Of a stretch of 64,000 bases of DNA, positions 1 through 64,000 are shown one piece after another. Source of the DNA: Mobula hypostoma (lineage: Eukaryota); NCBI RefSeq assembly GCF_963921235.1, contig NC_086108.1:72046001-72110000 (forward strand), written 5' to 3'. A program made the position numbers and the translations under genes. Numbering within the stretch: the first letter of the stretch is position 1; each line of letters begins with the position of its first letter. The notes beneath the pieces were generated by a model that saw only the letters and a list, made by a program, of their open reading frames with translations, did not search any database and was not told the DNA's origin.

Positions 1-344
1 AATTTCCCAATCATCCGTCTTCCCACTCACCTTAGCTCTGTTATACTTTTTTAGTTCTATGCTATCTCTGACTTCCTTTGTCAACCACTGTGGCCACTTT
101 CCCCCCTTTGAATCCTTCCTTCTCCGGGGGATGAACTGATTTTGCACCTCGTGCATTATTCCCAAGAATACCTGCCATTGCTGTTCCACTGTCTTTTCTG
201 CTAGGATATCCGACCAGTCAACTTTGGCCAGCTCCTCACTCATGGCTCCATAGTCTCCTTTGTTCAACTGCAATACTGACACTTCTGGTCTGCCCTTATC
301 CCTCTCAACTTGCAGATAAAAACTTATCATATTATGGTCACTCC
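1..344 (-). mobile_element. CR1 LINE ORF2 fragment (end of APE endonuclease and linker), running off the window start
   Basis: Minus-strand translation reads GSDHNMISFYLQVERDKGRPEVSVLQLNKGDYGAMSEELAKVDWSDIL...QWQVF, the CR1 endonuclease SDH motif and linker. Confidence 0.85.
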
Positions 345-879
345 TGTACATATCAATGGTGTAACATGCTAGAGAGGTTGAATGGTCCACTCCTATTGCC
401 CTCTTATTAGTAAAGCAAACTCTGATAATCTGCTATTTGATTATCCAAAATCCCATTGGTTCAGAATCTGCTACTTACAAACTCACTGGGTACCCATTCC
501 CCCACACTTTAACATTGTCTGTTACTTGTACACACTTTCCTTTTAAGCTGAACAGGTTCCATGTTTTCTATACTCCAACACACGAGAGGGCTCTTTTGCT
601 CACCAGGTTTTGTTTTCCACACTCCCTTTAAACTTACTGGGCTCCTATTTCCATTGCTACCTTAAACACACAGGGTTCTGCGTCCAGCTTGCTTTAACCT
701 CACCAAGTTCACTGAAAGCATGATGAGCACTTACCTACTTTGAAACACGAAAAAAAAGTGAAATTGAAATGGGTTGGGGCACTAATATAAATAACACTCA
801 AAAATCCAGTGTATTTGTGGATTATGTAGAGAAAATTCCATTTTATAGATTGTGTATAATTGAAGTCGCAGTTTATAGC

Positions 880-2570
880 AAATTTATTATCAACGTACAG
901 ATTTGTCATTAGATACAATCCTGAGATTGATCTTCTAGCAGGCATTCAAAGTAAATACAAGAAACACAATAGAATCATTTGAAGTCAGGACCGATGAACA
1001 ACCAATATGCAAAAGAAAACAAACTGGGCAAATACAAAGAGATAAATAAAGAAATAATACCAGTAAATAAAAAAAGTAATAACTATTGAGAACATAATAT
1101 GAAGAGTTCTTGAAAGTGAGTCCATATGTTGTGGGAATAGTTCAGTGATGGGCGAGGGAAGTTGTCTCCTCTTGTTCAAGAGTCTGATAGTTGATGGGTA
1201 ATAATAGTTCCTGAAACTGGAGGTGTGAGCTTTGAGGAACCTATACCACCTTCTTGATGGGAGCAGTGAGAGGAGAACATGGCCTAGGTGGTTGGTGGTC
1301 CTTGATGATGGACGATGTTTTCCTGTGACGGAGCACCGTGTAGATGTGCTCAATGTGGAGAGGGCTTTACTGTACTTGTATTCACTACTTTTTGATGGCA
1401 TTTCCATTCAAGGGTACTGGTGTTTCCATACCAGTCTGGGATGCAACCAATCGATATACTCACCACTGCATATCTATAGAAGTTTGTCAAAGTTTCAGAG
1501 GATGTGTCATATCTTCACAAACTTCTAAGAAAGTACAGGCACTGCCATGGTTTCTTCATCATGGCACTTGTGTGCTGGGCCCAGGACAGATCCTCTGAAA
1601 TGATAACACCAAGGAGTTGAAAGTTGCTGACCCTCTCCACCTCTGATCCCCCAGTGAGGACTGGCTCATGGACCTCCGGTTTCCTCCTCCTGAAGTCAAC
1701 AATTAGCTCCTTTGTCGTGCTGACATTGAGTGAGAGGTTGTTGTTGTGGCACCACTCAACCAGATTTTCAACCTCCCTCCTATATACTGATTCATCAAAG
1801 GTTTCAAAGGTACATTTAATGTCAGAGAAATGTACACAATATACACATCCTGAAATTCTTTTTCTTCACAACCATCCGTGAAAACAGAGGAGTGCCCCAA
1901 AGAATGGATGACAGTTAAACGTTAGAACCCCAAAGCTTCCTCCAGCTCCCCCCTCCCACGTGTAAGCAGCAGCAAAGCGGCAACCCTCCCTCCTCCACCA
2001 GCAAAAAGCATTGGCACATCCACTGAGCACTCAAACGTGCAGCAAAGCATCAATAAAGACATAGACGCAGTACCTCAAAGATGACTTGTTCACCTGGTAA
2101 TTTGACATACCACAGGCTCTCTCTCTCTCCCTAATAAGGGAAAAAGAGGCGTCCCCGTCACTACCTTTGATTCAACCAACAGCTGTGGTATCAACAGCAA
2201 ACTTAACTATAACATCGGAGTTGCGCTTAGCCTCAAAGTCGTAAGTATAAAGTGAGTAGAACGGGGGGGGGGGGGTGCACCTGTGCTGATGGAGGTCGTG
2301 GAGGACATGTTGCTTCCAATCCGAGCTGTGAACTGAGGAAATTGAGGATCCAATTGCACAAGGAGGTATTGAGGCCAAGATCTTGAAGCTTGTTGATGAG
2401 TTTTGAGGGATGATAGTGTTGAATGCTGAGCTGTAGTCAATGAAGAGCATCCTGATGTGTGCATTTTTGCTGACCAGATGTTCCAGGGTTTAGTGAATAG
2501 CCAATGAAATGGCATCTGTTGGGATGGTAGGCAAATTGGAATGGATCCAAGTTGCTGCTCAGGCAGGAGA
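880..2570 (-). mobile_element. Rex1/Babar-type LINE, 3' part, decayed and interrupted at ~1795-2157
   Basis: RT motifs MLFIDYSSAFNTIIP (ORF 2172-2450), KFAVDTTAVG (KFADDTT-like), WCHNNNLSLNVSTTKELIVDFR, and C-terminal FRNYYYPSTIRLLN. Confidence 0.85.
1795..2157 (-). mobile_element. 3' part of a non-autonomous retroposon inserted in the Rex/Babar copy; same family as 57936-58800
   Basis: Reverse complement matches ~58410-58800 (CTTTGGGGCACTCCTCTGTTTT...CATTTCTCTGACATTAA); the host LINE resumes on both sides. Confidence 0.75.
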
Positions 2571-3323
2571 AATGACTTACAATATTTTAGTGACTGTAAG
2601 CATTTTGATTTCCCACTTTAGTTAAAATTAGAAATGTAGCCCCAGTCATTGGCACAGCAGCTCACTGAAAGAGGAAATAAATTTTTCAATAACTGTTTAA
2701 TGAGAAGGCTTCATGCAATTGCACAGTGTTTTATAACACTTTGATTAATGCGTGTCTCTCCTGACAACCATGTATTTACCAGTGAGATAAAGGTAGGGTC
2801 AAATGCAGGTCTGGGCATAGAAAATGGACTATTTTGCAGCAAGCAGAAATGATTTTCTCAAAGAAGAGAGAATGAGAAAATCATTCAGTGGTACAGTAGG
2901 CTTGTTGAGCTAGTAATGTGGGGATAGCAATGAATGGTTTTTGTATGGAATCCTTTATGGAAGTATTTTATTACATGAATCATGGGCCCTTAGAATCGGT
3001 CTTACACAGAGAAGACACAAGCAAAAGCCCTTTGCCCTGCTGTTAGAGACCTCGTGGAGTAATATAGATGGGTCAAGGGGGAATTACGGGAGGGAGTTTA
3101 CAGCTGACAAAGTTTGAAATTGAATCCAGGGGTTAAATATCATGTTGTCAAATCTCTGGTCAGTGTCTCTGGTTGACTCAGAAATTGATTTAGGCCATAT
3201 CTGATGTTGTGGTTGTCCCAAGGACAGATGCTGTGAAGTCATTTAACACAATACTAATAATCTGGGAGTAAAGGAGTCTTTAAGGAAGAGTGATCATAAT
3301 GTGCCTGATTTTTACTAACAATT

Positions 3324-3640
3324 AGCACGGTATTGTAGTAGTTAGCGCACTGCCTTAGAGCATGAGATTTAAGATCAGGGTTTGATCCCTGCCACTGTAG
3401 GTAAAGAGGTTGTGTGCTCTCCCTGTGACCATGTGCGTTTCCTCTGGTGCTCCATCTTCCCTCTACGTTGCAAAGGCATATCGCTCGGGTTAGCAAGTTG
3501 TGGGCAGGTTATGTTTGTGCTGGAAGTGTGGCAACACTTGCGGGCTACTCAGCACAACCCTTGTTGATTTGATTTGATGTAAGTGATGCATTTCACTGCA
3601 TGTTGTTAATGTGCATGTGGCAAATAAAGCTAGTCTTTTT
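3324..3640 (+). mobile_element. tRNA-derived V-SINE (HE1-like)
   Basis: A-box-like GTAGTAGTTAGC, B-box-like GGTTTGATCCC, V-domain-like CTCCCTGTGACCATGTGCGTTTCCTCTGGTGCTCC, tail ending AATAAAGCTAGTCTTT. Confidence 0.8.
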
Positions 3641-3899
3641 ATTTTTTCTTCTTTTAAAGTCTGAGAGTGATTGAGCATAACCAGTCGATCATTATTTGAC
3701 TTCCAGGCACCTTGAAGTCTGTGGCTGATTAGTAAAGATCGGAGGGAAATATTTCACATACTGTAAGAAACGTTCTGCCTGGTGGAAAACAGGGAAGATT
3801 TAAAATGACTAAAACACTTGTGCACCAACATTTATGCCTTTCCACAGAGTTCAGTTTTTCTTCCATTAGAAAAATGACCCCAGTACTTCCAATCTGCCC

Positions 3900-4230
3900 A
3901 TTCTCCCTTCCAGTTCCTCTCCGTCCCTTCCCTTTATTCCATGGTTTACTGTCCTCTCCTATCAAATTCCATTTTCTCTAGCTCTTTTGTCTTCCCCACC
4001 TATCACCTCTCAGCTTTGTACTTCACTCACTTCCCCTTCTTGCGTCCCCCCCCGACCAAACCTGGATTGACCTATCTCCCACTCACAATTGCTCCCCATC
4101 CCCTACACTTTTATATTTGCTTTTCTTCTCTTTCTCTCCTGATGAAGGGTCTTGACTCAAAACATTGACTATAGATGCTGCCTGACCCATTCAGTTTCTC
4201 AGCATGTGTGTTGTTTCTGAGTTCCATTTT
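3900..4230 (+). mobile_element. Penelope-like 3' terminal fragment with degenerate hammerhead motif (4139-4170)
   Basis: Pyrimidine-rich tract then CTGATGA-AGGGTCTTGACTC-AAAACATTGACT-ATAGATGCTGCCTGACC, the same module that follows the Penelope ORF at 9174-10612. Confidence 0.75.
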
Positions 4231-4429
4231 TAACCTGGTCAGATAGACAGGCAAAGACAACTTTCAGAATTCTACTGGGTCCTTTAAGAATGCAAATTTA
4301 CTCTGATGTCAGCAATACCCATGAGTGGCTTCTTGCTGCGAAGCCAACAGGAAGAAAGTGTTAGTTGTAACAGCAAAACTAATCCAAAACCAAAACAAAA
4401 CATTACTGCTTATCTGTAACCGTACAGAC

Positions 4430-4764
4430 TGTTACACTTGCATGACCTGTCCACAGCTCTAATGATTGCTCCAAAAGTTCAACCCTTTATTAGCAATCAG
4501 AAAACATGCAATTTAAGCAAAATTCAGAGTAATCTCAGTGGTCAGCAAAAGAAATGACCTCCGCCAATCTCAAACTACAAACTGCAACGAAATAAGCAAG
4601 AATGCATGACTTATTTCCTTCACTTTTACCACGCCCCCACTCATGTGACTCATCTGTGTACGTACATCTATTGATGCTTGTACATGTCGCTCATGTGACT
4701 TGTTACCATAATAAATATAGTAAGCGCACAAGACAGAATACAAAGTCGATACATGATTCCGACA
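4430..4764 (-). mobile_element. Possible decayed LTR
   Basis: Minus strand reads TGTCGG...GTGTAACA with an internal AATAAA, repeated GTCACATGA and a purine-rich tract just upstream. No TSD found. Confidence 0.3.
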
Positions 4765-5926
4765 ATAGTTTCCTAGCCCCTCAAGGAACATTAAAGGTTC
4801 CCCTGTCCCAAGTGCCCTTCTGACCAGGAGACCCTTCCTGTATTCTTGCAGTCTCCATTGGTTAGAGACATGGCAATTCTAGGTGATGGCCTGTTTCTGC
4901 TTTGCTTTGGTTTGGAGTAATTAACTTGCGACATGCAGGTGATCCACGGCCTCTGTAACTCCTGGACCACGTGCTGCTGAGGTAGGCACCTGGCAGGTTT
5001 ACTGCTTACTCTAGCCCCCATCAGTTTATAACTGGGTTGTTTCAGTTGTGCAAACAGCTGTGCAAACCAGTGGAGGTTCCAATGCCTTTTTTATTTCTAC
5101 TACTCATTCAAATCTCATTTTAGATGAAATAATTCTTGTTTTTTTCAGATGTGACAAGGAAACAAAAATTGGGGACTGTTTACAGATAATAGTAATAGCT
5201 CATATATGGCTTGTCTATAAATGGAAAATGGTTCAAAGAAATAATTGCTGAGAGCTAGTGCAAGTAATCCATTCCAGTCCACTTGTGATATGTGCATCTT
5301 GTCAGCCATGTCACAGATGTGAGTGCAAGAGTAAGAGCCTAATAGGGAGTGAAAGCTCCTGAGATGCAATACACCAGTTATTTATTACAAACTGTCTGAA
5401 ACTCCTGTATCACTGTCATTCTTTTCTTTGGTTTATTCACACCCCTCCCTTTTTTGTGTTAGTATTTTTCTTACTTCCAAATACATCCTTTTCTTGTCCT
5501 GCAGCATAGATTCTATTGAGATTCCAGCAGCAGTTACCAGGCAAGGCATGTTTGAGTATTCAGGTCAAACTTCTTAACTGTCAAAGTGATGAGAACGTGC
5601 AATGCCTCACCAGGGAGCAGCTGAGGCTCAAAGCATCGACATGTTTAAGAGAAAATGAGATTGGGGGTAAGGGGAAGAGGAGGATTTAAATGGTACATTG
5701 ATAGGGTTTAACAGAAACAGGAAGGAGAAACCTAATGGGGAATTGTATACTGGTAATGAGCATTTAGGCTGAATGGCCATCTCTTGTATTCTAGAGTCGA
5801 TGGACAGGAATTTGCTGATGAATGTCTGCTGTTCTGTATGAAGCTGTCTGCTTAAATCCCAAGTGTGAGCTCTGTTAGGCATCTGTGGGTTGTGTGTATG
5901 CTGGGAAAGAGCTAAGGTGGGTTAGA

Positions 5927-6019
5927 GCAACACACATCAAAGTTGCTGGTGAATGCAGCAGGCCAGGCAGCATCTCTAGGAAGAGGTACAGTCGACGTTT
6001 CAGGCCGAGAACCTTCGTC
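5927..6019 (-). mobile_element. 93-bp Penelope-tail insertion with intact hammerhead core and 12-bp TSD
   Basis: AGGTGGGTTAGA at 5915-5926 and 6020-6031; minus strand CTGACGA-AGGTTCTCGGCCT-GAAACGTC-GACTG followed by the Penelope tail. Confidence 0.85.
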
Positions 6020-6659
6020 AGGTGGGTTAGACCCAGTGCAGGATCCTTTGGTCTATTTAAATCAATGGGCTTGTAAGGTTTTAGGGAACAAAGAAAAGAA
6101 TAAGTTAGTTCATTTTTTTTCTCTGTCATCTTATGAAACAATATTTGTTTTTCATTCACTGCAATACTCGTCTGACTTGGCAGAGAGCAAGAGCTTGCCA
6201 TTGGATGTAGGTAATCCAATCACACTATGAAATATAACACCATTGTTTCACCTTCCAGGGCTGCAGGAATTTTAGTGTTATGTATAAATTGAAGCAGTAA
6301 CAGGCCCACTGAGTCCTTACATCAATCATTGAGATTATTGCTGATCTCTTACCTTGACACCAATTTCCAACAAGAGCCCCATATCCCTTATTTCCCTTAG
6401 TATCTAACAACCAATCGATCTTTGTCTTGAACATAGTCAGCAGCTGAACCTCCGCAGCCTTCTTCGGCAGAGATTTTCAAAGACTGACTTACCAACCGTT
6501 AATGAAATTTTCTCATCTTAGCTCCACATGGCTGCTTCCTTATTTTTAGACACTAGCTCCTGGTTTTAAATTCTCAGCCAGGGGAAATTTCAAATTTGCA
6601 TTAATTCCACCACACACTGTGCAAGAATTCTGTGCGTTTTGCTGGAAAATATTTGTAAT

Positions 6660-9172
6660 ACAACATAGAACAAAGAACAATGCAACACAAATTATGTCCA
6701 CTCATATTAGCCGTTTCGGGCCTGGAAAGAAGTCGCTGGCTGTCTGCTCTTTATATGTCCCCTATCAACTTCAGCCCACAATGTTGTGTTGACCTTTTAA
6801 CCTACTCCACAATCAATCTAACACATCCCTCCTGCGTAGCCCTCCATTCTGCTTTCACCCTGTGCCTATTTAAGAGTCTCCTAAATATCCCTAATGTATC
6901 TGCCTGAACCACCACCCCTGGCAGCCCTGGAAGCATGCTCCATGCCCCCTCCACACTGTTGTTTTTTTCAAAATCTACCTCTGATATCCTCCAGAAACTT
7001 TTCTCCAATCTCCTTAAAATTATGGCCACTCATATGAACCATTTCAGACCTGGAAATAAAGTTTCTGGCTGTCCACTCTATATATGTCCCTTATCATCCA
7101 ACATATCTTTACCAAACCTCTTCCCATCACCTTTCATTCAAAAAAGAAAAGCCTGAGCTCGCTCAGTCTATCCTCATAAGATGCGTGCTCTAATCCAGAC
7201 AACATCCTAGTAAATCTCCTCTGTTCCCTCTCTATATCTTCCTCATCCTTCCGACAATGAGGCAACCAGAATTGAACACAATGCCCTAACTGTGGTTAAC
7301 CAGAGTTTTATAGAACTGCAACATTATCTTGCAGTTCTTGAACTCAATCTGTAAACTAATGAAGGCCAAAACACCATGTGTCCTCTTAACCACTCTATCA
7401 ACTTGTGTGGTATCCCCGAGGGATCTATGGAGTTAGACCTGAAGATCCCTCTGTTCCTCCATATTACTCAGAATCCTACATTTAACCCTGTACTCTGCCT
7501 TTAAGCTTGATGTTCCAAATTGTATCACTTTACTGTTTTCCAGATTGAACTCCATTTGCTACTTCTCAGACCAACTCTGCATCCTGTCAATGTCCCCTTA
7601 TAACTTAGGACAAACTTCTACACTATTAAGATCAGAAGACACAGCCACAGAATAGAGGGGCATCCTTTTAATATGGAGATGAGGAGGAATTTCCTTAGCC
7701 AGAAAGTGGTGAACTTTGCCACAAGCAGCTGTGGAGACCAAGTCCTTACGTATACTTAAAGCAGCAATTGATAGATTCTTGATTCATCAGGGCATGAAAG
7801 GATATGGGAAGAAGACAGGAGGTTGGGGCTGAGAGGAAAATTGGATCAGCCATGATGAAATGGCGGAGCAGCCTCAATGGGCCAAATGGCCCAATTCTGC
7901 TCCTATACCTTATAGTCTTAGGATCTTATCCACAACCTGAACAATCTCTGTGTCATCTGCAAACTTGTTAACTCACCCTTCCGTTTCCTCAACCAAGTTA
8001 TTTATAAAAATTACAAAGAACAGGGATCCCAATACAGGTTTCTATTTCTGTGGAACGATATTGGTCGCTGACTTCCAGTCAGAATACACTCCATCTACTA
8101 CTACCCTCTGCCTTATCCACATAAGCCGGTTCCCAACCCATGCAGCTAAGTCTCCTTGGACTTCGTGCCTTCTGACTTTCTGAATGACCATGTCAAATGC
8201 CTAACTAAAGTCTATATATACACCACATCCGCAGCTCTACCTTCATCAATATTTTTTGTCACTTCCTCAAAGAATTTGATCAGCTTTGTGAGGCAAGACT
8301 TGCCCCTCAAGAAGCCATGCTGATAATTCCTAATCAGACCATGTTACTCTAAATGCTCATAAATCCTCTGTCGATGAATCCTTCTCAATAGAATGTCCAC
8401 CACTGATGTAAGACACACTGGTCTATAATTCCCAGAATTATTCCTATGACCTTTGTTGTACAAAGGAATATCATTTGCCACCCTCCAGTTCTCTGGTACT
8501 ATTCCCATGGACAATAAGGATGCAAGGATCATCGCTAAAGGCACAGAAGTCTCTTCTCTCTCTTTCCATAGCAACCTGGGATCTCTACCATCTGGTCTTG
8601 GGGCCTTATCTATTCAAATATTTTTCAAAAGTTTGAGACATTCTCGTCCTTAACATTGACGTGTTGCAGCGTATCAGCCTGTTTTACATTGTCTTCTGTC
8701 ACTGATGAATTCTGAAGCAAAGAATTCCCTCCCTGTCTCTATGGAACTATCTAAACTCCAGAACATCCAGTAGCCATTCCTGCCCTTGGGACAGCTAAAT
8801 CTCCATAAGGACCACAACATTGTGGTTCTATGTACTGATCCATGCTCTAAGTTCATCACCCTTGTTCCTCTTACTTCTTGCATTCAAATAGATACATTTC
8901 AGCCCAGCCAACTGACTGCATTTTTGCCCTGTCAACTGCTTAATCTTCCTTACAGTCTCTATACACATTGCATCTACCTTTACACCAACATTTCCAGCCT
9001 TGGATCTATCACTCCGGTTACCATCCCCCTGCCAACCTAGTTTAAAACCTCCCCAGCAGCTCTAGCAAACCTGCCTGGAAGTATGTTGGTCCCCCTCGAA
9101 CTCAAGTGTCAACCCATCCCTGTAGAGACCACACCTTCCCCAGAAGAGAGACCAATGATCCACAAATCTAAC
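6660..9172 (-). mobile_element. CR1 LINE, internally deleted (end of ORF1, start of EN, RT, 3' tail), with a nested + strand CR1 3' fragment at ~7629-7925
   Basis: ORF 8344-8574 VPENWRVANDIPLYNKGHRNNSGNYRPVCLTSVV; FADDT-like motif near 7950; (TTCTATG)-type tail at ~6665; ORF1-end-like NILPGRFARAAGEVLN near 9040-9090. Confidence 0.85.
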
Positions 9173-9173
9173 G

Positions 9174-10612
9174 GTCCATGTTCCAAGCATCTCAGGTACT
9201 GCTCCCCAACTCTTCCACCACTACATTGATGACTGCACTGGTGCTGCTTCATGCACCCATGCTGATCTTATTAATTTCATCAACTTTGCCTCCAACTTCC
9301 ACCCTGCTCTTAAATTCAATTAGATCATATCTGACAACTCTGTCCCCTTTTTCAACCTCTCTATCTCCATCTCTGGAGACAAACAGTTGACTGACATTGT
9401 ATATAAACCTACTGATTCCCACAGTTCCTTAACTATTCCTCTTCCCACCCTGTCTCCTATAAAACTGCTATTCTCTTCTCTCAGTTCCTTCATCTCCACT
9501 GAATCTGTTCCCAGGATGTGGCTTTCCTTTCCAGGACATCAGAGATCTCCTCTTACTTTAAAGAATGGGGTTTTCCTTCCTCCACCATTGATGTTGCCCT
9601 CACTCATGCATCTGTGCTCACCCCATCATCTCACCACCTTAACAGTGATGGAGTTCCTCTGGTCCTTGCCTACCATTCCATGAGCCTCCACATCCAGCAC
9701 ATCATTCCCCACAACTTCCAGCATCTTCAAAGAGATCCTATCACTAAACATATCTTTACCCCCCCAACTCTCTCCTTCTTCCACAAGGACCACTCCCTTC
9801 ACGATTCCCTTGTCCATTCATCCCTCCCCACTAATCTCCCTCCTGTCACTTATCCCTGCAAATGGCCGAGGTGCTACATCTGCCCATTCACCTCCTCTCT
9901 CGCCTCCATTCAGGTCTTCCAGGAGAAGATGAATCTGCTGGGGTTGTCTATTGTGTCCATTGCTCCTGATATGGCCTCTTCTACATTGCTGAGACCCATT
10001 GTAAACTGGGGGACTGCTACATTGAGCTCCTCCGCTCCATCCACCAAAAGCGGAACTTCCTAGTGGCCAACCATTTTAATTCCACTTTCCATTCCCATTC
10101 CCATTCCAACATGTCAGTCCGTGGCCTCCTCTTGTGTCATGATGAGGGTATCCTCAAGGTGAAGAGCAACACCTTGTATTCCGATTATGTAGCCTCCAAC
10201 CTGATAGCATGAATTTTGATTTTTCCTTCTGGAAAAAATAAATTTTCTTTCCCCTCTCCCCTCTTCTCCTATTCCGCACTCTGGCCTTTTGCCTCTTCTC
10301 ATCTGCCTCTCATCACCGCCCCCCCCCGATCTCTTCCTCCTTCCTTTTCTCCTATGGTCCACTCTCCACTCCTATCAGATTCCTTCTTCTGCGGCCCTTT
10401 ACCTTTCCTATCCACTTGGCTTCACCTATAACCTTCTAGCTATCCCCCTTCCTCACCCCCTACCTTTTAATTTGGGTATCTTCTTCCTGTGCTTCCAATC
10501 ATGAAATGTTGACTGTTCATTCATTTCCACAGATGCTGCCTGACCTGCTGAGTTCCTCCAGCATTTTGTGTGTGTTGCTTTGGATTTCCAGCATCTGCAG
10601 GATTTCTCTTGT
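9174..10612 (+). mobile_element. Penelope-like element: RT C-terminus, GIY-YIG region and 3' terminal module (decayed)
   Basis: YIDDC...FINFASNFHPALKF, TDIVYKPTDSH, ORF 9518-10063 (GVPLVLAYH...CKWPRCYICP), VYCVHCS-type GIY region near 9945, typical GATGCTGCCTGACCTGCTGAGTTCCTCCAGCA tail. Confidence 0.85.
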
Positions 10613-11927
10613 TCTCTTTTCCTCCCCTTTTTCTCTTTGTACATTCTGTTTTGAAATAGGTAATTAATTTTGCTTATATAAATTGCATAGGAGTCTGCCC
10701 ATGGCAAAATGCGACTAAATTGTCTTGTGCAGCTGGCTGTAGTTCTCTCCAGAGGCAGCAGGGTGCACGATAGAACAGAGCAAGCAAATGAAAATAAATG
10801 GATTCCTTAGAAAGGGGATGTTGAATCAGAAGATGAGAATTGATTAAAATCAATTTATTTTTGTGGGTTGATTTTGTAGACCAGGAGCAGTTTGTATTGT
10901 GATTTAATTCTGATTCAACATTCACCAGTTTGCTCCATATTTTTCTCTGTTTTATGTTTGCATGCCCGAGTAAAAGAACGACAATATTAGGCCAGTGAAG
11001 ACGTGGCATGCTGTTCGTTGGTGGTGATGTAATGCAGGTGCCTGGAAGTTGCCTAATTCCAGCTACAGCTGCCAAGTAGAGGTCAGGCATTTTTGGGAGA
11101 AGAGGTGGGAAACTGAGAAGAGCAATTAGATCAACATCTTATGCATGTCTTAATGATACCAGTTTTTCAGGAAGGTTGGAAGGGATTGTGATACAGTTGG
11201 AATAAATTACATCCTTGTACTAAATAGTTCAGTCTGTTTAGAAACAGGTTTGTGTGAATACGCTGATTGACCAGGAACATTAGAATGTTTTCTAATTGCA
11301 GGAATACTGCCAACTGCTAGGAAAATAGAATGAAAGGAATATATCTTGCTAATCCATGTATAATTCCCATTTTTTACATTGTGAGCATGAGGAAACCTGA
11401 TTTAACCATTCTTATAAATGATTGCAAGAATTAATTGACCAGTTTGCCTTCATTGAGTCTGACTATGACCCTCCCAAAACTGCAACACTCCGGAATTCTT
11501 CAATTCTGCTCTTCCCCACAGTAAGTCATTGCAGTTCTAACTTGCTGATTGATGTCCTTTCCTCTTTGCGGCTATGCTCCTGTCACCCTACGGAAGCTTC
11601 TCCATCCACGCACTTTGGCCGCTTTCCACATATCACAACATCAACGTGATGCAGATTAATCTCTCCTTCCTCTTTGTTGTGAGTGAAAAAATCTTTAGTG
11701 TCTTATCCATCTTATTAGACTGTCTCTATCTGTAAAGTGTGGTTGATGTAACCATGGTTGGGATCAACCATTGAAGCTGAGTCACACAAAAAAATTGTAT
11801 CATGTGACAAACTCCTATTGTGGTTGTTGTGGAAAGTTAGGGTCTATGTCTATTTCTTCAGCGAAAGGAACAATAAAAGATGCTGTCTTGGAATGCTTTT
11901 CTTTTACTAAATAAGCACTATTTAATA

Positions 11928-12786
11928 TGTTACATACTTCATGGATATCTTGTGACTGTCTTATGAGGATGATGTAATTGTCTTGCGGAGGTCACATGAT
12001 ATAATTTTCCCGCCGATGTGAGGTCACATGATGACCTGTTCTCACCAGATATATAAGGGTAGACACCTGGTGACACAGTTATTTTTCAGTTAGATCGTCA
12101 GTCAGATACTCTGCTACGCTGCGTATTAGTCTCATGATGCAGTATAGTTTTAAACAGAGTTTTACTTTCTATTGTAAGGTACAGAAGTGTTGGGCTGGCA
12201 GTTTCACCAATAGCTGCCAGATTTGTTGATGTACTTTTTCAGTAATATTGGAGAGTGAAGTCGGGAACCTGAAGGAGTCGTTCGGTGGTTTTGGAGCGGC
12301 TCGACCATTATTGAATTCGTTCAAGTAAGAGTGATCTGCATGAGATAACCTCTGCTAAAAGTAGCAGAAAAGGTTGTGCAGCATCTAGTCTACAGAGGAA
12401 AAAGGCTTTAAACCGTTTTATTTCCGTTGTCGTGAATCCTGCAGACAAGGCAGGTTCCGGCTTGGATCGGCAGTAACGTCGTGTCTTCGAGGAATTCTTT
12501 ACTTCAGGAAAGTCTCTCCTAATTGACTGTATAAATATCTTGGACTTACAAATTTACCATTCTAAGAACTGTGTTCCAATTTACCACGTTAATACTGTAT
12601 TCACATCTACCGCTTTAAGAACTAGTACTGAGTTTGGTGGTTTGTTAAATGGCTGCATAGCAGTTTACTTCCGGTAAAGGTTTCATTTGTTTATCTTTTT
12701 ACTAATATTGAGCAGAGTTTAATAAATGTTTATTTGTTTATAAAACTTGACTCATTTCTATATTCATTGTTGCCTGTCATGTGACA
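11928..12786 (+). mobile_element. Solo LTR (859 bp) with 4-bp TSD AATA
   Basis: Begins TGTTAC, ends GTGACA; AATA at 11924-11927 and 12787-12790; TATA-like ATATATAAG near 12050; AATAAA at 12721. Confidence 0.85.
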
Positions 12787-13180
12787 AATAAAATAGTTAG
12801 TTTGAATTACTGAATATTTTCCAGTATTTAAGATGAGCTACCAAGACTCTAACTTCACAGATTTTCATTTTCATTATTATTCAGAGCAACATTTAATTCC
12901 TTTGCCTAATTCACCTTCTGTTTGGTTCTTGAGCCCCATGATGAATACATGGGTCTTCTCTGAACGACTTGATCTTTTACCAGAACCAAGTTATCTTTGC
13001 CTGTTGGTGAGGTACAGAAAAATGGTTCAGGTTTCCAAAGCTGTCTGCTGTCCTGGACCTGTACAGCAACACCTTCAGAAATGGAAGAACGGGGATAATT
13101 GGTGATCAGATACGATTTCCGATAACAATTGTCAGCAATGCATATAGTTTCAAATCTATTAATTAAATATACACAAGACA

Positions 13181-14160
13181 TTTCAAAGTTTTAAGTGAAT
13201 TTATTATCAAAGTACATATATGTCACCATATACAACGTGAGATTCATTTTCTTGCAGGCATTCTCAGTAAATACAAAGAACAACAGAATCGAAGAAAATC
13301 CTTACACAACAACATAGATAAGCAAAATAATAATAATAAAAAATAAATAAACAATAATCATGGGATGAAGAGTCCTTGAAAGTGTATCCATAGGTTGTGG
13401 GAACAGTTCAGTGTTGGGCTGAGTGAAGTTATCCACTCTGGTTCAAGGGTGATAACTATTCCTGAACCTGGTGGTGTGGGTACCATCACTCCTTCCTGAT
13501 GGTAGCAGTGAGAACAGAACATGGTCTGGATGGTGATGGTCCCTGATATGGATGCTTCTTTCCTGCGACAGTGCTTCCAATAGATGTGCTCAATTATGGG
13601 GAGGGCTATACCTGTAATGGACTGGGCTGTCTCCACTACATTTTGTAAGCTTTCATGTTCAAGGGCATTGACGTTTCGTACCAGGCTGTGATGGAAGCAG
13701 TCAGTGCACTCTCCAGCTCACATCTATGAAGTCTGTCAAAGTTTTAGATGACATGCCAAGTCTTTGCGAAGCTGATAGAAAGCAGAAGCTCAGCTGTGCT
13801 TTCTTTATAATGGCACTTGAGTGCTGGACCCAGCAGAGACCCTCTGAAATGATAACACTGAGGAATTTAAAGCTGCTGACCCTCTCCACCTCTGATCCCC
13901 CGATGAAGGCTGGCTCAGGGACCTCCGGCTTCCTCCTCCTGAATCAATAATCAGCTCCTCGGTCTTGCCGACGTCGAGTGAGAGGTTACTGTTGTGGCAC
14001 CACTCAAACAGATTTTAAATCTCCCTCCTATATGCTGATTTTGTCGCAATCTTTGATTCAGCCAGTGAGTGTTGTTGTTGGCAAAAGCTCACTAAATATG
14101 ACATTGGAGCTGTGCCTATCCTCACAGTCATGATTATAAAGTGACTGGAGCAGGGGGTAA
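13181..14160 (-). mobile_element. Rex1/Babar LINE 3' fragment
   Basis: ORF 13701-13889 ERVSSFKFLSVIISEGLCWVQH; ORF 13358-13636 ETAQSITGIALPIIEHIYWKHC; tail matches 880-1200. Confidence 0.85.
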
Positions 14161-14689
14161 CTTTCAGATTGCATAGACTTTTATAGTAATGCGCTCCAGG
14201 AGAGGGAAGCTTGGTCAACCAGCACTACCAGCTCTGAGTAAATTAGTGAGGTCACATTACCAATTCTCCGTTCAAACTACTTGAACTTCAAGGGAAAAGA
14301 CTCTGCTTCCAGCAGTCAGATAGCTGCATCCATACAGCATGCGTATCCAGCTGGTAACCTTCTAGCTGAAACTTAGCAGAGTCATAAATCACTACATTGG
14401 GCAACTGTTCACTCTAATGTGAAATGAATTCTTATCTCCTTACATTGCAAGGATCTGGTCTGCATAAAAAGAATGATGATAAATTTCGTATTGCAATCAA
14501 ACCACTGATCGGGTGTGCCCCGATTATTGAGTAGCTTAGCATGGCTCTGCCATTTTTTACTGCTTCTTCTAAATATTGCAATTAATGATCTGTGTCAATA
14601 GTCACTTTGTTATGACTTTACAGTTCTGATTCGTTTTCCTAGTCTGGATAGAGTAAAGGTGGGAATTGATGCCAATTCAATGGTTGCAG

Positions 14690-15252
14690 TACTATAATGT
14701 TGCAGCTCTTAAACCCTGGTTAGACCATACCTGGAACGTTGTGTTCTGTTCATTATAGGAAGGACATTGATGCTTAAGAGAGCATGGAGAGGAGATTTAC
14801 TGGGATGCTTTCTGGATTAGAAAGCATTCCTTATGAGGATCGGTTGAGCAAGCTAGGACTTTTCTCTTTGAATCAAAGGGGGATGAGAGGTGACTTGATG
14901 GAGGTGTACAAGATAATAAAAGTCATAGATGGAGTGGAGATCCAGAGACATTTCCCTAGAGGCAGAAATGACTAATAGGAGGAGACAAAATGTTAAGGTG
15001 ATTAGAGGAAAGTATAGGGGGCAATCAGAAGTACGTTCTTTACGTAGAGAGTGATGAATGCTTGGAACATCCTGCCAGGGGTGGTGGTAAGGGCAGATAC
15101 ATCAAGAAACTCTTAGATAGCCACATGGATGCTATGTTTGTAGAAAAATGGAAGGCAATAAGGGTGGGAAGGGTTAAAATGTTCTCAGAATAGATTACGA
15201 GGACAGCATAACATCAAGGACCAAAGGGCCTGTACTGAGCTGTAATGTTCTA
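14690..15252 (+). mobile_element. CR1 3' fragment whose (TGTTCTA)n tail was split by the Tc1 insertion (resumes at 17385)
   Basis: ORF 14784-14975 ERRFTGMLSGLESIPYEDRLSKLGLFSL...RGDLMEVYKI; tail TGTAATGTTC-TA...TA-TGTTCTA. Confidence 0.85.
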
Positions 15253-15467
15253 CACTTACACGAAAAAGTTTGGGAATTCTTTGCAATTACCTGGTTTTCA
15301 GCATTAATTATGAAATATAATCTGATCTTCATCTAAGTCACAACAATAGACAAACACAATCTGCCTAAACTAATAACACAGAAACAAATGTACTCTTCAT
15401 GTCTTTATTGAACACATTGTTTAATCATTCACAGTACAGGCTGGTAAAAGAATGTGAACCCTTATAT

Positions 15468-16468
15468 TTAATAGCTGGTAGTACCGCCTTTAGCAGCAAT
15501 AACCTCCACCAAATGTTTCCTGTAGCTGCTGATCAGACTTGCACAATGGTGAGGAGAAATTTTAGACTATTCCTCCATACAAAACTGTTTTAGTTCATCA
15601 ATATTTCTGGGATACCTTGCATGAACAGTCCTCCTCAGGTCATGCCACAGTATCTCAGTTGGGTTAAGGTCTGGACTCTAACTTGGTCATTCCAAAACAT
15701 GAATTTTCTTCTTTTTAAACTATCTGTTGTTGATTTACTTTTGTGTTTCTGATCATTGTCTTCTTGCATCAACCAATCTCTACTAAGCTTCAGGTGACAG
15801 ACCACTATCCTGACATTCTCCTGTAAAATGTCTTGTTATAATTTTCAGTTCATTGTTCCCTCTATGACTGCAAGCTGTCCAGGCTCTGAGGCAGCAAAGC
15901 ATCCCCAAACTATGATGCTCTTTCCACCATGCTTCACAGTTGGGATGAGGTTTTGCTGTTGGTGTCCAGTGCTCTTTTTCCTCCAACCATAGCAGTATGC
16001 ATTTCTGTCAAAAAGTTCAACTCTTGTCTCATCCATCCACAGAACAATGTCCCAGAAGAATTGTGAAATATCTAGGTGGAATTTGCAAACTTGAGACATG
16101 CAGCAATATTCTTTTTTTTTTGGAGAGTCGTAGTTTCTCTGTGCTGTCCTTCCATGAACACCCTTCTTGTTCAGTGTATTCCTTATACTGGACACATAAA
16201 CAGAGACTTTAGCAAGTTCTAGATATTTCTGCAGGTTTTTTGCTGTTACCCTTGGGTTCTTTTTCACTTCTTTCAGCATTGCACGTTGTGTTCTTGGTGT
16301 GATCTTTGCACGACTCCTGCTCCTAGGGAGAGTAACGACAGTATTGAATTTCCTCCATTTGTAGACAATTTCTCTTACTGTGGGCTGATGAACACTCAGT
16401 TCTTTAGAAATGGTTCTGTAGCCTTCTCCAGCTTTATGCACCTCTGAAAGTTGTTTTGATCGAGGCAT
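15468..16468 (-). pseudogene. Tc1 DD34E-type transposase, disrupted
   Basis: MPRSKQLSE...HTH region, WMDET, PTVKHGGKSIIVWGCF, LMQEDNDQKH, SPDLNPTEILW; premature stop at 15845. Confidence 0.9.
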
Positions 16469-16809
16469 GGTGCACATAAATAGATCTTTCTTAAGAACTG
16501 CAAGCTCTGTTAGTAAGCATCCTGACTCTGTGAGTCTTTTTCATAGGGCAGGACACCTTTACAATCCACACTTCCAATCTCATCTCATCGATGGGAACAC
16601 CTGACTCTGAATAGCTTTTGTAGAAGGCATTATGCCAGAGGTTCACATACTCTTTGAACCTAGATTGTGATTGTTTCAATGGTGTACTCAGCACTGATGA
16701 GAAGAAGTACAGTTGTTTGTGTGTTATTAGTTCAGGCAGATTGTGCTTGTCTATTATTGTGACTTAGATGAAGATCAGACCACATTTTATGAGTAATTAA
16801 TGCAGAAAA

Positions 16810-17336
16810 TTAAAGCATTCATTTCAAGGGGACTAGAATATAAAAGCAAGAATATAACATTGAGGCAGTATAAAGCACTGGTAAGGCCTCAGAGTGTTGT
16901 GAGCAGTTTTGGGCCTCTTATCTTTGAAAGGAGGTTCACGGAAATGATTCTAGGATTAAACTGTTCGTCATATGAAGACCATTTGATGGCTCTGGGTCTG
17001 TATTCACTGGAATTCAGAAGAATGAAGGGTGATATCATTGAAACCTATCAAATGGTGAAATGCCTTGATGAAGTGGATGAGGAGGGGTTGTTTCCTATGG
17101 TAGGAGAGTCTAAGACCAGAGCTCACAGCCTCAGAATAGAGGGGCATTCTTTTAGAAAAGAGATGAGGAGGAATTTCTTTAGCCAGAGAGAAGTGAATCT
17201 GCTATGGAGGCCAATCCTTTATGCATATTTAAGGCAGAGGTCAATAGATTCTTGATTGTTCAGGGCATGAAGGGCGGAGCAAACTCGATGGGCCAAATAG
17301 CCTAAATCTGCTGCTATATCTTATGGTCCTATGGGC
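16810..17336 (+). mobile_element. CR1 3' fragment inserted into the right TIR of the Tc1
   Basis: ORF 16800-17255 AFISRGLEYKSK...YKALVRP...LGLYSLEFRRMKGDIIETY; TIR sequence continues on both sides. Confidence 0.85.
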
Positions 17337-18944
17337 TTAAAGCCAGGCAATTGCAAGGGGTTCACAAACTTTTTCTTGCAACTGTATGTTCTATTATAGA
17401 ATCAGCCAGGTTAATTAAAACAAAACACTTCCAAAGAATCACTTGAGTTCTATAAGTGAACTTCAGGTAAGTATAGCAGTATTTCATGTTTCAACAAGAA
17501 GCATTCTCAACCCAGTACCTTACTGAATTGAGTCTGCTTCACACGTGAGCTAGGAAGAGATGTCAACGCCAAGCCCGAGCCTTTCTTATGTGTGCACATA
17601 GAGATATTATATGAAGATCACTGCTCAGCAATCAGATATGGGAACCCTGGCTAGTTTATTCCTGTATTTTCCCTAATTCAGAAATATGAGGCTACTGTTC
17701 ACTCCTGACTAGATCAAGTTGTGATCTAGTAACAGTGCAAATAGTGTATACAACGGACGAGACATGTGGAGCTTGTAGGTGTTTTTTTAAAATTGTGCAG
17801 CTAGCATTCACCTGAATAAATCAAGAGCAAGTTTAAAAGAAAACATACAAAGCTGAAAACTTGCCATATGTGAACGCTGCCTTCTAGGGCTCTGTAGATT
17901 ACAGAGAGAGTCTTGCCAGCCAAATTGCAACTGCCTGCTTTTGGGCGTTGAGTCACCACGAAATCTCTGACTTCAGTACGTTCACAAGCAATGACAGAAG
18001 TTTGAGATGGCTCAGCATCAGTCACACATGTTGTCTTGTGCAGTCCACCGGCAGAGACAGTCTTGCCAGGAATCCCCAGCATGATGTTGTGGACACCTAC
18101 TGATTTCAAAGAGGATTCTAGGCTTGCAGAGTGCAAGGCCAAAAGTCCTTGTTTCACTTAATCTTACCCTTCACAATTATTTCTGTGTTTTCTATTTTAA
18201 AAATTTCTTATGTTTTGCTACTTGCATTTTAATGGATTTTGTTTGAATTTAAATGTCATGTTCAGAAACATTTTAATGACTGTTAGTGTTAACGATGATT
18301 TAACAGGAGGCAAACTTTCACCTTGGAAATGTCATTGGCACTGCACTGCCCGAGGCCTGATTGCTGATGGATTTTGTTGCCTGATTCAAGCCTGCAGAGG
18401 GCCAGGTAAGGGCCGGTGTGTGGAGAACATGGGCTGCATTATCTAGTCCATTTTATTTATATGCATTTGTACACCTTGATATCAACACTTTTCTAACTTC
18501 AATCACTGACTTTTTTTTGTGCCCCATTTAGTATATATCTATAGCAATACACCAAAATAGGACTTTCCTCTTGCAAAGTACGCATGATTGTGATCTTCTT
18601 GCAGTTGGGTACAACAATTATGTTTTATTTGAGCTTTCATGTCTCTCTGGATTGGTACCATTTAAATTTATGAACAAAACAGCTGATAAAAATAGTACCT
18701 TCTGAAAAGACATTACTCATTACCCCATGAAATTTACTAGAAATTATTTAGTTTGAGAGAGAAAATTATGATGTGGCTGTACTCAATACTGTATTTCCTT
18801 GTGCTGCAGAAGGAAACCTTTCAGCCTATCAAGTACATGCTGGCAGTCTGAGCAATATCTTTCTCCAACTTATTTCCCAAAACCTTTTTTCTCTTGGAGC
18901 TGTCATCAGTTCTGCTCTGGTTCATCTAATACTCAGCTGCACTG

Positions 18945-19110
18945 AGGCAATTTACCTACCAACCAGCATATCTTTGGGATGTGAGGGAAAACCAGAAAGC
19001 ACAGGGAAACCAACACACCGCAGACTCCGTATCTGATCAGCATCTGATGTCAGGGACAAACCCTCATCACTGGAGCTTTGAAACATTGGCAATAACAGCT
19101 CTATCATTGT
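18945..19110 (-). mobile_element. Degenerate V-SINE fragment
   Basis: TCTTTGGGATGTGAGGGAAAACCAGAAAGCAC is the reverse complement of the V-domain seen at 51040-51080. Confidence 0.55.
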
Positions 19111-22100
19111 GCTCCCATTGAGCATGTTTTGCTTGAAAATGAAATGATATTCACAAATGATAAATGCTGAAAACCTGGGATCTATGTCATGAAAATATCG
19201 GGACTTAAGTAGAACTTGTAATTGGGGTAGCAGGAAAACGGTCTACAGTTAAAGACTGAATAGTTATTTGGTCTCAGAACAGTAGCAAAGACAATAGAAA
19301 CAACTAGACAGAAGCACAACCTGATTTGAAAGTACAAGTTATTTAAAAAGCGTATAAATATTGGGAGGAAAAAAACGTATCTAGCAAGATGTACAATAAT
19401 TATTGAGAAAGCCACCGAGAAAAGATCTGTTCAATATTGCTGATGACTTCTCGCAGAAAACAATAAATCTATTTCTTCAGGATTATCATTTCAATACAAG
19501 TATAAAATGGAACCAAAGTGTCAGCCAGTTTTACTAGTTCTAGAAAATATACCAATTCTTCTTGAATGGTCATTTGGTCATTCTTAAATGGTTCAGGATG
19601 ATGTGTTCCATTCCAGTCCTCTGGTTTCCGAGGTGAATAATGAGTGTTATGGGGATCCACAGATTTCGCCATAGCTTCAGCAGTTGGGTGAAATGATTAC
19701 ATTCATTGACTTTCCTTCCATTTCTTGTGCCCATTCTGCACGGAGCCTCCTTACTGAATTGCCTTGGACCAAGGATTCTCAAGAGGTGGTGGGAGCATTG
19801 GGTATTTTTGAAAGGAAACTTTAAGGAGGTCCTTGAAACATCTTTGCAGTCTTCCTAAAAACTACTTTATTTGATGGGACTTGGAGCAGACTGCCTCCTT
19901 CAGGAGCCCACCAACTGAAGTTGGCTGAGGACATTGGCATGGGGGAGATCACAGACATTACTTTACCTGCCCTGCGTATAAGGATTGTACAGAAGCAGAG
20001 TTGATCGAGTTCCTCCAGTGCTTTGAAGTAAGTTGTTAATTTCTCCAAATATTAGTAATCGAGGACTTGGTGCTGTAGTTGATATCTCCATTTTACACTT
20101 CCTGTTCCTGTGTTGGTCATTGCTGATGGACTACACCACTGATACTTGACCTTTTTGAGACATGGCAGTGGAATAAACAGTCACAAACTAGATAAAAAAT
20201 ACTTGCGCCTGAGAGGAGCAGAAGACATTTACTGAAGTTGTTGGATTTATGAGAGATAAACATAGAAAGAATTTGTTGGCTTTGGTAATTAAAAGCAGCA
20301 AGGACATATGTTTCAGTTTGAACATTTTTCTTTTGTCAATGGCAGTGTGAAACTCATGATCCAATTGAATTGATTTCAGATTTCTAATTGAACTAAAGAA
20401 GAACAAAATCTTGGGCAAAAAGCAGGGGGGGGGCGGGAACTGATGTTAGCAGCTCCAGGAGAAACAGTTAAAGTAAAGAACTAGATTTTAAATGATGCCA
20501 GATATTTTCAGCAGTAGAATTCATAACTTGTGAAACATCATAATAGCTACTATGGCAAGGCTTCCAGACCTAAAAGTAAAGTCCAAATGCTAAAATGTCC
20601 TCAGAAGAAAAGGAAATAATAGACAGCACTCACTCAAGTATCAGTGAATCACAATGCAATGTCTCATTAGTTGCCAACTGACTGGCAGCATTAGAAACTT
20701 AGGAGTTAATTGTAAATTGAACCAGTTAGGTTTTTCCAACTGTGGTAGCCGTGGATGGGTCTAAAAAGGGATCTTGTCCTGTAATGTTGATTGTTTATTC
20801 CTCTCCATCAATGCTGCCTGACCTGCTGAGTTCCTCCATTTTGTGATTTGTGTGTGTTACAATAAAGGTCATGTTATTAGGCTCTGTTTTGTTTTTCTAA
20901 TTTGTTTTCAAATGAATATAAATGACATAGCATTAACTTAACCACACTTTAAGCTTTCTTCAGTATTAAGTTCTGGAAATCATACATATAATATTGCTTG
21001 AATGTTTCTTAAAATGCTAGAGCCAGCATTTCTCTTGAAAGCTCACTCTGGCAATTGTCAAGGTGGCCTTTTAAGCAACTCTATGCCCTTGACTGCAAAG
21101 TATCAATTAAATTATGACACATCTTTTATCCCTTTTTTAATAGTGCATGTAGCAACAATTTTCCCATTTGAGGCCACAAGTATCTTCAATCATTTTCCTA
21201 ACTAAGAAAGATCAAATACAACGTGAGTTTTCTCTGCCCTCTCTGGAGGATTGCTGCCAGCTGTAGATATGGAAAATAAAATGGAACTCTATCTTTATAA
21301 ATGTATCTTTTCCCATAATTGACCGTTTTTAAACTTGGATTACTTGGCTATTTCTTTCATATGAATTTTCCATCTGTAAACCTGAAGAACACAACCAGTT
21401 TTCAAATTAGGACTGATCCATGGTGCAAACATTTACAAGAAAAGCATTTAATTTATTTTGGAAGTATGCCATCCTGTTAGTCTGTTATCAATTTATACCT
21501 CCTCCTCCATCAATTTTAGTTATTTCATGACTTGCTCTACTTTGTTACTTGTATTCACCCATAAGGACATAAGCAATAAAAGCATGAATTGGCCAATTGG
21601 CCCCTCATGCCTTCTCCACCATTTGATAAGATTACAGCTAATCTTGTACCTCGGTGTCATTCTTTTACAATATCCCGATGACGATTAACATCTAAAAAAA
21701 TTCCATCAATTCCTGTTTTGAAATTATCCAGTGACAGCTCTCTCTGGGTAAAGACATTTCTCCTCATCCCTTCTCCTTTGATATATCAAATAGAACAGTG
21801 CTCTCTGTTGAATTCCGCTGCTTGGTCTTTATGCTTTGCACATTTGCATTCTTTGCATGGCAATTCCATTCTATCTCCTCAGTTTATCTTTTTCTTTATC
21901 TTCAGGGCCAGTGAGCGTAGGCAAAGGTTGATAGGTCAGAGAAGGGAGAGCTTTAGATTTCTTGCTCATAAGGACTGTTTCTAGGGAAGACAAAATTACA
22001 CCATCAAGAAGGATGGTTTGCACCTCAACGAGAACATCTTCTGTGCCCTTGCTGCTGCGGTGGATTTAAACTAATTGTCTGTGGAATGGCATGCAGAGTA

Positions 22101-22242
22101 GATGTACTGCTTTGGGGTGGGAGGGTAGAGGGGGTGGCAAGGAAGGGACATGCACATATAGACAACTAACAGCTTTGTCCTGTAGAAGGAGCAGGTCTGG
22201 GCATGCAAAGATACATAGGAGAACTGGAAGAACTAAATTTTA

Positions 22243-23396
22243 GAACACAGAACATTACATCACAGTAGAGGTCTTCAGCCCATGATGTTGTACCACATTT
22301 TTAAACCTTCCCTCCTACATAGCTCTCCATTTCTCTATCATTCTTTTGCCTACTTAAGGGTCTCTTAAATGTCCCTGTTTAGCTGTCTCCACTATTCCCA
22401 TGGCAACACATTCCATGCACCCACCACTCTCTGTATATTGTATAAAAAACCCTTATATTTTCCTCTAATCACCTTAATATTATGCCCCCTCTTTTTAGCC
22501 ATATCCAACTTGGAAAAAGACTCTTCCTGTCCACTTGATCTATAGATCTTATTAGCTTTAAATCTCTATCAAGACATCGCTCATCCTCCTTCGCTCCACA
22601 GAGAAAAGCTATAGCTCACTTAACCTATCCTCATAAGACACGCAATCTGATCCAAATCTCCTCTGAACTCTCTCTAAAGCTTCCACGTCCTATCTTTAAT
22701 GAGGTGACAATATTCCAAGTGTGGACTAAGCAGGGTGGCTCTTGAACTCAGTGAGGACTTAGATAGTGTGTTGTGTGTGGTTCTGGTCACCATGGAACAG
22801 GAAGAGTGTGATTGCACTGGAGTCTATGTAGAGAGGATTCACCAGGATGTTCCCTTGGACGCAGTGTTTCAGTAGCGAGGAAATACTGGATGGGTGGGGT
22901 TTATTTTCTTTGAAGCAGAGGAAGCTCGGTGGGGGTGGGGGGACAACTCAGTAGGGGTATAAAAAAGTATAAAATTGTGAGGGTATAGAAGGTGTGGTGT
23001 AGACATATGGATAGTGAGAAACTTTTTTCCCCATAATGGAAACAGTAAAATTCTGGGGCATAGTTTTAAGGTCATGAATAAGAGGGTTAGAAGGGCTCTA
23101 ATGATTTTCTTTTCATTTAGAGAGTGTTTTAAATCTGGAACATATTGCTTGAGTGGATGATTTTCACAAATTATTTTGCAACATTTTAGGAAGCATCTAA
23201 ATGAGTATTTGAATCACCAACACATCAAAGGTACAGACTAAGTGCTGGTAAATGGGATTAGTATGGATAAATGAAAGGTGTCAGCCCAAAACATCCACTG
23301 TTTAATCATTTCCATCGATGCTTCCTGGCCTGCTCAGTCCCCCCAGCATCTTGTGTGTGTTGTTTGGGTTTGCAGCATCTGTAGATTTTCGTGTGT
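22243..23396. mobile_element. Cluster: CR1 3' fragment (-, ~22243-22750), CR1 3' fragment (+, ~22755-23270), Penelope tail (+, ~23270-23396)
   Basis: Similar to the CR1 3' ends at 6660-7350 and 14690-15250; tail ATGAAAGGTGTCAGCCCAAAACATCCACTG...GCAGCATCTGTAG. Confidence 0.7.
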
Positions 23397-23409
23397 AGTG
23401 TGGATAGTA

Positions 23410-24600
23410 GGAGTTTGCGTTGATATGTATAGTGGGCTGTAGGTGCTGGTCTGGTTCCTTATGGTTGTTATATCCAGGACACATTCCCACTACCTATTAA
23501 ATGCTCGTAATGGTGTGCACCTCAGATAGTCCTTTACAACCAGGTTTGGCTTCTGGCCTTCATGTGTAGCTTAGCTGCTAAGCCTAGCAGAATCATTTCT
23601 ACTGACAGGAGAAGGGGCAAAGGTGGGTTACTGGCACCTTAAACCTAGTTGCTTTTGGCAGATGGGACTTGTCAGCCATGGTTGACAGCTCATTTAGGAG
23701 AAGGAAGACTCTAATCTCGAACCTCAAACACAAAATACCGCTTTTTCAAGCACCTCCGCTCCATCCGCCACAACAGACAGGATCTCCCGGTTGCCGCCCA
23801 CTTCAACTCTGCTTCACATTCCCATTCGGATATATCCATACATGGCCTTCTCTACTGCCATGATGAGGCTAAACTCAGGTTGGAGAAGCAACACTTCATA
23901 TACCGTCTGGGTAGTCTCCAGCCCCTTGGTATGAACATTGAATTCTCCAACTTCCAGTAATTCCCTCCCCCTCCCTTCCCCTATCCCAGTTTCACTCTGC
24001 CCCCTCCCCCAGCTTCCTACCACCTCCCTCATGGTTTCACCTCCTTCTATGATCCATTGTGTTTTCCCCTATTCCTTCTTCACCCTTCCTGCCTATCACC
24101 TCCCTGCTTCCCCTCCCCCACCCCTTTATCTTTCCCCTTACTGGTTTTTCACCTGGAACCTACCAGCCTTCTCCTTCCCACCCTCTCCCCACCTTCTTTA
24201 TAGGGCCTCTGCCCCCTCCCTCTTCAGTCCTGACAAAGGGTTCCGGCCCGAAACGTTGACTGGTCATTTCCACGGATGCTGCCCAACCTGCTGAGTTCCT
24301 CCAGTGTATTGTGAGTGTTGTTAATCTCAAACCTCAACTGCCTTGTGGCTATACCCATTCACGGGGAAGGATTCAGGAGTAAACCCTGAGGGAAAAATCC
24401 GAAGCTGGATCCCCTAAGGCAGTCCTACACTGAGTTCCATGCCGACTACCAACTCCTGTGATGCTGCTGGTGCCAAACTGTATTGGTGTCTGCCGTTGCT
24501 TGGGGTTTATCTGCCATTCCTTAGTGTTGCCTGGAGAGGGGGGAGCTTGCTACATGGGCAACACAGTTCTCCTTATTGTGCTGGCCAGGCTTGCATATTG
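23410..24600 (+). mobile_element. Non-coding repeat resembling an RTE 5' UTR, split by a Penelope insertion
   Basis: Contains CATTTAGGAGAAGGAAGACTCTAATCTC-AACCTC, which I associate with RTE 5' regions (recalled, not searched); it reads continuously once 23728-24337 is removed. Confidence 0.4.
23728..24321 (+). mobile_element. Penelope-like 3' fragment with hammerhead motif (24225-24262) and 16-bp TSD
   Basis: TAATCTC(G/A)AACCTCAA at 23712-23727 and 24322-24337; C-terminal peptide LRLEKQHFIYRLGSLQPLGMNIEF; CAGTC-CTGACAA-AGGGTTCCGGCCC-GAAACGTT-GACTG. Confidence 0.88.
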
Positions 24601-26607
24601 AGACAGCGAGGATGCAAAAACCCTGATCAACGGAGGCCTCAGTTTGTCACTCAGGTCCTGGCCTGTGCTATAGCTCTGAGAAATGAGCACATACCGCAAA
24701 GAACACCTTCCAATGTCTATGGTGCAGTCTAAATATAATAGGGATAGCTTCTTCCAAAACTCAGCTGCTGAGGTACTCACATAATGGATGTCTAATGTGA
24801 TTTCAAATGTGTCTCTTCATTACTATCCTCATGGCCATGGCTCATTACTCAGTGTACAGTCAGGATTACAGGGTAGATGGCAAAGCAAAGAACTTGTTGA
24901 CAGAATGCCACGAGAAACAACCCTTCCTCATCTGAACCTCTCCCTCAGTGAAGAGCGCATTCACATGCTCAAGTTTTCATGTCGGGATGGCACGACAGCT
25001 TTCTCTGTTCAGTTCAAGGCTGTGTGGACTCTCATACAGTATACCTCACAGACCAGAGCTTTAGATAAAGGTAGGAACAGTATCCCTCTGTGGCAATCAC
25101 AATAACCATTCCTTCCTGTGTGCCAGAGTGATTGTACCCGTTAGGGCCGAAGCCATTCTCTGGATGCTGCACAGCAAAGCACCAGGAGGTGCGTAAAGCT
25201 GGGTGATTTCCTGCGAGGAATCAGGCAGCTATTGCCTTAGCTCTTGCTCCTGGCAGTAAACTACTCTAGCACTGTATTGGTTTATTATTGTCATATGTAC
25301 TGAGGTGCAGCGGAAAAGTGTGTAGCACATTCTGTTTAGATGGCCCACACACAAAAGTTTTCACTGGGTATACGAATGCCATGCTCACTGAAGGAGAGGT
25401 GCAAACACATTTTGGAACAATGTTATGGGGAATCTGATTGGTATTAGGGCTTCAAAAATTGGTGCAAATCAATTTCTGGTCAATTTTTAAAGTTTCTGCA
25501 CCCTGAGATGTTAAAGTGAAATTCTGTATCAATACAACTGGTGAGAGATGCTAAGAAGTTGGAGCAGAGCAGTTACATGACTGGGTTGGTAATCCAGAAA
25601 TAATCTTCAAAATGTCAATTTAACTCCACATTGGAGGTTTTTCAATTTGAATGCTGCTCAAAGTAAACAATTCTTAAAAACTTACAAAAAAAAACAAATA
25701 AAATTTGTGTTACTTCAGTTCTGGCTAACATAATATTGGTCTGTACTTTGCAGGGAAACCAGCTGCTAAGGTTCCCCATGGAGGGATTGTAGTCAGCAGC
25801 GACAGTCCACAGTTCTAGTGGAACAATGTGGCCATTTTTTGAATGTACTGCTGAATCATACAGTGGTCAGGAAGAATTACTAGATTATGGTAATTTCCCA
25901 CCGCTTGCATTTGGTATTCCTATAGAAGCAACCTTTGCAAGGTCAATGCTTTTTTTAATCTCATAAAGAGTGAGGTGGCATTTTTGGAAGAACAACATCA
26001 GATTGAGAGCATATTTTATTATTTCTAGTTGACTGCAAAACCTTTCTCCATTGCTGAAGATGCTGCTTGACTTGTCCGTACGGAAAGTTTGGTCCACTTA
26101 CATACCCCGTGACGTTTTCATTGGTACCAGGAAGAAAATCAAATTGAGGAGATTAATTGAAGATGAACTATATGTGGTCACAAGCTATGGTTTGACTATA
26201 AATCTTTCCTATCTACATAATTAATATTAATGTTTTTTTTGGGGGGAAAGAACTCTTTGGTGTCCAAAACCATTTAGTGGATATTGCAAGGAAGACATTA
26301 TTAGTGTTGTCATAATTATGAAAAGATGTATTTAATGCTTTCTCTTATTTCAAAATACTCCAAAACAATTTATTTCTTTATTACTTTAAAATCCCATCAC
26401 ATGAACAAATGCTTCATGCTCCCTCAACCTGATTTTGCTTTGCTTTCCAGAGTGGTGTAACTGTACATACTGATTTACAAGTGACGCTTCGCCAACACCC
26501 ATTCAAAACAAGAAGCTGGCCCAGTTTTTAGGCAGTAGAACTTTTTCAGCTGCCTTCATTCGATTTTGTTGGTTTGAAAATTGTTTCCTCTCCCACCAGC
26601 AGAACCC

Positions 26608-26970
26608 TGGCGTGGTGGTTAAGTTACTGGACATAACCAGAAGCCTGGGCCTTTATTTCAAAAATCTGAGTTTGAAATGTGTCTTTACAACTAAGAAATT
26701 TAAAGTTTTGTGACTAAATAAATCTGGAATAGGAATCCAGACTCAGTAATACTGATCATGAAAGTACAGAATTTTATAGAATCCCAGCTGGTTCATGGAT
26801 GTCACTCAGAGAAGGACTCTAGTTTGTCCTTGTCTGGTCTGGTTTGCATGTGACTCCAAATTCACAGCAATATTATGGACTCTTTACTGCTGTTTGAAAT
26901 CACCCAGCAAGTCCCTTGCTAAAGGAGCAGTTAAGGGATAGTCAATAAATGCCTGCCTTACCAGTGCATA
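26608..26970 (+). mobile_element. Old tRNA-derived SINE
   Basis: A-box-like TGGCGTGGTGGTTA, B-box-like GAGTTTGAAAT, body AATAAATCTGGAATA...GTGACTCCA..CACAGCAAT, tail AATAAATGCCTGCCTT. Confidence 0.6.
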
Positions 26971-28164
26971 CCAACTTGCTCTTCAACTTGTCACTAAAAC
27001 TTAAGTTTAAGCACTATATATAAGTACCATCTGAGTAGTAGTGCTGATCTTGGAAGTTAACTATTTCAAGCCTGGACTCCTATCAGGTTTTGAAATTATT
27101 ATAATGTTTTCATTTATTAATTTAATGTTTTGTTCACCCACTTTAAATCTTGTTCTTTCTGAGTTTAATTCAAAATCTTTTAAACTTTATCAGTTTAGAT
27201 TCCCGATTTAAATATGGTCCCAATTAACACATCCTCTCATCAATAGCAAGACTGTACACATCAGTGTTTACATTCCTGCATGCCATGGCATGATTTGTGG
27301 CAGGCAGAATATATTTACATTCAGGGCATTGATAGTAATTTTTGGCCTCTTGTGTGGAAAATGTGACAGCATTGCTTTAAAGCCCATTGACTTTAAATTG
27401 CAGTAATTAGAACCATGCCTACCTTCATATGACAGCTGATACCGTGCTCGACAGACTCCTTGTTCATTAGTTATGGCATACGAAACCTCAAAAGACCAAA
27501 AAGAAAACTGCTGCTCATTTGTTTCTATTAATTAGAATGTACACTTTATTTGAGGCAGAGTGCAGATTCTTATTTACATTTCAAATATTGTGAAGCTGTT
27601 CTTTCCTGATGCCAGGATCTCTGAGCTTTGATTTTATGAGCTCTACAAGTGCATACCATGGAGCCTCGGGAGCCACATATAAAGATTCATTCCATTTTCC
27701 TATTAACTTGTAAACCCAGTTAGCGCAGCATTCCAGTTGATGATACCAGAAGACTTCAAAGTTCTGATTTGAAATTCGCCCTTTGGGGCTACAACAAGGC
27801 ATAAAGCAACTATTTGAAAGCTTCTCTATCCAGTACTTTTTTAAATGAGAAAAGTTGTTAAGAAAGTGTAAGCACTAAAAAAATACAGCTGGCTGACCCA
27901 ATTGCAAATACTTTATGGATTTTTACGATGAGTGACGATTTGCATGGCAGAAAAGATTTTAGAAAATTAATACTTATTCTAAAGGCAGGAAATACTTTCT
28001 TAAAGTTAAGCAACTGTTTGCTAGAAGGATGGCTGGAGTGGGAACGAGGAAGCAGCAGTCTAGTGAGAATACAAACTTGTCTTTGAGCCTTTATCACTCA
28101 TTGACTACTCCTTCTCCAATCTATTTTCCCTACCAAAGTTCCTGCATGACTACGATCACTCCTA

Positions 28165-29783
28165 CACTCCTGATTGAAAATCAGAGCCTCTGAAAATTGA
28201 GAACCTGAGCCTCTGTACCTCCCTCCGCAACTGGATCCTCGACTTCCAAACCCGACGACCACAATCTGTGCGGATTGGAAATAACATCTCCACCTCACTG
28301 ACAATCAACGTTAGTGCATCTCAGGGATGTGAGCTGAGCCCACTGTTCTACTCCCTTTACACCCATATCTATGTGGCTAGGCACAGCTCAAATGCCATCT
28401 ATAAATTTTGCTGATGGTACAACCATAGTTGGCAGAATCTCAGAGGGTGATGAGAGGGCATACAGGAGCCATATATACCAGCTAGTCGAGTGGTGTTGCA
28501 GCAACAACCTTGCACTGAATGTCAGTAAGACCAAGGAGCTGATTGTGGACTTCAGGAAAGGTAAGATAAGGGAATACACACCAGTCCACGTAGAGTATTC
28601 AGAAGTGGAGAGATCAAAGCAATTTCAAATTCCTGGGTATCAATATCTCTGAGGACCTAACCTGGTCCCAACATATCGATGCAGCCATAAGGAAGGCAAG
28701 ACGGTGGCTGTATTTCTAGGAGTTTGAGGAGATTTGGTATGTCACCTGAAACATTCAAATTTCTACAGATATAGCGTGGGGAGCATTCTAACTGGCTGCA
28801 TTATTGTCTGGTCTGGGGGTAGGAGGTGTGGAAGCTACGGCACAGGATCAAAGTAAACTGCAGAGAGTTGTAAAATTAGTCAGTTCTGTCATAGGGCTAC
28901 CCTCCGTAGAATCTAAGACATCTTCAAGGTGTGGTGTCTCAAAAAGGTAGTATCCATTATTAAGGACCTCCACCACCCAGGGCATGCCCTTTTCTCACTG
29001 TTACCATCAGGTAGGAGATACAGAAGCCTGAAGGCACACACTCAGTGATACAGGAACGGTTTCCTCCCCTCTGCCATCCGATTTCTGTATGGACATTGAA
29101 CCCATGAATACTACCTCACGACTTTTTATTTCTGTTTTTGCACTACATATTTAATATAACTATTTAATATACATATCTCTGGCTATCCATCCCATAGGAT
29201 GATGATGGTTCCTTTCAGTCAGTTAGTGGGGTGGTACCCCGCTCCTCAGAAAGGAACAGCGTGTGCGTGAATGGATTTAGGTGAGTTGGGGGTTGCACAG
29301 GTCCAGACCCACCCTCTCAACATCCCCTCCCGGATCCAGCGACATGGTGGGGTCCAAGATGGCTGGGGGAAGTTCTGTTGCAGTGAATGGCCAGACCAAG
29401 CTTCGATGCAAAGGATGCCCTTTCCGCGCTTCACGGCACGTGTATGCTAGATGGCCGTCGACCCTACGGGAGGGTTCACCTGCCCTTTGACAGATCTTGT
29501 TTTTCGTCCTGCAGGGTGTCTAGCCACCCTCCTCACCAGGCAAGCCTGATGGGGGAGCTGGGTTAGTCGCCGACCACCTGACCATGCGACAGGTAGTAAG
29601 TACTGGGTTACACAGTACCAGTAGCACTCAGACGAGTGACCTGACCTGAATTTAATATACATATCTAATTACTGTAGTTCAGTTTTTTCTATATTACCAT
29701 GTATTGCATTGTACTGCAGCCAGAAAGTTAACAAATTTCACAACATATGCTGGTGATATTAAAGCTGATTCTGATTCTGATTC
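28165..29783 (+). mobile_element. Rex1/Babar LINE 3' part ending in (ATTCTG)n, interrupted by a 471-bp insertion
   Basis: ORF 28371-28652 FADGTTIVGRISEGDERAYR...WCCSNNLALNVSKTKELIVDFRK; tail CTGATTCTGATTCTGATTCT at ~29765-29784. Confidence 0.9.
29179..29649 (-). mobile_element. 471-bp GC-rich non-coding retroposon with perfect 17-bp TSD (RTE-related, tentative; orientation uncertain)
   Basis: ATTTAATATACATATCT at 29162-29178 and 29650-29666; no recognisable ORF or Pol III boxes. Confidence 0.8.
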
Positions 29784-29933
29784 TTACTAATGGCTCTCAT
29801 TCTTCTTGTTAATACCTTTCAGGAGGAGGTACTCAAAACTTTGGGAACAGCTTCATCCACTCCACTATCAAATTTCTAAATTGACCATGAATCCATGAAC
29901 ACTGCCTTTTTATTCTTTTGTTTGCATTATTTA

Positions 29934-32470
29934 CAGTGCCTATAAAATGTATTCACCCCTATCCACCCAACCCCCCCCAGAAGTTTTCATATTTTATTGT
30001 TTTAAAACATTGAATCACAATGGATTTAATTTGGCTTTTTTTGATTCCAATCAACAGAAAAAGAGTCTTTCATGTCAAAGCGAAACCAAATCTCTACAAA
30101 GTGATCTAAATTAATTACAAATATAAAACACAAAATAATTGATTGCATAAGTAGAGATCTTATGTAGAGATCTGCTTTCACTTTGATACAAAAGAGCCTT
30201 TTTCTGTTGATAGTGTCAAGTCAGTGTTTAGAAGATACACCTTTGGCAGCAATTACAGCCTTGAGTCTGTGTGGATAGGTCTCTATCAGCTTGGCACATC
30301 TGGACACTGCAATTTTCCCCCATTCTTTACAAAGCTCCTCAAGCTCTGCCAAATTGCATTGGAATCAAGTCCAGCCACAAATTCTCAGCTGGATTGAGGT
30401 CTGGACACTGACTTGGGCACTCCAAGACATTAACTTTGTTTTTTTTTTAAGCCATTCCTGCGGAACTTTGGGCTTGTGCTTGAGGTCATTGTTTTGCTGG
30501 AAAAAAATCTTCTCCCAAGTCACAGTTCTCTGGCAGACTGCATCAGGTTTTCCTCCAGTATTTCTCTGTATTTTGCTGCATTCATTTTACCCTCTACCTT
30601 CACAAGCCCCGCAGGGCCTGCTGCAGTGAAGCATCCCCACAGCATGATGCAGCCACCACCGTGCTTCACAGTAGGGATGGTGTGTTTTAGATAGTGTGCA
30701 TAGCATTTAGTCTGATGGCCAAAATGCTCAGTTTTGGTTTTGTCAGACTGGAGGACTTTCTTCCAGCTGAATTCAGAGTCTCCCACATGCCTTTTGGCAA
30801 ACTCTAGCCGAGATTTCATACGAGATTTTTTCAACAATAGCTTTCTCGTTGCCATTTTCCCATAAAGCTGCGACTGGTGAAACACAGTTGTTATACACAC
30901 AGTCTCTTCTATCTCAGCCACTGAAGCTAGTGACTCTTGCGGAGCTGTCATACGTCTCTTGGTGACCTCCCGTCACTAGTCCCCTCCTTGCACGGTCACT
31001 CAGTTTTTCAGGACGGCCTGCTCTAGGCAGATTTACAGCTGTGCCATATTCTTTCCTTTTTTGATGATTGACTTAACTGTGCTCCAAGTAGTATTCAGTG
31101 ACTCGGAAATTTTCATGTATCCAACTCCTGACTTGTGTGCTTTTCAATAACTTTTTTGTGGAGTTGCTTGGAGAGTTCTTTCGTCTTCATGATGTAGCGT
31201 TTGCCAGGATATTGACTCATCTGCAGTTAGACCTTCCAGATACAGGTGTACTTTTCCTACTGTTACGAGAATACACATAAAATTAAGATGTTTGCTGGCC
31301 TGGGTTAGCATCAGTGACATCAGCAGTTGGTCTGCCACCTGCCCTCAGGGGAAGGAGAGATGAGGAACAATGGAGCAGCGTCTGGAGATGTGTAATGAAG
31401 GGACGTGGGAGAGAGAGAGCTGTCTGGAGCGGCTCCCCCCTTTGAACCCTGAACTGTTTGAAGTGATGGACAGGCGATACCCCAGCAGGGGGATAAAAAG
31501 GGACAGGTTCGCTAAGACAGGGACACACGCCACCCGAGGTAACGAGACCCTGGAAGCGGTGCGCCTCTCACGAGTGGGTGAGAAGTATCAGACAACGACA
31601 AGGGTGGAAAGGTACGATCAGCGGGAACCCGGTGTGTGTCCGCCCTTGCCTGGGTGCCGGGTTCACTGCAGAGGATCGACCGCATCTGGAGGAGGGGTCA
31701 CAGTCGGTGACCTCAGGTGACATCACCAAGGACCCGCCCAAAAGCTGTTTGTGAACCATCTCGCTGGTCTGTGAGTGAAGCAGTGTTCTGAATGATCAGT
31801 TGTTCCTATTCTATCTCTCTCTTCCCCCACGTTGTCCATCGCCATGGCAACGATTACTGCGAACTGAACTGGACTGAACTTTGAGTCATTTTGAAATTTG
31901 GTCATTTACCCCTAGACAACGATAGAGCTTGATTGATGCTGTTATCTTAATTCTGTGCACATGTGCGTTTATCATCGCTGAACTGTTGCATTTATTATCC
32001 TTTCGATTACTGTGTTGCTCGTTTCTTTAATAAAACTTTCTTAGTTCTAGTACTCCAGACTCCAACTGAGTGATCCATTTCTGCTGGTTTGGCAACCCAG
32101 TTACGGGGTACGTAACACTACAATCAATTGAAATGCCTTGACTCCACACGGTAATCTCTATTTAACTAATTATGTGACCTCTAAAACCAATTAGCTGCAC
32201 CAGTGGTGATTTGGTGTGTCATATTAAAGGAGTAAAGAGGGGAGGAGGGTTAAATGAATACTTATGCAATCAATTGTTTTGTGTTTCATAGTTGTAATTA
32301 ATTTAGATCACTTTGTAGAGATCTGTTTTCACTTTGACACAAAAGAGCCTTTTTCTGTTGATCAGTGTCAAAAAAAAACAAATTTAATCGACTGAGATTC
32401 AATGTTATGAAACAATAAAACCTGAAAACTTCCGAGGTGGGGGTGAGGTGAATACATTTTATAGGCCCCG
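29934..32470 (-). mobile_element. Second Tc1 IR/DR transposon (decayed), inserted in a Rex/Babar tail and carrying a solo LTR
   Basis: TA-CAGTGCCTATAAAATGTATTCACC ... GGTGAATACATTTTATAGGCCCCG-TA; ~220-bp TIRs; ORF 30520-30951 RLEFAKRH...[27 protein letters not shown]. Host tail resumes at 32471 and ends ATTCTGA at ~32577. Confidence 0.92.
31261..32117 (+). mobile_element. Solo LTR (857 bp), young-looking, 4-bp TSD CTAC
   Basis: Perfect 7-bp terminal inversion TGTTACG...CGTAACA; CTAC at 31257-31260 and 32118-32121; CpG-rich; AATAAA near 32028. Confidence 0.9.
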
Positions 32471-33539
32471 TATTTATTTTGTAATTTATAGTAATTTTTA
32501 TGTCTTTACACTGTACTGCTGCAGCAAAATAATGAGGTTCACGTCAAATATGTCAGTGATAATAAACCTGATTCTGAAAATGATGCAAACACGAGGAAAT
32601 CTGCAGATGCTGGAAATTCAAGCAACTGGCCTGCTGCGCTCCATCAGCATTTTGTGTGTGTTGTCTGAATATGATGCTGTGGGTTTTGTCCATCTTTCTC
32701 TTAGTTCTCATTCAATCAAACTCTTGTATCTCTCTGGCATTATTCTGGATTTGTGAAGTCACAAAGAAACACTCGCTGCCTCTAGAGACTCGGATGCGTT
32801 ATCTTTTCACAGCTTCCTCCGGTCCTCTGCAGCCTTTGAGCTTTCAGTCCTTCCCTTGTGCTGAGCTCCCTCTCTCTTACTATATCATCTTTGAAAATAC
32901 CATAAAATTGATGATAAAATGCAAAATAAAATACATTAAAATATTGTGGTCATAAAAAATTGTTAATTCAAAAGTAATATGTTTCCAAATTTAGTGCTGC
33001 TGCTGGTTTTGTGGCTATGGTCTTACTGACACTTGCTGTAAAATGGTGGTCAGAACGCACACTTAGATGTTGAAATACAAGCAGGTCCAGATATCTTTGT
33101 ATGTGCATTCAGATGCTGAATCCCCGAGCTACTGTATCTGAATGATGGATGAGAACATATTTATTAATAACTCTCCTTCCTGGGGCAGATACAGAGCTCA
33201 TCTTGCTGAGATCATACTTGAGAATGAGTTCTTGGATGCTATATCCTGGCTCAGCATCTGACCCTCAAATGATTTCAGTGGTGATTGCAGAGCTACTGGG
33301 AAGATAGGGATGAAGGTAAGTTACTTTTTCAATGATTCATGTACTGTTTTAGGTTGTCTATTATTTAAACATCTTTTAAACTAATTATTACAATTTTCAT
33401 TTTATTTTCATGGTTTTTAAATGTATCTGAATGACTGAATTCTGAATGTGGGTGGAAAATTATGAGAGGTGTATTCCTATGAAAGGTATTACAATGGACA
33501 GAATATATAAATATTTGGATAGATAGGGCCTGTTTAGGG

Positions 33540-34940
33540 ACTGACAACATGGTTTTGTGTGTGGCAAGTCATGACTGACAGACTTTCTTGAGGAGGTTAC
33601 CAGGAAAGCTGGTGAAGGAAAGGCAGTAGACATTATCTACAAGGACTTGAGCAAGGCCGTGACAAAGTCCTGCATGGCAGCTGTGTCCAGAAAGTTAAAT
33701 TGCTTGGCATTCAGGATGAACCAATCAAGTGGATTCAATGTTGGATTAGTGGGAGAAGCCAAGGTGGATGGTAGCTCTTCACCCCAGGATAGGGGAGTCC
33801 AAAACTAAGAGGCAAAGGTTTAGGGTGAACTGGGAAAGATTTAAAAAGGGCATGAGGGACAAATGTTTCACGCAGAGGGTGGAGAGAGTATCGTTTAAGA
33901 TGCACTTGGATAGGTATATGGAGGGGTGAGATTTATAGTGATATGAGCCAAACGCAGGAAATTGGGATTAGCACAGTGGGCACTGTGGCCATCATGAACT
34001 AGTTGGGCCAAAGGGCCTGTATCATGCTGTACTACTCTCCAATATTCCAATCGCTTTAACAGCTGAGGGATCTCATTGAAACCTATTGAATATTGAAAAG
34101 TGGAAGTGGAGAGGAGGTTTCACATAGTAGGAGATTCTCGGAGCAGAGGGCACAGGCTCAGAAGCTTGTCCCTTTAGAGCAGAGGTGAGGAGTAATTTCT
34201 TTTGCCAGAGGTTTGTGAATCCATGGAGTTCATTGCCACAGACGGCTGTAGAAGCCAAGTTAATGGATACACTTGAAGTGGAGGTTCATAAATTCAGGGA
34301 GAGACAGAGAATGGAGTTGAGAGGGATAGTGAATCATCAGACCAGATGTGCTAAATAGCCTAATTCTACTCCTCCACTGGTGAGGCCTCACCTCAAGTAT
34401 TGTGAATAGTTTTGGGCCCCTCATCTTAGAAAAGATGTGCTGGCATTGGAGAGGGTCCAGAGGAGGTTCACAAGGATGATTCTAGGAATGAAAGGGTTAT
34501 CATACGAGGAACATTTGATAGCTCTGGGTCTGTACTCACTGGAATTCAGAAGGATGAGGGTGGATCTCATTGAAACCTTTCGAATGTTGAAAGGCCGAGA
34601 CAGAGTAGGTGTAGAAAGGATATTTCCCATGATGGGAGAGTCTAGGACAAGAGGGCACAGCCTCAGGATAGAGTGGCGTCCTTTCAAAACAGAGATACGG
34701 AGAGATTTCTTTAGTGGTGAATTTGTGGAAATTGTTGTCACAAGCAGCTGTGGAGACTAGATTGTTGCGTGTATTTAAGACAGATTTTGATAGATTCTTG
34801 ACTGGACATAGCATCAAAGATTACAGGGAGAGGGCTGAGAACTGGGGTTGAGGAGGAGAAGATAGGCCATGATTGAATGGCAGAGCAGACTCGATGGCCC
34901 AGATGGTCTGGTTCCGCTCCTGTGTCTTCTGGTCTTATGG
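33540..34940 (+). mobile_element. Three tandem CR1 3' fragments
   Basis: ORF 34437-34760 LERVQRRFTRMILGMKGLSYEEHLIALGLYSLEFRRMRVDLIETF; RT-like VDIIYKDLSKA near 33625; CR1 tails near 34030, 34370 and 34935. Confidence 0.85.
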
Positions 34941-36344
34941 CAAAACTGGGAAATAGGCTAACTGAGCTTTTGGGCTTTCCATCTATCAAAGAAGTTAAAG
35001 GCTGATCTAAGTAGATGCAAGTGTTAGTTGCACAATTTTGGGCCCTTGTCCTTCTCAGGCCTTGCCACTGAAGTTTGGAACACTGAAGGTTAGCAAGTTA
35101 GATTTCTGCATCTGGTTATGTAGATTAGAGTGTGGACGAACCAAGGAAAATTGCTAGCACAATCCAGCTCAGTAGTGTGGGAAGTGATTTGGGGTTGGGG
35201 AAAAAAGTACCTCAGTGATCATGATAGCAGTGTACTGGGAGTTTCTGCTATTGTGGCAAATATTAAAAATGCATAGGTCCATTTATCAAGCAATGGAATA
35301 TATTTATAGTACAATGGAATACGTTAGTACTGCATCTGGAGCATACTTAATGGATGTACTTAGATGTGCTAAAGAGGTAGAAATGAACATTGTTAATGTG
35401 CTTATTCTGCAGAGAAGCGCAAGAAGTTCCTTCATGATCTCTTTGGTTGAAATGTGCTACTGATCAGTTATTCTATCAACAGCATCTGACAATGCCAAAA
35501 GTAGATGCTGGAAGTGGATTACGGAAAAGGATATGAGTGACTTTTTTGACTGGCTTAATAAAAAATGAATGCAAATTTGTTTTCCAAGCTCCAATCTTAG
35601 CAAGCTAAAATCTAGTTTCTCTTATCTCCATTAAGTAACTTTCTTTGAAAAATGATTAACAAGTGTGCTTGGGTTTATCACCAAAAATCTAAGATTGGCA
35701 TTGCACTAGGTGTTTTGTATGGGTGCCTGACTTGTGGAAATGACAGAATTCTGTCTTGCTTTTGCATCTGAGGAACAACTTTTCCACACTGAGGATAGTG
35801 GGTATATGGAATGAGCTGCCAGAGGATGTGTAGAGCCAGATGCAATTGAAAGGCATTTGGACAGATAGGAAACATTTAGAGGGAAATGAAACTAGCTCAG
35901 GCAGGTAGCTTGATTGGCAAGAAGGAACTGTGCAGAGGAGGCCATTTTTCAATGCCTCTTTTGCTTGCTGCCTATCAAAACACAGATTGTAGAAAACTCT
36001 AAAATTTCTTTTGAAAGCACACGCATGTTCTTACTTGATCCAAAGATGTAAAAGATAGAAAAATCTGGAAGTACTCAAGTTCAGCAGCTTGTCTGGAGAA
36101 GGAAACCCAATTAAGAAGAATGTATTGGCCATTCTTGTGGGGACAGGTGATATTTCCTACAACTCTTCACAACAATGATGCTTTTCCTCTTCCTCCACAC
36201 TTGACACTCAATCTTTTACTCCCCACGAGGTCTTTAATCATGTCATTAAATAAAATACTTTCTAGAACTAAAGTATAGTTAGAGGTGGTATAAAGAGAAC
36301 AGAAGACTAGGAATAGGTAATTTCAGAGGGTATTGTTGCAGAAC

Positions 36345-37081
36345 AAGCATTGCGTATAGAGTTATCTTGTTGGCAAGAAATCCTACACCATTGGCGTGTT
36401 TGTCAAATTCACCACTGTAGTATAGTATATGGTCTTCCTCAGTAAGATGTTCACTGAGGTTTTCCACCTGATTTCACAGAGTCCCACGGTTGCCAGGTAT
36501 GCCTCTCTAACTCATATTCGAGCTCCTGCATTTTCCCTGTTTGGGCAGGTGTTCTCACATTCCACGTGGCAAATGATATGTCTCTCCCACAGATCTTCTG
36601 TGTTGAGGTTACACCAGTAGCTTACTTAACACCTCCGCATCTGGTATGCAACGGATGGCGAAGTCCTTGGTGACCCAGGTGGTGACTGATCTGGTATGGG
36701 GTCTGTTGCTGTGTCCATCATGTCACGCATCTTGGGCTGGTGAGACCTGGAAGCGCCAATCTCTCTCCAGGCCAGACTACAGTAGATGTCCTCCAACTTG
36801 GTGGCTCACCCTGGTTTCAAACACATGGCTGTTGTAGTTCTTTGAGGAACTCATCCTCCCAGGCTGTTGATTTCATCAGTGAGGTCCTTCGTCCAGTGGT
36901 GCTGTGTTAACACCACCCGCTCATGTTGTTTAACCCGGCAGCTGAAGCCATGTACCAGGATGCGCCACTTGGAGGTAGACAGAAGAGATTTAGGAGATGC
37001 CCATCCACTATATGAGGTAGAGTTCAGCTGCCAGACATCAAAGGTACTAGGTTCTACCTCTGTCAAGAGCCCCCTACACCC
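36345..37081 (-). mobile_element. RTE LINE 5' UTR and start of APE endonuclease, inverted relative to the adjacent RT half
   Basis: Minus strand RDISFATWNVRTPAQTGKMQELEYEL...GLCEIRWK...EEDHILYYSGEFDKHANGVGFL. Confidence 0.85.
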
Positions 37082-38137
37082 TATGGCATGATGCACTCTG
37101 GGCCACAATGGTGAGATACAACCTGGGCCAAAAGTTGATCCAAATCATCAAATGGCTCTACACCAAAGCTAGCAGTGCGGTACTTGATTAAGGCAAAGTT
37201 GGAGAGTGGTTCCACAGAACAGTTGGAGTCCAAAGAGGGTGCCTTTCATCCATGCTGTTCAACATTTTCCTGAAGGAAATAATGACAGATGCCCTGGAAG
37301 ACTATGTCGGCACAGTCAGCATCAGAGGACAGATTATAACCAACCTCAGATTCACCAGTGACATTGATCGGCTGGCAGGAAGTGAGGGTAAATTGGTCTA
37401 CCTTGTGAACCATCTGGTGAACCATAATACATCTACCAGATATGACATGAAGATCAGCACAGAGCAAACCAAGCTGTTGAGAAACAGCGAGGAGCAAATC
37501 ACAACAGAAATCACAGTCAATGGACAAAAACTAGAGACTGCCAAATGGTTCAAGTATCTTGGTGTCATCATCAACAAAGAAGGATCAAAGTCTGAAGTCC
37601 TTGCAAGGAAAGTCCAAACAACTGCAACACTGGCTAAACTAATCTGTAGAGACAATGATATCGCTCTCTGATCCAAGTTAAAACTCCTGCATGCACATGT
37701 GCTCTCCATCTTCTTGTATGCAGGCGACTCATGGACTTTGACAGCAGAACTGCAAAAGGAGATACAGGCAGTAGAAATAAAATGCTTCAGAAGCATCTCG
37801 GCATCTCCTGCATAGACCATGTCTCAAACAACGAAGTACAAAGAACCATCACCCAGCATAGGAGACACTATAAAGATCTATTGTCCACAGTAAAGAAGAG
37901 GAAACTGAGAAGGTATGCCCTCATAACAAGACCAAGTGGACTCTCAAAGACCATTCTTCAGGGAACTCTGCAGGGGAAAAGAAAAAGGGACAGACAGAGG
38001 AAGAAATGGACAGACAACACTGCAGAGTGGACCAGAGAGAGCTTTGCCACAACCCAGGCACTTGCCCAGAACCGTGAGAGATGGAGGCAACTGGTGCAGT
38101 GCTCATCTGTACAGAGCCCCGATGACCCAGGTGGGAT
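37082..38137 (+). mobile_element. RTE LINE RT domain to 3' end (decayed)
   Basis: WHDALWATM...GEWFHRTVGV; ORF 37252-37671 LFNIFL...TNLRFTSDID...FKYLG; C-terminus KTILQGTLQGKRKRDRQRKKWTDN...AQNRERWRQLV. Confidence 0.9.
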
Positions 38138-38490
38138 GCAGCATCCGTAACCTTAACCTTTTCATCTCAATAACTATGATGGTAGATTTTCCTACCTGCT
38201 ACGTGGTTCTCACATTCCGGGTATCCAAGGTAGAAATGGACTTTGATGACAAAAGGGTTTTCAGCTGTGCAGGATCCTGATGATTACTCCTGCACTGCAT
38301 CATGTGCTCACTCGATGACGAGCCTCTTCTCACGAGGTCAATGGTATGGTTGGAGTTCATCAATGTATCTGAAATCCATTCTATCCTCTGAACAGGATAT
38401 TGGCCTATACAGCTTCATCGGAGTCCTGTTGGTTGGTCTTACTCATTCCACTAACGACAGGGACATAGGTTGGACTTTGAGAGGTTTATA
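38138..38490 (-). mobile_element. 5' fragment of a second, older RTE-like element
   Basis: Minus strand TLDTRNVRTT*QVGKSTIIVIEMKRLRLRML resembles an APE N-terminus. Confidence 0.5.
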
Positions 38491-38910
38491 GAGTTATATT
38501 GAATGGAAACAGACCCAAATCATCCATGAAGACTCTGTTGCCCAGCAAGCTAATTCCATCTCTCGCCTCTCATTTTAAACCTAAGCCTTCTTGTTTTTAG
38601 TACCCCCTCTCTGGGGAAAAAGACTATGTGCTTCCACCCTGTCTAAGCCCCTCATGATTTTATCCTTCTATCAGGCCCCCTGTGATTCTTCTTTGTTTCA
38701 GCAAATAAAGTCCCGAGTCCAGGAAACATTCCTGGTAAATCTTCTCAGCACCAACATGTTTAATAATATCTTTCCTGTAACAGGGTGATCAAAACGTTAT
38801 GCAGTACTTCAAGTGTGGCCTTAGCAATACTGTATATATTTGTAATACATCTTCCCAGCTCCTATACTCAATGCCCTGACTGATGGAAGGCTAATGTGCC
38901 AAATGGCTCC
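38490..38910 (-). mobile_element. CR1 3' fragment
   Basis: Reverse complement of CR1 (GGCCACACTTGAAGTACTGCA; AGCACATAGTCTTTTTCCCCAG). Confidence 0.75.
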
Positions 38911-38911
38911 T

Positions 38912-40215
38912 TCAAATTCAAGTTCAAGTTTATTGTCATCTGACTGCATATATATACGACCAAACAAAACAATCTTTTTCTGGACCACGGTGCAACCACA
39001 TAACATATGACACACACAGTATGTAAACCAAAATATTACTGTAACTAAGTTAATAAAATATAAGTCAAAATGTATTCTGCACAGGTAAGCTGTTCAGAAT
39101 ACAGTAAATAGCTCACTGACCTAGTGACAATACTTTGTTGGTGGCAAGGCCTTTATTAGTCTCACAGCCTGAGGGAAGAAGCTGTTAGACAGTCTGGTGG
39201 TCCTAGTCCTGATGCTTCTTCACCTCTTTCTTGATGGTAGTGGGTCAAGGAGATTGTGAGATGGGTGGTAGGGATCCTAAACAATTCTTTAAGCCCATTG
39301 TTCGCAATGCTCTTGATAAATGTCACAAACGAGGGAAAGGAGACCCCAGTGATCTTCTCGGTGGTTTTCACTGTTTGCTATAGGTCATGTGGCCTGATGC
39401 CTTACAGCTTCTGTACCACACAATGATATAGCCAGACAGGACACTCTTGATAGTACTCCTGAAGAAAGTTGTTAGATTGGGGGTGGGGTGTCTTTCCATA
39501 CCTCAGTCTCCTCAGTGTAGACACTGCTGTGTCTCCTTCACTAGTGAGGAAGTGATGTGAAATCATCTGTTATATTCACACCAAGGAAATTTGTACTCTT
39601 CACAGCAGAGCCACGGAAAGTGGTCGACCTCTTTTTCCTGAAGTACACAATTATCTCTTATATCTTGTCTGGATTGAGACTCAAGTTGTTGTTCTCGCAC
39701 CGTTTGACAAGCCTCTCTACCTCTCCGTTTGCTGAATCACCATTGTTGCCAATGAGGCCAACTGCTGTTGTATTATCAGTGAATATGATGTGATTTGAGA
39801 TGAATCTGGCAGTGTGAGACAGCAGTAGGCTGAGCACACAGCCCTGGGGGCCAGCAGTGCTCAGCATGATGGAGCTTGAGATGTTGCTGCCAACTCGAAC
39901 TGACTGGGGTCTTTCCATTAAGAAGTCCAAGATCCAGTTACAGAGAGGGGTATTGAGTCCAAACAAGGACAGTTTACCCACCAGCCTCTGAAGGATGATC
40001 ATGTTAAGTGCCAAGCTGATGTCGATGAACAGTATCCCGGTGAGTGAGGCATTGTTTTCCAGGTGGGAAGGATGCAGTGGAGGGCTGAGGCTGTGGCATC
40101 ATCAGTGCATTGGTTTGAGCAGTAGGCAAACTGCAAAGGGTCCAATGTAGCTGGAAGGTGGCGCTCAAACACTTGATGATTGTTGAAGTCAGAGCCACTG
40201 GGCAGTAATCATTTA
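38912..40215 (-). mobile_element. Rex1/Babar LINE RT-to-3' fragment with (TTGAAC)n tail
   Basis: ORF 39658-40014 GLNTPLCNWILDFLMERPQSVRVG...GPQGCVLS...NNLSLNPDK; ALTSTIIKC and LDPLQFAY-like motif near 40120-40200. Confidence 0.88.
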
Positions 40216-40744
40216 ATTGTTCATTACCCTACCTATCAGTGGCACTGCTTTCAATGAGCTATGCACCTGTACTACCAAATCCGGCATTCCATAAAACTCC
40301 CCAGGCCCCTATCATTCACTTGGTGTCCTAACCTGGTTTGATCTCCCAAAATGCACTGTGTGTAATTTCTCAATATTTGTCAAACATTTGATTAAATTAA
40401 CTTTACCAATGAGAGGGCTGAGTTGAGGAAGGCTGACTGAATAGTTAAAGGCCATAACAGAAGTATTGAGGTAATAAAAATCAAAGCTGCTGTTTGGTTT
40501 CAATTAACAGATTTATATTCAAAAAAATCAGTTCCGTATGGAAAAAATGGAGAAAGTATGGGTTGGAGGGTGGAAAGGAAAAGGACTGAGAGAGGTGATG
40601 ATATTCCTCTCAAGTTAAGAAAGATGAACCCAGGCATAAGCTATCAAGAACATGGCAATCAAGCAAAATAATTGGAAGATAATTTAAAGATTAGCTTTCT
40701 TTCTCATCGAAACATGCAGCGAATATATCACTGGTATCGGGGAT

Positions 40745-40972
40745 GTGCTGGGGTAGGCGACAAATGTTACCTTGCTTCTGGCCCCAACGTAGCATGCCCA
40801 CAACTTACTAATACTAACTTGTACATCTTTGGAACAAGGGAGAAAACTGATGCATTCGGAGGGAACCCGTGCAGTCACGAGAGGACATACAAACTCCTTA
40901 CAGACAGTCGAGGGAATTGAACTCCAGTATTACAGCTGGCACTGTAAAGTGTTGAGCTAACCACTATGCTGT
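40745..40972 (-). mobile_element. V-SINE, same tail subfamily as 3324-3640
   Basis: Minus strand GCATAGTGGTTAGC...GGAGTTCAATTCCC...GAGTTTGTATGTCCTCTCGTGACTGCACGGGTTCCC...AAGTTGTGGGCATGCTA. Confidence 0.8.
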
Positions 40973-41838
40973 CCAAAATAATTACTTTGATTACAATAAT
41001 GGACAAATATTCAACCATTGTGCAGCTATGCAGGTAAGTTTGCAATTTGTTTTTCAGGGGGAGAAATATCTGGTTTCTATTTTGAGCAAAAATAACAATA
41101 TACGGATAGCAACCTTTACATAAGGAAGAGATGATCCCCATTCCTTCAGCAATGTTTATCAGACAACTGATACAGTCTGACAAGCCCTGCACTGACATCA
41201 ATGTAGCAGAATGTATGCTGGAAGAGACATTGATCTTATAGCAATCTAATGTAAATCATGTAAGCAAGTGGAGCAATATTTTTAGTGCTGTAAATGGCCA
41301 CATCAGTATGTACTGTTACGTGTATTTGAAATTTCAGTACCTTAATAATTCTCTTAATGTGATTCATGGACAGGAACAACCAGTCACTGGTTTTAAAATT
41401 ACACTGCTCCTTTCCTTCCATTTAGCTTTCTATGTTAAAATGACCATGAGAGCTGCAGAAAAGGTACACAGCATCAGGATGGACTCTGCCATCACACTGA
41501 AGTAGGTTCTTCCAGGTTTGTGCTAGTAAACCAGGATTCAGCTCTGATATCTGAGTCGAATCGCTTGAGCTCCTCTGCTGTCCCTGCTTGGGTAAGATTT
41601 GGATTGTTTCCCAGCAACTCATGCCTTGTCTGGCTGTAACTCAGGCTGTCCCCTATTCTATTGTTACCATTGTTTGTTAAAAATGCACAAATAGCTGATT
41701 GATTGACATTTTTAGTTTCATCTTCAAATCTTTTTGTTGACTTCTACACTACTCTTCAGCCAAAACAATCCCATTCCTTCATGACACTACTTTCCTAATT
41801 ATGGATAACTATTTCTTATTTCAAATCTATTCACATTC

Positions 41839-42064
41839 TGTGGTAAACCATATATATGTTGTAACTGGGTTAACTGTCTGGACATACCCCTCTGCTGACT
41901 GCCCCGTGGCTCCTCCCACAGTTCCTGAATAAAGGTGTTTCGCCTTGCCCCTCCCCCTCAGTCCGGGGGCAGACACTCACCATGGAGGTCGTATTGTACA
42001 GTGAATAAAAGCCTTTCAGTATTTTACCCAACTTCAGTCTTTTGGAGTTATTGAAGGTGCTTCA
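41839..42064 (+). repeat. 5' LTR of the Gypsy element (226 bp)
   Basis: TGTGGTAAACC...TTGAAGGTGCTTCA; direct repeat of 45424-45660. Confidence 0.95.
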
Positions 42065-42090
42065 ATTTTATTCGCTGTAAACTTTAAAGC

Positions 42091-42810
42091 ATGGACAAAG
42101 CTCTGAGACCCGACAAGTTAGACCTTGATCCACAAATGCCAGAAGCTGGAAACGCTTTCGAACTCTGGCTGGCCTGCTTCGAAGCGTATCTAGAGGAGAT
42201 TAAGGTGACCGACCCCGTAGCGAAGTGCAGAGTTCTACTCTCCAGGGTCAGTCCACGGGTCTATTCGCTGATCAGAGACCAGCCGAGCTACGACAGCGCA
42301 ATGAGTGCACTCAAAGGACAATACCTGTGGCCGATAAACAGCGTCTACGCACGACATCGCATAGCGACTCGGCGACAACGGCCCGGGGAATCAAGTGCTG
42401 AGTTCATCCAAGCCTTACAGACACTCATGCGAGCCTGTAATTGCCAGGAGCTGACGGCGGCGCAGCATGCAGAACTCCTAGTGAGGGACGCCTTCGTCAC
42501 GGGGACCAGGTCAGTGTACGTGTGCCAGCAGCTGTTGAAAAATGCCGATCTTACCTTAAGTTCGCCGATCGAGCTGGCCGAGACGTTGGAGGCTGCTCTG
42601 CATAATTCCGAGGCTCTCCAGGCACGTGATCCCCTGACGGCCTCATGGGCGCTGCAGACCCCGCAACCTGCCAGCGAATCGACCTCGGCTGCCCCCAGTC
42701 GCGAGTACGCAAAGTCCTCGAGAAGCACCCCCAGAAACGCTGCCCGGCTCGACAAGTTACTTGCTCCAGCTGCAGAAAGAAGGGCCACTTCTCCAAGGTC
42801 TGTAAGTTCA
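42091..42810 (+). pseudogene. gag: Gypsy gag (capsid region plus zinc knuckle), frameshifted near 42700
   Basis: MDKALRPDKLDLDP...RRQRPGESSAEFIQALQTL...RDAFVTG; knuckle HPQKRCPARQVTCSSCRKKGHFSKVC lies in the next frame. Confidence 0.85.
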
Positions 42811-42929
42811 AACCGCCAGTGGGATCGAGCAGCGCCGCGTGCGAGACATGGGGTCGGCCATTTTGGTCGGTGCCCCCTCCCACAGCCTACGACCAAAGGG
42901 TGCTCACGGGGCACCCCACTGCGCTGGAC

Positions 42930-43968
42930 CAAGACAGCGACTCAACCCTGGCTTCCGTGACCCTCGACCAAAGCGCTCCCCACCAGCTTGCAAGGTCAAT
43001 GATGGACATCCTGGTGGAGGGGCACAGGACAAACTGCTTGTTTGACACAGGCAGCACGGAGAGTTTTATCCACCCGGACACGGTGCGGCATTGCGGACTC
43101 GTGATACGGCCGGTAAGTCAGAGGGTCACCATGGCTTCCGGTCGCATACAACAGACATGTCCTTGGAGGGCGCAGGTGGTCGTTGTTCGGAACGGGGAGA
43201 AAAATAGGATGGTTGTAGACTATAGCCAGACCATCAATAGGTTCACGCAGCTCCCCATCCGCCGGGAGGACCGCCCTTACACCACCTTCGAGGCGGGCGG
43301 CAGGCTTTATCAATTCCTGCACGTCCCTTTTGGTGTCACGAATGGTATATCTGTCTTCCAGAGGGCAATGGACTGGATGGTGGACCAATGCCAACTGAAG
43401 GCCACGTTCCCATATCTGGATAACATCACCATCTGCAGTAATGACCGGCAGGATCAAGACAACAACCTCCAAAAATTTCTCCAAGCGGCCAAAGCCTTCA
43501 ACCTCACCTATAACAAGGACAAGTGTGTATTCGGGACCACCCAACTTGCTATCATTGGGTGTGTGTTAGAGAATGGAGTCATTGGCCCTGACCCCGACCA
43601 TATGCGCCCCCTGTTGGAACTCCCTCTTCCCAATACCCTCAGAGCCCTCAAAAGGTGCGTGGGCTTCTTTTCATATTATGCCCAATGGGTCTCTAACTAC
43701 GCAGACAAGGCCCGCCCCCAGTCAAGTCAACCACATTCCCCCTCTCACCCGAGGCCCGCGCGGCCTTCAGCCGCATAAACGGGGACATTGCCAAAGCAGC
43801 AATGCATGCGGTGGATGAGGCCATTCCCTTCCAAGTAGAGAGTGACGCCTCCGACTTTGCGCTGGCTGCTACCGTCAACCAGGCAGGAAGACCAGTGGCG
43901 TTCTTCTCCCGTACCCTTCAAGGCCCTGAAATTCGGGACTCCACGTTGGAGAAAGAGCCCAGGCCATA
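42930..43968 (+). pseudogene. pol: Gypsy pol: protease, deleted RT, start of RNase H
   Basis: LFDTGSTESFI (PR); PWRAQVVVV, RMVVDY, VPFGVTN, YLDN (RT); VESDASDFALAA and RPVAFFSRTL (RH) after a frameshift near 43720. Confidence 0.9.
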
Positions 43969-45354
43969 ATGGAAGCTGTTAGGCACTGGAGGCACTACCT
44001 TGCCAGTAAAAGGTTCACCCTGCTAACTGACCAGCGCTCAGTCGCATTCATGTTTAATAATCAGCAGCGGAGCAAAATCAAAAATGATAAAATTCTGAGG
44101 TGGAGAATCAAACTCTCCACCTACAACTATGACATCATGTACAGGCCTGGGAAGCTCAACGAACCCTCCAATGCCCTATCCCGGGGAACGTGCGCCAGCG
44201 CGCAGATCGACCGGCTATACGCCCTACATGTAGACCTTTGCCACCCGGGAGTCACCCGGCTTTTCCACTTCATGAAAGCCCGGAACCTGCCTTACTCCCT
44301 TGAGGATATCAGGACGATGACCAGGGACTGCCAAGTCTGCGCAGAGTGCAAACCGCACTTCTACCGACCCGAAAAGGCACCACTCAGCAAGGCCACCCGT
44401 CCCTTTGAGCGACTGAGTGTTGACTTTAAGGGCCCCCTTCCCTCCTCCGACCGCAATGTGTACTTTCTTAACGTAATTGACGAGTACTCGCGGTTCCCCT
44501 TCGCCATCCCCTGCCCCGACATGACTACCACGTCAGTTATAAAAGCCCTGCGCAAGCTCTTCACTCTGTTCGGATACCCATGCTATATCCACAGTGACAG
44601 AGGGTCCTCGTTTATGAGTGACGAGCTGCGCCAATATCTACTGGCTAGGGGAATTGCAACCAGTAGGACCACGAGCTATAATCCCCGGGGGAATGGACAG
44701 GTAGAGAAGGAGAATGGCACGGTGTGGAAAGCCACACTCGTAGCCCTCAGGTCAAAGGGACTGCCGGTCTCCCGCTGGCATGAAGTCCTTCCCGAGGCAC
44801 TCCACTCCATCCGCTCCCTGTTATGCACAGCCACCAATGCCACCCCTCATGACCGGCTCTTTTCTTTTCCCAGAAAATCGACCACAGAAACCACCCTACC
44901 AACTTGGCTGATGTCCCCGGGGCCAGTGCTGCTCCGGAAACATGCGAGGAGCAATAAATACTCCCCGATCGTCGAGAGGGTTCACTTACTTCATGCAAAC
45001 CCCCAGCATGCTTATGTGGTTTTACCTGATGGGCGGGAGGACACGGTCTCCATCCGTGACCTGGCGCCCGCAGGAGCACCGGGTCCCTACCCTGAACACT
45101 CCGTGGTGACTATTAACCCCGTATCCACCGATATATGTACCCATGAGACACCGCGCACTCCAAGCCCTACACAGACACCACACGACACTCCCATACCGGG
45201 CGCGACGCACACGCACGAGGGATTAACAACGCCTAACGTGCCGGCACCTCACGTCAGGCCAGAGCCAGCACAACCGCAGTTGCTAATGCAGTCACCACCG
45301 GTGCTACGTAGATCACAGCGACGGACTCGACCGCCTGATAGACTTGACCTGTAG
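43969..45354 (+). CDS. pol: Gypsy pol C-terminal ORF: RNase H end and complete integrase (461 aa, open)
   Basis: LTDQRS, YRPGKLN; HHCC motif HVDLCHPG...CQVC; catalytic SVDFKGP / HSDRGSSF / GNGQVE; no chromodomain. Confidence 0.92.
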   Translation: MEAVRHWRHYLASKRFTLLTDQRSVAFMFNNQQRSKIKNDKILRWRIKLSTYNYDIMYRPGKLNEPSNALSRGTCASAQIDRLYALHVDLCHPGVTRLFHFMKARNLPYSLEDIRTMTRDCQVCAECKPHFYRPEKAPLSKATRPFERLSVDFKGPLPSSDRNVYFLNVIDEYSRFPFAIPCPDMTTTSVIKALRKLFTLFGYPCYIHSDRGSSFMSDELRQYLLARGIATSRTTSYNPRGNGQVEKENGTVWKATLVALRSKGLPVSRWHEVLPEALHSIRSLLCTATNATPHDRLFSFPRKSTTETTLPTWLMSPGPVLLRKHARSNKYSPIVERVHLLHANPQHAYVVLPDGREDTVSIRDLAPAGAPGPYPEHSVVTINPVSTDICTHETPRTPSPTQTPHDTPIPGATHTHEGLTTPNVPAPHVRPEPAQPQLLMQSPPVLRRSQRRTRPPDRLDL

Positions 45355-45423
45355 ATATACTTGTCTTAAATATTGTCAGTCACTTCACCCCACGGGACTC
45401 TTTGTAAAAAAAAGAAGGATGAA

Positions 45424-45660
45424 TGTGGTAAACCATATATATATATATATGTTGTAACTGGGTTACCTGTCTGGACACGCCCCTCTGCTGACTGCCCCTG
45501 CGGTGCCTCCCACAGAGTCCTGAATAAAGGTGATTTCACCGTGCCCCTCCCCCTCAGTCCGGGGGCAGATGCTGAGCATGGAGGTCGTATTGTACAGCGA
45601 ATAAAAGCCTTTCAGTGTTTTACCCAAATTCAGTCTTTTGGAGTTATTGAAGGTGCTTCA
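45424..45660 (+). repeat. 3' LTR of the Gypsy element (237 bp, expanded TA repeat)
   Basis: Direct repeat of 41839-42064, preceded by the PPT. Confidence 0.95.
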
Positions 45661-47009
45661 CATTCTCAATTTCTGATTCCACAATCCATGCCTATCGTTT
45701 CCTTCCTCCATTAATGTAAAATTGTTTTTAACATACTGCAACATATATAATTATGTTAATGTCAGCCATTGCCTCCATTGGATTTAGCCAGTTTTATTGC
45801 TATTAATAATGTTATTTTCTGTGATCTATAAGTTATGTTTTATGGAAGTGCCAATTATTTCTCTTTGGTTGTTATCTTCAAAATCTTCAATATTCCCTTT
45901 TAAAAATATACACACATCCCTTTTTGGCAAATGTATTATCTTAAATATTATAAAGGAAATTCAGTATTCAAACTTGGGATACCTCACTAACTTCCATAAA
46001 CAATTGGAGATTGGCACTATTTCATCAACCATTCTGAGAGTGGCTAGTTCAAGGAGCAGGAAAACAGTTTTAAAGCAGTCGGTAGATACAGAAATGAAGT
46101 TAGGGATAAAGAAAACGGGGGACTGACTATAATCTGGATTTCACTGCTTTTAGAGATGGTAAGCACAAAGTTATTAAAGGTTTCATGAAGGATTTATGTA
46201 GGCACTTGAACATTCTGTTTGTTTTGGCCGTGGTTAACTGGTACCTGGGAGGTTGTGGGTCCAAGCCCACTTTTGACTTCAAATGCTGTATAATAATTCT
46301 GGCTGAGTGTAATTGCTTGAAATGAAAACTTGGCTGCCAATTATTTGCTTTTATATAGTAAGGAAACCTAGATCATTTCAACTGTTGGTAGGTCTGTAAC
46401 AAATAAAGCTTCCCATCCCCCGCCTACTCCAATTAATCAAAACATAAGCATTTGTCTTTCTGGCTGCTGTGAGCATAACATCACCTTGACAAGACCTCAT
46501 GAGCTTGAATTGCCATTGAACAAGAGTGTCAAACTAAAGTGCAATATCTATTAAATCTCGTAATGTTTGTGTCAAAATGTTTCTATTTTCATGTTGCCTT
46601 TAGATGCTTTGACATTGCTTTTTTTCTATTTCCCATTATCATGCTGCCTGAGTTAAACTTGAAAGTCAGTTTCAGAATAAATTGACTGCTGATTTGGGTA
46701 AGTTATTCAGTGATACTTTAAGGCAGATAAAATGCATGAAAGATTGCCCATGGTCTCCTGGGCAAACTAGCTCTGACATTATGAATGCTCCTGAGAGAGT
46801 GAATGGAGCTGATAGAACAGAACCCTCATCGAAACCTACTGCATCAGTTGCACGTAGTCCAGGTCATTGAATGAAATCTGTTTTACAGGATGGCTGATCT
46901 AATGGAGCTCATCAAAACCAAGACACAAAGAATTGTGTCTTATAAACTGACCCCAAATTTCCAAGACCATTGATCTATTCTACCAGGGCACCTAACAATC
47001 TATGCTTTC

Positions 47010-47612
47010 ATAAACATGAAAGGGATTCTACAGATACTGGAAATCCAGAGAGATCCACAAAAAAATACTGGAGGAACTCAGCAGGTCAGGCAGCACCTAT
47101 GGAAATGGAAAAACAGTCAACATTTCAGGCCAGAATCCTTCATCAGAACTGGAAAAGAAAGGGGGAATATGTCAGAATAAGAATGTGGGGAAAGGGGAAC
47201 ACAAATTGGAAAGGATAGGTAAAGCCAGGTGGCTGGGGGAGGTAGATGAAGTAAGAAGCTGGGAGATGATGAGTGGAAAAGGCAAAGGGCTGGAGAAGAA
47301 AGAATCTGATAGGAGAGGAGAGTGGACTATGGGAAAAAGAGAAGGAGGAGAGGCACCAGGAGGGGAGTGATAGGCATGTGAGAATAGGTAGGAGGCCAGT
47401 GTGGGAAATTGAAGAAAAGGGAAGAGGAGGTGAATTAAATTAGCAGAAGTTGGAGAAACCTTTGTTCATGCCATCAGGTTGGAGGCTACCTAGATGGAAT
47501 ATGAGCTGTTGCTTCTCCAACCTGAGAGTGGTGTCATCATTGCAGAAGAGGAGGTCACAGGCATGAGGGTAGGAATTAAAATGGTTCGCCACGGAAAATT
47601 CCTTTTTTGCAG
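47010..47612 (-). mobile_element. Penelope-like 3' fragment with hammerhead motif (47114-47151)
   Basis: VANHFNS...LRLEKQQLIFHLGSLQPDGMN; minus strand CAGTT-CTGATGA-AGGATTCTGGCCT-GAAATGTT-GACTG. Confidence 0.88.
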
Positions 47613-48658
47613 ATAAGACCATAGGACCATAAGATACAGAAACAGAATTAGGCCATTTGGCCCATTGAGACTGCTCTGCCATTTCATCATGGCTGATCCG
47701 CTTCTCTCTCCACCCCAGTCTCCTGCCTTCTCCCTGTATCCCTTCAAGCCCTGACTAATCAAGAATCTATCAACCTCTGTCTTATATATACCCAATGACT
47801 TGGCCTCCATTGCCACTTGTGGCAACAAATTCCACTGATTCACCACTCTCTGGCTAAGAAATTCCTCCTCATCTCTGTTCTAAATGGACGTCCCTCTTTT
47901 CTGAGGCTGTGTCCTCTTGTCTTAGTCTCCCCCACCATAGGAAATACCCTCTCTATATCCACTATTGAGTCCTTTCAACATTCAATAGCTGTCAATGTAA
48001 TTCCTTTTCATCTTCTAAATTCCTGTGAGTACATGCCCAGAGCCATCAAACACTCTCATCTGATAAGCCTTTCAATCCCAGAATCATTTTTGTGAACCTC
48101 CTTTGAACTCCCTCCAACGTCAACACAGTAGTACTTTATTAAGCCTCAACATTACATCCTTGCTTCTATGTTCTAGTGAATGCTAATATTGCATTTGCCT
48201 TCCTCACTACCGACTCAAACTCCAAATTAACATTTAGGGTGTCCTTGTGCGGGATTGCTTTAGTCCCTTTGCACCTCAAGTTTTTGAACTTTCTCTCCAT
48301 TTAGAAAATAAGCTAATTTTATTTCTTCTACCAAACTGTATGACCATACGTTTTCTGACACTATATTCTATCTGTCACTTCTTTGTCCATCTCCTAAACT
48401 TTGTAAGTCCTTCTGCAGACTTCATGCTTCCTCCACATTACCTGCTCCTTCACCTGTCTTCAAATCGTCCACAAACCTGGCCCAGAAAAAAGAAAAGAAA
48501 AAAGGAATAAAAACACTTGAAACACAAACTTGGCCACAAAGCCATAAATTCTGTCATCCAAGTCATTGACATGTAACGTAAAAAGAAATGGTCCCAACAC
48601 AGAACCCTGCGGAACACCATTAGTCACCAGCAGCCAATCAGAAAAGGCTCCCTTTATT
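47613..48658 (-). mobile_element. CR1 RT-to-3' fragment with (TCTTATGG)n tail
   Basis: ORF 48460-48690 VTNGVPQGSVLGPFLFTLHVNDLDD...VAKF; ORF 47490-47846 VNQWNLLPQVAMEAKSL. Confidence 0.88.
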
Positions 48659-50094
48659 AGATGGGGCAGAGGTGTTCCCTTTGCTTTCACTCTGGAGAAT
48701 CAATTTACTTTACGTTGGTGTTTTGGGAGGTTTGATTGTTTTGGTTTGAAATGAAGTTGCATTGAGGAGAAAGCTTCCTGAATGTTGCAATATACAGAAG
48801 ATGGATAAAATCAATCTTGATGCTTGTATGTGGAATGGGTTTTCTCAAACATCTTTTGTAACCAGTATTGTGAGACCTCTACCTATGAGTTTATCAGATG
48901 GGAGAGTATACAAATAGACTGTTCTAATGAATAGTGATCAATTCCTCACTCCCCTGGTTTGCTTTCAATGAGTCATTGAAAATATTATGATTGGCTCAGT
49001 TTATCTCCAGTTCCTCTGAATTAGATACTTGAAAAATTACAAAAGGTATAATAAAGAAAGAGGGGATTGCCTGAGAGAGCAGCAAGAGATGGGCTGTATA
49101 TCACTGTCCTAATCATCCTCATCCTCCCCTGCCTTCACCTTACCAACCATAATTTACATGCAGCAACATCAGCCTTCTTCCATTCCTTGTCCAGTTTGAT
49201 TCAGAAATTTTACTGCAAATTTGCAGTCGTTGCATCAGCCAGCAAACTACTCCAGAGGTCATAGCCCCTGTGGAACAAAAGGAAGCTGCTGATTTATTTA
49301 TAGAAGTGCAGGGTAATCATTGTTTTTAAAATTGGGAGATAGGTTTTCTTTCTGACTGTAATGAATCATGTTTAGGTAACCTTTACGAGCGCAAATAGGC
49401 CAGGTCCTCACGCATTACATTTGGTGATCAAAGAAGAAGGAATCCATGTGCTCCCAGTGCCCTTGCTCTTCAATTGTCAAAGGAAAAGTGTAATTTTAAT
49501 TTGCAGGTCATGTCTCAAAGCTCCATAAATATCTGGCAGAGAACTTGGAGTTGTAATTCAGTTTTTGAGTTCTGTGTAACGTTTCGAGATATTTGAATTT
49601 CTGCTATGATTTACCATATTACATAAAGTGCTCAATTGAATTAATCTCTTACAGCTGGCAAGTGTCCAGAGTCCTCCATTTATTAGTTACAGCAATGTGG
49701 AAGGATGGAACAGATGACTAAGCAAAGATATCTACTCTGTATTTGTAACGATACTTCGCTCAGAAAGAATGCCACCCATACACCACTGTTACTGTACTTG
49801 TAGAACCATAATGTGCAAAGTCTGACAACACGCAAAGGACTGAGCATGGAGAGATTGAGATTCATAGATTGATTGAGCTAAACAGCTCAGAAACAGGCCT
49901 TTCAGCCCAACTTAACAAGGCTGGCCAAGATGCCTGCCGACACTAACCTCATTTGCCAAACTCTGGCTACACATTTCACTAAAACTTTCTGATAGATTGT
50001 AACTTTAGTCTCTGGGCTTCCAGCAGTGATTGGATAAAACCTTTTTTAACATAGGGAACCTTTGGAAAACCCTCCCATAAAATTCTGTTTAGGT

Positions 50095-50320
50095 GCATAG
50101 CATAGTGTAACGCTATTCCAGGCCTGCAACCTTGATTCAATTCCACAGCAGTCTGTAAAGAGTTTGTACACTCTTCCTGTGACCACATAGATTTCCTCCA
50201 TGTGCTGCAGTTTCCTCCCAAATTCCAAAGTAGGCTAATTGGTCAATTGGATGTAAATGGACGGCACAGGCTTGTTGGGCTAGAAGAGCCTGCTAACATG
50301 TTGTAATTCTAAATAAAAAA
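50095..50320 (+). mobile_element. V-SINE with CR1-like tail
   Basis: GATTCAATTCC B-box, V domain GAGTTTGTACACTCTTCCTGTGACC...TTTCCTCCCA, tail TTGGGCTAGAAGAGCCTG. Confidence 0.75.
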
Positions 50321-50927
50321 TATATAAATAATAAAACAATTCTATGTCATACCACCCATTGTTTGTGAGTATGCAGTGTATCTCAGAATCATTTGATATA
50401 CCATTGCAAGCTATTGGATCAGATGTTGATGTTATACTTGCAGGACATTAAGTATGTGCACCTGGTGAGGTCTGCAGCAATGGCAGAGGGAAGGGGATAG
50501 ATATAATGCAAATACTTTCTCCTCAAAAGGAAAGATTGTACTCAGCTTCTGCTATACAAGATTCAAATCTGAGTTTTAAGAGTGAAACCAAAAGACCTGC
50601 ATAGTTGGCTGAGGAGCATAGAGGAGTCTAGGATGAGAAGACAGCTCATCCTTTCCAGCATGGAAATAGTGTGGAGTGCTATTAGCACACCTGCAGGTTC
50701 AGAAATAATCCAGCACCTGACATCCATGTTGCACTGCAGCACAACCAGAAGCTAGTGAAAGCCTGTGAGTTGTAATGCAGGAGTACCTTCCGCGTCCAGT
50801 CTGATGTCATTATGATTATGATACCAATCATACTGTTCAAAAGTAACACATACAAAATACTGAAGGGGGGAGGGGATGAAATAAGATGTTAGGAGGAGGC
50901 ATTTTACCTCTAAATAGGTGTTTCTTT

Positions 50928-51217
50928 GGGGGTGGCGCAGTAGTATAATGGTTAGCACAATGTTTTTCAGTACGGGTGACATGGTTTCAATTCCCACTGC
51001 TGCCTGTAAGGAGTTTGTACATTCTCCCCATGACTTTGTGGGTTTCCTCTGGGTGCTCCAGTTTCCTCCCACAGTGCAAAGACGTACCGGTTGGTAGGAT
51101 AATCGGTTGTTGTAAATTGTCCCATGATTCCGCTAGGATTAAATCGGGAAATTGCAGGGCAGCACAGCTCGAAGTGCAGGAAGGGCCTATTCCATGCTGT
51201 GTCTCAATAAATGAAAA
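50928..51217 (+). mobile_element. V-SINE with CR1-like tail
   Basis: GTATAATGGTTAGC A-box, GGTTTCAATTCCC B-box, V domain GTGGGTTTCCTCTGGGTGCTCCAGTTTCCTCCCACAGTGCAAAGACGT. Confidence 0.85.
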
Positions 51218-54117
51218 AGTGAAGGGCTGGAAAAAGTAGGAATCTGATAGTAGAGGAGAGTGGATCGTGGGAGAAAGGGAAGGAGGAGACGCTTAGTAGA
51301 GATCATAGAAGATGCAACTGGACGCCTATTTAGATAGAAAAATAAAAGAAAATCTGGAAATCAAAGTGATACACACAATGCTGGAGTTACTCCAGCATTT
51401 TGTATGTATAGATAACTGGATAAGAAAGGTATAGATGTATCGGGCTCTAATGCAGGCAAATGGGCTAATATTCCCATTTACCAATTTGCTGGTCAGAGCC
51501 TCATAAATAACTGCTCCAAAGATACGAGAAAATGTCTTCCTGGATTAAAGTGCTATATCCGCACAGTGTGTATGCGCCCTGAGGTGTGATTGTAATGCTT
51601 GCAACTCTGGAGGGAAAATGAGAGTGGAATGAAGTAGTTGAATTTATCTGATAAATGTGTCTTAGAAAATCCTTACCTAAGGAACCCAAACTACTGAATT
51701 ATTTTATTTTAGTTGAGAGAATTTTATCTTCCAAGGTTGCTGGGGTGCCTCCATATGCATATAGGGTTGATGACGTGGCAATTAAGTATCAGATTATGCT
51801 TGGCTGTCTGCGCAATTTTTCTAATGGTAAGGCTCTGTGAAATGCAAAACAGGACAATCAATACAAAATAATTACTGTCAGAAATGATCAGTTCTGACAC
51901 AGTTACATGACTCTTTATTTGATACTGGATCCTGATGGCTACAACATGCCCAGACAGAAGATGAGCTGTTGAAGATTGATGAGGTGTTGTTTCTGAAATT
52001 TGCTATCCTTAATGTAGCAGAAAAAGAGGCCACAGATAGATAGAATTGAGTGCAATGGAGAAATATAGTGGCTAATTTCCAATTCCATCATTTTTATTTA
52101 AGATTTTCAGCATTTTTGTCTTTTTGTGATTTTCAAGATGATATGCCCTATTGTGAAATTATGTTTTGAACTGTGTAATGAAGGGTTCTTGGAATTTATT
52201 AACAATTGTCAGCAAATGGCTGATAGCGGAGCACTGAATTGAACAATGCTTAAGGTTATTGATGTATGTGGTGGGACAGGGATTTAAAAGATGGATTCTC
52301 TGATGGTAAGTGTGTTCATGAGGACACCAAATGGCACAGCATCTTGATTCTTTTCTTGTAATTCCCGACTGCTCATCCCAGCTATCTCTTCCTGGAGTGC
52401 ATTTTGCCTTTCCATTCTCACTCTAGGGTAAACTTAAAAAACTGAGGACCCTATTCAGTTCCATGCTGTGCCTTTCCTCGTTGTCTCCCAGGTCAATTTC
52501 AGTGGAGAATTTAAAAGCAGAAAATGTTGGTAATAGATTAGGCAATGTGCCTAGAGAGAGGAAATAAAAGGATGGGCTAAACATTGGTTAATTCAATTTC
52601 CACTGATAAGTGATTTTCTCATTTTTATTTCAAATAGCTGGCATTCACTATTCATTCTGGCCATTTCAGATAACTACTATATTTCCCCATTTGTACCCTC
52701 GCTAATTTGGCCTTTGGTTTTCTTTCCTGTCCTGTACTCACTTTCCTTTGACCAACATTATCATCCTTTTGGACATTCAACTGTCGCCAACCTTCCATTT
52801 TCGACTCTTCTCTTTGTCTTAAAACCTATTTTACTTCTAAATTTTCTCAGTTCTTATATCAATGACATAGCACATAAACTTTGTTCCTCCTGCTAAATAT
52901 ACTGTCTCACCTGCTGAGCATTTCCAGTATTTCAGGATTTTATTTTGGATTTACAGCATGTACAGAGTTTTGCCTCAGTTGTCAAACGCTGTCATTTAGT
53001 TAAGGAACAACATTGACAGAAACGTAATCATCGGAGAACGGGACATTAATTGGGTCTAAACTGTGAAAGCTTAACCTTTAAAAGAACTGAGTTCTTTATG
53101 AAAAGCATTTAAAAATGAGATATCCTGGAACATTAGCAATCTCAGGTCACTTTCAGTCTGTCCTCCAGCAGAATGTAATTTATTGATTTGTCTATTTTTC
53201 TTGACTATGATCTCACTTACTTTACCTGATCCACCAGATTCAAATGAAGTTTCATTTTTATATTTTAAAGCACTTGCTTTGATAAGAGATCATTTTCAGT
53301 ACTGCATATAGACTTGTATCCATGAAGTGAACATTTTCCATTAGCTCTTACAGGAAATTAACTCACACAGTTGCTAATGTCAAGCATTTTGGTGAATGTT
53401 TACACTACTATCAATTGACACTATAGTACCAATATCTCATATACAAATATACTATGCCCCTTATTAGTTACCAAAGGTAACTATGAAAAATAAAATTATG
53501 TGGGACAGACATAAATTTTTGATGTGAATTTATTTTAACCTTAAATCTAGTGAATTATTGTACTTAATGTGCACAAACAATGAAGCATATTCCAGATGAA
53601 TTCAAAAGGAGAGCTTTTATGTGTGGATACTCTTGCGAATTTAGTAATATCTGCCAGTTTTTGTTCCCCTCTCCATCTTTAGTACAAACCAAGAACAAAG
53701 CTTTAGGCTTATTTGCTTAATTTGCTACATGCTTGACTGAACAGCACCTAGCAACCAGGACACTGGCTTCGGATTTAATGGCCATTTACACAGACATAAA
53801 AACAGTCGCCTGTCAACTATGGGAGAGGAATAGTCAAAGCCACAGTAGGTGGCTGTCAGATTTTCTTTCAATAGTAGTTCTTAATTGTGTTCTCATTTCT
53901 TCACTGTGTTAGTGGACAATTTAATGCTGCACACAATCTTTTCTGTTATAATTATATAAACAATGTGAGGTTTATGAACTGAAGTCTGGAAACATTAATA
54001 ATTATATAACAGAAAATCTTGTGTAAAATTGATGATCGAATGAGTTAAGCTTCCACCTTGGGTGCAATTAATGCTTTGAAATAAAAATTGGATGTGCTTT
54101 CAATGCAATTCATCTAA

Positions 54118-54345
54118 GTTCAAAGCAAATCTATAATCAGAGTACGAACATGTTGCTATACATGACCTTGAGGGTCATTTTCTTGCAGGCGTTTACAGGA
54201 AAAAAGAAATACTATAGAATTTTATGGAAAAACTATACATAAACAGACAAAGACAGGCAAGCAACCAAAGTGCGAAAGAAGACAAACTGTGCAAATAAAA
54301 GTAATTCTGGCGATATGAGTCCTTGAAAGTGAGTCTGTAGATCAT
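54118..54345 (-). mobile_element. Rex/Babar-type 3' tail fragment
   Basis: Matches the tails at 880-1130 and 13181-13400 (TCATTTTCTTGCAGGC; GAGTCCTTGAAAGTGAGTC). Confidence 0.7.
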
Positions 54346-56017
54346 AGATTTTTTTTTATTATCACCCCTGGGCCTGTGGACTTTCCACAGTAAAGACTTA
54401 CTCCATGTGTCTGCAGGCACTTCTACACTGTGAGATCTATGAAGGAAAATTCTTGGAAATGGCCTCTCTCCTGCTGCGTGCAACCACTCTTCCAATCTTA
54501 TCTCCGACACATGCCCACTATTTGATGCATAAGACCTTTGTGGACTACAGTGAGGGTTGGGACCTGAAGTAACTAGGCTTCTGAGAACCCAAATCAGAAG
54601 AAAAGGCAATTTAATCAGTAGGTGAAAGAAGGATTAAGTGCAGATAATTATAAACTAGACCAAAGGTCCGATGACTAAATGCCTAAAATTATTTGCAGTA
54701 TGATTGATTACACAGATTGACTGTTAGAGCATGATTATTATCCTGGAATTGATATGGACCCTGAATATAAATAATTATTTTGTGAATTGGGTACATGTGA
54801 TCGGTGGAAAGTTTAAGGAAATTAATCTCTTCTTTGCAACTTTAACTTCAGTTGAGCTTCCTATTTTTAGCCTATTTTGTTGCTTTCTTCCCCCTGCATT
54901 CACATTATTCTAACTCATGTTTTCATTCTTTGATTTGAATTCTTCTGCTTTACGCTACTGAATTTTGATCATTCATGCTGCTACTATTTTTGATTTTGAT
55001 ATTTCAGGAAATGGTCACTATTTCATTCCAAATCCCACCAATCTGTGAAAACCAGTCACTTTTGGGAAACTATTAATGACAAGGTCAAATATGCAAAGCC
55101 CAAGGAAACCACTGAAGTTATGGACAGAAACCAAATTTCAAAAAAAATTTTTTTGCCAGTGCTATTTTAAACAATTTAGAGTAATGCTTAGCTTTAAACA
55201 TGTATTTTTTTTCTGTGAAAACCACGCTGCACATCTCAACTATTCCCTAGAGCAAAGCAATTCATAATCTAACAGTTCTGCTTGAAGAAATCTTTTCAAA
55301 ACTTGCACCTCACTTTTATTGACCATTCTAAATCATAGGCATTTGTTTGTCTCCACATTCTTGTTGCTCAAATTAGAAGAAATTATTTTCCTCTGTTCCC
55401 CAAACTCCAGTGAATTGATCTTAATGTTGGATGACCACACGTACGGAGCCTAAACCCCATTCATTCTATTTTTTGGAGAACTCTGGATGAATTTCTATTG
55501 ATTTTCAATACTCTTGTACATAACATAGACAATGCTCCTTCACTTGCTGAGCTCACAGCAATGGTATGATGAACAGATGTTTTTAATTCTTTTTTAAATA
55601 TAGACATAAGAAGGTCTCAAACTTGTATGGAACAAAAAACACATTCCTTCTGACCACAATTAAAATAGAAGATTTGGGTTCAATTAGGCAGTGGCTGCAG
55701 TAACTCAAACCCTAAATCTATTACAAATTTTCAGATTTTAATTCATCTAAATGTTTACCTAAATGTTCAGCACATAAGAAGATGGTTCATACACTCGGCC
55801 ATTTGTATGCCCTTGAAATGGAAACCTATCTCTGCTAACTGTGGATGAGAATGGGAGTTTATCATAAATTCATCTGTGCATTCAGAAATTCACTTCAAGC
55901 ACTCCTGAGTCTTTTCTGGCAACATCTTCATTGAATATACTCTGGAAACTCACTGCAGTTAAATCTAATTGCAGTATTTCCTTGTAGTAAAATTGTCTAT
56001 CTGCATTACTGTCATAA

Positions 56018-56590
56018 TTCAAATTCAAATTCACATTCAAAATACATTTATTATCAAAGAATGTGCAGTATGAGTTACACAGCCTTGAGATTTGTTGCTG
56101 ATAGGCAGTCGCAAAGCAAAGGACCTGAAAGAACCCAGTTAAAAAACAACGACCAACCCCTAATGCACACAAAAGAGAGAGAAAAAAACAAATCTTGCAA
56201 ACAATGGAAGCGAGCAACAACAGCATCAGGAAACAAATTGAGTCTTTAGGTCTAAGTCCCCTGAGCAGCCTGGAGAAGGCCCAAAGCCTTGGTATTCAGT
56301 TCATCATATTGGCGGGGCAAATCACCACAAAATTTGCAGTCAAGAAGCACAGCAGCTGGGGGCAGTCTCACAACCTTATCATCGTGAAGAGAGGAGCCCC
56401 CAGTCTATCTGGTCCAGGGTTTAAGTTGTCCGAATAGCAGATTGTATCTCGCATTAGGATCCACAATCCGCTGCAGGGAATCATTCCAGACCTAGATTTT
56501 GCTGGCAATGAAGCTAAACTCGATTTCTCCAAATCGGTCTGCACCCAGAGCCAACCTCGCCTGACTCTTGCCCGACGATTGTTTTGAAAT
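56018..56590 (-). mobile_element. Non-autonomous retroposon with Rex-like (TTTGAA)n tail
   Basis: Minus-strand tail TTTGATAATAAATGTATTTTGAA...TTTGAATTTGAA; GC-richer non-coding body. Confidence 0.55.
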
Positions 56591-57935
56591 CTTAGTGAAA
56601 GCATATGAAAAATTTGGGTTGCCTAATGCTACAATTTTTACTCCTCACGAGAGCATCTTTCCTTGGTTATGTGACAGGGGCATTCTTACATTTTGCTTAA
56701 CTTTTAAAGTGAGGCCATGTTGTCTATGGATTATTCTTTGTTTACTTTAGAAATTGCATATCTGCTGCATTGTGCAGATTGATACTGCAAACTGTTTACT
56801 TTAGTATGAAGTTTATATTTTCCGCAGTGCCAATTACTTGTGTTATTAGGTAACGATGAATATTTAATATTTTTGTATAATGAATTCTAATGCGACCCTT
56901 TCTTCCTTGCTGCCTTTATTTAGAACTCGAGCTTTCATTGTACTGTGGTGATTTAGTAACTGTAGGAGCTTCCACTGCATCCTTAGATTTCTGATTGGTC
57001 CATGAACATTACCTTATTATGCCCCTTCTTGCATTATTTACTTACATTAATTCTATATCATTGTACTGTATTGCTGCTGCAAAACAACAAATTTCACATT
57101 GTATAAGTCACTGATAATAAACCTGATTCTGATTCTGAGCCTCTATATTACAGAGTGATGAAGTCAAACAAAATACAAACAGACTCTTTAGCCCACCGAG
57201 CCTGAACTATCATGTGCGTTTACACTAAATTTTTATTAATCTCACTTTAGTTTCTTCACTTTCCCCTTAGTTCTCCTCAGATTCTATCCCAGTGTCCAAT
57301 TAACCATAAATAGCACACTTTATCTTTCTATATATATTATAAGGACCATTCCTTTTTTTTGTTGCTATATGTTGATCCAGATATTTTCAGATTTTTTTTG
57401 CAATGGAAACACTGGCAAAATCAAAGTATTTGGTCAAAGATTACATAAGAATGCAATTTTGGAAGTATTATGATTGCCTCCTTTAATAACTGAGGAATTG
57501 TGAATAACCTTTTAAGAGTGATAAACGGAAGCTCCTTATCTTATTGTCCACAAGGTGATGCCAGAGCCATATTATCTGATGGCTATCTTCCTCATTTGGG
57601 AGGTTTTATTGGCTAATCTTCTTGAGCCTCATTAGATGTTAGTTAAATTTTGTAAATGTTAAATCAATGTTTAATTTAGCAATTGTGGCAAGGTAAATGA
57701 TATCAGTTTTGAATGAAATCTTTCTATCGGATATGCCACCTTGAAACCTTTCAAATTCAGTCTTTTCATTGATCTTGTTTGATTGTAAGGGAAAATGAAG
57801 GATAGTCAGATAGTTGGTCCATTTTCTTTCGTACCTTATTTTGGTCTGCACTCTGCTGATTGGAAACTGGATGGATACCCTAAAAGATTAACTTCTCACA
57901 TAAATTTATTTATCTGGATTCATGGTTAAAATTTC

Positions 57936-58800
57936 AGAGGGTGGAGCAAAGTTAAGATAGCGCTAAATGGCAACTTCTTTGCTTGCATTTTTGGAAACAG
58001 GTCTATTTCAATCTTTGATATCTCTTTTTTTCTCTTTTCAAGGTTCTTTTGAAGACCCTGCCCTGGAGTTACACTCTGACTTCAGTTCTTTGCGGGAATA
58101 GGACCCACTCTCAAGGTCTCACAATTGGCCACTTTTTGATATCCCAAGGAGCAGTGGAAGACTATTGTGCCTTCAGGGTGCCGGATTTTTGTGGCTCTGG
58201 ACGTGGGCTGATTCTAGGCCAGTGCCCCTGACTGAGGCGTCGCGGGACAACAAGGAACTTTGAGAGCAACAGGTTAGCTGCCGTGGGCTGTGTGTCCAGA
58301 GACCTGAGCCCTGGGGCCAACTCTCTGGGTGCAGAGCTTGGAAAAAGCGACGCAACAGACTCTTAACATCAGAAATCAGTGAGTTGTTTGTCATGCCTTC
58401 TCTGTCATTGTGAAACGGGGACACTTTTTCCCTTATTGGGGTGGGGGGGGAGGGAGGGAGGGAGAGAGAGAGAGAGTGCGAGCCTGTGGTATGTCGAATT
58501 ACTGGGTGAATGAGTAGTCTTTGGGGTACTGCAATTCTATGTCTTTATTGATGCTTTGCTGCACGCTTAAGTGCTTGTTGGAGGGTACCATTGGTTTTTT
58601 GCTGGTGGGGGAGAGGGAGATTGTTACCTTCCTGCTGCTTGTGTGTGGGAGGGGGGAGCTGGGGGGGCCTTTTGTGTTCTAACATTTAACTGTCATTTAT
58701 TCTTTGGGGCACTCCTCTGTTTTTGTGGATTTTTTGCAAAGAAAAACAATTTCATGATGTATATCATATACATTTCTCTGACATTAATGTACCTATTGAG
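57936..58800 (+). mobile_element. Apparently full-length non-autonomous retroposon (~860 bp)
   Basis: 3' half matches 1795-2157 in reverse complement; starts near AAGATAGCG; no coding capacity. Confidence 0.65.
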
Positions 58801-59455
58801 CCAATTGATTTCCGAAGAGTCTGGAGTTTCTATTATTTAATGACATACTTCCTTGTTTATTTGCAAAGAAATGAATCTATCAGAATGGCAATTTATTTTT
58901 ACTCCTGTATAAACCAAATATGTGTATAAATACAGGCCATACCCAGATAATGAATGGCTTCCATTTTCACAGATGTCCAGAAATCAACTTGTCCATAAGT
59001 TAGAAAATACACAAAAATCACTCAATATGGTAATCATACATCTACAATATTCTAGTGAATAGCCTCAGGAGTACAAATACTGATAAGAAAGAACAATAAT
59101 TAAAAGTGGAGAGAGAAGAAACTAGTTCAGCTATTTGTAAGAACAAACATATGTACATACAATGGACTTTGGACTTCAATAATATTGCTGGAGCTGTATG
59201 TAGTGTCCATAAGTTAGACATTTGTAGTCCAGAAACAGCCTTTATTCAGGATGATCAGTGAAGGAAGGGGAATTTACCACGATGCTGCCAGAATTAGATA
59301 ACGTCTCTTAATGAGTGAGCTAGGGTTTTATTTTCTTTGGAACAAAGGAGGATGAGAGGCAACTTGTTAGAAGTGTATAAGATGACAGAGGCGTTGATCA
59401 GGTGGACAGCCAGAGTCATTTCCCAGGCTGGCAATGGCTAATATGAGAGGATATA

Positions 59456-60565
59456 GAAGAACTCAAATCATAGCCTACGCGGGTTAAAGATGACCTGGGA
59501 CTCTGGTTGGCTGGTGTTAACAGGATTCCCTGTGAATATGGAGCAGTGTATATCTGACAGACAGGATGCATAGTGGAAACACACATCAAAGAGCACAGGA
59601 GATGTACCTGTTTGGGTTACTCAGAGAAATCAGCGGAAGCAGATCATTACAATTGCAATGGCCATAGGATTGACTTTGATGGCACAAAATTATTATGCCA
59701 TGCCAATGGCTTTTGGGAATACCTAGTGAAGGAAATCATTGAAATAAAACTAGAGGCAAAGAATTTTAACAAAGTCATAGTCATAGTCATACTTTATTGA
59801 TCCCGGGGGAAACTGGTTTTCATTACAGTTGCACCATAAATAATAATTAGTAATAGAACCATAAATAGTTAAATAGTAATATGTAAATTATGCCAGTAAA
59901 TTATGAAATAAGTCCAGGACCAGCCTATTGGCTCAGGGTGTCTGACCCTCCAAGGGAGGAGTTGTAAAGTTTGATGGCCACAGGCAGGAATGACTTCCTA
60001 TGACGCTCTGTGCTGCATCTCGGTGGAATGAGTCTTTGGCTGAATGTACTCCTGTGCCCACCCAGTACATTATGTAGTGGGTGGGAGACATTGACCCAGA
60101 TGGCATGCAACTTAGACAGCATCCTCTTTTCAGACACCACCGTCAGAGAGTCCAGTTCCATCCCCACGACATCACTGGCCTTACGAATAAGTTTGTTGAT
60201 TCTGTTGGTGTCTGCTACCCTCAGCCTGCTGCCCCAGCACACAACAGCAAACATGATAGTACTGGCCACCACAGACTCGTAGAACGTCTCTTAATGAGTG
60301 AGCTAGGGTTTCATTTTCTTTGCAAAGACGAAGGTCTCACTCTAAGTAAGATCTCGAATTCCATTGTAAACAAGGTGGGACAGTGGAAACCTGATTGGAT
60401 GAGGACTGTATTCAAAATCAGGAGCAACAGGCTTCGGAGTTATAAATACCACTGGATTAGACATGCCCAGGCATCATCCCTGATGAAGATGGCAGAGTCT
60501 TTTTATCAAAATGTTGGCTACAATTAGCACCTGTACCCAACTGGAAGGCCGAGAAAAGTTTATTC
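59456..60565 (+). mobile_element. Second Penelope family: GIY-YIG endonuclease end plus terminal module, 13-bp TSD
   Basis: ATGAGAGGATATA at 59443-59455 and 60566-60578; GVNRIPCEYGAVYI*QTG..ETHIKEHRR...KSAEADH...KEIIEIK...NFNK|DEGLTLS; TATAAATA at 60441; CTGATGA motif at 60480. Confidence 0.88.
59775..60282 (-). mobile_element. Young Rex1/Babar-type LINE 3' fragment with (CTATGA)n tail and 5-bp TSD CAAAG
   Basis: Open ORF 59925-60272 VASTIMFAVVCWGS...HPLH...RCSTERHRKSFLPVAIKLYN; CAAAG at 59770-59774 and 60323-60327. Confidence 0.9.
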
Positions 60566-60939
60566 ATGAGAGGATATAACTTTATGTGATTAGAGGAAAG
60601 AGCAAAGTATAGCTAGAATGACAGCAGTAGGTTTTTTACACAGAGCGGTGGGTGTGTAGAACGTGCTCCCAGGGTGGTGGTCGATGTAGATATCTTAGGG
60701 AAATTTAAGAAATTCGTAGGTAAGCACATGGGTGAATGAAAAATGCAGGGCAATGTGGGTGAGAAATGTGAGATTGATCTTGGAATAGGTTAAAGGGTTG
60801 GCACAACATAGTGGGCTGAAAGGCCTGTACTGTGCTGTACTGTTCTATCTTTTATATAAGTTCCAAGGGCTCTGATAAGGTAGATTGTGGGGTCAGGTCT
60901 GCCTTATCATGCAAGTAAATGTGCGTAGTTAGTTGTGAA

Positions 60940-61566
60940 TAGTTTGGAGTTCGGAATAGAAGGATGTCCCTTCAGAAAAGAGATGGGGAGAAATTTCTTT
61001 AGCCAGAGGGTGGTCATTCTGTGGAATGCATTAGCACAGGTGACTGTGGAGGCCATGCCATTTGGTATACTTAAAGTAGAGGTTGATAGCTTCTTGATTA
61101 ATAAAGATATCAAAGGTTACAGGAAGAGGGCCGGAGAATGGGGATTAGAGTGGGGATTAAATCAGCCATGAAGGAATGATGGAGCAGACTCAATGGGCTG
61201 ACTGGTCTAATTCTGCTCCCATGTCCTGTGGTCTTATGTTTTATCAAGCAGGAAGTACAGAAGCCTGAAGTCACCAACCACCAGCTTCAAAAACAGATAT
61301 TTCCCTTCAGTCTTTCAGTTCTTGAACTAACCAGTGAAACCAAATCATAGCATTGAGTGACACTAGGACAGCGTTAACTATTTTGCACTGAAAGAAACAG
61401 TCTTTTTATTTTATTCTATTTGTATTTTCTTGTAAAACTTTCATAAATATATGTTCTTCCTTTGAATGCTGCTTGTATGATTGTATGTGCCTTTGCTGTG
61501 GCAAGCATGTTTTCATTGCATCTGTGCATACATGTACCTATGACAATAATCTCAATTTAGACTTTG
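60940..61566 (+). mobile_element. CR1 3' fragment (~60940-61238) followed by a Rex/Babar tail (~61245-61566)
   Basis: ORF 60935-61171 FRKEMGRNFFSQRVVILWNAL; then CAGGAAGTACAGAAGCCTGAAG...GACAATAATCTCAATTTAGACTTTGA. Confidence 0.8.
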
Positions 61567-61667
61567 AGTATGGATAGATTCGGCACTATGCCATCATAAG
61601 AATATGACTGCAAATAACACAGAAGAACTCAAAGTAGATTTGTTATTTATTTTATTATTTTGAATTT

Positions 61668-62618
61668 CCATGGAGGTCGGTGACCAGTGATATTCCGCAG
61701 GGATCTGTTCTGGGACCCTTCCTCTTTGTGATTTTTATAAATGACCTGGATGAAGAAGTAGAAGGGTGGGTTAGTAAGTTTGCAGATGACACAAAGGTTG
61801 AGGGTGTTGTGGATAGTCTAGAGGGTTGTCAGAGATTACAGCGGGATAGCGATAAGATGCAGAACTGGGCTGAGAAGTGGCAGATGGACTTCAACCCAGA
61901 TAAGTGTGAAGTGGTTCATTTTGGTAGGTTCAATTTGAAGACAAATTATAATATAAATGATAAGACACTAGGCAGTGTGGAGGATCTGAGAGACCTTGGG
62001 GTCCGCGTCAATAGGACACTCAAAGCTACTGCGCGGGTTGATGGTGTTGTTAAGAAGGTGTATGGTGTGTTGGCATTCATCAACTGTGAGATTGAGTTCA
62101 AGGGCCATGAGGTAATGTTACAGCTATATAAGACCTTGGTCAGACCCCAATTGGAGTACTGTGTTCAATTTTGGTCACTTCAGAATGCAGAGGAGATTTA
62201 CAAGGATGTTGTCAGGATTGGAGGGCGTACCTTATGAGAATAGGTTGAGTGTACTTGGCCTTTTCTCCTTGGAGTGACGGAGGATGAAATGTGACCTGAA
62301 AGAGGTGTATAAGATGATGAGGGGCATTGATCGTGTGGATACCCAGAGGCTTTTTCTCAGGGCTGAAATGGCTAACACGAGGGGGCATAGTTTTAAGGTG
62401 CTTGGTAATAGGTACCAAAGGGATGTCAGGTGTAAGTTTTTCCACACAGAGAGTGGTGGGTGCGTGGAATGCACTGCCGGAGGCGGTGGTGGAAACAGAT
62501 GCAATAGGTTCTTTTAAGAGCCTCTTAGATAGTTTCATGGTGCTTTGAAAAATGGAGGTCTATGCGCTAAGGAAATTCTAGGCAGTCTCTAGAGGAGGTT
62601 ACATGGTGAGCACAACAG
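61668..62618 (+). mobile_element. CR1 RT-to-3' fragment
   Basis: ORF 61680-62237 PQGSVLGPFLFVIFINDLD...SKFADDTK...WQMDFNPDKCEVVHFG...YKTLVRPQLEYC. Confidence 0.92.
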
Positions 62619-62624
62619 AGCACC

Positions 62625-64000
62625 CCACTTAAATTAGAAACAAACTAAGATCCGTTCTCCTGGGCTCCCATCTTTTTCTTGTAATTAGATTTATGTTTTG
62701 GAGTTACAAAACACAACAGTGACAACAAGGGATTTTTAAAATAACCTGAGATGTCCACCTATCTATTGAAGCACAATGAGATGTTTGAGTTTTTAAAAAT
62801 GCAGCAAAACGGCTAAATAAAAAAAGCAGCGCCTCACGTGTTCCTTCAGAAAAAGAGACAGAAATGATTAAGTTTTTAAAAGGCAGAAGTGGACTAAATT
62901 CACAGGTTAATAAACATTGAGTACTGGCTGATAATAATCATAAAAAAAGAGCAGAAATAGCTGGTTACATCAGAAAGACTGATGAATTTGATTACACAAT
63001 AGATAACTGGATATTATATATGAAGTGGATTGAACAGTATTTTAAAGCCAGTGAAATAGCCAATGTGAAACAAATATCAGTTTTGCAGAGTGCATTGGGT
63101 ATAAAAGCATACAGTTCTCTTCAAAGTTAAACTGCTCCAACCAAACCAACCAAAATGAGGTTTGCTGATGAGCTTTGCTGAAATTGTGAAAGTAATGCAG
63201 GAGTATTTAGAACTGAAACCATTATTGTTTGGAGAACACTTTAGATTTGATAAGTGGAATCATAACTAAGGGGAGTCCATTTCAGTGTATGGGACTGAAT
63301 TAAAGAGATTGGCTGAGCTTTGCCAGTTCAGTAAAGGGCTTAATGATGAACTAGGAGATCATTTAGTTCTGGAATCTTACAATAAATCATTCAAAAATGG
63401 CTCCTAACTGAAGCACAACTTACATTTAAATGACAACAGCAGAAAGAAATGCAATTGAATTGCAGTCAGGAATGAACAAAATTGCAACATCTGGATGGAG
63501 GTCTGGCTGGCTGAACCAATTGTGTTACCATTTTGGCAAGGGCTCACATATACCAGACCAATGCAGGTTTACTTGCAGAAAATGAAACAAAGTAGGACAC
63601 GTATAAAGATCTTATCAGACGGACAAAAATAAATGGACTGCAAAGGGAAGAGAAAAGGCTAAAAAGTCAAAATGCAGTTTCAAAAGAGCACTAATCTGCA
63701 CGCTGTTGATGAAATATCTGATAATGATGAGAGTGGCTCATAACTGGGTAGCCTTGAGAATGACAAAGTGAAAACTAACACTAGACAAGCAATATATTTT
63801 ATACCAGAAGTGAATGGTAAATTAATAAAAAAAGGAATAGGACACAGGCTTGGCTGTTTCAGTCATTCCACAAAATGAGTTTTAATGGCATTTCAAAGAT
63901 ACTGAACTGATGCCTGCAGATATTCAACTAAGTACTTCTACTGGAAAAAAGATAACTCCTGTAGGAATGACATCTATAAAAGCAAAATGCAACAAACAAC
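62625..64000 (+). mobile_element. Decayed second Gypsy (Mag-type): end of 5' LTR, PBS remnant, gag, start of protease; runs off the window
   Basis: LTR-like end ...AAACACAACA followed by GTGACAACAAGG; gag-like AGYIRKTDEFDYTIDNWILYMKWIEQYFKA...APTKP...GESISVY..ELKRLAELCQF with stops; protease-like region near 63835-63870. Confidence 0.8.

Follow-up and report, generated by a model that had tools for sequence, protein, structure and literature searches.

The results presented here indicated that a Ty3/gypsy retrotransposon in the genome of Mobula hypostoma carried, directly behind its 5' long terminal repeat (LTR), a 14-nucleotide leader sequence that is likely to be a self-primer binding site of the type used by Tf1, with a transcription start site and a cut that we infer. 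The leader paired with a stretch of the LTR, the two arms covaried among related elements, the leader lay at a fixed position relative to the end of the LTR, and a tRNA primer site was absent. The window that was analyzed was a stretch of 64,000 nucleotides of contig NC_086108.1 (forward strand), and the positions given below are positions in this window.

The element was a decayed copy of 3.8 kb located at 41839-45660. The 5' and 3' LTRs were equal at 210 of 226 aligned bases. The pol region was spread over three frames and contained internal deletions; therefore, this copy is dead. The nearest named proteins were from Mobula (90%) and Hypanus (85-86%), and the named protein relatives of the lineage were found in rays, sharks, a nematode, and an anemone. 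The features of the copy were as follows.

41834..41838, + strand: left target-site duplication, 5 bp, identical to 45661-45665
41839..42064, + strand: 5' LTR, TG...CA, 92.9% to the 3' LTR
41928..41933, + strand: upstream hexamer, AATAAA in this copy and TATAAA in others; putatively an alternative promoter
41997..42010, + strand: LTR arm, the predicted self-primer, with AATAAA at 42004-42009 and a predicted cut after 42010
42011..42061, + strand: enclosed R/U5 stem-loop, of which only the opening RCC helix recurs clade-wide
42065, + strand: one-base spacer from the LTR end to the leader arm (CAA in 28/30 families, CAT in 2/30)
42066..42079, + strand: leader arm at the primer-binding-site (PBS) position, reverse complement of the LTR arm
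42091..42960, + strand: gag reading frame, broken near its end; the zinc knuckles go on in another frame
42630..45354, + strand: protease, reverse transcriptase (RT), RNase H, and integrase in three frames, no chromodomain; frameshifts near 43715 and 43950, internal deletions
45406..45423, + strand: polypurine tract, as read in the sequence
45424..45660, + strand: 3' LTR, with the arm copy at 45593-45606
45661..45665, + strand: right target-site duplication

The initial annotation had proposed that the leader pairs with the element's own LTR, and the coordinates that it gave for this pairing were all right. The 14-mer at 42066-42079, which followed A42065, was an exact inverted repeat of 45593-45606 in the 3' LTR and paired with 41997-42010 in the 5' LTR with one G-U. 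The TGG expected of a tRNA primer site was indeed absent at the LTR junction, and the first TGG occurred 27 nt beyond the end of the LTR, within the gag start codon. The region from 41990 to 42090 also folded as claimed, with a predicted energy of -30.2 kcal/mol and a z score of -4.85; none of 200 shuffles were as stable. When only strict Watson-Crick pairs with the 5' arm were counted, the window copy had 8 consecutive pairs, a number that 8 of 30 shuffles reached. Thus, the significance of the pairing in the window copy came from the fold and from the relatives and not from the strict Watson-Crick run. The long R-U5 hairpin that had been described formed in the window copy, but its inner stem was family-specific, and what the clade kept was a short helix predicted to open right after the arm in 27 of 30 families. 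A search of Rfam yielded only two matches, with E values of 2.6 and 5.3.

To find distant relatives, we used an alignment of 50 proteins as the query. This yielded 58 metagenome loci, drawn from the best 80 out of 540 confirmed stretches, together with 11 loci in metagenome-assembled genomes (MAGs); the hosts of these contigs are probably eukaryotic. L089-L095 were clade members in contigs filed as bacterial MAGs, which probably reflects eukaryotic contamination of the bins. Among viral contigs, 28 pattern hits produced no confirmed relatives. A gag start was present in 46 of the 69 fetched loci, and in 42 of these 46 the leader formed an unbroken run of 9 or more Watson-Crick pairs. The four loci that failed were degenerate (L074 and L087), 5'-deleted (L088), or had no junction on the contig (L063).

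The pairing was examined across 30 families. Pairs 1 to 13 consisted of 383 Watson-Crick pairs, 1 G-U pair, and 6 mismatches (390 positions), and the letters differed between families. At pairs 5 to 13, 263 of 270 positions were Watson-Crick, compared to 136 (maximum, 171) when the arms were permuted among families. In 20 families the arms were found by a motif that was blind to pairing, and here 175 of 180 positions were Watson-Crick, compared to 96 (maximum, 128) in 10,000 permutations; in the other 10 families the arms were chosen by best pairing. The motif-based test also listed 8 of the 28 other loci tried, along with duplicates, and 6 were without the motif. Some families were related to each other (L032-L034 and L073/L095), so the counts overstate the number of independent events. 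Covariation, which the initial annotation had named as a check, was clear in alignment A2, whose 22 rows were cut in register: both sides changed at 10 of 13 pairs, in 66 cells. None of 500 shuffles reached 66 both-side changes, registers that were slid paired at 26-48%, and RNAalifold recovered the same arm helix on its own. A chance origin of the pairing was ruled out by the shuffles and permutations.

The geometry of the pairing was also constrained. The leader arm started one base past the CA of the LTR in all 30 families, which is the position that a primer site needs, and a TGG junction was found in none of them. The loop between the arms ranged from 24 to 69 nt, and the LTR arm was followed by GCC or ACC in 26 of 30 families. 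Within the arm, A was found at -11 in 21 of 30 families, G at -10 in 25 of 30, and a pyrimidine at -9 in 28 of 30, a set of letters that was initiator-like. The length of the complement varied within one family: it was 17-19 bp in L041 and L044 and 13 bp in L042, L049, and L064. This split looked as if longer primers were at times copied into the leader. In the region L049:4094-11696, a larger LTR element that had integrase before RT carried, immediately behind its tRNA-type primer site, a nested member of the paired clade.

A DNA search of the 3.5-Gb M. hypostoma genome gave 2935 candidates at first look; 40 of them were scored, and 30 were fetched; the distant gag query had no match in this genome. 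In the 30 family copies, 396 of the 420 positions of the 14-bp helix were Watson-Crick and 6 were G-U. Divergence within the family was 3.8-4.3% in the arms and 3.7% in U3, so there was no conservation signal for the arms, as expected for decay after insertion. Compensation between T and A at pair 9 (3/5 versus 3/25, p = 0.04) was weak and sat on a CpG. A gag query recovered a sister family from this genome; it differed at two pairs, and both differences were compensated. In 20 copies of this sister family, 264 of 280 positions were Watson-Crick, and the sub-variants changed both arms together.

The data presented above make priming by a Tf1-type mechanism likely. Transcription would start at the LTR arm or just upstream, and the arm, being close to the RNA's 5' end, would fold onto the leader arm. 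The RNase H of the element would then cut at the junction between AAA and RCC, after 42010, and the new 3' end of the arm would prime synthesis that extends over the one-base spacer into U5, with no tRNA involved. R for strand transfer would be supplied by the RNA left from the cut up to the poly(A) site. Plus-strand synthesis would recopy the leader from the retained primer in each cycle, or cleavage may need a perfect duplex; the near absence of G-U pairs in the arm helix suggested one or the other. In Tf1, approximately half of the cDNA is described as retaining the PBS copied as single-stranded DNA (PMC11042837). The earlier proposal of tRNA-free priming was well supported, as an inference, by the covariation and by the fixed primer-site position; the origin proposed with it may or may not be independent.

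With a start at the initiator-like letters at -11 to -9, the primer would be 11 nt long, like that of Tf1, in which RNase H is described as cutting between bases 11 and 12 (PMC7175516, PMC4600332, PMC10085805). The pairing, however, spanned 13-14 bases and was longer than such a primer. Farther upstream, the hexamer at 41928-41933 was TATAAA in 15 of the 30 family copies and AATAAA in 12 of 30, and it lay 32 nt before an initiator-like TCAGTC (A41960). Judged by its letters, the TATAAA/41960 site may mark a start that lies about 40 nt before the arm, in contrast to Tf1. The sister family had AATAAA at this hexamer position in 18 of 20 copies, and no TATA box at a fixed distance recurred across families. 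The split between TATAAA and AATAAA tracked a variant at 42080 in the leader (25/30 copies), which marked two subfamilies.

The helix could instead conceal the 5' poly(A) signal, or organize the leader for packaging, with some other primer used for reverse transcription. HIV-1 has a 5' poly(A) hairpin, and the element resembled it in that AAUAAA was predicted to be paired in the 5' copy; the two differed in that the pairing partner here occupied the PBS position, beyond the LTR, and in that the hexamer was not kept in 9 of 30 families. The suggestion that the signal is hidden in the 5' copy only was plausible for the window copy, where the predicted unpaired probability of the hexamer fell from 0.51 in the 3' context to 0.01 in the 5' context, but would not extend to the whole clade because the hexamer was not in every family's arm. 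Similar predictions (0.01-0.07 versus 0.17-0.87) were obtained for the window copy and 6 of 8 relatives, with 2 unmappable, and AATAAA or ATTAAA was found in 21 of 30 arms. Masking cannot be the reason for the helix, however, because 9 of 30 families had no canonical hexamer in the arm; in 3 of these 9, one was in the loop. L078, which had no signal, kept 15 perfect pairs that included a compensated change within AAA/TTT; in the region L078:1290-1360, the arm ended in GAAGA, the leader had the matching TCTTC, and there was no poly(A)-like hexamer. Masking also requires neither a fixed one-base offset from the LTR nor strict Watson-Crick pairs, and only 1 of 260 pairs in the arm helix was G-U, compared to 33 of 203 in the predicted loop helices. 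So low a G-U content is more easily explained by copying of the leader from a retained primer, or by a cut requiring a perfect duplex, than by masking. In addition, no other primer site was present. We therefore regard masking with a different primer as unlikely; the folding models make masking of the 5' poly(A) signal thermodynamically plausible, and it would be at most a side effect where the arm holds a signal.

Two other sources of the primer were considered. The primer might be the element's own LTR RNA acting in trans, either cleaved as a short RNA from a different transcript or produced by a host small-RNA pathway. Such a primer would explain the covariation and the strict pairing equally well and would need no start at the arm, and LTR-matching contigs were present in sequencing runs that were guessed to be RNA. 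On the other hand, the short loop and the predicted helix right after the arm favored folding in cis, we know of no precedent for an LTR-derived primer acting in trans, and this explanation seemed quite improbable. Priming by a host tRNA fragment, with an incidental match to the LTR, was found to be highly improbable. Although half-tRNA priming is on record in Ty1/copia lineages (PMC6317226), the leaders here differed between families, even in one genome, and each leader followed its own LTR. The best match between the leader and a host tRNA was 5 nt, in a set of only 5 distinct tRNA-Lys genes that was too small to count, and a 12-mer pattern count of 869 compared to 135 in the control says nothing about tRNA.

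To place the lineage, a tree was built from RT, RNase H, and integrase blocks (546 columns). The paired elements fell together in a single clade (100/100) with a long stem, and the genome's sushi-like, Mag-like, and two further gypsy groups lay outside it. The group labels were our own, since the named references Tf1, Mag, and SURL and the fungal members were not in the tree, and the label selfTAAA denoted clade membership and covered rows, including all P rows, whose leader pairing was not scored. As for the claim of independence from Tf1/sushi, RT placement put the clade outside the six sushi-like rows of its own genome (both 100/100), but with more than one candidate sister group, so that its origin may or may not be independent. 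A sister relationship to sushi had support of 62/90 in a 36-row tree. In an AU test on a 17-row tree, the p values were 0.46 for a Mag-like sister, 0.25 for sushi, and 0.15 for a third group, so neither the sushi nor the Mag-like sister was rejected. Scores obtained with Ty3 from the PDB were no help in placing the clade.

As the initial annotation had stated, a chromodomain was absent; this was true of the window's four frames, of all 12 scanned relatives, and of the Pfam lists of 120 homologs, and 3 of 4 sushi-like integrase frames that served as a positive control contained one. Thus, the lineage is not a chromovirus by domain content. The gag had also been called Mag-like, and a double zinc knuckle was found (the pattern was present in 95 of 120 homologs, and the first knuckle was decayed in the window copy), but the lineage may or may not belong to Mag. 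A protein atlas returned generic gag clusters only. It is possible, although we hold the idea only tentatively, that a widespread animal gypsy lineage without a chromodomain evolved self-priming independently of Tf1/sushi by recruiting the poly(A)-signal stretch, such that a single helix would serve for priming, be rewritten from the primer in every cycle, and, in most families, keep the 5' poly(A) signal silent.

Comparison with known systems placed the elements closest in design to Tf1 and Tf2 (Schizosaccharomyces pombe), Tj1, Tosmo1-3, and Tf1/sushi elements generally, which are described as having a PBS right after the 5' LTR that pairs with the LTR and uses no tRNA. In contrast to Tf1/sushi, the lineage described here lacked a chromodomain and SH3_Tf2-1, had a double zinc knuckle, and formed a separate pol clade. 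The LTRs were short and the loop was 24-69 nt, whereas it was about 175 nt in the sushi-like elements of this genome, and the arm was 13-14 bp, unlike that of Tf1, and usually lay over the poly(A) hexamer. A third duplex after the leader arm, as in the Tf1 "pretzel", was not apparent in the 30 families (-7.4 versus -6.9 kcal/mol for shuffled sequences; better than shuffles in 17/30). Several control elements from the same genome had TGG-type sites and no self-match near the junction. Among the chromodomain-group controls with LTR pairs, 2 of 7 kept an 11-base self-match, located about 175 nt inside the LTR and with an identical one-base offset. The sushi-like chromodomain-group elements with an 11-base match between LTR and leader were L152 and L153 (G000 C62:25162300-25172200 and C12:108876100-108886000). 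Two young Gmr1-like elements, L137 and L138, had integrase before RT and intact frames of 1560-1580 aa; L137 was a tandem pair.

Two Cys/His knuckles in gag are a trait of Mag elements. The Mag lineage (A, B, and C clades; SURL) shared these knuckles and short LTRs with the lineage described here, which differed in having no tRNA site; moreover, the tRNA-primed double-knuckle elements of the genome formed a separate 100/100 clade. Mosquito Mag elements are reported to have tRNA-Leu, -Ser, or -Arg sites (PMC3286476). Self-priming has also been inferred from sequence in the plant TAR (Houba, Osr-1) copia and Tcn1 lineages (PMC6317226), which lie outside Tf1 itself, so repeated origins already have precedent. 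Those lineages are copia elements or chromoviruses and occur in plants, whereas the elements studied here belonged to an animal gypsy lineage without a chromodomain.

Remarks that an element is self-primed may be found in Repbase entries. In the papers that we surveyed together, as far as the text available from them goes, self-priming was on record for Tf1/sushi, Tcn1, and TAR copia (PMC3601003, PMC6317226, PMC8220671, PMC13383693, PMC4600332, PMC2836005, PMC6934838, PMC7175516, PMC6238403, PMC8556966, PMC13524379, PMC3286476, PMC11042837, PMC10085805, PMC5341516). No description of self-priming in an animal gypsy clade without a chromodomain was found in a literature search that covered the freely available main text of papers. 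Surveys of molluscs and annelids describe many MolGy and PolGy clades and do not mention a PBS in the main text, and the clade may already have a name, for example among these. The clade name "Smaug" found no support in the literature searched.

The mechanism itself is not new. In the text surveyed, self-priming is taken to be what marks Tf1/sushi chromoviruses among gypsy elements. Presence of the signature in another large gypsy lineage would imply that priming without a tRNA has either an earlier origin or more than one, and it explains why PBS searches based on tRNA leave these elements blank. The exact predicted cut (AAA/RCC) and the natural compensated variants make the mechanism testable.
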